From contig NC_014034.1 in assembly GCF_000021865.1 (NCBI RefSeq), positions 3,180,001 to 3,212,000 of the forward strand: DNA of 32,000 bases, given 5' to 3'. Shown here piece after piece: positions 1 to 32,000 of this stretch (position 1 is its first letter; the number at the start of each line of letters is the position of its first letter). Both the position numbers and the translations under genes were made by a program. The notes beneath the pieces are model-generated. The model did no database searches, was not told the origin of the DNA, and was given only the letters and a program-made list of their open reading frames with translations. Source of the stretch: Rhodobacter capsulatus SB 1003. Lineage in GTDB: Bacteria > Pseudomonadota > Alphaproteobacteria > Rhodobacterales > Rhodobacteraceae.

Positions 1-659
1 CGTTGCCCGGTCACCTCGTCGCGCAGCCACAGCGCCCCCTTCTCGCGCTGCCCGAAGGCCAGATCGGCGCCCAGACGCAGCAGGGTTTCATCGCCCGCCC
101 GCGCCTCGGCAAAGGGGCGCAGCTCGGCCCGGCCCAGCGCGATCGGCCGGGCGATTTCCGCGCTGACGGTCGGATAGAGATGGTTCGGCAACTGGCTGTC
201 GGCGGCGCGCGGCCGGGGTTCGCCCAGCAGGTCATGCAGCTGGCGCTGCACCCCGGAAAGGCCGTTCGCCGGGCCGGTCCAGACCACGCCAAGGCCCAGA
301 TCCGCCTCGGTCTGCGGCGTGGGGGCGAATTGCGTGTGCAGCGAAACCGCGGATTTGCCGACATAGCGCCGATCGCCGCGCAGGCTTTTCAGCCGCGAAG
401 GCGCGATCACCGCCCCGCTCAGCCGGTATTCCAGGATCTCGAAGGGGCGGCCGGGCAGGCGCCCCTGCCACTCCGGGCCGCGCAGCCACGACAGCGTGTA
501 AGAGCCGGTCTGCCAGCGGTCCTTGCCGTCGCCAAGCGCATCGTTGTTCAGGAAATGACCAAAGCCCAGCGGCCGGGTCTCGGCGGGGGCGGGGGCGGGG
601 GCGGGGACAAGGGCCAGCAGGCCAAGCAGGGCAAACGCAAGCGGGATCAGACGCGGCAT
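1..659 (-). CDS. Secreted/outer-membrane protein, N-terminal part only (runs off the left edge); LpxR/DUF2219-like (lipid A deacylase family) by recollection
   Basis: My own translation from ATG at 659-657 gives MPRLIPLAFALLGLLALVPAPAPAPAETRPLGFGHFLNNDALGDGKDRWQTGSYTLSWLRG... and stays open to position 1. It is absent from the ORF track because there is no stop in the window. It has a clear signal peptide, and the NDxxGDGxDRWxTGSY block resembles LpxR-family proteins. Confidence 0.6.
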   Translation of the reverse strand, partial: MPRLIPLAFALLGLLALVPAPAPAPAETRPLGFGHFLNNDALGDGKDRWQTGSYTLSWLRGPEWQGRLPGRPFEILEYRLSGAVIAPSRLKSLRGDRRYVGKSAVSLHTQFAPTPQTEADLGLGVVWTGPANGLSGVQRQLHDLLGEPRPRAADSQLPNHLYPTVSAEIARPIALGRAELRPFAEARAGDETLLRLGADLAFGQREKGALWLRDEVTGQ

Positions 660-750
660 GGGGCTCCAGAGGGCGGAGAGGAAGGGTTAACCCGGGTATC
701 ACGCCGAATTCCGGCGAAACTGCGACGCGGGCGTGACATCCGGCCCGGGC

Positions 751-1230
751 TCAGGGCGCGGCGATCAGATCCCGGGCCAGACCGCCCGAGACCGTCAGCG
801 CCGCCTCGGGGGTCAGCCGCACCATCAGCCCCCGCTTGCCGCCATTGACGACGATCTGCGCCTGCCCCAGCGCCGCGGCTTCAAAGGCCACCGGCACCCG
901 TTTCTTCTGGCCAAAGGGCGAGATCCCCCCGGTGTGAAAGCCGGTCAGCCGCTCGGCCTTGTCGGCGGGCATCATCGCCGCCGCCTTGGCCCCGAAGGCC
1001 GCCGCGACCTTTTTCATCGACAGCGTGCAATCCGACGGGATCACCGCGCAGGCGGGCTTGCCGTCGACCTCGACCATCAGCGTCTTCAGCACCTCGGCGG
1101 GATCGGCGCCAATCGCCGCCGCCGCATGCAGGCCGATCTTGTCCTGCCCGGCGACGTAATCATATTCGATCCGCTCGAAGGCCACCTTGGCGGCGTCAAG
1201 CGCCCGGGTGGCGGGGGTGGCTGTGCTCAT
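751..1230 (-). CDS. ybaK: Cys-tRNA(Pro)/Cys-tRNA(Cys) deacylase YbaK/EbsC family
   Basis: Track ORF 751..1344 trimmed to the ATG at 1230 ([25 protein letters not shown]...), which is preceded by a GGAGAG RBS. The [13 protein letters not shown] and VNGGKRGL blocks match E. coli YbaK as I recall it. Confidence 0.85.
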
Positions 1231-1380
1231 CGGGCTCTCCTTTCCCCTGTCTTGCCAAGCCCCCTGCCCCACTGTCAACGCCCGGATTCCGTTGCGTCGC
1301 AACCGCAGGATGTCCCGCCTTTGCCGTTGCCAGACACCCCCCACCCGATAGGATTTGACGTCAGGGAAAGGGAGGAAAGG

Positions 1381-2148
1381 ATGCAGATTTCAGAGCGGGT
1401 CTTTGTCGTCACCGGGGGCGGTTCGGGGCTGGGGGCGGCCGTGGCGCGGATGGTGGTTGATGCGGGCGGCAAGGTGGTGATCGTCGATCTGAACGCCGAA
1501 GCGGGCATGGCCATGGCCTCGGATCTGGGCGCGGCCTCGCGGTTTTGCCGCGCCGATGTGACGCAGGAGGGGGACGGCCGCGCCGCCATCGATCTGGCGG
1601 TCTCGGTCTTCGGGCGGCTTGATGCGCTGGTGAATTGCGCGGGCATCGCGCCGGGGGAAAAGATCCTCGGCCGCGAGGGGCCGCACCGGCTGGAGAGTTT
1701 CGCCCGGGCGGTGACGGTGAACCTTGTCGGCACCTTCAACATGCTGCGGCTGGCGGCCGAGGCGATGGCGGGCAATGCCCCCGGCCCGGGCGGCGAGCGC
1801 GGGGTGATCGTCAACACCGCCTCCATCGCGGCCTTTGACGGGCAGATCGGACAGGCGGCCTATGCGGCCTCCAAGGGCGGCGTCGCGGCGCTGACGCTTC
1901 CGGCGGCGCGGGAACTGGCCCGGCACGGCATCCGCGTCGTCACGGTGGCGCCGGGGATCTTTCGCACGCCGATGATGGCGGGGCTGCCGCAGGAGGTGCA
2001 GGACAGTCTGGGCGCCTCGGTGCCCTTCCCGAACCGGCTGGGGGACCCGGCGGAATATGCCGCGCTCGTGCGCCATATCTGCGAAAACCAGATGCTGAAT
2101 GGCGAGGTGCTGCGGCTCGACGGCGCTTTGCGGATGGCCGCGAAATGA
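1381..2148 (+). CDS. SDR-family 3-hydroxyacyl-CoA (3-hydroxy-2-methylbutyryl-CoA) dehydrogenase, type-2-like
   Basis: ATG at 1381 after a [22 protein letters not shown] Rossmann motif and YAASK (Y-x3-K) catalytic motif. The stop overlaps the next ORF, a thiolase. Confidence 0.85.
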
Positions 2149-2159
2149 CGGGGGAGAGA

Positions 2160-3332
2160 ATGGATCCGGTGGTGATCGCGGGGGCGGCCCGCACGCCGAT
2201 GGGCGGCTTTCAGGGCGCGTTTTCAGAGCTTGCCGCGGCCGATCTGGGCGCGGTGGCGCTTGGCGCGGCGCTTGACCGGGCGGGCGTTCCGGCCGCTGAG
2301 GTCGACGAGGTGCTGATGGGCTGCGTCCTGCCCGCGGGGCAAGGTCAGGCCCCGGCGCGGCAGGCGGCGCTGAAAGCGGGTCTACCGCTTGCGGCGGGGG
2401 CGACAACGATCAACAAGATGTGCGGTTCGGGGATGAAGGCCGCAATGCTGGGCCATGACCTTTTGCTGGCGGGCTCGGCGCGGGTCGTGCTGGCGGGCGG
2501 CATGGAGAGCATGACGAATGCCCCCTATCTGTTGCCGAAAGCGCGCGGCGGGCTGCGGCTGGGGCATGGGCAGGTGCTCGATCACATGTTTCTGGACGGG
2601 CTCGAGGATGCCTATGATCGCGGCCGGTTGATGGGCACCTTTGCCGAGGATTGCGCCGAAGCCTTCGGCTTCACCCGGCAGGCGCAGGACGATTACGCGA
2701 TTGCGTCTTTGACCCGGGCGCAGGCGGCAATTGCCAGCGGGGCTTTCGCGGCTGAAATCGCGCCGGTGGAGGCAGGCCGGGCCGGGCTCATCACCACCGA
2801 CGAGCAGCCGGGCAAGGCGCGGCTGGACAAGATCGCGACGCTGAAACCGGCCTTCCGGCCGGGCGGCACGGTGACGGCGGCGAATTCCTCCTCGATCTCG
2901 GACGGGGCGGCGGCGCTGGTGCTGATGCGCGCCTCCGAGGCCGAGGCCCGCGGGCTGACGCCGCTCGCCCGGGTGCTGGGTCATGCGACCCATGCCGATG
3001 CGCCGAACCTGTTTCCGACCGCCCCGATCGGCGCGCTGACGAAACTGGCGGAAAAGCTCGATCTGGATCTGCGCCGGATCGATCTGTTCGAGGTGAACGA
3101 GGCCTTTGCGGTGGTCGCGATGGCGGCGATGGCGGCGCTGGATCTGCCGCATGACCGGGTGAACCCGCATGGCGGCGCCTGTGCATTGGGGCATCCGATC
3201 GGCGCTTCGGGGGCGCGGGTGCTGGTCACGCTGCTGGCGGCGCTGCGGCGGCACGGGCTGAGAACCGGCGTCGCGACGCTCTGCATCGGCGGCGGCGAGG
3301 CCACGGCGATGGCGGTGGAGCTGATGGCATAG
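2160..3332 (+). CDS. Acetyl-CoA C-acyltransferase (thiolase)
   Basis: [19 protein letters not shown]..., NKMCGSG (active-site Cys), GHPIGASG and CIGGGEA motifs. The ATG at 2160 follows a GGGGGAGAG RBS. The track start at 2145 (ATGA overlap with the SDR stop) is an alternative. Confidence 0.9.
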
Positions 3333-3341
3333 GGGCGGGTT

Positions 3342-3378
3342 CGGGCGGAAAGGGAAAGGCACCGCCTTTCCCCGCCCG
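3342..3378 (+). repeat. Intergenic repeat copy A, hairpin 1: CGGGCGG-AAAG-GGAAAGGC-ACC-GCCTTTCC-CCGCCCG
   Basis: Two-tier inverted repeat read directly from the sequence. A near-identical copy lies at 12164..12200; only the 4-nt bulge differs (AAAG vs AAGC). It starts 10 nt after the thiolase stop. Confidence 0.85.
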
Positions 3379-3449
3379 ACAGCGCCCGGCCGCAACCAGA
3401 CCGCAAGCCCCAGGCACGACAGTGGCCGGATCGGGGACAGGATCCGCAT

Positions 3450-3471
3450 GGCCTCGGCGATGGCCGAGGCC
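3450..3471 (+). repeat. Intergenic repeat copy A, hairpin 2: GGCCTCGGC-GATG-GCCGAGGCC
   Basis: Perfect 9-bp stem with a GATG loop. The counterpart at 12353..12374 is GGCCAAGGC-GATG-GCCTTGGCC, so it has the same loop with paired compensatory changes in the stem. Confidence 0.8.
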
Positions 3472-3544
3472 AAAACGTCCCGGCAAGGTCTGCCCCCAGA
3501 CATGCGCAGCGCAAGGCTTCGTGTTCCTGCCGCAAGGCTTCGGG

Positions 3545-3574
3545 TTGGCATCGCCCCCCGGCCTGCGCTAGAAG
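3545..3574 (+). promoter_or_regulatory. Candidate sigma70-type promoter for ilvD (TTGGCA-N18-TAGAAG)
   Basis: Hexamers read from the sequence about 33 nt upstream of the ilvD ATG. The same TAGAAG -10-like hexamer occurs in the candidate tRNA-Asp promoter at 12600..12605. This is a motif match only. Confidence 0.3.
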
Positions 3575-3606
3575 GGCGCAAGTCCAAGCCAGCCCGGAGA
3601 CGCCAG

Positions 3607-5442
3607 ATGCCGCAGTATCGTTCCCGCAAATCGACCCATGGCCGCAACATGGCGGGGGCGCGTGGCCTCTGGCGCGCGACCGGCATGACGGATGGCGATT
3701 TCGGCAAGCCGATCATCGCCGTCGTCAACTCCTTCACCCAGTTCGTGCCGGGTCACGTGCATCTGAAAGACCTTGGCCAGATGGTCGCGCGCGAAATCGA
3801 GGCCGCGGGTGGCGTCGCCAAGGAATTCAACACCATCGCCATCGATGACGGCATCGCCATGGGCCATGACGGGATGCTCTATTCCCTGCCCTCGCGCGAG
3901 GTGATCGCGGATTCGGTCGAATACATGGTCAACGGCCACTGCGCCGATGCGATGGTCTGCATCTCGAACTGCGACAAGATCACGCCCGGCATGATGATGG
4001 CGGCGATGCGGCTGAACATTCCGGTGATCTTCGTTTCGGGCGGGCCGATGGAGGCGGGCAAGATTTCCCCCGACGTGATCGACCATGACCTTGATCTGGT
4101 CGATGCGATGGTGGTCGCGGCCGACGACAGCTACACCGATGCGCAGGTGGAGGCGATCGAGAAAGCCGCCTGCCCGACCTGCGGATCTTGTTCCGGCATG
4201 TTCACCGCGAATTCGATGAACTGTCTGGCCGAGGCGCTGGGTCTGGCCCTGCCCGGCAACGGCTCGATGCTGGCGACCCATGCCGACCGCAAGGCGCTGT
4301 TCCTGGAAGCCGGGCGGCGCATCGTCGACATCACCAAGCGCCATTACGAGGGCAACGAACCGGGCCTTCTGCCGCGCGACATCGCGACCTTCGAAGCGTT
4401 TGAAAACGCCATGAGCCTCGATATCGCCATGGGCGGCTCGACCAACACGGTGCTGCACCTTCTGGCCATCGCCTATGAGGGCGGGGTGAATTTCACCATG
4501 GACGACATCGACCGGCTCAGCCGCAAGGTGCCGGTGCTGTGCAAGGTCGCCCCGGCGAAACAGGACGTGCACATGGAAGACGTGCACCGCGCCGGTGGCA
4601 TCATGGGCATTCTGGGCGAGATGGGCCGCGCCGGGCTGCTGCATCTGGACGCCCGCACCGTGCATTCCGCCTCGATGGGCGAGGCGATCGCGACCTGGGA
4701 CGTGATGACGGCCAATGATCCCGCCGTCGACAGCTTTTACCGCGCCGCGCCGGGTGGCGTGCGCACGACCGAGGCGTTTTCGACCGGCAACCGCTACAAA
4801 GAAGTGGACCGCGACCGGCAAGCGGGGGTGATCCGCTCGGCCGAACATGCGTTTTCCAAGGACGGCGGTCTGGCGGTGCTGTTCGGCAATATCGCGGAAA
4901 ACGGCTGCATCGTGAAGACGGCGGGGGTGGACGAGTCGATCCTGAAATTCACCGGCACGGCGAAAGTCTTTGAAAGTCAGGACGATGCGGTCTCGGGCAT
5001 CCTGACCGGCAAGGTCACCGAGGGCGAAGTGGTGGTGATCCGCTTCGAAGGCCCGCGCGGCGGCCCCGGCATGCAGGAGATGCTTTACCCGACCAGCTAT
5101 CTGAAATCGAAAGGTCTGGGCAAGAAATGCGCCCTGCTGACGGACGGGCGCTTCTCGGGCGGGACCTCGGGGCTCTCGATCGGCCATGTCAGCCCCGAAG
5201 CCGAGGAAGGCGGGCTGATCGGTCTGGTCGAGACCGGCGACGTGATCGAGATCGACATTCCGAACCGCAGCATCCATCTGGCCGTGGCCGAAGACGTGCT
5301 GGAGGCGCGGCGTGCCGCCAAGGGGCCGCTGCCCTGGACGCCCGCGGCCCCGCGTCCGCGCCATGTCTCGACCGCGCTCCGGGCCTATGCGATGTTTGCC
5401 TCGTCGGCGGCCAAGGGCGGCGTGCGCATCCTGCCGAACTGA
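3607..5442 (+). CDS. ilvD: Dihydroxy-acid dehydratase
   Basis: [27 protein letters not shown]...[30 protein letters not shown] is the canonical IlvD N-terminus and motifs. GGAGA RBS before the ATG at 3607. The track ORF starts upstream at 3448, which I consider unlikely. Confidence 0.95.
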
Positions 5443-5460
5443 GCCCGGCCCCCGGACCCG

Positions 5461-5490
5461 AAAAGGCCCCCGCCGCGGCGGGGGCCTTTT
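5461..5490. terminator. Bidirectional intrinsic terminator between ilvD (+) and exoD (-)
   Basis: Perfect palindrome AAAAGGCCCCCGCC-GC-GGCGGGGGCCTTTT with A/T runs on both sides, lying between convergent stops. Confidence 0.8.
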
Positions 5491-5502
5491 CATGTCGCGC
5501 GG

Positions 5503-6186
5503 TCAGGACCAGGTGTGCAGCACATGCGCGGCGGCGGCGATCATCGCCCAGATCACCCCATGCACCAGCGCCAGCGCGCCCAGCCCCGCCACCACCCCGG
5601 CCAGCACCCAAAGCCCGTCGCGCTCGAACAGGCCGATGCCGATCAGCGCCAGCGCAAAGGCGGGCCCGATATTGCCCAAAGGAATCGGCAGCGTCAGGAT
5701 GATCGCCAGCACCAGCGCCAGAAACCCCAGCCCCTGTTCGGCCCAGCGCGAGGACAGAAAGCTGAGCCGCGGTTGCAGCATCTTCTCGGCGCGCAAGAGC
5801 CGCGGCACGACCACCGCTGCCAGCCGGGCGAAATCCGCCCGCGCGATCGAGCGTTTGGCGATGAAGGCGGGAAACCACGGCGGCCCGCCGATCAGCATCT
5901 GAAAGGTCAGGAAGATCAGCGGCAGCCCCAGCACGGCCGAAGTTCCGGGCGGCGTCGGCAACACGTTCGGCAGCGAAAAGATCACCAGCAGCGGGCCAAA
6001 GGCGCGCACGCTGAGCCGGTCCAGCAGATCCGACAGCGCGATCCGCTCGCGGCCCTGATCCTCGGCCAGTTCCGTCAGCAGATCCGAGAGCCGCTCGGGC
6101 CGCGGTTGACGCGCCAGACGCGCGCGCAGTTTCGCGGCAACGGCGCGGGCGCGGGCCCGGGCGGCGGGACCGGACATCCGGCTCAT
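5503..6186 (-). CDS. exoD: Exopolysaccharide synthesis ExoD-family membrane protein
   Basis: LPNVLPTPPGTSAVLGLPLIFLTFQMLIGG plus multiple hydrophobic segments are typical of the ExoD family. Confidence 0.8.
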   Translation of the reverse strand: MSRMSGPAARARARAVAAKLRARLARQPRPERLSDLLTELAEDQGRERIALSDLLDRLSVRAFGPLLVIFSLPNVLPTPPGTSAVLGLPLIFLTFQMLIGGPPWFPAFIAKRSIARADFARLAAVVVPRLLRAEKMLQPRLSFLSSRWAEQGLGFLALVLAIILTLPIPLGNIGPAFALALIGIGLFERDGLWVLAGVVAGLGALALVHGVIWAMIAAAAHVLHTWS

Positions 6187-6425
6187 GCCCGCGTTCCCGG
6201 GAAACCGCCGGACAGGACAGGGAAGGACATGCCAGATCGAAACGTCATGAGCCGCGAATCACGAGGGACAGGAGTGGATGATCTGCAGATAGGCAGCCCC
6301 TTGCCGCGGCGCAAGACCGTTGCGACCATTTGCGCCCGGGGCCCCGGGGCGATGGCGGCAAGCCGCCAAACGCGGGCGGTCACCGCCCGGATTGCACGCG
6401 GCGCGGCCCCGTGCGATGCTGCGCC

Positions 6426-6614
6426 ATGGCCGAGATCGTCAATCTGAACCGTTTCCGCAAGCAAGCCGCCCGCACTGAGGCCAAGGCCGCGGCCGATGCC
6501 AATGCCGCCAAATTCGGCCGCACCAAGGCGCAGAAACAGCGGGAAGAGGCCGAGGCCGCCAAGGCCCGCGCCGCCCTTGACGCGCATCGGCGCGACCCGG
6601 AGCCGGAAAGGTGA
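6426..6614 (+). CDS. DUF4169 family small basic protein
   Basis: MAEIVNLNRFRKQAARTEAKAAADANAAKFGRTKAQKQRE... matches the DUF4169 pattern (N-terminal xVNLxxxRK, FGRTKA). Track ORF 6330..6614 trimmed to the ATG at 6426. Confidence 0.75.
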   Translation: MAEIVNLNRFRKQAARTEAKAAADANAAKFGRTKAQKQREEAEAAKARAALDAHRRDPEPER

Positions 6615-6829
6615 GCGAGGCCCCGCGCAAGCATTCGCTGACGCTGGGCGGGCACCGCACCTCGGTCTCGCTCGAGGACGCGTTCTGGACCGGCTTCAAG
6701 GAACTGGCCGCCGCCCGCGGGCTTGGCCTGAACGAGGCCGCGCGCGAGATCGACGCCGCCCGCGATCCGGGCACCGGGCTGGCCACGGCGATCCGGCTGG
6801 CGGTCCTGCGCCACTACCGCGACCGCTGA
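6611..6829 (+). CDS. Ribbon-helix-helix domain protein (COG4321-like, often mis-annotated as aryl-sulfate sulfotransferase)
   Basis: GTG start at 6611 overlaps the DUF4169 stop (GTGA) and follows a GGAAAGG RBS. KHSLTLGGHRTSVSLEDAFW is the typical RHH beta-strand start for this family. Confidence 0.75.
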   Translation: MSEAPRKHSLTLGGHRTSVSLEDAFWTGFKELAAARGLGLNEAAREIDAARDPGTGLATAIRLAVLRHYRDR

Positions 6830-7644
6830 CCCATCCCCGAACGCACCGCCGCTTCGCAGGCCGCCGCCAGATCCTTGCGCGAGGGGAAATCCGACACATC
6901 GAGCGGCGGATGAAACACCACCTCCGCGGCGCCCTGCCGGGCCACCGAGAGCACCTTGGCCAGATGAGTGGCAAAGGGCATGTCCCGCCACCAGCCGTAA
7001 AACCGCGGATCCTCGCCCTCGGGCGCGGTGTAATTCACCGTGACCGGCTGGATCTGCATCACCTTGTCGAGCCCGTGGGTGTAAAAGGCGGCAAAGAGCG
7101 TCGTCTTGAACGGCAGCACCTGCAGCCCGTCGGTCGAGGTGCCCTCGGGGAAGAACAGCAGATGGTGCCCGTCGCGGATGCGGTCTTCAAGAAGCGCCTG
7201 CTGCGCCTTGGCCTCGCGCGGGTCGCGGCGGATGAAGACGGTGCCGGTGGCGCGGGCCAGCCAGCCGATGAAGGGCCAGTCCGCCACCTCGTCCTTGGAG
7301 ACGAAGTAAAGCCGCTGACAGGCGTTCAGGGTGAAGATGTCAAGCCAGCCGGTGTGATTGGCGACGACGGCGCCGATATGCTGCATGGGGCGGCCGCGGA
7401 CGGAATAGCGCAGGCCCAGGATGGCGACGCAGATCCGGCAGACGACAGGGGTGATCGCCGGGGTCCAGGGCCGGTGCCCGCCATGCAGCGGCCGCTCGAT
7501 CAGCCGCACCGCCAGATGCAGGGTCAGCCCCGCCATCAGCACCAGCGCCATCGCCCCGCCGCGCAGCGCCAGACGCCCGCGCCCGGCCAGCGTCGGCGGC
7601 CGGTCGGGCGGCGGTTCGTCGCCCATCCAGATCGGTCGTGTCAT
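6814..7644 (-). CDS. olsA: Lyso-ornithine lipid O-acyltransferase (PlsC/AGPAT family)
   Basis: NHTGWLD (H-x4-D) and FPEGTS acyltransferase motifs. The ATGA overlap with the upstream olsB stop gives the olsBA arrangement known from alphaproteobacteria. Confidence 0.85.
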   Translation of the reverse strand: MTRPIWMGDEPPPDRPPTLAGRGRLALRGGAMALVLMAGLTLHLAVRLIERPLHGGHRPWTPAITPVVCRICVAILGLRYSVRGRPMQHIGAVVANHTGWLDIFTLNACQRLYFVSKDEVADWPFIGWLARATGTVFIRRDPREAKAQQALLEDRIRDGHHLLFFPEGTSTDGLQVLPFKTTLFAAFYTHGLDKVMQIQPVTVNYTAPEGEDPRFYGWWRDMPFATHLAKVLSVARQGAAEVVFHPPLDVSDFPSRKDLAAACEAAVRSGMGQRSR

Positions 7645-8420
7645 CCGCGTCCCTCCACCCGTCGCGTGTAGAACTCCCGGTGCTTCTCCGACATCGCCTG
7701 CGTATCCATCAGCAGCATGACATCGGTGGTGTTGAAGGGCCGGTCGACAAAGGCGCCCTCGCCGACGAACCCGCCCAGCCGCAGATAGGCCTTGATCAGA
7801 TTGGGCATCGCATCGAGCGCGGCGCGGCGGTCCAGCGCCTCTTTCGCCACCAGATCCATGCGTTGAAACTGCCGCGCGCGCGGGCGCAGCCCCTCGGGCG
7901 CCAGATGGTGGTGGTGCAGCCAGGCCAGCGGCTGCTGCAGCGCCGCGACATCGGTGCCGTGAAACGAAGCGACGCCGAACAGGATCTCGATCTCATGCGC
8001 CAGCACGTAATCAGCGAGCGCATTCCACAGCATCAGCATCGCCGCGCCGCCGCGGTGATCGGGATGCACGCAGGACCGCCCCAGTTCCAGAAGCCGCCGC
8101 CCCGAGGCGCGCAGCGGCGTCAGATCATATTCCGCATCGCAGTAAAACCGCCCGATCTCGGCCGCCCGGTCCGAGCGCAACAGCCGGTACGCCGCCACCA
8201 CCCGGTCCAGATCCTCTTCGGGTTTCGTCGCGTCGATCAGCACGAGATGGTCGTAAAGCGGGTCGAATTCATCGGCTTCCAGCCGGTTTTCGTGATCGAT
8301 CAGCGGCCCCGCCCCGCCCAGCTCCTCGACGAAAACGGCATAACGCAGCCGCTGCGAGGCCCTGATCTCCTGTGCGTCCCGCGCCAATCTGATTTCATAA
8401 GAAAGCGGTGCTGCCGCCAT
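7641..8420 (-). CDS. olsB: Ornithine-acyl-ACP N-acyltransferase (GNAT/hemolysin-like)
   Basis: MAAAPLSYEIRLARDAQEIRASQRLRYAVFVEELG...ELGRSCVHPDHRGG is typical of OlsB. Track ORF trimmed to the ATG at 8420, which has a GGAAGG RBS. Confidence 0.85.
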   Translation of the reverse strand: MAAAPLSYEIRLARDAQEIRASQRLRYAVFVEELGGAGPLIDHENRLEADEFDPLYDHLVLIDATKPEEDLDRVVAAYRLLRSDRAAEIGRFYCDAEYDLTPLRASGRRLLELGRSCVHPDHRGGAAMLMLWNALADYVLAHEIEILFGVASFHGTDVAALQQPLAWLHHHHLAPEGLRPRARQFQRMDLVAKEALDRRAALDAMPNLIKAYLRLGGFVGEGAFVDRPFNTTDVMLLMDTQAMSEKHREFYTRRVEGRG

Positions 8421-8527
8421 GCTCAAAGCCTTCCGTCTTCGTTCATCTCTAGGCGCCCGCGCGCAAGGCTGCAATGATGCGGACCGCAGGACCCGCGCAG
8501 CGAAAGGGGTCAGGGCCGCGATGCGGG

Positions 8528-8557
8528 GCTGTTAACCATTTTTAAAGCTGTTAACCT
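8528..8557. promoter_or_regulatory. AT-rich island with two GCTGTTAACC direct repeats phased 20 bp apart, upstream of olsBA
   Basis: GCTGTTAACC occurs at 8528-8537 and 8548-8557, with TTAA tetramers at 8532, 8542 and 8551. This is the only strongly AT-rich patch in this part of the window. Its function is not established. Confidence 0.35.
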
Positions 8558-8561
8558 TTTA

Positions 8562-8741
8562 TCAACCTTGGTCGGGAATAACGAGGGAAAGCTGCACCCG
8601 TCGCCCGTCGATCACCTGTTTGCCGGCATGTTCGAAATTGACCGTCACCCTGTCGCCGACGCGCGACTGCACCTGTCCCAGCCCCCAATCGGGGGCCTGG
8701 GGGTTTTTCACCAGCATCCCCGGTTCCAGAAACGCGTTCAT
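8562..8741 (-). CDS. DUF3553 domain protein (59 aa)
   Basis: MNAFLEPGMLVKNPQAPDWGLGQVQSRVGDRVTVNFEHAGKQVIDG matches the DUF3553 pattern. ATG at 8741 with a GAGGG RBS. The long track ORF 8562..9011 is mostly antisense to chpT. Confidence 0.8.
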   Translation of the reverse strand: MNAFLEPGMLVKNPQAPDWGLGQVQSRVGDRVTVNFEHAGKQVIDGRRVQLSLVIPDQG

Positions 8742-8781
8742 CCTGCCCTCGCTTCGGCGACCCCCGAAAGGGAGATCCACC

Positions 8782-9414
8782 ATGACCCATGAAGCCTTCG
8801 TCCCTGCCCCGCCGCCCGAGACCGCGCCTTCCGAGGCCGATCTTGTCGCTCTTGTCGGGTCGCGACTCTGCCACGACCTTATCAGCCCTTTGGGGGCGAT
8901 CGGCAACGGGGTGGAGTTGCTGAACATGTCCGGGCTGGCCGACAGCCCCGAGGTGCAGCTGATTTCGCAAAGCGTCGCCGCGGCCAATGCGCGGATCAAG
9001 TTCTTCCGCATCGCCTTTGGCCAGGCCTCGGTCGATCAGCGCATCGGCACCCCGGAAATCCTTGGCGTGCTTGAAGAAATCTCGCGCGGGGGGCGGGTGA
9101 AATACCATTGGCTCGGCGCGGGCGACCAGTCGCGCCGGGTGGTGAAGCTGATCTTCCTCGGGCTCTTGTGCCTTGAACCGGCGTTGCCCTGGGGTGGCGA
9201 AGTCGTGATCACCGAGGAAGACGGCGAATGGCGTCTTGTCGCGCAAGCCAAGCGCACCAAGCCCGATCCCGAGCTTTGGGCGCGGCTCTCTGGCAGCCTG
9301 GTCACGGTCAGCCCGGCGCAGGTGCAGTTCCTGCTGTTGCCGCGCGAGGCCGGGCATCAGGGGCGGCGCGTCGTCTGGGACGTGGCCGAGACAAGCGCCG
9401 AGATCCGGTTCTGA
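8782..9414 (+). CDS. chpT: Histidine phosphotransferase ChpT (CckA-ChpT-CtrA phosphorelay)
   Basis: LVALVGSRLCHDLISPLGAIGNGVELL is the ChpT H-box-like signature. ATG at 8782 after a GGGAGA RBS. It lies divergent from the DUF3553 gene, as is common in alphaproteobacteria. Confidence 0.85.
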   Translation: MTHEAFVPAPPPETAPSEADLVALVGSRLCHDLISPLGAIGNGVELLNMSGLADSPEVQLISQSVAAANARIKFFRIAFGQASVDQRIGTPEILGVLEEISRGGRVKYHWLGAGDQSRRVVKLIFLGLLCLEPALPWGGEVVITEEDGEWRLVAQAKRTKPDPELWARLSGSLVTVSPAQVQFLLLPREAGHQGRRVVWDVAETSAEIRF

Positions 9415-9419
9415 GCCTG

Positions 9420-9446
9420 AGGCGGGCCCCGCGCGGGGCCCTGCCT
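9420..9446. terminator. GC-rich palindromic hairpin between convergent chpT and proA
   Basis: GGGCCCCGC/GCGGGGCCC is a perfect palindrome (9424..9441), extended by flanking AGGC/GCCT. There is no clear U-run. Confidence 0.4.
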
Positions 9447-9500
9447 TACGCGCGGCCCGGCTTACGAACGGCGCGGCTTACGGCGCGGCCCGGCTTACGC
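9443..9500. repeat. About 17-nt tandem reiteration (CTTACG-N10/11, 3.5 units) that includes the proA stop codon
   Basis: The sequence reads ccTTACGcgcggcccgg / cTTACGaacggcgcgg / cTTACGgcgcggcccgg / cTTACGcacgg. The last unit carries the proA TAA (9495-9497 on the minus strand). Confidence 0.7.
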
Positions 9501-10760
9501 ACGGATCGTGCCGTCGCCGCGCACCAGATATTTGAACGAGGTCAGCTGCTCGGCCCCCACCGGGCCGCGCGCATGCAGCTTGCCCGTGGCGATGCCGATT
9601 TCCGCCCCCATGCCGAATTCGCCGCCATCGGCAAACTGCGTCGAGGCGTTGCGCATCAGGATGGCGCTGTCGAGCCGTTCAAAGAACCGTGCCGCGGTGG
9701 CGTCGTTTTCCGTCAGGATCGATTCGGTGTGGCTTGAACCGTAGCGGCGGATATGGGCAATGGCGCCATCGACGCCGTCCACAAGCTTCGCCGCGCAGAT
9801 CATGTCGAGGAATTCACGGCCGAAATCCTCCTCCGCCGCCGGTTTGGTGCCCGGGATATGCGCCAGATCGGCCGAAACCCGCATCTCGACGCCCTTCGCG
9901 ATCAGGTCTTCGATCAGCACCGCGCCGTGTTTTGCGTAAAACGCCCGGTCGATCAGCAGGCATTCCATCGCACCGCAAATGCCCGTCCGGCGGGTTTTCG
10001 CATTCACCACCACACGGCGGGCTTTCTCCAGATCGGCATCGGCATCGGCGTAGATGTGACAGATGCCCTCCAGATGCGCGAAAACCGGCACCCGGGCCTC
10101 GGCCTGCACCAGACCCACGAGCCCCTTGCCGCCGCGCGGCACGATCACGTCGATATGGGCCACGGCGCGCAGCATCGCCGCCACCGCCGCCCGGTCACGG
10201 GTGGGGACCAGCTGGATCGCCGCTTCGGGCAGATCGGCGGCCTTCAGCCCGGCAACCATGCAGGCGTGAATCGCCCGGCTGGAATGGAAGCTTTCCGAGC
10301 CGCCGCGCAAGATCACCGCATTGCCCGCCTTGAGGCACAGCGCACCGGCATCGGCCGTCACGTTGGGCCGCGATTCGTAGATGACGCCGATCACGCCCAG
10401 GGGTGTGCGGACGCGCTGGATGTGCAGCCCCGTCGGCCGGTCCCATTCCGCGATCACCTCGCCCACCGGATCGTGCTGTTCGGCGACGGCGCGCAGCCCC
10501 TCGACGATGCCGCGCAGGCGGGTTTCATCCAGCCTCAGCCGGTCCAGCATCGCGGGGGACAGGCCCTTGTCGCGGCCAAAGATCATGTCTTCGGCATTGG
10601 CGGCCAGGATCTCGTCCTGACGCGCGGCGACGGCCTCGGCGGCGGCGATCAGCGCGGCCCGCTTGCGCGGCGCCGGGGCAAAGGCCAGCTCGGCCGCCGC
10701 GGTCCGGGCCGCCTGGCCCATGGTGTCGATCAGGGTTTTCGCATCCAGCTCGTCGCGCAT
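9495..10760 (-). CDS. proA: Glutamate-5-semialdehyde dehydrogenase
   Basis: [22 protein letters not shown] and THTESI-like (SSHTESILT) ProA motifs. Track ORF 9495..10916 trimmed to the ATG at 10760 (GGAGGA RBS), because the extension runs through the tRNA gene. Confidence 0.93.
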
Positions 10761-10824
10761 CAGACATCCTCCGTTCGGCGCGTGATACGCCACGAAGCGG
10801 GAAGCGTCCAGAGGGAGGGGAAAG

Positions 10825-10901
10825 TGGCGCGGTTGACGGGGCTCGAACCCGCGACCCCCGGCGTGACAGGCCGGTACTCTAACCAACTGAGCTACAACCG
10901 C
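10825..10901 (-). tRNA. tRNA-Asp (anticodon GUC), copy 1
   Basis: Hand-folded cloverleaf on the minus strand: GCGGTTG TA GCTC AGTTGGTTA GAGT A CCGGC CTGTCAC GCCGG GGGTC GCGGG TTCGAGC CCCGT CAACCGC G CCA. It is 77 nt with an encoded CCA. Confidence 0.93.
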
Positions 10902-10912
10902 GCGATGGGCGT

Positions 10913-10941
10913 TCACTACCGGCTGCGGCCGAGGGCGTCAA
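10913..10941 (-). promoter_or_regulatory. Candidate promoter of tRNA-Asp copy 1 (TTGACG-N17-TAGTGA on the minus strand)
   Basis: -35 at 10941..10936 and -10 at 10918..10913, with the -10 ending 11 nt upstream of the tRNA 5' end. The architecture is shared with copy 2. This is a motif match only. Confidence 0.4.
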
Positions 10942-11006
10942 GCGGGAAAGCGCAGTTGTTTGACGGGGGCGGTCGGGTAAGCTGGGTGGAGTGTGAGGGG
11001 TGCGAG

Positions 11007-12137
11007 ATGACCGAGGCAGAGAAGGCCTATCAGGCCGCACTGGAAGAAATCGAGCGGGTGAAGCGGGAGGGGAGGAAGTACATTAGCCTAACCAACAAGC
11101 ATTTTCGCGAACTTGACCGGCTTCCCCCGGAACTTTCGCAGCTTTCTGGACTATCAAGTATAGACATAAGAAGCACAGCCATCGCGGACATTGCCCCCGT
11201 TGCAGAGCTTTACAAGCTACAAGGGCTCGATCTCAGCAACACTGCAGTGACCGACCTATCCCCGCTGGCCAAATTACTTCAATTGTCAGACGTTATATTG
11301 CGCGGCACTGCAGTTTCCGATTTGAGGCCATTAAGCAAGTTGGAGCAACTCGGAACAAGGGGGTTGCCCGGCCTTGCTTTCACTAAAACTCTCGCAACTG
11401 AGTGCGACGCTGAGTTGGCGAAGCTATCGAAGATAGAAGACGTCGAAACGCGTTCACTTGCAACCCTCGCCTATCTGAACACCCTGCCGCCGTGGCCCGA
11501 GCCCTATCTGCCCAAAGCCCGCCCCGACGGCAAACCGCCCGAGTGGATCGGACTGAGGGACGGGGACCGCCCGCCTTTGTCTCCGTCTCCGATTCCCGGT
11601 CGCGGCCTTGTGCCCCCGGCGGGGCTGCGCAGATTGACGCTTTCGGATGCGCGGGCGCTTCTGGAAACCGGCCATCCGATCCTGCGGGACCGCTGTCAGC
11701 GCGTCGTGGCGGATATTGACGAGGCGCTGGCCTTGCAGGCGATCCGCATTCCGAACGATCCCGATCAGCTTGCCGCCCATGAAGCCCTGTCGCGGACGCT
11801 TGTGCTTTGCAAGGCGGCCCTGATGGGCATTCACGATGCGATCCCCGAAGACCTCTCCGATCAGCCGATCGACGATGTGGCGGCGGGGCGGCTGCGGGCG
11901 GCCTTTGATGCGGCGCTTGAAAGCCTGAAAGAGGCCGCGCGCTACATCGACCGCAAGGATCACACGCCCACTTATGGCGGATTGCTGCGGCTGGGCGCGG
12001 CAACCGGGGTGGCCTCGATCATGGCGATGGCTCCGGGGGTGACGCTCGCCGTCGCTCTCCCCACGGTCTATGCCTGCCTTTATGGGCCGGAGGCGGCGAA
12101 GGCCTTGAAAGAGTTCGGCAAGCTGGGTGGCTCCTGA
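11007..12137 (+). CDS. Leucine-rich-repeat protein with an unknown C-terminal domain and a hydrophobic tail
   Basis: ATG at 11007, the last 376 aa of track ORF 9753..12137. There are about 22-residue repeats of form LxxLxxLDLSxTxVxDLxPLxxL (LSSIDIRSTAIADIAPVAEL, LQGLDLSNTAVTDLSPLAKL, LSDVILRGTAVSDLRPLSKL). I recognise no family for the C-terminal half. Hydrophobic segment GVASIMAMAPGVTLAVALPTVYACL near the C-terminus. Confidence 0.7.
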   Translation: MTEAEKAYQAALEEIERVKREGRKYISLTNKHFRELDRLPPELSQLSGLSSIDIRSTAIADIAPVAELYKLQGLDLSNTAVTDLSPLAKLLQLSDVILRGTAVSDLRPLSKLEQLGTRGLPGLAFTKTLATECDAELAKLSKIEDVETRSLATLAYLNTLPPWPEPYLPKARPDGKPPEWIGLRDGDRPPLSPSPIPGRGLVPPAGLRRLTLSDARALLETGHPILRDRCQRVVADIDEALALQAIRIPNDPDQLAAHEALSRTLVLCKAALMGIHDAIPEDLSDQPIDDVAAGRLRAAFDAALESLKEAARYIDRKDHTPTYGGLLRLGAATGVASIMAMAPGVTLAVALPTVYACLYGPEAAKALKEFGKLGGS

Positions 12138-12163
12138 CGGCAAACCGAAAGAAGGCCGCATCC

Positions 12164-12200
12164 CGGGCGGAAGCGGAAAGGCACCGCCTTTCCCCGCCCG
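12164..12200 (+). repeat. Intergenic repeat copy B, hairpin 1: CGGGCGG-AAGC-GGAAAGGC-ACC-GCCTTTCC-CCGCCCG
   Basis: Matches 3342..3378 except for the 4-nt bulge. It starts 27 nt after the LRR gene stop. Confidence 0.85.
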
Positions 12201-12352
12201 TCGCGACCAAGCTGCGGCAAGACCGTTTCCACCCGCGTGACAGAGGCCAGCGCCCAGCCCCGGCGGGCGAGAAGCGCCCGCCAGTGGCGCGGGGCGGGCG
12301 CTGGCCGAGGGCCTTTGGGGCCCTCGGCGGTCTTGGGGCAAATGTCGCGCAG

Positions 12353-12374
12353 GGCCAAGGCGATGGCCTTGGCC
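12353..12374 (+). repeat. Intergenic repeat copy B, hairpin 2: GGCCAAGGC-GATG-GCCTTGGCC
   Basis: Counterpart of 3450..3471 with compensatory stem changes. Copy B also has about 100 nt of extra GC-rich hairpins between hairpins 1 and 2, for example GCCGAGGGCC-TTTG-GGGCCCTCGGC at about 12304..12329. Confidence 0.8.
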
Positions 12375-12452
12375 ATATGTGATGAGTGCTCAAGAAACCT
12401 GACCCTCAGCGATCCGCCCGAACCGGGGTCGGACAGGCCAAGGCGAAAAAAC

Positions 12453-12481
12453 AAAAGCCCCCGCTGTCGCGAGGGCTTTTT
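12453..12481. terminator. Intrinsic terminator downstream of tRNA-Asp copy 2 (usable on both strands)
   Basis: AAAAGCCCCCGC-TGTC-GCGAGGGCTTTTT has one mismatch in the stem. On the minus strand it is followed by CTTTTGTTTTTT, and it lies immediately 3' of the tRNA. Confidence 0.7.
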
Positions 12482-12486
12482 GAAAG

Positions 12487-12563
12487 TGGCGCGGTTGACG
12501 GGGCTCGAACCCGCGACCCCCGGCGTGACAGGCCGGTACTCTAACCAACTGAGCTACAACCGC
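12487..12563 (-). tRNA. tRNA-Asp (anticodon GUC), copy 2, identical to copy 1
   Basis: The same 77 nt as 10825..10901. Identity extends only 5 nt (3' side) and 3 nt (5' side) beyond the tRNA. Confidence 0.93.
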
Positions 12564-12599
12564 GCATTTCTCCCGGGCCGTAACCGCGGGCGTGGGAGG

Positions 12600-12628
12600 C
12601 TTCTACGCATCCACGCCCCCCCCGTCAA
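12600..12628 (-). promoter_or_regulatory. Candidate promoter of tRNA-Asp copy 2 (TTGACG-N17-TAGAAG on the minus strand)
   Basis: -35 at 12628..12623 and -10 at 12605..12600. The spacer begins with a G7 homopolymer (a C8 run at 12616-12623 on the plus strand, its last C belonging to the -35 hexamer). This is a motif match only. Confidence 0.35.
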
Positions 12629-12654
12629 GCGGTGAAACGCGAAAATTTCACCGC
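12629..12654 (-). terminator. Hairpin after the SorC-regulator stop (GCGGTGAAA-N8-TTTCACCGC)
   Basis: 9-bp perfect stem built from a reiterated copy of the gene's last codons. There is no long U-run. Confidence 0.4.
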
Positions 12655-12671
12655 AGCAGCGCTGCAAATTT

Positions 12672-13664
12672 TCACCGCAGCAGCGCGGCAAATTCCGCCT
12701 GCTCCTCTTCGTCGAGTAAAGCCACCGCCGTGCGGCTGTCGGTCACCAGATCCTGCAGCAGATGCCCCGCCAGCGCCGCATGCAGCGCCACGACCTTGTC
12801 CGTCCCGCCCGCCAGACCGATCACCCGGCGACGCAGGAAATCGGGCGCGGCGGGCGCCAGGGTGCGGGCGGCCAGGGCACTGGGCAATTCGCGGCCCTCT
12901 GCGTCGAAGAATCGGCCCAGAATCTCGCAGGCGGCGCCCAGACCGACGATTTCGGCCAGATCCTCGGTGCCGATCATGCCGAACTGATGCAGCTGGTTTT
13001 CCGGCGCCCCGCGCCCGATGCCCACCACCCAGACCTCGGCCTGCAGCGCCATCTCGGCGACCCGGCGCAGCATCGGCTGACGCAGCAGATCCGCCGCTTC
13101 CTCGGGCGTGCTTGCGTAAAGCGCCGTCGGCAGGGGAAAGGCCTGCGCCCCCAGCCGCTGCGCGATCTGGTGCATCACCGCATGCGGATAGGCGGCATGG
13201 CCGAAGGTCAGCTCGCCCAGAAGCGAGACGAAGCGCAGCTGCCCGATCCGCATCTCGGGCAGCTGCGCGACCATGGCGGCGATGGTGCGCCCATGCGACA
13301 GCCCGATGATGCCCGGCGCCGAGCGCGCCTGCAGCACCCGCACCAGATGCCGCGCGGCGGCGGCGGCGATCATCGGGACCGGGTCGGTCTGATCGGGCGG
13401 CATCAGCGCGATGCAGACGGTGCCCAGCCCGAAGCGGTCGCGCAGACGGCGGGCAAGACGGCGGATCAGCCGCGCCCCCTCGGCGGCATCCGGCACCGGC
13501 ACGGCCACGCTTGGCCGCTGCTCCAGCAGCGCCTGCACCCGGTCGGGCGGCAGACCAAGCCGCCAGCCGATTTCCGTGACCGAGAGGCCGCCGATGTCAT
13601 GCAGCCAGCGCGCCCGCGATTCGGGCGTGTCGGGATGAGGGAGCCTGTGCGGCGGGGCTGTCAT
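12672..13664 (-). CDS. SorC/DeoR-family sugar-binding transcriptional regulator
   Basis: N-terminal HTH (LSVTEIGWRLGLPPDRVQALL) plus a C-terminal sugar-phosphate-binding domain (VVGIGR..., EILGRFFDAEG, IGLAGGTDKV). Its ATG overlaps the upstream stop (ATGA at 13661-13664). Confidence 0.8.
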   Translation of the reverse strand: MTAPPHRLPHPDTPESRARWLHDIGGLSVTEIGWRLGLPPDRVQALLEQRPSVAVPVPDAAEGARLIRRLARRLRDRFGLGTVCIALMPPDQTDPVPMIAAAAARHLVRVLQARSAPGIIGLSHGRTIAAMVAQLPEMRIGQLRFVSLLGELTFGHAAYPHAVMHQIAQRLGAQAFPLPTALYASTPEEAADLLRQPMLRRVAEMALQAEVWVVGIGRGAPENQLHQFGMIGTEDLAEIVGLGAACEILGRFFDAEGRELPSALAARTLAPAAPDFLRRRVIGLAGGTDKVVALHAALAGHLLQDLVTDSRTAVALLDEEEQAEFAALLR

Positions 13665-16243
13665 GCGCCTGATCCTCCGATACCGGCCAGAGCGACGGCG
13701 CGCGGCCGCGGCTCTTCGGCCAGATAGCGCGCCTCGAAACTGCGCAAGCCCAGCGGCCGCCCCAGCAGGAAGCCCTGCATCGCCGGACAGCCCTCCTCCT
13801 TCAGGATGCTGAACTGCGCCTCGGTCTCGACGCCCTCGGCGATCGCGCGCAGGCCAAGCGCCCCCGCCATCGCCAGGATCGCCCGCATCAGCGCCCGGGC
13901 GCGGCCGGGCTCGGGCCCTTCAAGGCCGCGCACGAAGGAGCGGTCGATCTTGATCTCCGCCACCGGCAGGCTTTGCAGCACCCCCAGCGCCGATTGCCCG
14001 GTGCCGAAATCGTCGATCGCGATCTTGTAGCCGACGTCGCGCAGCCGTTCCAGATTGCGCCGCTGCCGCAGCCCCGGCGCGGCCAGCCCGGTCTCGGTCA
14101 GCTCCACCGTCACCTGTTCGGGGTCCAGCCCGACGCGCAACAGCCGCTCGGCCAGATCGGCATGGCCCGGCTCGTCCAGCGTCGTCGCATTGATGTTCAC
14201 CGCCAGCGGCAGCCGGATCCCCCGCGCGGCCCAATCAGCCATCATCGTCCCGGCCAGCCGCATCACCTCGAGGTCGATCGCCGAGACCAGACCGTCCACC
14301 TCGGCCACCGGAATGAACTCCGCGGGCGAGATCGGCCCCAGCTCGGCATCGGTCAGCCGCAAGAGCGCCTCGGCGCCGATCAGCCGGATCCCCTCGCGCA
14401 CGTCGAATTTCGGCTGCAGATGCAGCTCGAAGCTGCTCTCCTCCAGCGCCCGGTGCAAGGCCTGCGCCACCGCCGTGCGGCGTTCGAACTGCGCCCCGAT
14501 CTCGGGCGAGAACAGCGTCACCGTGTTGCGGCCGCGCGCCTTCGACTGGTGCATCGCCATGTCGGCCGCGCGCAAAAGCGCCTCGGCGCAGCCGCCCGGC
14601 CCCGCGTGCAGCGCCACCCCGATCGAGACGGTCAGGAAACATTGCCGCCGCTGCAGCCGCATCGGCCGGGCAAAGGCGCGCACGATGTCCCAGCTGCGCG
14701 ATTCGGCGGCCAGGGCATCCGCCCCGGGCAGCAGGACGACGAATTCGTCCTCGTTCGTGCGCGCCAGCAGCGCCCCCTCGGGCAGGCCCTGTTCCAGCCG
14801 CTTCGCCGCCGATTTGATCAGCTGATCCGCGGTTTCGTGGCCCAAAGTGTCGTTGATCAGCCGGTGATTGTCGAAATCGATGCACAGAACCGCGATCCCG
14901 CCGCCCTCGGCCTCCAGACAGGTCAGCCTTTCGCCCAGACGCCGCATCATCAGATAGCGGTCGGGCAGGCCGGTCATCAGATCATGGGTGGCGATGAAGC
15001 GGGCATTGTCGATCGATTGTTCCAGTTGCTGGCCCAGATCGTGCAGGGTGGTGATGTCCGAGAGCGACAGCAAAAGCCGCCCGTCGCCGGGATCGCCCGG
15101 CAACACCACCAGATCGACCTGCAACAGCCGCAGCCGCCCGGCGCGGCGCAGCCGGATCAGCACCGGGCCGCTGTGCTCCGGATCCTCCATCGCGGCGCAC
15201 AGATCCGCCCGCCCCTCTTCGATCGGCAGCAGGTCGAACATGGCGCGTCCACAGACCGCGCCCGTGCCGCAGCCCATCAGCGCACAGGCCTCGGGATTGG
15301 CCAGCACGATCCGGTCCTGCGCATCCAGCACGATCTTGCCGCTGGGCAGCGCATCCAGGATCGTCGTCAGCCGGTCGCGTTCGCGCGCCAGCGCGCCCTC
15401 CAGCGTCGAGACCGCGGTCATGTCCAGATCGCAGCCCATCAAAAGGCTGATCTCGCCCGCGGGGTCCCAGCGCACGGCGCGGCAAAAGGACAGGAAGGTG
15501 ACCCAATGCCCCAGCCGATGCCGCGAACGCGACAGATGTTGCACCAGCGCGCCGCGGCGCAGGCGGGCGCGCGTCTCGGCGGACTCGAACCCCGCGACAT
15601 CCTCGGGGTGGCTCATCCGCGCCCAGTCGTCGTGGGTGAGCGGCTCCAGATCCTCGGCGCCGTAGCCGAGCCGGTCCTTCCACGAGGCCGAGACGTTCAA
15701 CGCGCCGCTGCGCAGATCGACATTCCACGACGAGGTGGGGGTGATGCCGGCGTTTTCCAGCGTGCTGCGCGCCACCTGCAGCGCGGCATCCAGACGAAAA
15801 AGCCGCCCCGAGGCCGCAGAGGACGCGCCGGGCGCGGCAGGCTCGGCCGGTTCGAGACAGGTCAGGATGAAATCCTCGCCCCCCGGCCCCCAGCGCAGGC
15901 GCAACAGGATCCCCCGCGCCGAAGACATCTCGGGCAGGTCCAGCCCCAGCCGCACCGGATCGGTGTCACAGCGCAGGAAACGGCCCAGATCGGCGCGGTC
16001 GTCGGGGTGGAAAAGCTGCGCGAAGACGGCCAGATCAAGGGTCAGATCCCCAAAGGCAGAGCCCAGAACGATCCGCGGTCCGGCTGCGGTGGTCCGCAGG
16101 CGCCAGGACAGCTCGCCGACACAAGCGGACGCCAGAGCGTCGGTTGCCGGATCGAAACGGGGGTTGCGAACGGCCAATCTTGTCTCCGGGTTCTTCCTTT
16201 CGTGCGAAAGCCTACCATGGTTTCGCGCATGGGGCGAGTGCAA
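13661..16243 (-). CDS. PAS / degenerate GGDEF / EAL protein, likely a c-di-GMP phosphodiesterase
   Basis: EAL signature (GAEALLRL, IAIDDFGTGQS, EIKIDRSF). The GGDEF site reads NEDEF (14741..14755). PAS-like region (ILDALPSGKIVLDAQDRIVLANPEA). The start is uncertain: the track start at 16243 is TTG, and an alternative TTG at 16177 follows a GGAGA RBS. Confidence 0.85.
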   Translation of the reverse strand: MHSPHARNHGRLSHERKNPETRLAVRNPRFDPATDALASACVGELSWRLRTTAAGPRIVLGSAFGDLTLDLAVFAQLFHPDDRADLGRFLRCDTDPVRLGLDLPEMSSARGILLRLRWGPGGEDFILTCLEPAEPAAPGASSAASGRLFRLDAALQVARSTLENAGITPTSSWNVDLRSGALNVSASWKDRLGYGAEDLEPLTHDDWARMSHPEDVAGFESAETRARLRRGALVQHLSRSRHRLGHWVTFLSFCRAVRWDPAGEISLLMGCDLDMTAVSTLEGALARERDRLTTILDALPSGKIVLDAQDRIVLANPEACALMGCGTGAVCGRAMFDLLPIEEGRADLCAAMEDPEHSGPVLIRLRRAGRLRLLQVDLVVLPGDPGDGRLLLSLSDITTLHDLGQQLEQSIDNARFIATHDLMTGLPDRYLMMRRLGERLTCLEAEGGGIAVLCIDFDNHRLINDTLGHETADQLIKSAAKRLEQGLPEGALLARTNEDEFVVLLPGADALAAESRSWDIVRAFARPMRLQRRQCFLTVSIGVALHAGPGGCAEALLRAADMAMHQSKARGRNTVTLFSPEIGAQFERRTAVAQALHRALEESSFELHLQPKFDVREGIRLIGAEALLRLTDAELGPISPAEFIPVAEVDGLVSAIDLEVMRLAGTMMADWAARGIRLPLAVNINATTLDEPGHADLAERLLRVGLDPEQVTVELTETGLAAPGLRQRRNLERLRDVGYKIAIDDFGTGQSALGVLQSLPVAEIKIDRSFVRGLEGPEPGRARALMRAILAMAGALGLRAIAEGVETEAQFSILKEEGCPAMQGFLLGRPLGLRSFEARYLAEEPRPRAVALAGIGGSGA

Positions 16244-16273
16244 TCACTCAACCCAGACATGTCCCGCCACGCG

Positions 16274-17224
16274 TCAGACGGCCCCCGGCACCGGGGTGCG
16301 GCGGTCGGCCGCGGTCAGGCAGATCAGCTCGGCGCCAAGGCGCGCCGCCAGCGCCCGGCCCCGGCTTTCGCCCAGCACCATGCAGGCGCTGGCCAGGGCA
16401 TCGGCGCGGATGCAGCTTTCGGCCAGCACCGTGGCCGAGGCCGGACCGCCGATCAGCGGCGCCCCGCGCGCGGGGTCCATCGTATGCGCCAGATGGCGGT
16501 CGCCGACCCGGACCCAATGCCGGTAATCGCCCGAGGTGGCGATGGCGAGATCGGTCAGTTCGAACATCGCATGGATGGCGCGATGGCCGAAATCGGGGCG
16601 TTCAAGCGCCACCGCCCAGCCGCGGTCGTTTCCGTCCCGGTCTTTCGGAGGTTTTCCAATGGCGCGCAGCTCGCCATCAATCGCGGCCAGCGCGCAGGTG
16701 ATCCCCGCCGCGCGGGCCGCCGCGATCAGCCGGTCAACCCCGTAACCCTTGGCGATGCCGCACAGATCGAGGCTCATTTCGGCGTGCTTGCGGGCGCGGC
16801 CCCGCGCGGGGTCCAGCTCCAGCACCTCGAAACTGGGGCGGCGCGGCTTTGCCATCGCGGCGCGGATCGCGGCTTCGTCGGCGGGCACCGGGCCGAAGCC
16901 CCAGGCGCGGACGGCATCGCCCATCGCGATCTCGAAGGCGCCGCCGCTTTCCCGACCGATGACCAGCGCTTCGACCAGCACCTCCATCAGCTCGGGCGGC
17001 AGATCCCGCCATTCCCCCAGCGGCGCCGCGTTGAAGCGCATCAAGTCGCTGTCGGGCTTCCAGGTCGACATCTGCGCGTCGATCCGGTCCACCTCGGCCT
17101 GACAGGCGGCGCGCAGCGGGGCCGGGTCGAAGCCCGGCTCCGGATGCAGCGTCAGCGCCCAGCGCGTGCCCATCGTCGCCCCGTTCAGCACCAGACGGGC
17201 GTTCTTAATAGACATCTTCGGCAT
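16274..17224 (-). CDS. apbE: FAD:protein FMN transferase (flavinylase) ApbE
   Basis: GATMGTRW, LCGIAKGYGVD, ATSGDYR and HTMDPARG motifs are typical of ApbE. The start (17224 or 17215) overlaps the upstream stop. There is no room for an N-terminal signal or lipoprotein peptide before GATMGT. Confidence 0.88.
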   Translation of the reverse strand: MPKMSIKNARLVLNGATMGTRWALTLHPEPGFDPAPLRAACQAEVDRIDAQMSTWKPDSDLMRFNAAPLGEWRDLPPELMEVLVEALVIGRESGGAFEIAMGDAVRAWGFGPVPADEAAIRAAMAKPRRPSFEVLELDPARGRARKHAEMSLDLCGIAKGYGVDRLIAAARAAGITCALAAIDGELRAIGKPPKDRDGNDRGWAVALERPDFGHRAIHAMFELTDLAIATSGDYRHWVRVGDRHLAHTMDPARGAPLIGGPASATVLAESCIRADALASACMVLGESRGRALAARLGAELICLTAADRRTPVPGAV

Positions 17225-19412
17225 AGCGTCCCTCGGCTTTCAAGCTGGCGGGCGTCTGCCCGATGGGAACCAGGATCTCGGCCAGCGCGTCGCGGACCGC
17301 GGCGGCCATGTCGCGCCCGCCGCAGACCATGATCTGCGCCCCCGCCCCGATCAGCCGCGCCAGTTCGGGCGCGTCGGCGCGCAGCGCGTCCTGCACATAG
17401 GTCTTCGGCCCGTGGCGGGAAAAGGCGGTGGTCAGGCGCGACAGCTGTCCCGCGGCCTGCCAGTCGCGCAGTTCGGCCTCGTAAAGCAGGTCGCTTTGAG
17501 GCGCGCGGGCGCCGAAATACAGGTGCATCGGCCGGTGGCGACGGTTGGCGCGCAGGAAGCCCGCCAGCGGCCCGACGCCGGTGCCCGCGCCGATCAGGAT
17601 CACCGGCTTGCGGCCCTTTTGCGGCCGGAACGCGGGGTTGCGGCGGACAAAGCCCGCGACCGTCGCGCCGGGGGTCAGATCGGTCAGCTGCCCCGAACAG
17701 AGCCCGCCCGGATGACGGCGCACGCAGATTTCCAAAAACCCGTCCCGCGCCGAGGAGGCGAGCGAATAAAACCGCGGCAGGTCCGAGCCCTTGGGGAGGA
17801 TGCCGATCAGATCGCCCGCTTCGAAACGCGCAAACCCCTGCCCGGTCAGCCGTTGCCAGAGCGTCGCTTGCGGCACCTCAAAGCGCAGGATCGAGGTCGG
17901 CGCCTGCACCTCGGCGCCATGATCGCGCCGCGAGATCAGGGTCAGCGCGGTGGTCTTCGGCCGTTCGGGCAGATGCGTCAGATCAAGCGGCAGACCAAGG
18001 ACGGCGCCCAGATCGCGGCTCCAGCGGGCGAAATCCTGCGCCGATTGCCGGTCGACGGTGGCCATCGGCATCAGGCTTTCCCAGCCGATCGCGGCAGCCG
18101 CGGCGCGCAGGCTTTCGGCAAAGCCGCAGAACTGCGGAAAGGTGCGATCGCCAAAGCCGAGGATTGCCAAGGGCGCGGCGGGGGCGGATGTCAGCGCGGC
18201 GATGCGGTCCAGGACAGCTTTGGCGGCGGTCGGGGCCTCGCCTTCGCCATAGGTGGCGGCCAGGATCAGGAACCGGCGGGCCCGGGCGTAACGGGCGGGG
18301 TCGAAGGAGGCGAGCGGCGCGGTGTGCACCTTTTGCCCGGCGGCAGTCAGGCCATCGTGAAGCGTGCGGGCAAAGCCCCAGGTCGTGCCGCCCTCGGACG
18401 CGACAAGCACCACGGTTTCGGCCAGTTGGGCCCGGGCATTGCGGCGGATGCGCCGGTTGGACCGCAGACCGGCCCACCAGTGCTGCGCCCCGGTCAAGGC
18501 CAGCGCCGGCACCGACAGGGACATCAGCCCGAGCAGCAGACCCAGCGCCGAGGCCCCCTGCCCCGTGTGCAGCATCACCATGATTTCCGTGGCTTTTTCG
18601 AAAAAGCCGGGGGTGGCCGAGGACAGCATCGCCCCGGTGCCCGGATCGATCAGCGCCGCGCCGCCCTCTGTCACCAGCTTGAACGTGTCGGTCGGATCGT
18701 CGGGCGAGGGCAGCGAAAGTTCCCGCAGCGCCGCGGCGGGGGTGTTCGCCAGCGCCGGGATCTGGTCATAGGGAAGCCGCGGCAGGGTCGCCGTCGCCAG
18801 CGCAGGCGCCGGTTCCGCCGCACCATCGGGCAAAAGCGAGAACATCGAGGCGGTCATCCACAGCGCGGTGAGGGACGACAGGATCAGCCCGCCCACGGCA
18901 AAGCGGGCCAGCTCCACATGCAGCCGCCCGGCAAAGGGGCCACGCGTGCGGCCAAACCAGCGGCTCCAGCCGCCCATCCGCCGCGCCACGAGCCAGGCCC
19001 CCGAAATCGCCAGCGCCAGCATCAGCGCCGCCCCCGCCGCCGCGACCAGCCGCCCGGTGTCCCCGGCGAACAATTCGCGGTGCAGATCGGTCAGGAACCG
19101 CGATCCGGGCAGCGGATCGGGGCTGCCCAGATCGGCGCCGGTCGCGGGGTCGATCACCGCCGCGCCGGGCCTGCCGCCCTCGAACCACCAGGCCACCACG
19201 CGCCCCGAAGGCGCGCGGCGGATCTGTTCGAGACCGGGATGGGCCGAGGCCACCCGTGCCGCCAGATCGGCGACCGTCAGCGTGCTTTCCGCCTGCGGCA
19301 CGGCAAGCCGTTCCAGCGCCGGGTAAAGCGACAGCGCGGATCCGGAAAGCGCCAGCACAAGAACAAGAAGCGCCGCCAGAAGGCCGGGCCAACGGTGCAG
19401 GAATCGCAGCAC
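17205..19412 (-). CDS. PepSY-associated TM domain fused to a CysJ-like flavodoxin/FAD/NAD(P)H reductase
   Basis: GTG start at 19412 after an AAGGAGG RBS. N-terminal PepSY_TM helices (FLHRWPGLLAALLVLVLALSG, DLHRELFAG). Then flavodoxin-like (VVLVASEGGTTWGFA), RFYSLASS (FAD binding), ILIGAGTGVGPLAGF (NAD(P)H binding) and a C-terminal GRYAEDVY. Confidence 0.88.
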   Translation of the reverse strand: MLRFLHRWPGLLAALLVLVLALSGSALSLYPALERLAVPQAESTLTVADLAARVASAHPGLEQIRRAPSGRVVAWWFEGGRPGAAVIDPATGADLGSPDPLPGSRFLTDLHRELFAGDTGRLVAAAGAALMLALAISGAWLVARRMGGWSRWFGRTRGPFAGRLHVELARFAVGGLILSSLTALWMTASMFSLLPDGAAEPAPALATATLPRLPYDQIPALANTPAAALRELSLPSPDDPTDTFKLVTEGGAALIDPGTGAMLSSATPGFFEKATEIMVMLHTGQGASALGLLLGLMSLSVPALALTGAQHWWAGLRSNRRIRRNARAQLAETVVLVASEGGTTWGFARTLHDGLTAAGQKVHTAPLASFDPARYARARRFLILAATYGEGEAPTAAKAVLDRIAALTSAPAAPLAILGFGDRTFPQFCGFAESLRAAAAAIGWESLMPMATVDRQSAQDFARWSRDLGAVLGLPLDLTHLPERPKTTALTLISRRDHGAEVQAPTSILRFEVPQATLWQRLTGQGFARFEAGDLIGILPKGSDLPRFYSLASSARDGFLEICVRRHPGGLCSGQLTDLTPGATVAGFVRRNPAFRPQKGRKPVILIGAGTGVGPLAGFLRANRRHRPMHLYFGARAPQSDLLYEAELRDWQAAGQLSRLTTAFSRHGPKTYVQDALRADAPELARLIGAGAQIMVCGGRDMAAAVRDALAEILVPIGQTPASLKAEGRYAEDVY

Positions 19413-19437
19413 GGGAATGCCTCCTTTTTTCAGGGGT

Positions 19438-19905
19438 TTACTTGGAAACGGTCAGGCTCTGGACGAAGTATTTCCCCGCCACCGGTTTGCCCAGATTGTC
19501 CGAGGTGAGCGGGATCGTGACGTCATCGGGCACGTCCGACATCTTCTCGACCGAACTGTCGACATGCAGGACATAGCCCTGATCGAACAGCGTATCGGCC
19601 AGATCGAGGGTGATCGTCAGCTCACGCCCCGCGCCGACCGAGGCCCCGGTGATGCCATCGACCTGCGCGGTATTGCCGCCGGTCGCCGCATACCAGCCGC
19701 CGAGGTGGCTGTAATATTTCGCCTTGCCGCCCGCCATCCAGAGGCTGCCGACATAGCCGCCCGTCGCATCGGTGACGTAATAGGCCAGATAGGCGCCGTC
19801 GCCGCCGTAAGCGCTCATCTGCGTGGTGAAGGTGACCGGGGTGGCGAGCGCCATCCCCGGAACAAGCGCGGTCGTGACCGCAAGCGCGGTGTGAAGCGGT
19901 TTCAT
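19438..19905 (-). CDS. DUF2271 periplasmic protein with an ApbE-type flavinylation motif
   Basis: Signal peptide MKPLHTALAVTTALVPGMALA. DGITGAS (19639..19659) fits the D-x-x-[ST]-G-A-[ST] FMN-attachment motif. GAGGAG RBS before the ATG at 19905. Confidence 0.85.
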   Translation of the reverse strand: MKPLHTALAVTTALVPGMALATPVTFTTQMSAYGGDGAYLAYYVTDATGGYVGSLWMAGGKAKYYSHLGGWYAATGGNTAQVDGITGASVGAGRELTITLDLADTLFDQGYVLHVDSSVEKMSDVPDDVTIPLTSDNLGKPVAGKYFVQSLTVSK

Positions 19906-19915
19906 CGCGGTCTCC

Positions 19916-20326
19916 TCAGTTCGTTTGCACTTGCGGTTTCGAGCCCGGCGCGAAAAGCCCGTTCGAGGGCGGGGCAACGGTGCCCGCCGCCGCCGGGGCC
20001 GCGCCGCAGCCGGTCGCACCGGGCGGGCAGTTGCGGCGGCCGTGATCGTCGTCGTCGTCATCATCGTCGTGATGGCCGTGGTGGCCGTGATGGCCGAACC
20101 AGCCGAAGAAGCCGTCGTCATCATCGTCATCATCGTGGTCATTGTCGGCCAGCTGCACCGGCTGCGCGGGGCTGCCTTGCGCCGAGGCCGCGACCTTGGA
20201 GGTGGCCAGCGCCGCGGCGGTATTGCCCGCAAAGACCGGCGCGTCGATCGGCGCGGCCGAAAGCGCGCCGACCACGGTCGAGGACAAAAGCACCGCAAGC
20301 GCGATCAGGGGAAGAGAGGATTTCAT
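19916..20326 (-). CDS. Secreted His/Asp-rich protein (putative metal binding), no family recognised
   Basis: Signal peptide MKSSLPLIALAVLLSSTVVGALSA, then DNDHDDDDDDDGFFGWFGHHGHHGHHDDDDDDDDH (20042..20146) and a CPPGATGC pair. AGGAAA RBS. Codon usage is compatible with its neighbours. Called from ORF context only. Confidence 0.6.
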   Translation of the reverse strand: MKSSLPLIALAVLLSSTVVGALSAAPIDAPVFAGNTAAALATSKVAASAQGSPAQPVQLADNDHDDDDDDDGFFGWFGHHGHHGHHDDDDDDDDHGRRNCPPGATGCGAAPAAAGTVAPPSNGLFAPGSKPQVQTN

Positions 20327-20428
20327 CTGTGATTTCCTTTGGTTGCATCAGACATGAAGGCACCCGGCCCGGACCGGAGGTCCGGGGAAAAGGCGCTTTG
20401 GGAAGGGTGGGCGGCGGCTCCGACCAAG

Positions 20429-20454
20429 GAAAAACCGCCGCCCTGTCCGGGCGG
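20429..20454 (-). terminator. Possible intrinsic terminator or attenuator after the small PepSY gene
   Basis: On the minus strand: CCGCCC-GGACA-GGGCGG, then CGGTTTTTCC, 8 nt after the PepSY stop. Confidence 0.4.
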
Positions 20455-20461
20455 ACCCGGA

Positions 20462-20815
20462 TCAGTCGTCGTGATGGGGGGAACGATCCTTGTCGTCGTG
20501 GTCATCGCCGCGACGGCGGTGATGGTCGTCGTCATCGTCGTCGTCGCCGCGGCGCAGGATCTGCAACGAGCCGGGGTCGAGCCGCATCCGCACCCGCAGC
20601 CCGGTCGCATCCCGCGCATCGACTTCGTAACAGCCGTCGTCGATCTTGATGCGCCGCACCGTCAGGCCCTGCTGTTCCACCAGCGCCTGCACCGCCTCGC
20701 GCGGTTGCCAGTCGGCCATCGGCACGATGCAGTCATTGTCATGCGCGGCGGCGGCGGGGGCCTGTGCCAGCACCACCAAAGCGGCGAAAGCGGGCAGGAA
20801 GCGGGAAGCGGTCAT
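20462..20815 (-). CDS. Small periplasmic PepSY-domain protein with an Asp/His-rich C-terminal tail
   Basis: ATG at 20815 (GGAGGA RBS), signal peptide MTASRFLPAFAALVVLAQAPAAAA, PepSY-like core (VQALVEQQGLTVRRIKIDDGCYEVDARDATG) and tail RRGDDDDDDDHHRRRGDDHDDKDRSPHHDD (20465..20545). The track ORF 20462..21523 is a composite with antisense of the response regulator. Confidence 0.75.
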   Translation of the reverse strand: MTASRFLPAFAALVVLAQAPAAAAHDNDCIVPMADWQPREAVQALVEQQGLTVRRIKIDDGCYEVDARDATGLRVRMRLDPGSLQILRRGDDDDDDDHHRRRGDDHDDKDRSPHHDD

Positions 20816-20863
20816 CGGGTCCTCCATCAGGATGAGGCCCTTTTGCCCCGCGTTTCTGACGAC

Positions 20864-20907
20864 AAGCTGAAGCGTTCGAAAAACCTGCTTCAGCTTCCCG
20901 TCAGCTT
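20864..20907. promoter_or_regulatory. Candidate operator in the divergent PepSY / response-regulator intergenic region
   Basis: 10-bp perfect inverted repeat AAGCTGAAGC (20864-20873) / GCTTCAGCTT (20887-20896), plus a TCAGCTT direct repeat with 11-bp phasing (20890-20896 and 20901-20907). Confidence 0.45.
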
Positions 20908-20944
20908 GGCACAGGATAGGACAAGGGGGAACAAGGAGCCCGCC

Positions 20945-21604
20945 ATGCGCATCCTCATCGTGGAAGACGACGCCATTCTGGGGGCCGCGGTGCGCGATCA
21001 GGTGGCCGCCGACGGCCATTCGGTCGATTGGGCGATGCGGCTGGATCAGGCCGCGGATGCGCTGGCGGTGGCGGCCTATGATCTGATCCTGCTCGATCTG
21101 ATGCTGCCCGACGGCCGCGGCATTCCGTTTCTGAAAACCCTGCGCACACAGGGGGTTGCGACGCCGGTGATCATTCTGACCGCGCTTGATCAGGTCTCGG
21201 ACCGGATCGAGGGGCTGAATGCCGGGGCCGATGATTATCTGGTCAAGCCCTTCGATCTGGCGGAGCTGACGGCGCGGATCGGCTCGGTGGCGCGGCGCTA
21301 TGCGGGCAATCCCAATCCGGTCATCCGTCTGGGCGAGCTGACGATCGACCTTGCCGCGCGCGAGCTGCGCCGGGCGGGCAAGGCGGTCGCGCTGACGGCG
21401 CGGGAATGGGCGCTTTTCGAGCTGCTTCTGTCCCGCCCCGGGCAGATCTTTCCGAAACGCGACCTCGAGGACCGGCTTTATTCTTTCGACGACGAGATCG
21501 GCTCGAATACTTTGGAAGTGCATGTCTCAAGGCTGCGCAAGAAACTGGGCGCGCAAGTGATCGAGACCGAACGCGGCCTTGGCTACCGGCTGGCGCGGCC
21601 ATGA
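20945..21604 (+). CDS. OmpR/PhoB-family response regulator
   Basis: MRILIVEDD..., DLILLDLMLPDG (phospho-acceptor Asp) and a winged-helix C-terminus (LTAREWALFELL, LEVHVSRLRKKL). AAGGAG RBS before the ATG at 20945. Confidence 0.92.
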   Translation: MRILIVEDDAILGAAVRDQVAADGHSVDWAMRLDQAADALAVAAYDLILLDLMLPDGRGIPFLKTLRTQGVATPVIILTALDQVSDRIEGLNAGADDYLVKPFDLAELTARIGSVARRYAGNPNPVIRLGELTIDLAARELRRAGKAVALTAREWALFELLLSRPGQIFPKRDLEDRLYSFDDEIGSNTLEVHVSRLRKKLGAQVIETERGLGYRLARP

Positions 21605-22929
21605 GACCGGCGTCGCTGCAAGCGCGGCTGGCCATTGCGGTGGGGCTTCTGGTCACCGTCCTTTGGATCGCGGCGGCCAGTTTTACCGCCTGGCGGCAGC
21701 GGCTGCAGATGGATGCGATGTTCGATGCCTCGTTGCAGGAAACCGCGCATCGGGTCCTGCCGCTGGTCGTTTCCGACATCCTGAGCCGCGGCGATCTGGT
21801 GACGGGCACGCAAAGGGTGCCCGCGGTGCGGCCGCATGACGACAGCTTCAGCTATATCGTGCGCGACGACAAGGGCTCGATCCTGATGATCTCGCATGGG
21901 GCCGATCCGGGGCTGTTTCCGGCCTGGGACGGGATCGGCTTTCGTTCCACCCAGGCCTTGCGGCTTTACAATGACGCGGCGTTGCAGGGCACGGTGCGGA
22001 TCTCGGTGGCCGAGCCGATGGTGCATCGCAAGCGCATGGCTTTCGAGGTGCGGATGGGGCTTCTGGCGCCGATCGCGCTGGTCTTGCCCCTGACGCTTGC
22101 CGGGATTGCCGGGCTGATCCGCTACGGTTTCGCGCCGCTGCGGCAGTTCCGGCTGCGGCTGGCCCGGCGCGGAGCCGCCGATCTGACGCCGGTGGACGCA
22201 AGTGCCCTGCCCGCCGAGGTGCAGCCGCTGGCCGAGACGCTGAACGCGCTGCTGACCCGGCTGGACGACGCCTTTCAGGCCGAGCGCAGCTTTGCCGCCA
22301 ATGCCGCGCATGAGCTGCGCACGCCCTTGGCAGGGGCGATCGCGCAGGCGCAGCGGCTGCGCGCCGAGACGACCGACCCCGCGGTGATCGCCCGGGCAAG
22401 CGACATCGAAACCGTGCTGAAGCGGCTGACCCGGCTCTCGGAGGGGCTGATGAGCCTTGCCCGGGCCGAGGGCGGACGGCTGCGGCGGGATACGGTGCAG
22501 GATCTGCGCCCGGTGGTGCGGATCGTCACCGAGGATGCGATGCGGCTCGCGGGCGGGGCCGGGGTCACGATGGATCTGCCCGAGGGGCCGGTGCTCTCCG
22601 ATCTTGACCCGGATCTGTTCGGGATTCTGGTGCGCAATCTGGTGTCGAACGCGCTGCGCTATGGCACGGAGGTGCGGCTCCGGCTGGAACCGGGGCTTGT
22701 GCGGGTCGAGAACGATTGCGAGCCGCTGCCGCCCGAGGTTCTGGCGCGGATCGGGGCGCGGTTCGAACGCGCGCCCAGCGCCCTGCGCGGCGGCGCGGGG
22801 CTTGGTCTGGCGATCGTGCAGACGATCCTGACCCGTGCCGGGGGGACGCTGCTTCTGAGCTCTCCCCTGCCCGGTCAAAGCCGCGGCTTTGCCGCCGAAG
22901 CCCGGTTCGCCGCCCGTCAGCAGGCCTGA
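21601..22929 (+). CDS. Sensor histidine kinase (two TM segments, HisKA + HATPase)
   Basis: ATGA overlap with the regulator stop. H-box [15 protein letters not shown] boxes ([19 protein letters not shown]). A periplasmic loop lies between hydrophobic segments. Confidence 0.9.
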
Positions 22930-22956
22930 AAAGCCCCGGTCCGCAACCGGGGCTTT
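22930..22956. terminator. Bidirectional terminator between the kinase (+) and the lsrF-like gene (-)
   Basis: AAAGCCCCGGT-CCGCA-ACCGGGGCTTT with flanking A/T runs. Confidence 0.7.
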
Positions 22957-22975
22957 CTGGATTTTCCGCGTGACG

Positions 22976-23851
22976 TCAGCCCTTGAGATCCAGGAAAAGC
23001 TGATAGGCCTCCTTGGCGGTGAAGTTTTCATGCACGACCTTGGCCACCGCCTGGATCATCGCCACCGGAGCCTCCGACTGGAAGATGTTGCGGCCCATGT
23101 CGACGCCCGCCGCGCCCTGATCGATGGCTTTATACGCCATGTCGAGCGCCTCGAGTTCCGGCAGTTTCTTGCCGCCCGCGATCACCAGCGGCACCGGGCA
23201 ACCGGCGGCGACCTTCTCGAAGCCCTCTTCGACGAAATAGGTCTTGACGTATTGCGCACCCAGTTCCGCCGCGATCCGCGTCGCCAGACCGAAGTAGCGC
23301 GCGTCGCGGGCCATGTCCTTGCCGACCCCGGTCACGGCCAGCGTCGGAATGCCGTAGCGGGTGCCGGTGTCGATCAGTTTCAGGACGTTGGTGATCGATT
23401 TGTGCTCGTATTCCGAGCCGATATAGACCTGCGCCGCCATCGCGCAAACGCCCAGCCGGATCGCATCCTCGATCTCCACCGCGACGGTTTCGTTCGAAAG
23501 CTCGGTCAGGATCGAGTTCCCGCCCGAGCAGCGCAGCGCCACGGGCTTGGTGTTCGTCGGCGGCACGGTCGAGCGCAAGGCGCCGCGGGTGCACATCAGC
23601 ACGTCGGCGTAGTCGCACAGCGGCAGGATGTTCAGGTCCATCCGTTCGAGCCCCGTCGCCGGACCCTGGAAATAGCCGTGGTCAAAGGCGAGCATGACCG
23701 TGCGGCCGGTCTTCGGGTTGAAGATCCGCGACAGGCGGTTCTTCATCCCCCAGTCGTAATGGGCCGCGCCCTTGAGGTAGAAGCCCTGCAGGTCGGCAGG
23801 CCGGTCGAGCCCGAAATCCTTGCCTTCCTTGATGTCGTCGAGATCGGCCAT
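22976..23851 (-). CDS. lsrF: LsrF-type class I aldolase-fold enzyme (3-hydroxy-5-phosphonooxypentane-2,4-dione thiolase-like)
   Basis: [13 protein letters not shown]...[25 protein letters not shown]...DVLMCTRG...[11 protein letters not shown]...VTGVGKDM...KTYFVE...IAGGKK...[11 protein letters not shown] is colinear with E. coli LsrF as I recall it, and both are 291 aa. Track ORF trimmed to the ATG at 23851 (AAAGGAA RBS). Confidence 0.85.
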
Positions 23852-24097
23852 GGTCGTTCCTTTCATTTCAGGCCGGAGCCGGTTCCTGGCCCCGGAACGG
23901 GCAGAGGGGGGCCGCCCCCCGCCTGCGATCGGCGGCAAGATACCCTGCCCACCGCGAATGTCCCAGCGAAGCCGAGGCCCCGCCGCCGACATATTGCCGC
24001 ATCTGCAAGCGCTTGGCGGCGTTTCCCGGGGCGCTGTTTACGTAATGTTTCCGCTTCTGTCCTAGGGTCCGGGCGACTTGGAAGGGAACAGGAACCG

Positions 24098-26386
24098 ATG
24101 AAACACCCGTTGAAATCCGTCTCGGGCAAGCTTGGTCTCGCGGCAGGCCTTGCGATTTCGCTGATCGTTCTGGGCTACACGGCCTATAGCGGCTGGAAAA
24201 CCTCGGCCCGGGTCGAGGCGCAGGTGATGGAGACGGCGACCGGCAAGGCCCGATTCGCCGCCGGTGAAGTGGCCCGGCAGATGACCGAGGCCGTCGCCAC
24301 CGCGGAAGCCCTCAACGGCATGGTCACCGGCTACATGCGCCACGGCCAGGCCGAGACGCCCGAGATCATCGCGATGCTGAAACAGGTTCCGATGCGCTAT
24401 GACAACCTGTTTTCGTCCTGGATGTCGGCGATCCCCGGCGGGGTGACCGACAGTTTCCTGACCGGCACCGACGGGCGAAACGCCGCGGGCGACTTTTCGC
24501 CCTACTGGACCAAGGACGGCAAGGGCGGGCTGACCTTCCAGACCTTCCCGATCGACCCGAAGGAAATGTGGTTCGACGTCCCCACGAAAACCGGCAAGAG
24601 CCTGACGACAGAGCCTTATCTGACCAAACAAGGCTATGTGGTCACCTCGATCTCGGTGCCGATGCAGATCGACGGCAAGATGGTCGGGCTGATCGGCGTC
24701 GACATCACGCTGGAAGAGATGTCGCAGATGATGGGGGAGATGGAGACCTTCGAGGGCGGGCGGATGATGCTGGTCGACGCGGCCGGCAAATGGATCGCCA
24801 ACCCCGACCCGGCGCTGTTCACCAAACCCTACGAGGGGATCGGCGCCGATCTGGTCAAAGCCGCGCTGGCCGATGGCAAGCCCCGGGTGATCGAGGGCTT
24901 CGAGGATGGCACGCGCAGGCTGGTTTATCCGTTCAGCGCCAAGGGGATGAATGTCACCTGGGCGACCATTCTGGACGTTCCGGGGGCGGTCTTCACCACC
25001 CCGGTTCACCACGAGGTGCTTGCCACCACGCTGGGCGGGTTGGCGATTCTGGTGATGACGCTGGGGGCGATCTATCTTGCCGCCTCGGCGCTGGTGCAGC
25101 GGCCGCTCGGGCGGATGCTGGCGGCGGTGAACGGGCTGGCGGCGGGGGTCTATGACACCCCGGTTGCGGGCACCGAACGGCGCGACGAGATCGGCGCCAT
25201 GGCCGCCTCGGTCGAGACCCTGCGGCATGTGCTGGCCGACCGCAAGCAGCTTGAGGCCGAACAGACCCGGCTGCGCGCCGAAGCCGAGACGCAGCGCCTG
25301 CAGCGCGAGGCCGAAGCGGCGCGGATGCGCGACGAACGCGAGGCGAGCCGTCTGGCCGAGATCGACCGCGACCGCCGCGAGGCCGCCGCGCTCGAAGAGG
25401 CCCGCCGCGCCGAGGAGGCGCAGCGCGAAGCCCATGCCAACGAACAGTCGCAGGTGGTCGAAAGCCTGGCCTCGGGCCTGCGCGATCTGGCGCGGGGCGA
25501 TCTGTCGGTGGCGATCTCGACCCGGTTCCCGCCCGCCTATGAACAGCTGCGGATCGATTTCAACGAAACCGTGGCGCGGCTGTCGGATGTGATGGGATCG
25601 ATCGATGCGGCGACGCGCTCGATCACCGGCGGCGTCGCCGAGATCACCGGCGCGACCACCGATCTGTCGCGGCAGGCCGAAACCGCGGCGGCGACGCTGG
25701 AGCAAACCGCGGCGGCGCTGAACGAGCTGACCGCCTCGGTGCAATCGGCGGCGCAAAGCGCGCGGCAGGTCGACACCATCGTGCGCGGCGCCACCGAAAA
25801 GGCGCGGACCACGACCCAGGTGGTCGAGGAAACCGTGACCGCCATGGGCGCGATCCAGACCTCGTCGGAACAGATCTCGCGGATCATCACCGTGATCGAC
25901 GACATCGCCTTCCAGACCAACCTGCTGGCGCTGAACGCGGGCGTCGAGGCCGCCCGGGCGGGCGAGGCGGGCCGCGGCTTCGCCGTCGTCGCCTCGGAGG
26001 TGCGGGCGCTGGCGCAACGCGCCTCGGAAGCCGCCCGCGAGATCGGCGCGCTGATTTCCAGCTCGGGCGATCAGGTGACGACCGGGGTCGCCCTTGTCGG
26101 CCGCGCCGGAGAGGCGCTGCGGGTCATCGTCGAGGCGGTCGAAACGATTTCCAGCCATGTCGGCGAGATCGCGTCTTCGGCGCATGAACAGGCCTCGGGC
26201 ATCGGCGAGATCAGTTCCGCGATGAACCAGCTCGACCGGACGCAGCAGCACAATGCCGCCGCCTACGAGGAAACCGCCGCCGCCTGCATGACATTGAGCG
26301 GGCAGACCCGCGGGCTCGAGGAACTGGTCAGCCAGTTCCGCATCGGCGCCCCGGCGCGCGACGCGCAAGACAGCGCCGCCGCCTGA
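24098..26386 (+). CDS. Methyl-accepting chemotaxis protein with a periplasmic Cache-type sensor
   Basis: ATG at 24098, two TM segments flanking a roughly 280-aa periplasmic domain, HAMP, then the conserved signalling hairpin [40 protein letters not shown]. The track ORF start at 22889 is antisense to lsrF. Confidence 0.92.
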
Positions 26387-26506
26387 CCCGGCGCCCGCGC
26401 CTGACCGGGGGAACGTCTCTCTGCGGCGGGTCCGTCCGGTCGGACGCTCTGCCGCAGGGTGCATGTCGCCTCTGGCGTCGGCGGCGCGGGCGTGGTTGAA
26501 CATCCC

Positions 26507-28279
26507 ATGTCCATTGCATCCGAAATCGGCCTCTACCGCGAGGCGCTCGTGTTTCTCGGCACGGCCGGGGTCATCATTCCGCTGATGACCCGGTTCCGCA
26601 TCAGCCCGGTGGTCGGATTTCTGGTCGCCGGCCTGCTGCTCGGCCCGCATGCCATCGGCCGGTTCGCCGACACTTTCCCGCCCCTCGGCTGGATCACCAT
26701 CCGCTCGCAGGAGGCGGTCGATCAGCTGGCCGAGCTGGGCGTGGCCTTCCTTCTGTTCACCATCGGGCTTGAGCTTTCGCTCGACCGGCTCTGGACGATG
26801 CGCCGCTCGGTCTTCGGGCTGGGCATGGCGCAGGTCGCCCTGACCACCGCGGCGATCGCGGTCACCGCCTTTGCCTTCGGCAACCCGATCGACGCCAGCC
26901 TGGTGATCGGCGCCTGTCTGGCGCTGTCCTCGACCGCGATCGTGGTGCAGCTTCTGGCCGAACAGCACCGGCTGACCTCGGTCGCGGGGCGCAACATCTT
27001 TGGCGTGCTTCTGGCGCAGGATCTGGCGGTGGTGCCGATCCTGTTTCTGATCGTCGTCTTCGGCGAGGCGGGCAAGGGCGGCTCCGAGGCGATCACGCTG
27101 CAGACGGTGCTTTCGGGCCTCGGCATCGCGGTCATTCAGGCCGTTGCCGCCATCAGCCTGATCGTCGGCATCGGCCGGGTGATCCTGCGCCGCCTGTTCC
27201 GCTCGGTCGCGCGCACGCACAACCGGGAATTGTTCATGGCGGCGATCCTCTTCGTCGTCGTCGGCACCTCGCTGATCACCCTTGCCGCCGGGCTGTCGAT
27301 GGCGCTTGGCGCCTTTCTGGCCGGGCTTCTGCTGGCCGAGACCGAGTTCCGCCGTCAGGTCGAGGTCGATATCGAACCCTTCAAGGGCCTGCTGCTCGGC
27401 CTGTTCTTCATCTCGGTGGGGATGCGGATCGACCCGGCCTCGGTGGCGCAGCATCCGGTGATGCTGGCGATGTCGGTGATCGGCATGACCGGGCTCAAGG
27501 CGGCGGTGATCGCGCTGCTGGCGCGGCTGTTCGGTCTGGCCTGGCCCGTGGCGCTGGAAGCCAGCCTGCTGCTGGCGGGCGGCGGCGAATTTGCCTTTCT
27601 CGTGCTCAGCCTGGCCGGTTCCTCGGGGCTGACCACGCCCGAGGTGGAACAGTTCATGCTGCTTGTCGCCTCGGGGACGATGCTGGCGACGCCGGTTCTG
27701 GCGCGGATGGGGCGCAGCCTTGGCCAGCGCAGCACCCGCGCCACCGCGCTGACCGATCTGCCCGCCGAGACCCCCGAGGCCATCGCCAGCCGTCCGCTGG
27801 TGATCGGCGGCGGCCGGGTCGGCAAGCTTGTCTGCGACGTGCTGGCGGGCGAGGGCTACAGCTGTCTGGTCATCGACCGCGATGCCGAGCTGGTGGCGCG
27901 CGGCCGGGCCGAGGGGCGCGACATCATCTTCGGCGATGCCCAGCGCCCCGGCATCTTGCGCAAATGCGGCATCGAAACCGCGCCGATCGTGGTGGTCACG
28001 CTGCATGACGCGGCGATCACCGAACAGGTGGTGACGATGCTGCACCGGCTGCGCCCCGACCTGCCGGTGATCGCGCGGGCCCGCGATGCGGACCATGCGG
28101 TGCGGCTGTTCTCGATGGGGGCAGTGCAGGTGATTCCCGAGGCTTTCGAAACCGGGCTGGATCTGGCGGGCGTCACGCTGCGTCGCCTTGGCGCCCCGGC
28201 CGAACATACCCATGCGCTGCTGGAAACCCGGCGCGAGGCGATGCTGCGGCTGTTGCGCAGCGAGCCGGGCCCGGGCTGA
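26507..28279 (+). CDS. CPA2-family monovalent cation:proton antiporter (KefB/KefC-like) with a C-terminal RCK/TrkA-N domain
   Basis: 12-13 hydrophobic helices, followed by a Rossmann motif VIGGGRVGKLVCDVLAGEGYSCLVIDRD. Confidence 0.88.
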   Translation: MSIASEIGLYREALVFLGTAGVIIPLMTRFRISPVVGFLVAGLLLGPHAIGRFADTFPPLGWITIRSQEAVDQLAELGVAFLLFTIGLELSLDRLWTMRRSVFGLGMAQVALTTAAIAVTAFAFGNPIDASLVIGACLALSSTAIVVQLLAEQHRLTSVAGRNIFGVLLAQDLAVVPILFLIVVFGEAGKGGSEAITLQTVLSGLGIAVIQAVAAISLIVGIGRVILRRLFRSVARTHNRELFMAAILFVVVGTSLITLAAGLSMALGAFLAGLLLAETEFRRQVEVDIEPFKGLLLGLFFISVGMRIDPASVAQHPVMLAMSVIGMTGLKAAVIALLARLFGLAWPVALEASLLLAGGGEFAFLVLSLAGSSGLTTPEVEQFMLLVASGTMLATPVLARMGRSLGQRSTRATALTDLPAETPEAIASRPLVIGGGRVGKLVCDVLAGEGYSCLVIDRDAELVARGRAEGRDIIFGDAQRPGILRKCGIETAPIVVVTLHDAAITEQVVTMLHRLRPDLPVIARARDADHAVRLFSMGAVQVIPEAFETGLDLAGVTLRRLGAPAEHTHALLETRREAMLRLLRSEPGPG

Positions 28280-28360
28280 GCCGGGCAGGAAACGGGCCAG
28301 CCCGGGCCTGCGCGCAAACGTACCCTTCCCAGACCGGGGGCAAGACCGCATCATCCGGGC

Positions 28361-29185
28361 ATGGATGACACCTTTTCTCCTTCCCGGCACGGCCTTGGCC
28401 ATTCCACCAATCTGGTCGGGCGGCCCTCGGCCTGGATGGCGAGCCCCGGCTTCAACGATGCGCCCGTTGCGCTGCATATCTGGGGCGTGCGGGAAATGAA
28501 CCCGGCGCTGTTCACCATGCTTGATCAGGCGGAAACGCTGGCCGAGGCGGGCGAGGCCTTTCTGGCCTATATGGTGGCGATGTTCGGCATCGACCCCGAG
28601 CAGCGCGACGCCGCCCCGGGCAGCCGCAAGCGGTTCCGCTCGTCCTTCCTGCGGCTCATTCAGGGCTGGGGTTTTGACAGCAACGGCCCCGAGGGCGCGG
28701 TGCTGAAGGGCTGGGTGGAAAGCCGCTTCGGCATCCTGCCCAGCTTTCACAAGGAGATCATCCCCGACACCCAGGGCCCGGTCTGGCAGGCCTATGTGGC
28801 CGAACGGATGCAAAGCCGCTTTCACGACAATGCGATCCTCGTGCAGCTCGATCTGCTGTTCGAATTCTGCCAATGGGCGGTGGCCCGTTTCGCCTATCCG
28901 GGGCAAAGCCATCTGACGCTCTATCGCGGCATCAATGCGGTCGACCGGCATGGCATTCTGGAACAGCAAAGCCGCCGCGCGGCGGTAATCCGGCTCAACA
29001 ATCTTGTGTCGTTTTCCTCCGACCGCGAGGTGGCGGACTGCTTTGGCGACCGGATCATCACGACCCGGGTGCCGCTGGCCAAGGTGCTGTTCTTTCCCGG
29101 CCTGCTGCCCTCGCCCCTGTTGCGGGGCGAGCGCGAATTTCTGGTGCTTGGCGGCGCGTTTCGGGTCAGTATCGAGGATATCTAG
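28361..29185 (+). CDS. draT: NAD+--dinitrogen-reductase ADP-D-ribosyltransferase
   Basis: GHSTNLVG near the N-terminus, LTLYRGIN and REFLVLGG (R-S-E ART-type elements), and it lies immediately upstream of draG. The start at 28361 is taken from the track; internal ATGs are possible alternatives. Confidence 0.88.
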   Translation: MDDTFSPSRHGLGHSTNLVGRPSAWMASPGFNDAPVALHIWGVREMNPALFTMLDQAETLAEAGEAFLAYMVAMFGIDPEQRDAAPGSRKRFRSSFLRLIQGWGFDSNGPEGAVLKGWVESRFGILPSFHKEIIPDTQGPVWQAYVAERMQSRFHDNAILVQLDLLFEFCQWAVARFAYPGQSHLTLYRGINAVDRHGILEQQSRRAAVIRLNNLVSFSSDREVADCFGDRIITTRVPLAKVLFFPGLLPSPLLRGEREFLVLGGAFRVSIEDI

Positions 29186-29196
29186 GGGGATGCGCG

Positions 29197-30072
29197 ATGG
29201 GCGATGTGCAGGATCGGGCGATGGCGGCCTTTCTCGGCTTTGCCCTGGGCGATGCGCTGGGGGCGACGGTCGAATTCCTGACCCCGCGCGAGATCGCGGC
29301 GCGGCACGGCCTGCACAGGGAGATCATCGGCGGCGGCTGGCTGAAGCTGAAGCCCGGCGCGGTGACCGATGACACGCAGATGGCGCTGGTGCTGGGGCGC
29401 TCGCTGATCGCGCGGCAGGGCTTTGATGCAAGGGACATCTGCGCCGGGTTTGCCGCCTGGCTGAAATCGGGTCCGGCCGATGTCGGCAACACCTGTCGGC
29501 GCGGCATCCGGCGGTTTTTGGAACAGGGCACGGTCGAGGGCCCCTATGCCGAGGATGACGCGGGCAATGGCGCGGCGATGCGGGTGCTGCCGGTGGCGCT
29601 GGCGACGCTGGGCCATCCCGAACGCGCCGCCGCCTGGACCGTGGCGCAGGCGCATGCGACGCATAACCACCCGCTCTCCGATGCCGCCTGTGTCGCGCTG
29701 GTGCGGATGGTGCAGGGGCTGGTGCTTGGCGGGGGGGCCGCGGTCATTGCCCGCGAGGCCGAGGCGCTGATCGCGCAACATCGCGATTTCCGTTTCGTGC
29801 CCTATCGCGGCCGGTCCTCGGCCTTCGTGGTCGAGACGCTGCAGACGGTGCTGCATTACACGCTCTCATCGGAGAGTTTCGAGGAGGTGCTGACCGGCAC
29901 CGTCAATCAGGGCGGCGATGCCGATACGACGGGGGCGCTGGCGGGGATGCTGGCGGGGGCGCGCGGCGGGATGGCGGCGCTGCCGGAACGCTGGCTTGCG
30001 GCGCTTGACCCCGCGGTGACGGCCGAGATCCGCGCTCAGGTGCCGAAGCTGCTGGCGCTTTCGGGCATCTGA
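29197..30072 (+). CDS. draG: ADP-ribosyl-[dinitrogen reductase] glycohydrolase
   Basis: FLGFALGDALGATVEF, VTDDTQMAL and NQGGDADTTGALAGMLAGA are ADP-ribosylglycohydrolase signatures. ATG at 29197 after a GGGGGA RBS. The track ORF start at 28873 lies inside draT. Confidence 0.92.
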   Translation: MGDVQDRAMAAFLGFALGDALGATVEFLTPREIAARHGLHREIIGGGWLKLKPGAVTDDTQMALVLGRSLIARQGFDARDICAGFAAWLKSGPADVGNTCRRGIRRFLEQGTVEGPYAEDDAGNGAAMRVLPVALATLGHPERAAAWTVAQAHATHNHPLSDAACVALVRMVQGLVLGGGAAVIAREAEALIAQHRDFRFVPYRGRSSAFVVETLQTVLHYTLSSESFEEVLTGTVNQGGDADTTGALAGMLAGARGGMAALPERWLAALDPAVTAEIRAQVPKLLALSGI

Positions 30073-31379
30073 GTGAGCTGCCGGGCCAGATCGGCCTTGC
30101 GGGCAAGAAGCGTCTCGGCCAGCGCCGCGCGGCCGCCGAACCGGGCCACGACAATGCGGATTGCGGCCTCGGGCAGGCCGATCACCACCATCAGCGCCGC
30201 ACGCAGGGCATCGGGCGGCATCGGCCCGAAGAGCGCGACCGCGAAAGGGTTGTCGGGATCGGTGCGCAGCCGGTCCACCTCGGGCACGGTGGGGCCGAAG
30301 GCGCGGCCCTTGGGGTCGCCCTGCGCCCGGAAGTCCAGCGCGCCGCCGACATCGAGCGTCGTCACCACGCCGCCGATCACGCCCTGATTGTCGCCCTGAA
30401 ACCCGGCGGCGTCCCAGTTCGCCAGCCAAGCATGCACGCCGAACCAGCGCCAGGCCTGCGCCCGCTCGGCCGGGTCCAGCTGCGACAGGCGGGATTTTTC
30501 CAGATCGACGAAGACCGTCGCCACCTGATCGGGCGCGGCGCAGGGCAGGTAGGACAGCACCGGCGCCCCGGCCAGACGGTAAAGCGCCGCCGCCAGATAT
30601 TCGTTCCGGGCATGGGCGGGGCTTTCCAGCTCCTTGACGTAAAGCCGCCCGCCCGCCGCATCGGCCCAGATCCCGCCGGGATTCGAGCCGAGCCGCCCGC
30701 CGACGCGTGTCAGCTGCGCCGGATCGACCCGCGCGGGCTCGGCCAGCGGCAGCGTCGCGCGGACAAGGGCCAGTTGCGCAGGCGTCTCGATCGCGCCGGG
30801 CCGGGCCGTCCGCACGGCGTTCACCGCCGCTTTCGGATCGGCGCCCAGTTCCACCAGCAGCCGCGCCGCGATCATCCCCGCCCGGCCAAGCCCGCCCTTG
30901 CAATGCACGACGACATCGGCGCCCGCACGCAGGGCGGCGCGGATCACCCGCCCCTCGGCCTGCCAGCGCGCTTCAAAGGCCGGGGTCGGCACGGAATAAT
31001 CGGCAATCGGCAGGGGATGCCAGTCCATCCCCCGCGCGCGGACCTGCGTGCCAAGGTCCGGCACCTTGAGCATGCCCAGTTCCTGCGGCTCGACCAGCGT
31101 CAGCACATGGGCCGCGCCCCAATCCGCAATCGCATCGAGATCAAGGCCCAGATCGCGCGCCCAGGCGCCCGACATCGCGGCGCGGTCGTGCTTGCCGGGG
31201 CAAAAGGTGATGCCGATGCGACCCAGGCCGGGCCCGGCCGGAACCTCGGCGATCTGCAGCGGATGGTAAGGCTGGTGCGGCGCTGGCCATGATCCCCTCG
31301 TGGTCCGGGGCAGGATAGGGCGGCCAGGGGGGGCCCAAGGCCCGGTAACGTCGCAGGGCCGATGCCTCGCGTTCTTCAA
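30036..31379 (-). CDS. Fusion protein: N-terminal dual-specificity/CDKN3-like protein-tyrosine-phosphatase domain plus a C-terminal protein-kinase-like domain of unrecognised family
   Basis: PTP P-loop VVHCKGGLGRAG (30876..30905). The C-terminal half has GSNPGG (30672..30689), YVK, NEYLA, WLANWDAAGFQGDN and LDVGGAL in the order expected for a kinase fold. The start is uncertain: the TTG at 31379 lies in IS-derived low-GC DNA, and there is no in-frame ATG before the conserved GITFCPGK. The 3' end overlaps draG by 37 nt. Confidence 0.7.
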   Translation of the reverse strand: MKNARHRPCDVTGPWAPPGRPILPRTTRGSWPAPHQPYHPLQIAEVPAGPGLGRIGITFCPGKHDRAAMSGAWARDLGLDLDAIADWGAAHVLTLVEPQELGMLKVPDLGTQVRARGMDWHPLPIADYSVPTPAFEARWQAEGRVIRAALRAGADVVVHCKGGLGRAGMIAARLLVELGADPKAAVNAVRTARPGAIETPAQLALVRATLPLAEPARVDPAQLTRVGGRLGSNPGGIWADAAGGRLYVKELESPAHARNEYLAAALYRLAGAPVLSYLPCAAPDQVATVFVDLEKSRLSQLDPAERAQAWRWFGVHAWLANWDAAGFQGDNQGVIGGVVTTLDVGGALDFRAQGDPKGRAFGPTVPEVDRLRTDPDNPFAVALFGPMPPDALRAALMVVIGLPEAAIRIVVARFGGRAALAETLLARKADLARQLTQMPESASSFGT

Positions 31380-32000
31380 TTGCGTTTTGTAGGCTGTCAG
31401 GGATACTGTCCCACGAATGGTCCACCTGTAAGCTCCTCATGACCATTTTTGTTGATTCTCCACAACGAGTTAGTTCTTCTTTTCGGATCCGGCACTTCTG
31501 GGGGGGAAATCCAGCGATGGCTGGATTAAGTCGTCAATTAAAAATGCGGCGAGTATATTAGCAAATATCCACGCTTTCGCGAATTCAGGTTCCTTTGCAC
31601 GCAAAGCATCCAAGTGCAGCAAACTTTTGAACCGCTTAAAAGCCAGTTCAATTTACCATCACAAACGGTAACAATCAGCCACTTGCTCTGCTGAATATTC
31701 ATCTTCCGGTAATGATGTTAGCAATAGCACATGGCCCGCTGCTTCCATCGTTTCCGCCTGAACTACTCGTCCTTTTCAACGATTCTCGCTGAGCAGTCGG
31801 GTTTTACTGATTAATGCTTTTTCGGGAGGAAGTGATACGGCAATGAGACGTGCCGGAAAGGGAGCTCCGGCTTTTTTATTACCTGAATTGCCTATCATTA
31901 CAGTGGTTTCACCGTTCTTACCGCAATCCAGCCCGCGCAGAAAACCCATCATGTCAAAGCGCATTCCTTCTGCAGTTAACCAGCGCAATCCTCGCCAGTG
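31361..32000 (-). mobile_element. Partial IS186-type (IS4 family) insertion sequence, 3' portion, continuing past the right edge
   Basis: GC drops to about 45% (27/60 hand-counted at 31501-31560). The minus-strand translation matches E. coli IS186 transposase InsL as I recall it. I found no terminal inverted repeat at the inner boundary, which I place at about 31360 from composition and recollection. Confidence 0.75.
31470..32000 (-). pseudogene. IS186-type DDE transposase, C-terminal part, inactivated by three in-frame stops
   Basis: One continuous frame reads ...RWLTAEGMRFDMMGFLRGLDCGKNGETTVMIGNSGNKKAGAPFPARLIAVSLPPEKALISKTRLLSENR*KGRVVQAETMEAAGHVLLLTSLPEDEYSAEQVADCYRL*W*IELAFKRFKSLLHLDALRAKEPEFAKAWIFANILAAFLIDDLIQPSLDFPPRSAGSEKKN*. 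Internal stops are at 31776-31778, 31659-31661 and 31653-31655, with no frameshifts. Confidence 0.8.

Follow-up and report, generated by a model that had tools for sequence, protein, structure and literature searches.

How can an enzyme that carries no export signal attach flavin to a protein that leaves the cytoplasm? This question is raised by three minus-strand genes in a 32,000-nucleotide window of the Rhodobacter capsulatus SB 1003 genome, the window being the whole stretch of DNA that we analyzed:

16274..17224, minus strand: ApbE-family FAD:protein FMN transferase, 316 aa, without a signal peptide (PF02424, E = 1.6e-71)
17205..19412, minus strand: 735-aa PepSY_TM, flavodoxin and FAD/NAD(P)H reductase fusion (Pfam)
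19438..19905, minus strand: DUF2271 protein, 155 aa, with a Sec-type signal peptide at aa 1-21 (PF10029, 1.2e-31)
19639..19659, minus strand: DGITGAS flavinylation motif of the [S/T]GA[S/T] type (codons GAT GGC ATC ACC GGG GCC TCG)

Pfam confirmed the first-pass annotation of the three proteins at these coordinates. The tight packing that it described also holds, the reductase gene lying 25 nt from DUF2271 and -20 nt from ApbE. Since 9 further genomes of the sample have these genes in the same order, the arrangement is far beyond chance.

DUF2271 is the predicted periplasmic carrier of covalent FMN, and the R. capsulatus genome has no second copy. GAGGAG precedes its ATG, and the protein starts with MKPLHTALAVTTALVPGMALA, followed by TP, which on inspection is the Sec-type signal that had been proposed. 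Across 51 loci, DUF2271 N-termini are Sec-like, of moderate hydrophobicity, with no twin-arginine consensus. The flavinylation motif [S/T]GA[S/T] was defined by Meheust et al. (PMC8238504); reading the codons directly, we found the exact DGITGAS sequence, whose last Ser is the predicted FMN acceptor. All loci with the membrane protein and reductase fused have [DNS]G[IL][TS]GAS at this position, and those of the separate-gene type have DGV[ST]G[AP]T.

The gene for the 735-aa protein has a GTG start with AAGGAGG 7 nt upstream. Pfam identified PepSY_TM (6.8e-34, aa 5-313), Flavodoxin_1 (7e-13) and NAD_binding_1 (8.2e-13); FAD_binding_6 (0.0048) and CysJ-like NCBIfam matches fell under their cut-offs. 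The N-terminal part contains 4 TM helices and two periplasmic PepSY folds, and H6, H111, H165 and H282 of the PepSY_TM domain are invariant. The C-terminal part is predicted to be a cytoplasmic reductase of the CysJ/CPR type, with flavodoxin-like FMN and FAD/NAD(P)H modules. An AF2 model (pLDDT 78.7; helices 2-37, 102-145, 160-190 and 285-319) has 4 TM helices, 2 beta-rich periplasmic inserts and a diflavin-reductase fold. Its best Foldseek matches are CPR, NOS reductase and CysJ, and 6EFV aligned to the protein at 3e-26. Pfam, AF2 and Foldseek thus bear out the idea of a membrane protein joining PepSY_TM helices to a CysJ-like reductase. More than 1300 homologues exist, almost all of 733-736 aa.

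Such a module is already known from Meheust et al. 2021 (eLife; PMC8238504), who reported a "PepSY-like" flavinylation system in 3220 clusters, 1077 of them with an NAD-binding domain; our locus very likely belongs to it. There, too, ApbE, a DUF2271 with [S/T]GA[S/T] and a PepSY-like membrane protein are clustered, the fused NAD-binding variant is counted among the PepSY-like genes, and the same electron path is proposed (PMC8238504). The R. capsulatus form differs in having no DUF4198, VIT1 or TonB receptor gene, in its Ser acceptor residue (TGAS), and in an adjoining PepSY_2 gene and two-component system. The available text of that paper pools the clusters and has no discussion of a linked ApbE without a signal (PMC8238504).

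The first-pass annotation regarded these clusters as experimentally uncharacterized, but DUF2271 of A. ursilacus is reported to be flavinylated by its cognate ApbE, and a Thr-to-Ala change abolishes flavinylation (PMC8238504). An operon of Caulobacter crescentus (CC_3059-CC_3063 / CCNA_03155-03159) has also been studied; it encodes a short PepSY-like membrane protein, DUF2271, ApbE and a CysJ-like flavoprotein. This operon is Fur-regulated, being induced 12-44-fold by iron limitation and also induced in a fur mutant (PMC3751524), and insertions in it reduce fitness under EDTA (10.1101/2024.10.16.618771). It differs from our locus in having DUF4198 and in encoding membrane protein and reductase by two distinct genes; its ApbE, of the separate-gene type, belongs with ours in the signal-less clade (Caulobacter segnis locus L125).

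The R. capsulatus ApbE matches those of P. stutzeri (5MGY, 3.1e-44) and V. cholerae (6NXI, 5.1e-42), the alignment starting at residue 11-13 of these signal-truncated crystallized proteins, and its catalytic motifs ATSGDYR, HTMDP and ADALAS are intact. The ATG (17224..17222), with GAGGGA 4 nt upstream, lies inside the last reductase codons (GRYAEDVY, stop 17207..17205), giving an overlap of 20 nt. The GATMGT block comes 14 codons after this ATG, and an in-frame TGA at 17242..17240 is found six codons 5′ of it. Therefore, a longer ApbE from an upstream start, which the first-pass annotation had kept in view, is impossible, and a signal peptide indeed does not fit. Ahead of the core, the 12-aa Kyte-Doolittle mean peaks at 0.28.

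We then considered whether this is peculiar to R. capsulatus, assessing signal peptides by hydrophobicity and inspection. A signal-like hydrophobic stretch is absent from all 35 sampled and all 66 further DUF2271-linked ApbEs (101 relatives), whereas 15 of 20 unlinked paralogues bear lipoprotein, Sec or Tat signals. In a tree, the linked ApbEs form a single clade (support 95/86); the unlinked signal-less paralogues L067, L069 and L072 group together outside it. What had seemed a local oddity is common to every DUF2271-linked ApbE examined: the absent signal is a property of the clade. Fused-type ApbEs have 14-28 residues ahead of the catalytic core, with a hydrophobicity maximum of 0.6 and neither a twin arginine nor a lipobox. 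The N-terminus M[PS]K[TM][SF]T.. is common to 25/25 fetched homologues from many genera, and the reductase/ApbE overlap geometry is kept in 9/9 fused-type loci. Of 36 genomes, 23 have no ApbE besides the linked one; the fused-type genome G144 is among them. Linked ApbEs contain up to 8 Cys, and exported paralogues have no more than 3.

Because the whole linked clade is without an export signal, the cytoplasm is the most likely site of attachment. Our leading reading, which we hold tentatively and with less than even confidence, is that FMN is attached in the cytoplasm to the DUF2271 precursor, before Sec export. A cytoplasmic ApbE is favored by the upstream TGA and the conserved overlap, by the lack of signals in linked ApbEs when most unlinked paralogues have them, by the single clade, and by the many genomes with only the linked enzyme. 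The moderately hydrophobic Sec-type signals of DUF2271 fit with post-translational export. ApbE accepts 7-residue peptide tags (PMC12052999), which we count in favor of cytoplasmic attachment, and the higher Cys counts of linked ApbEs weakly favor a cytoplasmic location.

Other observations speak against modification of an exported target by an ApbE in the cytoplasm. Salmonella ApbE failed to complement when it was expressed in the cytosol, and in Klebsiella pneumoniae the cytoplasmic enzyme serves only the cytoplasmic fumarate reductase, localization controlling specificity (PMC12052999). This ApbE, whose target is soluble, and the ApbE domains fused to trypanosomatid fumarate reductases resemble the linked ApbEs in having no signal peptide and in acting in the cytoplasm (PMC12052999). 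However, their targets are cytoplasmic, while the sole recognizable target in R. capsulatus has a Sec signal. Cytoplasmic attachment is further weakened by two more R. capsulatus ApbE paralogues, with Tat/Sec signals, which could flavinylate DUF2271 in the periplasm. Periplasmic flavinylation of DUF2271 seems to occur as well, since the fused-type genome G259 has no linked ApbE, its sole ApbE being a lipoprotein, and in the representative protein P0378 a single polypeptide combines a signal peptide with a weak ApbE domain and DUF2271.

It is unlikely, we think, that the linked ApbE has a cytoplasmic task unrelated to DUF2271, either loading or tethering FMN on the flavodoxin-like domain of the translationally coupled reductase or hydrolyzing FAD to FMN. 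In R. capsulatus, an exported paralogue would then flavinylate DUF2271 in the periplasm. This would agree with the overlap of the ApbE and cytoplasmic reductase genes in both architectures, with the two signal-bearing R. capsulatus ApbEs, with the G259 cluster and with the Klebsiella finding on localization. But the 735-aa protein, its sequence read by eye, has no [S/T]GA[S/T] motif, and its FMN loop, SEGGTTWG, is that of an ordinary flavodoxin that binds FMN noncovalently. Moreover, nine sampled clusters have a signal-less ApbE with no reductase gene nearby, the genomes with a sole ApbE offer DUF2271 no further enzyme, and a cluster ApbE is reported to flavinylate its own DUF2271 directly (PMC8238504).

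A periplasmic linked ApbE, reaching that compartment by a route without a classical N-terminal signal, is rather doubtful. It would have to be exported together with a partner or carry a hidden targeting element, for example the conserved M-x-R-V-L-I-P start of the separate-gene ApbEs. Every characterized extracytosolic target in the available accounts is modified outside the cytoplasm (PMC8238504, PMC12052999), the separate-gene N-termini are conserved in a manner unusual for a mere linker, P0378 is exported with both domains, and Meheust et al. call their A. ursilacus ApbE construct "signal peptide-truncated" (PMC8238504). Set against this are the short, weakly hydrophobic N-termini of the fused type and that of a related Chitinimonas ApbE (MSTAVAARRVLIPVELGALQARP), which is not signal-like. 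Tat hitch-hiking is unlikely because DUF2271 and the other secreted partners bear Sec-type signals. Finally, an artefact hiding a longer ApbE (wrong start, frameshift or sequencing error) is highly improbable: nothing beyond the general chance of such errors at 70% GC speaks for it, and it faces the in-frame TGA, a good Shine-Dalgarno sequence, the shared N-terminus and the identical overlap geometry.

With attachment to the DUF2271 precursor in the cytoplasm as the preferred reading, ApbE would be the attacher of FMN in a conduit from NAD(P)H to the periplasm. We consider this conduit, already proposed in the first-pass annotation, likely, and we infer its direction of electron flow. Electrons would pass from cytoplasmic NAD(P)H to FAD and then FMN in the CysJ/CPR-like C-terminal module, and would be carried across the membrane by two haems b, with the four invariant His residues of the FoxB-like PepSY_TM domain as ligands (H6 and H165 on the cytoplasmic side, H111 and H282 on the periplasmic side). 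They would then reach the FMN on the DGITGAS Ser of secreted DUF2271, which may pass them on to an acceptor in the periplasm; ferric iron or a different metal chelate is the most likely one.

The proposed haem b binding draws on Pseudomonas aeruginosa FoxB (7ABW), the sole PDB match to the N-terminal domain profile (E = 7.9e-9). FoxB belongs to a family of PepSY_TM metal reductases that includes FsrB, FpvG and CrpH and whose features are described in PMC13038864. In these proteins, as in the R. capsulatus domain, two periplasmic PepSY folds are flanked by four TM helices, and each membrane face has a conserved His pair; the HMM alignment places the fourth His a single helical turn away. For FoxB-type proteins, the available text describes no fused cytoplasmic reductase and does not state the electron donor (PMC13038864), whereas the R. 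capsulatus protein includes its own. In FoxB-type proteins, substrate reduction takes place within the periplasmic cavity of the protein itself; in R. capsulatus, flavinylated DUF2271 is interposed. Iron as the acceptor is a real possibility, if just short of probable. It is an analogy, since neither an iron transporter nor a TonB receptor nor a Fur-type box was identified at the locus, and the iron and EDTA phenotypes belong to the Caulobacter separate-gene form.

The functional unit exceeds the span first considered, reaching past 19905 to a PepSY_2 gene and a divergent two-component system:

19916..20326, minus strand: Asp/His-rich secreted protein, 136 aa, first gene of the operon (jackhmmer homologues)
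20438..20454, minus strand: terminator-like hairpin and T-run directly past the PepSY_2 stop (consensus scan)
20462..20815, minus strand: secreted PepSY_2 protein, 117 aa, with an Asp/His-rich tail (PF13670, 5.2e-23)
20945..21604, plus strand: divergent OmpR-family response regulator (Response_reg and Trans_reg_C)
21601..22929, plus strand: QseC/PmrB-like sensor histidine kinase (HisKA, HATPase_c, 2CSK_N)

This extended unit is syntenic in 8/10 fused-type loci. The Asp/His-rich gene, 10 nt from DUF2271, is a real ORF heading the operon, as noted before. It has poly-Asp/His tracts, a CPPGATGC pair and a conserved C-terminal tail (APPSNGLFAPGSKPQVQTN), and gave no match in Pfam or NCBIfam. The protein is, however, not unique to this genome: jackhmmer found homologues immediately 5′ of DUF2271 in 5 other fused-type loci, which share the C-terminal motif (~35 aa), and in L044 and L049 this motif is fused behind a PepSY_2 domain. 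The putative hairpin suggests that the four downstream genes form their own transcription unit.

PepSY_2 orthologues occur in 9/10 fused-type loci. The response regulator is nearest PmrA/QseB (NCBIfam PmrA 1.7e-63, at 214 bits under the 330-bit cut-off), and its orthologues, 59-77% identical, adjoin 8/10 fused-type clusters. The kinase ATG overlaps the regulator stop; the kinase matches NCBIfam QseC (3e-54, under cut-off), and its orthologues are syntenic in fused-type loci. In DbfQRS of Vibrio cholerae and BqsPQRS of P. aeruginosa, a described PepSY and two-component module, a small periplasmic PepSY protein controls the adjacent sensor kinase (PMC12714742). Our locus resembles these by arrangement and description, with a small secreted PepSY protein beside an OmpR-type regulator and kinase, which makes the PepSY_2 protein a DbfQ-like candidate partner of the kinase. 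It differs from these systems in its Asp/His tail and its tie to a reductase operon; its gene and the two-component system are on opposite strands, as noted for Burkholderia (PMC12714742).

Operon expression is probably set by this PmrA/QseC-like system together with its PepSY_2 partner. Taken as a whole, the Rhodobacter capsulatus locus in all likelihood represents, in fused form, the PepSY-like flavinylation-associated electron-transfer system already published.

The module comprises four closely packed minus-strand genes with ribosome-binding sites present and spacings of 10, 25 and -20 nt. Pfam backed every domain call. The features of the locus are as follows.

19916..20326, minus strand: Asp/His-rich secreted protein, the first of the four packed genes
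19438..19905, minus strand: DUF2271 (PF10029, 1.2e-31)
17205..19412, minus strand: PepSY_TM::flavodoxin::FAD/NAD(P)H protein of 735 aa (Pfam)
16274..17224, minus strand: ApbE (PF02424, 1.6e-71)
20462..20815, minus strand: secreted PepSY_2 protein (PF13670), divergent from a response regulator at 20945
20438..20454, minus strand: terminator-like GC-rich hairpin and T-run, directly 3' of the PepSY_2 stop
13661..16243: PAS-GGDEF-EAL gene, downstream of apbE

We searched 401 Pseudomonadota genomes for DUF2271 and fetched the loci of the 50 that have it; the sampled genomes are mutually related, and the counts are descriptive, not statistics. Two architectures emerged. The fused form, in which the membrane and reductase parts make up one protein, is found in the window and nine other loci. 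The separate-gene form consists of a short PepSY-like membrane protein, DUF2271, a DUF4198-like gene and ApbE, in most cases with the CysJ-like reductase as a gene of its own. Response-regulator orthologues (59-77% identity) and kinase orthologues are present in 8 of 10 fused-type loci and the PepSY_2 protein in 9 of 10. Given these conserved neighbours, the real unit spans 16274 to about 22929. Within it, the hairpin and T-run suggest that the PepSY_2 gene is transcribed separately from the four-gene operon. At the other end, we saw no terminator-like site between apbE and the PAS-GGDEF-EAL gene; we dropped that gene from the module because it is not syntenic in relatives. The regulator is nearest to PmrA/QseB and the kinase to QseC, both scoring under the family cut-offs. 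Small periplasmic PepSY proteins adjoining two-component systems are a described module, DbfQRS (PMC12714742). The PF13670 protein at 20462..20815 falls under the definition in that paper, as it is small and secreted, has a PepSY domain and is encoded within four genes of the kinase and regulator, an arrangement kept in 8 of the 10 fused-type loci.

The first-pass annotation had called the His/Asp-rich upstream protein novel. It is encoded at 19916..20326 and is not peculiar to this locus, since a homologue lies immediately upstream of DUF2271 in six loci, the window included. Its conserved portion is the C-terminal tail APPxNGLFxxGxxPxVQxN. In two fetched loci, L044 and L049, this tail is placed after a PepSY_2 domain and an acidic linker. 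Poly-Asp(/His) tracts together with the tail are common to secreted proteins upstream of DUF2271, namely both in the window (19916..20326 and 20462..20815) and those of L044, L045, L046, L048, L049 and L051. The conserved link of the cluster to a PepSY_2/two-component module and to Asp/His-rich secreted proteins offers a handle on the signal and the acceptor of the fused form.

The membrane part of the 735-aa protein, whose gene adjoins those of ApbE and DUF2271, matches PF03929 (6.8e-34) over aa 5-313. Four histidines, H6, H111, H165 and H282, are invariant in 30 homologues of 733-736 aa and also in ten more divergent sequences. A phmmer search of the membrane domain alone against PDB gave no match and a profile was required; with a profile of the first 325 residues, FoxB (7ABW) was the sole match (E 7.9e-9). 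Three of the four invariant histidines align directly with histidines of FoxB; the fourth is four residues out of register. In the AlphaFold2 model (pLDDT 78.7), helices at 2-37, 102-145, 160-190 and 285-319 and beta-rich inserts at 61-96 and 229-266 precede a diflavin-reductase body. The model and the 7ABW profile match together give four transmembrane helices flanking two periplasmic PepSY domains. The histidine pairs on each membrane face are putative haem ligands, and by sequence the protein appears to share both these pairs and the TM/PepSY layout with FoxB-type bis-haem reductases. FoxB, FsrB and CrpH are PepSY_TM proteins that act as haem-dependent periplasmic metal reductases (PMC13038864).

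The reductase body was matched by Foldseek to cytochrome P450 reductase, NOS reductase and CysJ (E 1e-24); with the whole model, the top 50 matches were diflavin reductases only and uninformative on the membrane part. Flavodoxin_1 and NAD_binding_1 score above the Pfam cut-offs and FAD_binding_6 below. A flavodoxin-like FMN domain is followed by FAD and NAD(P)H domains, as in diflavin reductases, and 6EFV aligns in two stretches. The protein reaches 148 bits against the 668-bit cut-off of the CysJ equivalog in NCBIfam (TIGR01931). We predict that this part is CysJ-like in its working and is not a sulfite reductase subunit. By the positive-inside rule, the Arg-rich loops after TM2 and TM4 would place it in the cytoplasm. 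By eye, we saw no [S/T]GA[S/T] motif in the 735-aa protein; QGAS before TM4 and PGAT in the FAD domain were considered as flavinylation motifs and rejected, as neither fits.

In DUF2271, the motif DGITGAS is encoded exactly at 19639..19659 and is conserved in relatives, reading [DNS]G[IL][TS]GAS in the fused form versus DGV[ST]G[AP]T in the separate-gene form. The protein begins with MKPLHTALAVTTALVPGMALA/TP, a Sec-type signal by inspection rather than by formal prediction, and the N-termini of DUF2271 proteins are ordinary Sec signals. We rejected Tat export, as the twin-arginine consensus is absent in 51 loci; among 139 full-length DUF2271 representatives we likewise found no such consensus, only ordinary MRR.. 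n-regions. Two metagenomic representatives are fusions. In P0378, a signal peptide and a weak ApbE domain (56 bits) share one 470-aa chain with DUF2271. P0257 joins PepSY_TM_like_2 and DUF2271 in a single 363-aa chain, where the DUF2271 signal peptide serves as a further TM helix.

This module is already known. Meheust et al. 2021 (PMC8238504) defined 3220 PepSY-like flavinylation-associated clusters, 2833 of them with DUF2271; the operational definition is a PF03929 or PF16357 protein in a flavinylation-associated cluster. In that work, 1077 PepSY-like genes carry a NAD-binding domain, and the same path was proposed, from NAD(P)H through the reductase module and the haems of PepSY_TM to DUF2271-FMN and a periplasmic acceptor. 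The R. capsulatus cluster has the PF03929 protein, DUF2271 and ApbE with the conserved [S/T]GA[S/T] motif, and the signal peptide on DUF2271. As a gene cluster it is routine, and a suitable annotation would be flavin electron conduit, PepSY-like and based on DUF2271. The genes, domains, motif and ApbE start in the first-pass annotation were thus borne out by Pfam, NCBIfam and our reading of the sequence, and its interpretation was largely right, if dated. Its description of such clusters as experimentally uncharacterised holds for the fused form but is otherwise only partly true, given published work on flavinylation, on Caulobacter and on PepSY_TM reductases. ApbE-dependent covalent FMN on a DUF2271 is documented only for the A. 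ursilacus protein, co-expressed in E. coli with its cognate ApbE; a Thr-to-Ala change abolishes the flavinylation (PMC8238504). In Caulobacter, expression of the operon CC_3059-3063 rises 12-44-fold when iron is limiting and in a fur mutant (PMC3751524), and insertions in it lower fitness under EDTA (10.1101/2024.10.16.618771).

The gene cluster is probably a periplasmic metal reductase. By analogy with the separate-gene form and the PepSY_TM reductases, iron reduction would be our best guess. The locus has no transporter gene and no TonB receptor gene, and several metals would be equally compatible with the Asp/His-rich proteins and the PmrA/QseC-like system. The cluster may conceivably have a role with copper, as proposed for CrpH (PMC13038864).

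We then considered the flavin transferase. The ATG of ApbE lies inside the last codons of the reductase (..GRYAEDVY-stop), with an in-frame TGA six codons upstream. This leaves, as noted at first pass, no room for an export signal: 14 residues precede the core, with a hydrophobicity of 0.28, and we found no lipoprotein, Sec or Tat signal in them. An N-terminal export signal is typical of extracytosolic ApbEs and is not required for the ApbE family. All 25 fetched ApbE homologues share the start M[PS]K[TM][SF]T.., with ..NG[AP]TMGTRW following within some 20 residues. The ApbE/reductase overlap is present in 9 of 9 fused-type loci; the N-terminus of ApbE is the conserved C-terminus of the reductase read in another frame, so that the overlap, too, is conserved. 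The enzyme looks active from its sequence. Its whole core aligns with solved structures of periplasmic ApbEs, residues 13-299 to 5MGY and 11-295 to 6NXI, and the blocks ATSGDYR, H-x-x-DP and ADxLAT, which we take to hold the FAD, metal and catalytic residues, are kept; on the NCBIfam equivalog model of the E. coli type it scores 154 bits, under the cut-off of 498.

The missing signal had been presented as a local oddity; it turned out to be general. For each enzyme, we ran a Kyte-Doolittle window of 12 residues along the complete open frame ahead of the ApbE core. Among ApbEs encoded beside DUF2271, values were -1.07 to 0.6 in the fused type and 0.08 to 1.95 in the separate-gene type, and 0 of 35 reached 2.0. 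The controls were 20 paralogous ApbEs encoded in these genomes away from DUF2271; on inspection, 15 of them showed an evident lipoprotein, Sec or Tat signal, with window values of 1.5-3.0. Cysteine counts, considered as a further pointer to the compartment, carried little information. A further 66 linked ApbEs, from a search with a narrower DUF2271 alignment that covered separate-gene proteobacterial loci only (genera include Cupriavidus, Janthinobacterium, Caulobacter, Stutzerimonas, Azotobacter and Chitinimonas), gave the same outcome; their maximum of 2.15 fell in a stretch containing Asp. A maximum-likelihood tree places the 35 linked ApbEs in a single group (95/86), within which the fused type (100/100) and the separate-gene type (99/91) are sisters. 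Since this one group is signal-less throughout, the state is old and has been maintained. The idea that a signal-less ApbE goes with the presence of a reductase gene was refuted by nine clusters that have ApbE and lack the reductase. Separate-gene-type ApbEs begin with a conserved M-x-R-V-L-I-P motif. At the DUF4198-like/apbE junction of two loci, L030 and L036, none of ATG, GTG or TTG occurs in the ApbE frame ahead of the catalytic core; a CTG shares bases with the TGA of the preceding gene (CTGA), which suggests initiation at CTG or termination-reinitiation.

R. capsulatus has other ApbEs. One paralogue on the chromosome (contig C1, C1:3477531-3478364) has a clear export signal, MIGRRAAFRTGLALAAGLVLAGG.., and another on the 133-kb second contig (C2:54950-55690) has a Tat-type signal, SRRRFLSISAGIAALAASPLAAA. 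Outside the window, at about 1780200-1783095 (+) of C1, a 963-aa frame encodes a NapH/NosR-like membrane protein (Fer4_5, 3.2e-13) that ends in an ApbE domain (1e-33), with zero stops between the parts and no hydrophobic stretch ahead of the ApbE part; a fetched locus, L004, holds the 3' part of this gene. The fusion is a second signal-less ApbE of the genome, with its ApbE part apparently on the cytoplasmic side. The flavin site of NapH/NosR-like proteins is normally periplasmic, and in the tree the fusion's ApbE groups with Tat-signal NosX-like ApbEs.

Where, then, is the flavin attached? The working rule of the field is that an ApbE acts in the compartment of its target. We tentatively favor attachment to DUF2271 before Sec export, by the linked ApbE, and give this somewhat less than an even chance: the enzyme would stay in the cytoplasm and put FMN on the DUF2271 precursor, which would then thread through SecYEG. 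Several observations lead us there. All 101 DUF2271-linked ApbEs surveyed are signal-less, and the linked enzyme is often the genome's only ApbE, as in 23 of 36 DUF2271 genomes, including one of the fused type, G144. Such an ApbE can modify its own DUF2271 in a cytoplasm, as the co-expression result showed (PMC8238504). Finally, ApbE accepts seven-residue tags (PMC12052999), which makes an unfolded precursor a plausible substrate. Several points count against attachment before export. A cytosolic Salmonella ApbE fails to complement, and Klebsiella ApbEs serve only targets of their own compartment (PMC12052999); R. capsulatus itself encodes two paralogues with export signals; in one fused-type genome the sole ApbE is a lipoprotein encoded elsewhere; and P0378 carries a weak ApbE domain and DUF2271 behind one signal peptide. 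Periplasmic modification of DUF2271 thus seems to occur in some lineages. The linked ApbE might have a different cytoplasmic role, which we consider unlikely; in genomes such as G144, with no other ApbE, the linked enzyme must flavinylate DUF2271, if it is flavinylated at all. Non-classical export of the linked ApbE to the periplasm seems to us slightly less likely again. An artefact, by upstream start or frameshift, is very improbable: the upstream in-frame start that the first-pass annotation had allowed for is contradicted by the TGA six codons upstream and by the conserved N-terminus and overlap.

The broader form of pre-export attachment, in which the DUF2271 precursor receives its FMN ahead of SecYEG from an old, widespread clade of cytoplasmic ApbEs, represented by the 101 linked enzymes of alpha-, beta- and gamma-proteobacteria, we put forward with rather more reserve, as having perhaps a third of a chance. 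The 963-aa NapH/NosR-like::ApbE of R. capsulatus could work likewise. We know of no earlier case of covalent flavin attachment before Sec export. That a secreted target is paired with an ApbE that looks cytoplasmic is a real feature that can be tested, and the interest lies in its being general, not local: these are transferases without export signals whose only recognizable substrate is secreted. R. capsulatus is a convenient test organism, amenable to genetics and with ApbEs of both the signal-less and the exported kind. If pre-export attachment is true, FAD export would be unnecessary for these systems, and the compartment rule and the assumed periplasmic FAD would need revision for thousands of genomes.

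Follow-up and report, generated by a model that had tools for sequence, protein, structure and literature searches.

The open reading frame (ORF) that converges on draG in Rhodobacter capsulatus SB 1003 is, judging from homology and structural models, a genuine and strongly conserved gene, in which a cysteine phosphatase is fused to a small kinase-fold domain of an unnamed family. The catalytic residues of both domains were invariant among the orthologues aligned, and the kinase-fold domain recurred in large phage proteins alongside ADP-ribosyltransferases. For decades, work on DraT and DraG has dealt with a two-enzyme switch under the control of PII proteins; the gene described here may be a component of ADP-ribosylation control that has escaped study. 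All coordinates refer to the window, i.e., the whole stretch of 32,000 nucleotides analysed, and are collected in Table 1.

A conserved gene convergent with draG

The length of the ORF was no proof of a gene, since an antisense ORF of 1635 codons was also present in this DNA (approximately 70% G+C). Instead, the gene was accepted as real through its homologues and because its phosphatase domain exceeded the Pfam gathering scores. A homology search returned 774 relatives; the 120 of these that were listed were all 390–448 aa in length and covered 86–92% of the query at 61–92% identity, with E-values down to 5e-242. A preliminary description of the sequence had proposed a 447-codon ORF with two domains at 30036..31379; the ORF and its two domains were upheld, but not the length, the native product being approximately 418 aa. 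The protein is named 'cyclin-dependent kinase inhibitor 3 family protein' by NCBI; this name covers the first 40% only and masks more than half of the protein.

Table 1. Positions of genes, domains, motifs and the insertion sequence in the window
Feature	Position	Strand	Remarks
draT (dinitrogenase reductase ADP-ribosyltransferase)	28361..29185	+	relatives carry Pfam DRAT; 99.6% identical to R. capsulatus L001
draG (ADP-ribosylglycohydrolase), convergent neighbour	29197..30072	+	99.7% identical to ADP_ribosyl_GH gene of R. capsulatus L001
Convergent 3' overlap of phosphatase–kinase gene and draG	30036..30072		37 nt; from coordinates
Phosphatase–kinase-like ORF as listed	30036..31379	-	447 codons, TTG start
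Native coding sequence (predicted)	30036..31290	-	~418 aa; out of frame from its ATG unless 1 nt is corrected at each of ~31280 and ~31266
Atypical kinase-fold domain (predicted)	30069..30737	-	residues 215–437; AlphaFold and Foldseek
Activation-segment-like loop ALDFRAQGDPKGRAF	30297..30341	-	Arg351, Gly354, Lys357 invariant; low pLDDT in models
DFG-like DVGG (Asp343)	30342..30353	-	follows predicted strand
Catalytic-loop-like HAWLANWDAAGFQGDNQ (His316, Asp323, Asp330, Asn331)	30384..30434	-	from translation and invariance
Glu260 (NE), position of helix-C Glu	30600..30602	-	invariant; predicted helix 216–231 of 409-residue model
Lys249 (YVK), position of strand-3 ATP-phosphate Lys	30633..30635	-	invariant; predicted strand
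Gly-rich loop GSNPGG	30672..30689	-	between predicted strands 1 and 2
DSP/CDKN3-like cysteine phosphatase domain	30744..31265	-	residues 39–212 of 447-aa ORF; Pfam PTP-SAK, Tc-R-P, CDKN3
P-loop HCKGGLGRAG (Cys160, Arg166)	30876..30905	-	from translation
Asp127, candidate general acid, in PIADYSVP	30999..31001	-	invariant
Spurious N-terminal extension	31266..31379	-	38 codons; TTG and first codons inside IS186
E. coli-type IS186/IS421 end	31360..32000		97.8–98% identity to E. coli copies

The phosphatase domain

By profile and by model, the N-terminal domain is a DSP/CDKN3-like member of the PTP superfamily, in agreement with an earlier assignment to the CDKN3/dual-specificity phosphatases that had rested on the Cx5R loop at 30876..30905. 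It scored above the Pfam cut-offs for PTP-SAK (PF22784; 39.8 bits, cut-off 27), Tc-R-P (PF22785; 34.6, cut-off 27) and CDKN3 (26.0, cut-off 20.7); the score for DSPc (22.2) was below its cut-off of 33.5. Archaeal and ancestral PTP structures were matched by sequence (E = 2e-11). The best structural match was human KAP/CDKN3 (1fpz; Foldseek E = 2.7e-9, target-normalised TM 0.77), and approximately 40 further PTP/DSP structures were also recovered. Residues H159, C160 and G162–G168 were invariant among 41 orthologues, giving a consensus loop HCxGGLGRAG. Asp127 was likewise invariant in 41 orthologues and aligned with the aspartate in the PIPDFTAP motif of Tk-PTP and ShufPTP, suggesting that it would act as the general acid. 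The domain resembles CDKN3/KAP, PTP-SAK and Tc-R-P in scoring above all three cut-offs and in having the HCx5R loop and an upstream Asp; it differs in its partner, as no known member of these families has been described with a kinase-fold domain of this kind.

The kinase-like domain

The C-terminal domain (residues 215–437) had no match in Pfam, NCBIfam, PHROG, PADLOC or PDB sequences. Nothing was found in Pfam or NCBIfam at E <= 1, no kinase was found when the family profile was compared with PDB sequences, and the best match to any kinase-family profile (HipA_2, E = 0.05, in three of 63 members) was below threshold. Structure prediction gave two AlphaFold models (pLDDT 88.5 and 85.2; pTM 0.85). 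When a model of the domain alone was compared with the PDB using Foldseek, the best 50 matches were all kinases or kinase-fold phosphotransferases, headed by the HipA-like CtkA of Helicobacter pylori (E = 5e-5, query-normalised TM 0.50–0.53), with TM-scores to solved kinases that were modest throughout (0.3–0.53). Phage proteins with PI3K/PI4K domains were matched in BFVD (TM approximately 0.5), and some stand-alone members are labelled 'HipA-like' in UniRef. These comparisons of predicted structure supported a protein-kinase-like fold for an unnamed family, of which HipA/CtkA and PI3K/PI4K-type kinases are the nearest neighbours. The kinase fold suspected in the preliminary description was borne out by predicted structure, and no named family could be assigned by sequence.

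The domain has in common with HipA/CtkA and PI3K/PI4K kinases the fold itself, and the order and placement of the Gly-rich loop, Lys, Glu, catalytic Asp/Asn and metal-binding Asp. It differs from them in lacking a significant sequence match, in reaching a TM of only about 0.5, in its small size (approximately 220 residues, the C-terminal part being short and made up of helices only), and in its catalytic loop, which is H-x6-D-x6-DN rather than DxHxxN or DRHxxN. With respect to HipA, there was no N-terminal HipA domain, only the sub-threshold similarity to HipA_2, and no HTH/HipB-type antitoxin gene in the loci inspected; with respect to PI3K/PI4K, there was no match to the Pfam PI3_PI4_kinase model and the loop reads ANWDAAGFQGDN, not DRHxxN.

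The Gly-rich loop, Lys, Glu, catalytic loop and DFG-like motif had been read from the translation in kinase order, and this reading was sustained by conservation and by the model, in which these residues fall on the expected secondary-structure elements. Lys249, Glu260, Asp323, Asp330-Asn331 and Asp343 did not vary across the alignments of 41 orthologues, 63 stand-alone forms and 48 phage polyvalent proteins, not even in phage relatives of approximately 30% identity. Also invariant, in both cellular and phage alignments, were G231, N233 and G235 in the Gly-rich loop, the H, W, N, D and DN of the catalytic-loop-like stretch, D343, G345 and G346, and Arg351, Gly354 and Lys357. The last three lie in the loop ALDFRAQGDPKGRAF (30297..30341), which is proposed as the substrate site.

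The spacing of the catalytic loop is unusual, with six residues between His and Asp and seven between Asp323 and Asn331. This spacing, together with the absence of sequence-level membership of any kinase family, would suit a domain that is not a phosphotransferase at all, and that regulates the phosphatase as a nucleotide-binding sensor (pseudokinase) or through another chemistry such as AMPylation or glutamylation; SelO and SidJ are precedents for kinase-fold proteins with non-kinase chemistry. Such an explanation is nevertheless quite improbable, given that none of the five canonical catalytic positions varies even among very divergent members, when pseudokinases usually lose some of them, and that a constant phosphomonoesterase partner fits a phosphate product.

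Pairing of the two domains

Wherever examined in cellular genomes, the kinase domain was paired with a PTP-SAK phosphatase. Both domains were present in the same order in all 80 species loci. The three stand-alone kinase genes examined (from Methylomonas, Tolumonas and Desulfobacter) each had a PTP-SAK gene directly upstream, overlapping the kinase gene in Tolumonas and separated from it by a gap of 2–8 nt in Methylomonas and Desulfobacter. Opposing addition and removal of phosphate within one polypeptide, which points to a switch acting on a single substrate, is also a property of AceK, HprK/P and T4 polynucleotide kinase-phosphatase; these proteins are of unrelated folds, with kinases of P-loop or different architecture and phosphatase sites that are not of PTP type.

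A small upstream gene that overlaps or almost abuts the kinase gene is also reminiscent of toxin–antitoxin loci. The protein might then be a HipA-like, growth-arresting kinase curbed by its fused or adjacent phosphatase, with draT and draG, a similar transferase/hydrolase pair, adjoining it by chance. The HipA-like nature of the top structural match, the UniRef names and the weak HipA_2 matches are in keeping with this, and DraG-DraT has itself been called a toxin–antitoxin system (Iyer et al. 2022, PMC9503650). However, there was no match in PADLOC, and neither an N-terminal HipA domain nor a HipB-like DNA-binding partner was seen in the loci examined; moreover, identities of 60–70% across proteobacterial classes, with one or two copies per genome at stable chromosomal sites, are unlike fast-evolving, mobile toxin pairs. 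A toxin–antitoxin role is accordingly rated as very improbable.

Association with draT and draG

The tail-to-tail overlap of 37 nt with draG, noted at the outset, was confirmed at 30036..30072, and a survey of homologues showed that the neighbourhood is shared by some of them. In 22 of 80 species loci, the draT-draG pair was convergent and directly downstream, in every case tail-to-tail, a proportion that could be inflated if the three genes were inherited or transferred as a block, as these loci were all from Alphaproteobacteria (Rhodobacter-group genera, Blastochloris, Bradyrhizobium, Siculibacillus, and MAGs of Xanthobacteraceae and Acetobacteraceae). For 21 of the 25 related loci, the distance between the stop codons of the gene and draG fell in the range from -46 to +82 nt. 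A strain of Cereibacter sphaeroides with draTG also had the phosphatase–kinase gene adjoining it. Most loci lacked the association: neither draT nor draG was found within 6 kb in 57 of the 80. When loci were anchored on draT, the gene was absent from two of three; it was not near the draTG loci of Rhodomicrobium and Rhodopseudomonas palustris. No other recurrent neighbour emerged from all-against-all clustering or from Pfam assignments for 109 flanking ORFs, which were spread over 121 families with GGDEF as the commonest (in seven), and the neighbours in loci without draTG were heterogeneous, often being signalling proteins with GGDEF, PAS or GAF domains. In the linked loci, the relationship to DraT/DraG is one of physical coupling, and of a putative writer/eraser pair beside an established one; the protein is homologous to neither enzyme, and its gene is convergently transcribed and absent from some draTG loci.

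This distribution could mean that the protein is a general signalling kinase/phosphatase acting on Ser, Thr or Tyr of proteins, with no part in ADP-ribosylation, and that its linkage to draTG was merely inherited or transferred within Alphaproteobacteria. In its favour are the majority of loci without draTG and their mixed neighbours, the convergent orientation, which means that the gene and draG do not form one operon, and the protein substrates of the nearest solved relatives (CtkA/HipA-type kinases for one domain; KAP, PRL, Cdc14 and archaeal PTPs for the other). This explanation is nonetheless somewhat doubtful. The three-gene block has been kept in several families with outer flanks that vary between lineages, and there is another pairing of different layout: Rhodoblastus acidophilus has a second copy that lies divergently beside a DRAT paralogue, with a NifA-like regulator nearby and no draG. 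Most of the named carrier genera, among them purple bacteria, methanotrophs, Zoogloea, Rubrivivax and Thiodiazotropha, include known nitrogen fixers, which also counts against general signalling, as does the independent joining of the kinase domain to ADP-ribosyltransferases in most of the phage proteins sampled.

Phage polyvalent proteins

The kinase-fold domain was present in 3364 representative clusters at 50% identity. In large phage virion proteins, it was fused to arginine-type, ADPrib_exo_Tox-type transferases in 29 of 48 cases and to NUDIX domains in 14 of 48; since polyvalent proteins bring together effectors that act independently, such a fusion to the transferase need not mean a common chemistry. 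In Aeromonas phage ST4, the domain forms part of a protein annotated as an ADP-ribosyltransferase, and a NUDIX hydrolase is encoded two genes away. A Pfam scan of 58 phage polyvalent proteins gave no PTP family, and Pfam kinase models matched neither these 58 nor the draG-adjoining protein. Kinase-fold domains within large, virion-delivered, multi-effector proteins have been described previously (Iyer et al. 2017, PMC5512222), and two of the described features resemble H316...D323 and the Q in PxQ[VI]AT seen here; those kinases were reported mainly from prophages of Verrucomicrobia-Chlamydia and Bacteroidetes. Although very widespread, and adjoined in virion-delivered proteins by ADP-ribosyltransferase and NUDIX domains, the present kinase-fold domain belongs to no Pfam, NCBIfam or PHROG family, and no structure of it has been solved.

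Proposed function

The favoured proposal, that of a writer/eraser pair for phosphate with a coupling to the cycle of ADP-ribosylation, is considered to have about an even chance of being correct. The N-terminal domain would be an active Cx5R cysteine phosphatase of CDKN3/PTP-SAK type, and the C-terminal domain a minimal atypical kinase, equipped with the full catalytic set of Lys249, Glu260, Asp323, Asp330-Asn331 and Asp343. Both would act on one phosphomonoester, the kinase adding phosphate from ATP and the phosphatase taking it off. The module would be coupled to arginine ADP-ribosylation, with a substrate somewhere within that cycle; in the Rhodobacter-type arrangement, its point of action would be the DraT/DraG cycle, by which the nitrogenase Fe protein is turned off and on.

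Two mechanisms are favoured: phosphorylation of a protein of the switch (NifH, DraT, DraG or a PII protein), which is put forward tentatively, and, with somewhat less confidence, phosphorylation of an ADP-ribosyl group or of a nucleotide derived from NAD or ADP-ribose. Within the latter, an unlikely but specific possibility is that the kinase phosphorylates the ADP-ribosyl-arginine of the target, or a closely related molecule derived from NAD or ADP-ribose, to create a 'locked' mark that would resist DraG and other ADP-ribosylhydrolases until the phosphatase acts. It was the sole reading found that would explain the linkage to draT, the pairing with a phosphatase and the phage fusions to transferases and NUDIX by one chemistry. 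If true, diazotrophs would have a second, independently controlled layer on the DraT/DraG nitrogenase switch, and phage proteins that carry the transferase and kinase, and neither eraser, would make ADP-ribosylation of the host resistant to host erasers.

Ammonium is known to have a second effect on nitrogenase in R. capsulatus, independent of the first (Pierrard et al. 1993, as cited in a 2026 review), to which the gene described here may contribute. The 2026 review describes control of DRAT/DRAG via PII proteins only and does not include the phosphatase–kinase gene in its description; no paper on the gene was found in a literature search. A conserved kinase/phosphatase gene with its catalytic residues intact, adjoining draG in R. 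capsulatus and its relatives, has apparently been overlooked.

The 5' end and the IS186 junction

The 5' end of the ORF had been observed to abut an IS186-like junction, with the implication that the native start might be missing. The junction is real in the given sequence, IS186 occupying the window from 31360, 69 nt upstream of the native ATG; the native start is not missing, but is out of frame through the loss of two bases. The N-termini of orthologues read MA.ARTS.THPLQ in an alignment of 41 sequences, and the ATG that matches this start is at 31288..31290. DNA alignments showed that two C's present in the R. capsulatus loci L001 and L007 were missing at approximately 31280 and 31266. The position of IS186 corresponds in L001 to the intergenic spacer between dctM and this gene.

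The insertion sequence and the two missing bases are regarded as probable cloning or sequencing artefacts and not as biological features. The IS186/IS421 end was 97.8–98% identical to five listed copies from E. coli, where the element is present in 2190 of 5426 genomes, and every listed E. coli match started at the same base of the query; near-identity to E. coli copies amid Rhodobacter DNA of approximately 70% G+C is as expected had the element transposed into a clone propagated in E. coli. The 80 nt beside the junction contained seven single-base indels (six of a single C or G), compared with only a few paired indels in the remainder of the gene; such clustering suggests sequence of low quality. 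Were both lesions real, as they stand in the given sequence, IS186 would have removed the promoter and two frameshifts would have broken the frame, truly inactivating the gene in the source organism. This is rather unlikely, in view of the near-identity to E. coli chromosomal copies and the clustered indels. Neither the insertion nor the frameshifts should be allowed to spread in annotation. Downstream of these lesions, the reading frame was intact and fully conserved, which also argues against inactivation.

A conserved gene convergent with draG

The PTP-kinase gene, which codes for an N-terminal cysteine phosphatase and a C-terminal kinase-like domain (residues are numbered on the 447-aa ORF), converges on draT and draG, the ADP-ribosylation switch of the nitrogenase Fe protein (NifH). 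The motifs quoted in a preliminary description were all found in place, as was the overlap of draG with the 3' end of the ORF. Since the window DNA is approximately 70% G+C and also yields a very long ORF on the strand opposite the Na+/H+ exchanger gene and adjoining genes, which is a high-G+C artefact, the length of an ORF is no evidence for a gene here. A chance ORF was ruled out by homology: there were 774 matches, and the 120 relatives listed among these were all 390–448 aa in length, with 61–92% identity and 86–92% query coverage (E down to 5e-242). They came from Rhodobacter, Rhodovulum, Blastochloris, Rhodoblastus, Bradyrhizobium, Rhodopila, Rhodovastum and several beta- and gammaproteobacteria. 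Their NCBI name, 'cyclin-dependent kinase inhibitor 3 family protein', covers the N-terminal domain only.

Table. Features of the PTP-kinase locus in window coordinates, and motifs of the kinase-like domain placed on its predicted structure
Feature	Position	Strand	Remark
PTP-kinase ORF as listed	30036..31379	minus	447 codons from TTG
draG	29197..30072	plus	37-nt overlap with 3' end of PTP-kinase ORF
Antisense ORF	24062..28969	minus	1635 codons
ATG corresponding to start of relatives	31288..31290		out of frame
Indel cluster	31266..31346		relative to L001
IS186/IS421 sequence	31360..32000		
GSNPGG	between strands 1 and 2 of kinase fold		predicted structure
Lys249	strand 3		predicted structure
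Glu260	helix after strand 3		predicted structure
His316...Asp323...Asp330-Asn331	catalytic loop		predicted structure
Asp343-x-Gly-Gly	after next strand pair		predicted structure
Arg351, Gly354, Lys357	disordered activation-like segment		predicted structure; all invariant

A known phosphatase joined to an undescribed kinase-fold domain

For residues 39–212, the Pfam families PTP-SAK (a name understood from its Pfam title alone), Tc-R-P and CDKN3 all scored higher than their gathering cut-offs, and PTP structures from archaea and from ancestral reconstruction were matched at sequence level (E = 2e-11). The full-length protein was modelled with AlphaFold (pLDDT 88.5, pTM 0.85), and the best superposition of this domain was with human KAP/CDKN3 (1fpz; E = 3e-9, target-normalised TM 0.77); His159-Cys160-x5-Arg166 and Asp127 were invariant among 41 orthologues. 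The N-terminal domain is a bona fide cysteine phosphatase, probably active, and is unremarkable within a family already known.

Residues 215–437 matched nothing in Pfam or NCBIfam (E <= 1), and neither PADLOC, queried with the 409-aa protein, nor PHROGs returned a match. Searches of PDB sequences, by phmmer with the whole protein and with a 63-sequence domain profile, found no kinase, the only matches being chance ones to cysteine desulfurases (E about 0.5). At E <= 10, the sole suggestive Pfam match among the 63 domain members was HipA_2 (3 of 63, best E = 0.05). The kinase-like fold proposed from the sequence was nevertheless upheld by structure prediction, as the 50 best PDB matches of the domain-only model (pLDDT 85.2, pTM 0.85) were exclusively kinases and kinase-fold phosphotransferases. 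The first was Helicobacter pylori CtkA, a HipA-like Ser/Thr kinase (E = 5e-5, query-normalised TM 0.50–0.53), followed by Raf, RIP2, Fam20C, and aminoglycoside and macrolide phosphotransferases. A viral structure library gave large phage proteins at TM 0.65–0.80, followed at about 0.5 by phage proteins with a PI3K/PI4K catalytic domain. Membership of the HipA and the PI3K/PI4K families was rejected on both profiles and motifs.

The catalytic residues named in the preliminary description also proved to be conserved: they and the residues of the activation-like segment were invariant in 41 orthologues, 63 stand-alone forms and 48 phage proteins, the last with an overall column identity of 14%. 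The C-terminal domain has, as predicted from model and motifs, a kinase fold and a complete set of catalytic residues, and by its profiles it belongs outside every described family. With these residues invariant throughout, a pseudokinase is a weaker reading.

Pairing of the two domains

The 80 species loci that kinase-domain patterns retrieved all had both domains, in the same order; the count is biased, since loci of this kind rank higher against a two-domain query. The stand-alone kinase genes of approximately 230 aa examined in Methylomonas, Tolumonas and Desulfobacter each had a PTP-SAK gene of 184–186 aa immediately upstream, overlapping in Tolumonas and 2–8 nt away in Methylomonas and Desulfobacter. 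In the cellular genomes examined, the kinase-like domain thus never came without the phosphatase. Most simply, the phosphatase would undo the action of the kinase, from which it can be argued that the kinase product would be a phosphomonoester. Closely spaced gene pairs could also be taken for a toxin and its antitoxin, and the occasional HipA_2 match might be cited for this; with HipA membership rejected, it is a weaker reading. The split pair of Tolumonas lignilytica (L090, 2089..5702) lay just downstream of GNAT and NUDIX genes, and its phosphatase showed a weak match to Pfam PTP-NADK.

Linkage to draT and draG

The preliminary description had asked whether the gene is tied to draTG or merely adjacent, and a survey of 6-kb flanks gave a divided answer. 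In 22 of the 80 species loci draT and draG lay immediately downstream and convergent, while in 57 neither was found within 6 kb. The linked loci came from Rhodobacter, Rhodovulum, Phaeovulum, Fuscovulum, Blastochloris, Bradyrhizobium and Siculibacillus, and from Xanthobacteraceae, Acetobacteraceae and unclassified alphaproteobacterial MAGs; the stop-to-stop distance was -46 to +82 nt in 21 of 25 loci measured. The outer flanks of the three-gene block varied by lineage, being dctPQM and a Na+/H+ exchanger in R. capsulatus, a histone-deacetylase-like gene and hflX-hfq in Blastochloris, alcohol dehydrogenase and small ORFs in Bradyrhizobium, and a MacB-type exporter plus an ABC transporter for a draTG-bearing strain of Cereibacter sphaeroides. 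A second conserved neighbour was sought by clustering 4756 ORFs all against all and, where draTG was lacking, by listing the Pfam families of 109 flanking ORFs; neither approach revealed one (GGDEF, in 7, was the most frequent of 121 families). Furthermore, Rhodoblastus acidophilus DSM 142 (L058, 1475..7233) had a second copy of the fused gene, which diverges from a neighbouring DRAT paralogue (49% identity; Pfam E = 5e-83) and has no draG with it.

The linkage of the PTP-kinase gene to draT/draG is recurrent. The main rival explanation is a signalling enzyme with no such tie, its gene lying beside draTG by inheritance. The loci without draTG, and a draT-anchored search that did not place the gene near draT in Rhodomicrobium or R. 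palustris, count against a functional link; set beside the changing outer flanks and the second copy in Rhodoblastus, however, the rival seems rather unlikely.

At this Rhodoblastus locus, a Pyridox_ox_2 gene and a NifA-like GAF-sigma54-HTH regulator lay downstream. In a Logan assembly of C. sphaeroides (L087, 5001..7948), draT-draG had the PTP-kinase gene convergent beside them. The strains in common laboratory use are, to our knowledge, without draTG; should that hold, C. sphaeroides strains would have either all three genes or none.

The kinase-like domain in phage proteins

An exhaustive search with the kinase-like domain produced 3364 representative clusters at 50% identity, most proteins being 800–3400 aa long. 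Pfam content was scanned for 58 of these clusters, in sets of 48 and 10. Among the 48, the arginine-type ADP-ribosyltransferase ADPrib_exo_Tox was present in 29, NUDIX in 14, Phage_portal_3 in 12 and DUF2213 in 7; the other 10 had the same partners (4, 3, 2 and 2 respectively), and no PTP family occurred in any of the 58. Domains were usually ordered portal, kinase-like, transferase, or else NUDIX, kinase-like, DUF2213. The kinase-like domain has been fused independently to arginine-type ADP-ribosyltransferases; in cells it accompanies a phosphatase, whereas in phage proteins it accompanies other 'writers' and no phosphatase.

Among GenBank phages the domain was present in 20 records (hosts including Gordonia, Pseudomonas, Aeromonas, Yersinia and Escherichia), in proteins labelled 'hypothetical protein' or 'ADP-ribosyltransferase'. 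A 1177-aa 'ADP-ribosyltransferase' of Aeromonas phage ST4 contained it, with a NUDIX hydrolase encoded two genes away. The domain resembles, and may be related to, a kinase family of polyvalent proteins (large multi-effector phage virion proteins) in which an insert separates the catalytic His from the Asp (Iyer et al. 2017, PMC5512222), but Pfam scans of proteins with the kinase-like domain returned no kinase model. Five separate stretches of P0122, a protein of 3416 aa from the exhaustive search, matched the domain, of which it apparently carries several copies; P0129, P0133 and others had two matches each.

Proposed function

The phosphatase and kinase-fold domains are both intact, and they would write and erase one phosphate. 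The chances are even that the substrate belongs to the ADP-ribosylation cycle. Within that cycle a protein target (NifH, DraT, DraG or PII) may tentatively be favoured, because the nearest relatives of both domains act on proteins. The ADP-ribosyl group, or a nucleotide derived from NAD or ADP-ribose, is a less probable candidate; it is suggested by the transferase and NUDIX fusions and the invariant basic residues of the activation-like loop, and is the sole reading to fit phage and cellular contexts with one chemistry. No paper on the PTP-kinase gene was found in the literature searched, and in a 2026 review of how nitrogenase is regulated, PII proteins are the only route given for DRAT/DRAG control. 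What is new is that the kinase-fold domain forms a family not yet described, that it is obligately paired with a phosphatase, and that it is doubly associated with ADP-ribosyltransferases.

The 5' end and variation between strains

The preliminary description had the ORF abutting IS186; both ORF and junction were confirmed, but the first 38 codons are spurious because the TTG at 31379 falls inside the element. This TTG, being also missing from all relatives, was ruled out as the start. Orthologues begin MA.ARTS.THPLQIAEV, and the native ATG is present but out of frame, single C's being absent at about 31280 and about 31266 relative to the R. capsulatus loci L001 and L007. Compared with L001, there were seven one-base indels within 80 nt, these two included and six of them a single C or G, in a cluster adjoining the IS junction; differences in the remainder of the gene were mainly substitutions. 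This cluster looks like low-quality sequence rather than mutation. Real inactivation of the gene in this organism would also account for the displaced frame, and is the weaker reading.

The IS sequence was 97.8–98% identical to E. coli copies of IS186/IS421 among the matches listed, an element found in 2190 of 5426 complete E. coli genomes. As every listed match began at the same query base, 31360 is taken as the true IS terminus. In L001 the equivalent position is a 98-nt spacer separating dctM from the PTP-kinase gene; the IS end lies 24 nt past the position of the dctM stop codon there. An E. coli element in Rhodobacter DNA, beside such a run of indels, would most likely be due to transposition while the DNA was cloned in E. 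coli, with low sequence quality around the junction; if so, a cloning artefact may be present in the deposited sequence.

Divergence from L001 over 28361..31290 was mosaic: DraT and DraG had 99.6–99.7% protein identity and the PTP-kinase gene 93% DNA identity, divergence beginning near the 3' end of draG. Other R. capsulatus strains (L007, L008 and L010) showed other combinations, which, with the mosaic pattern, suggests recombination between strains at this locus.
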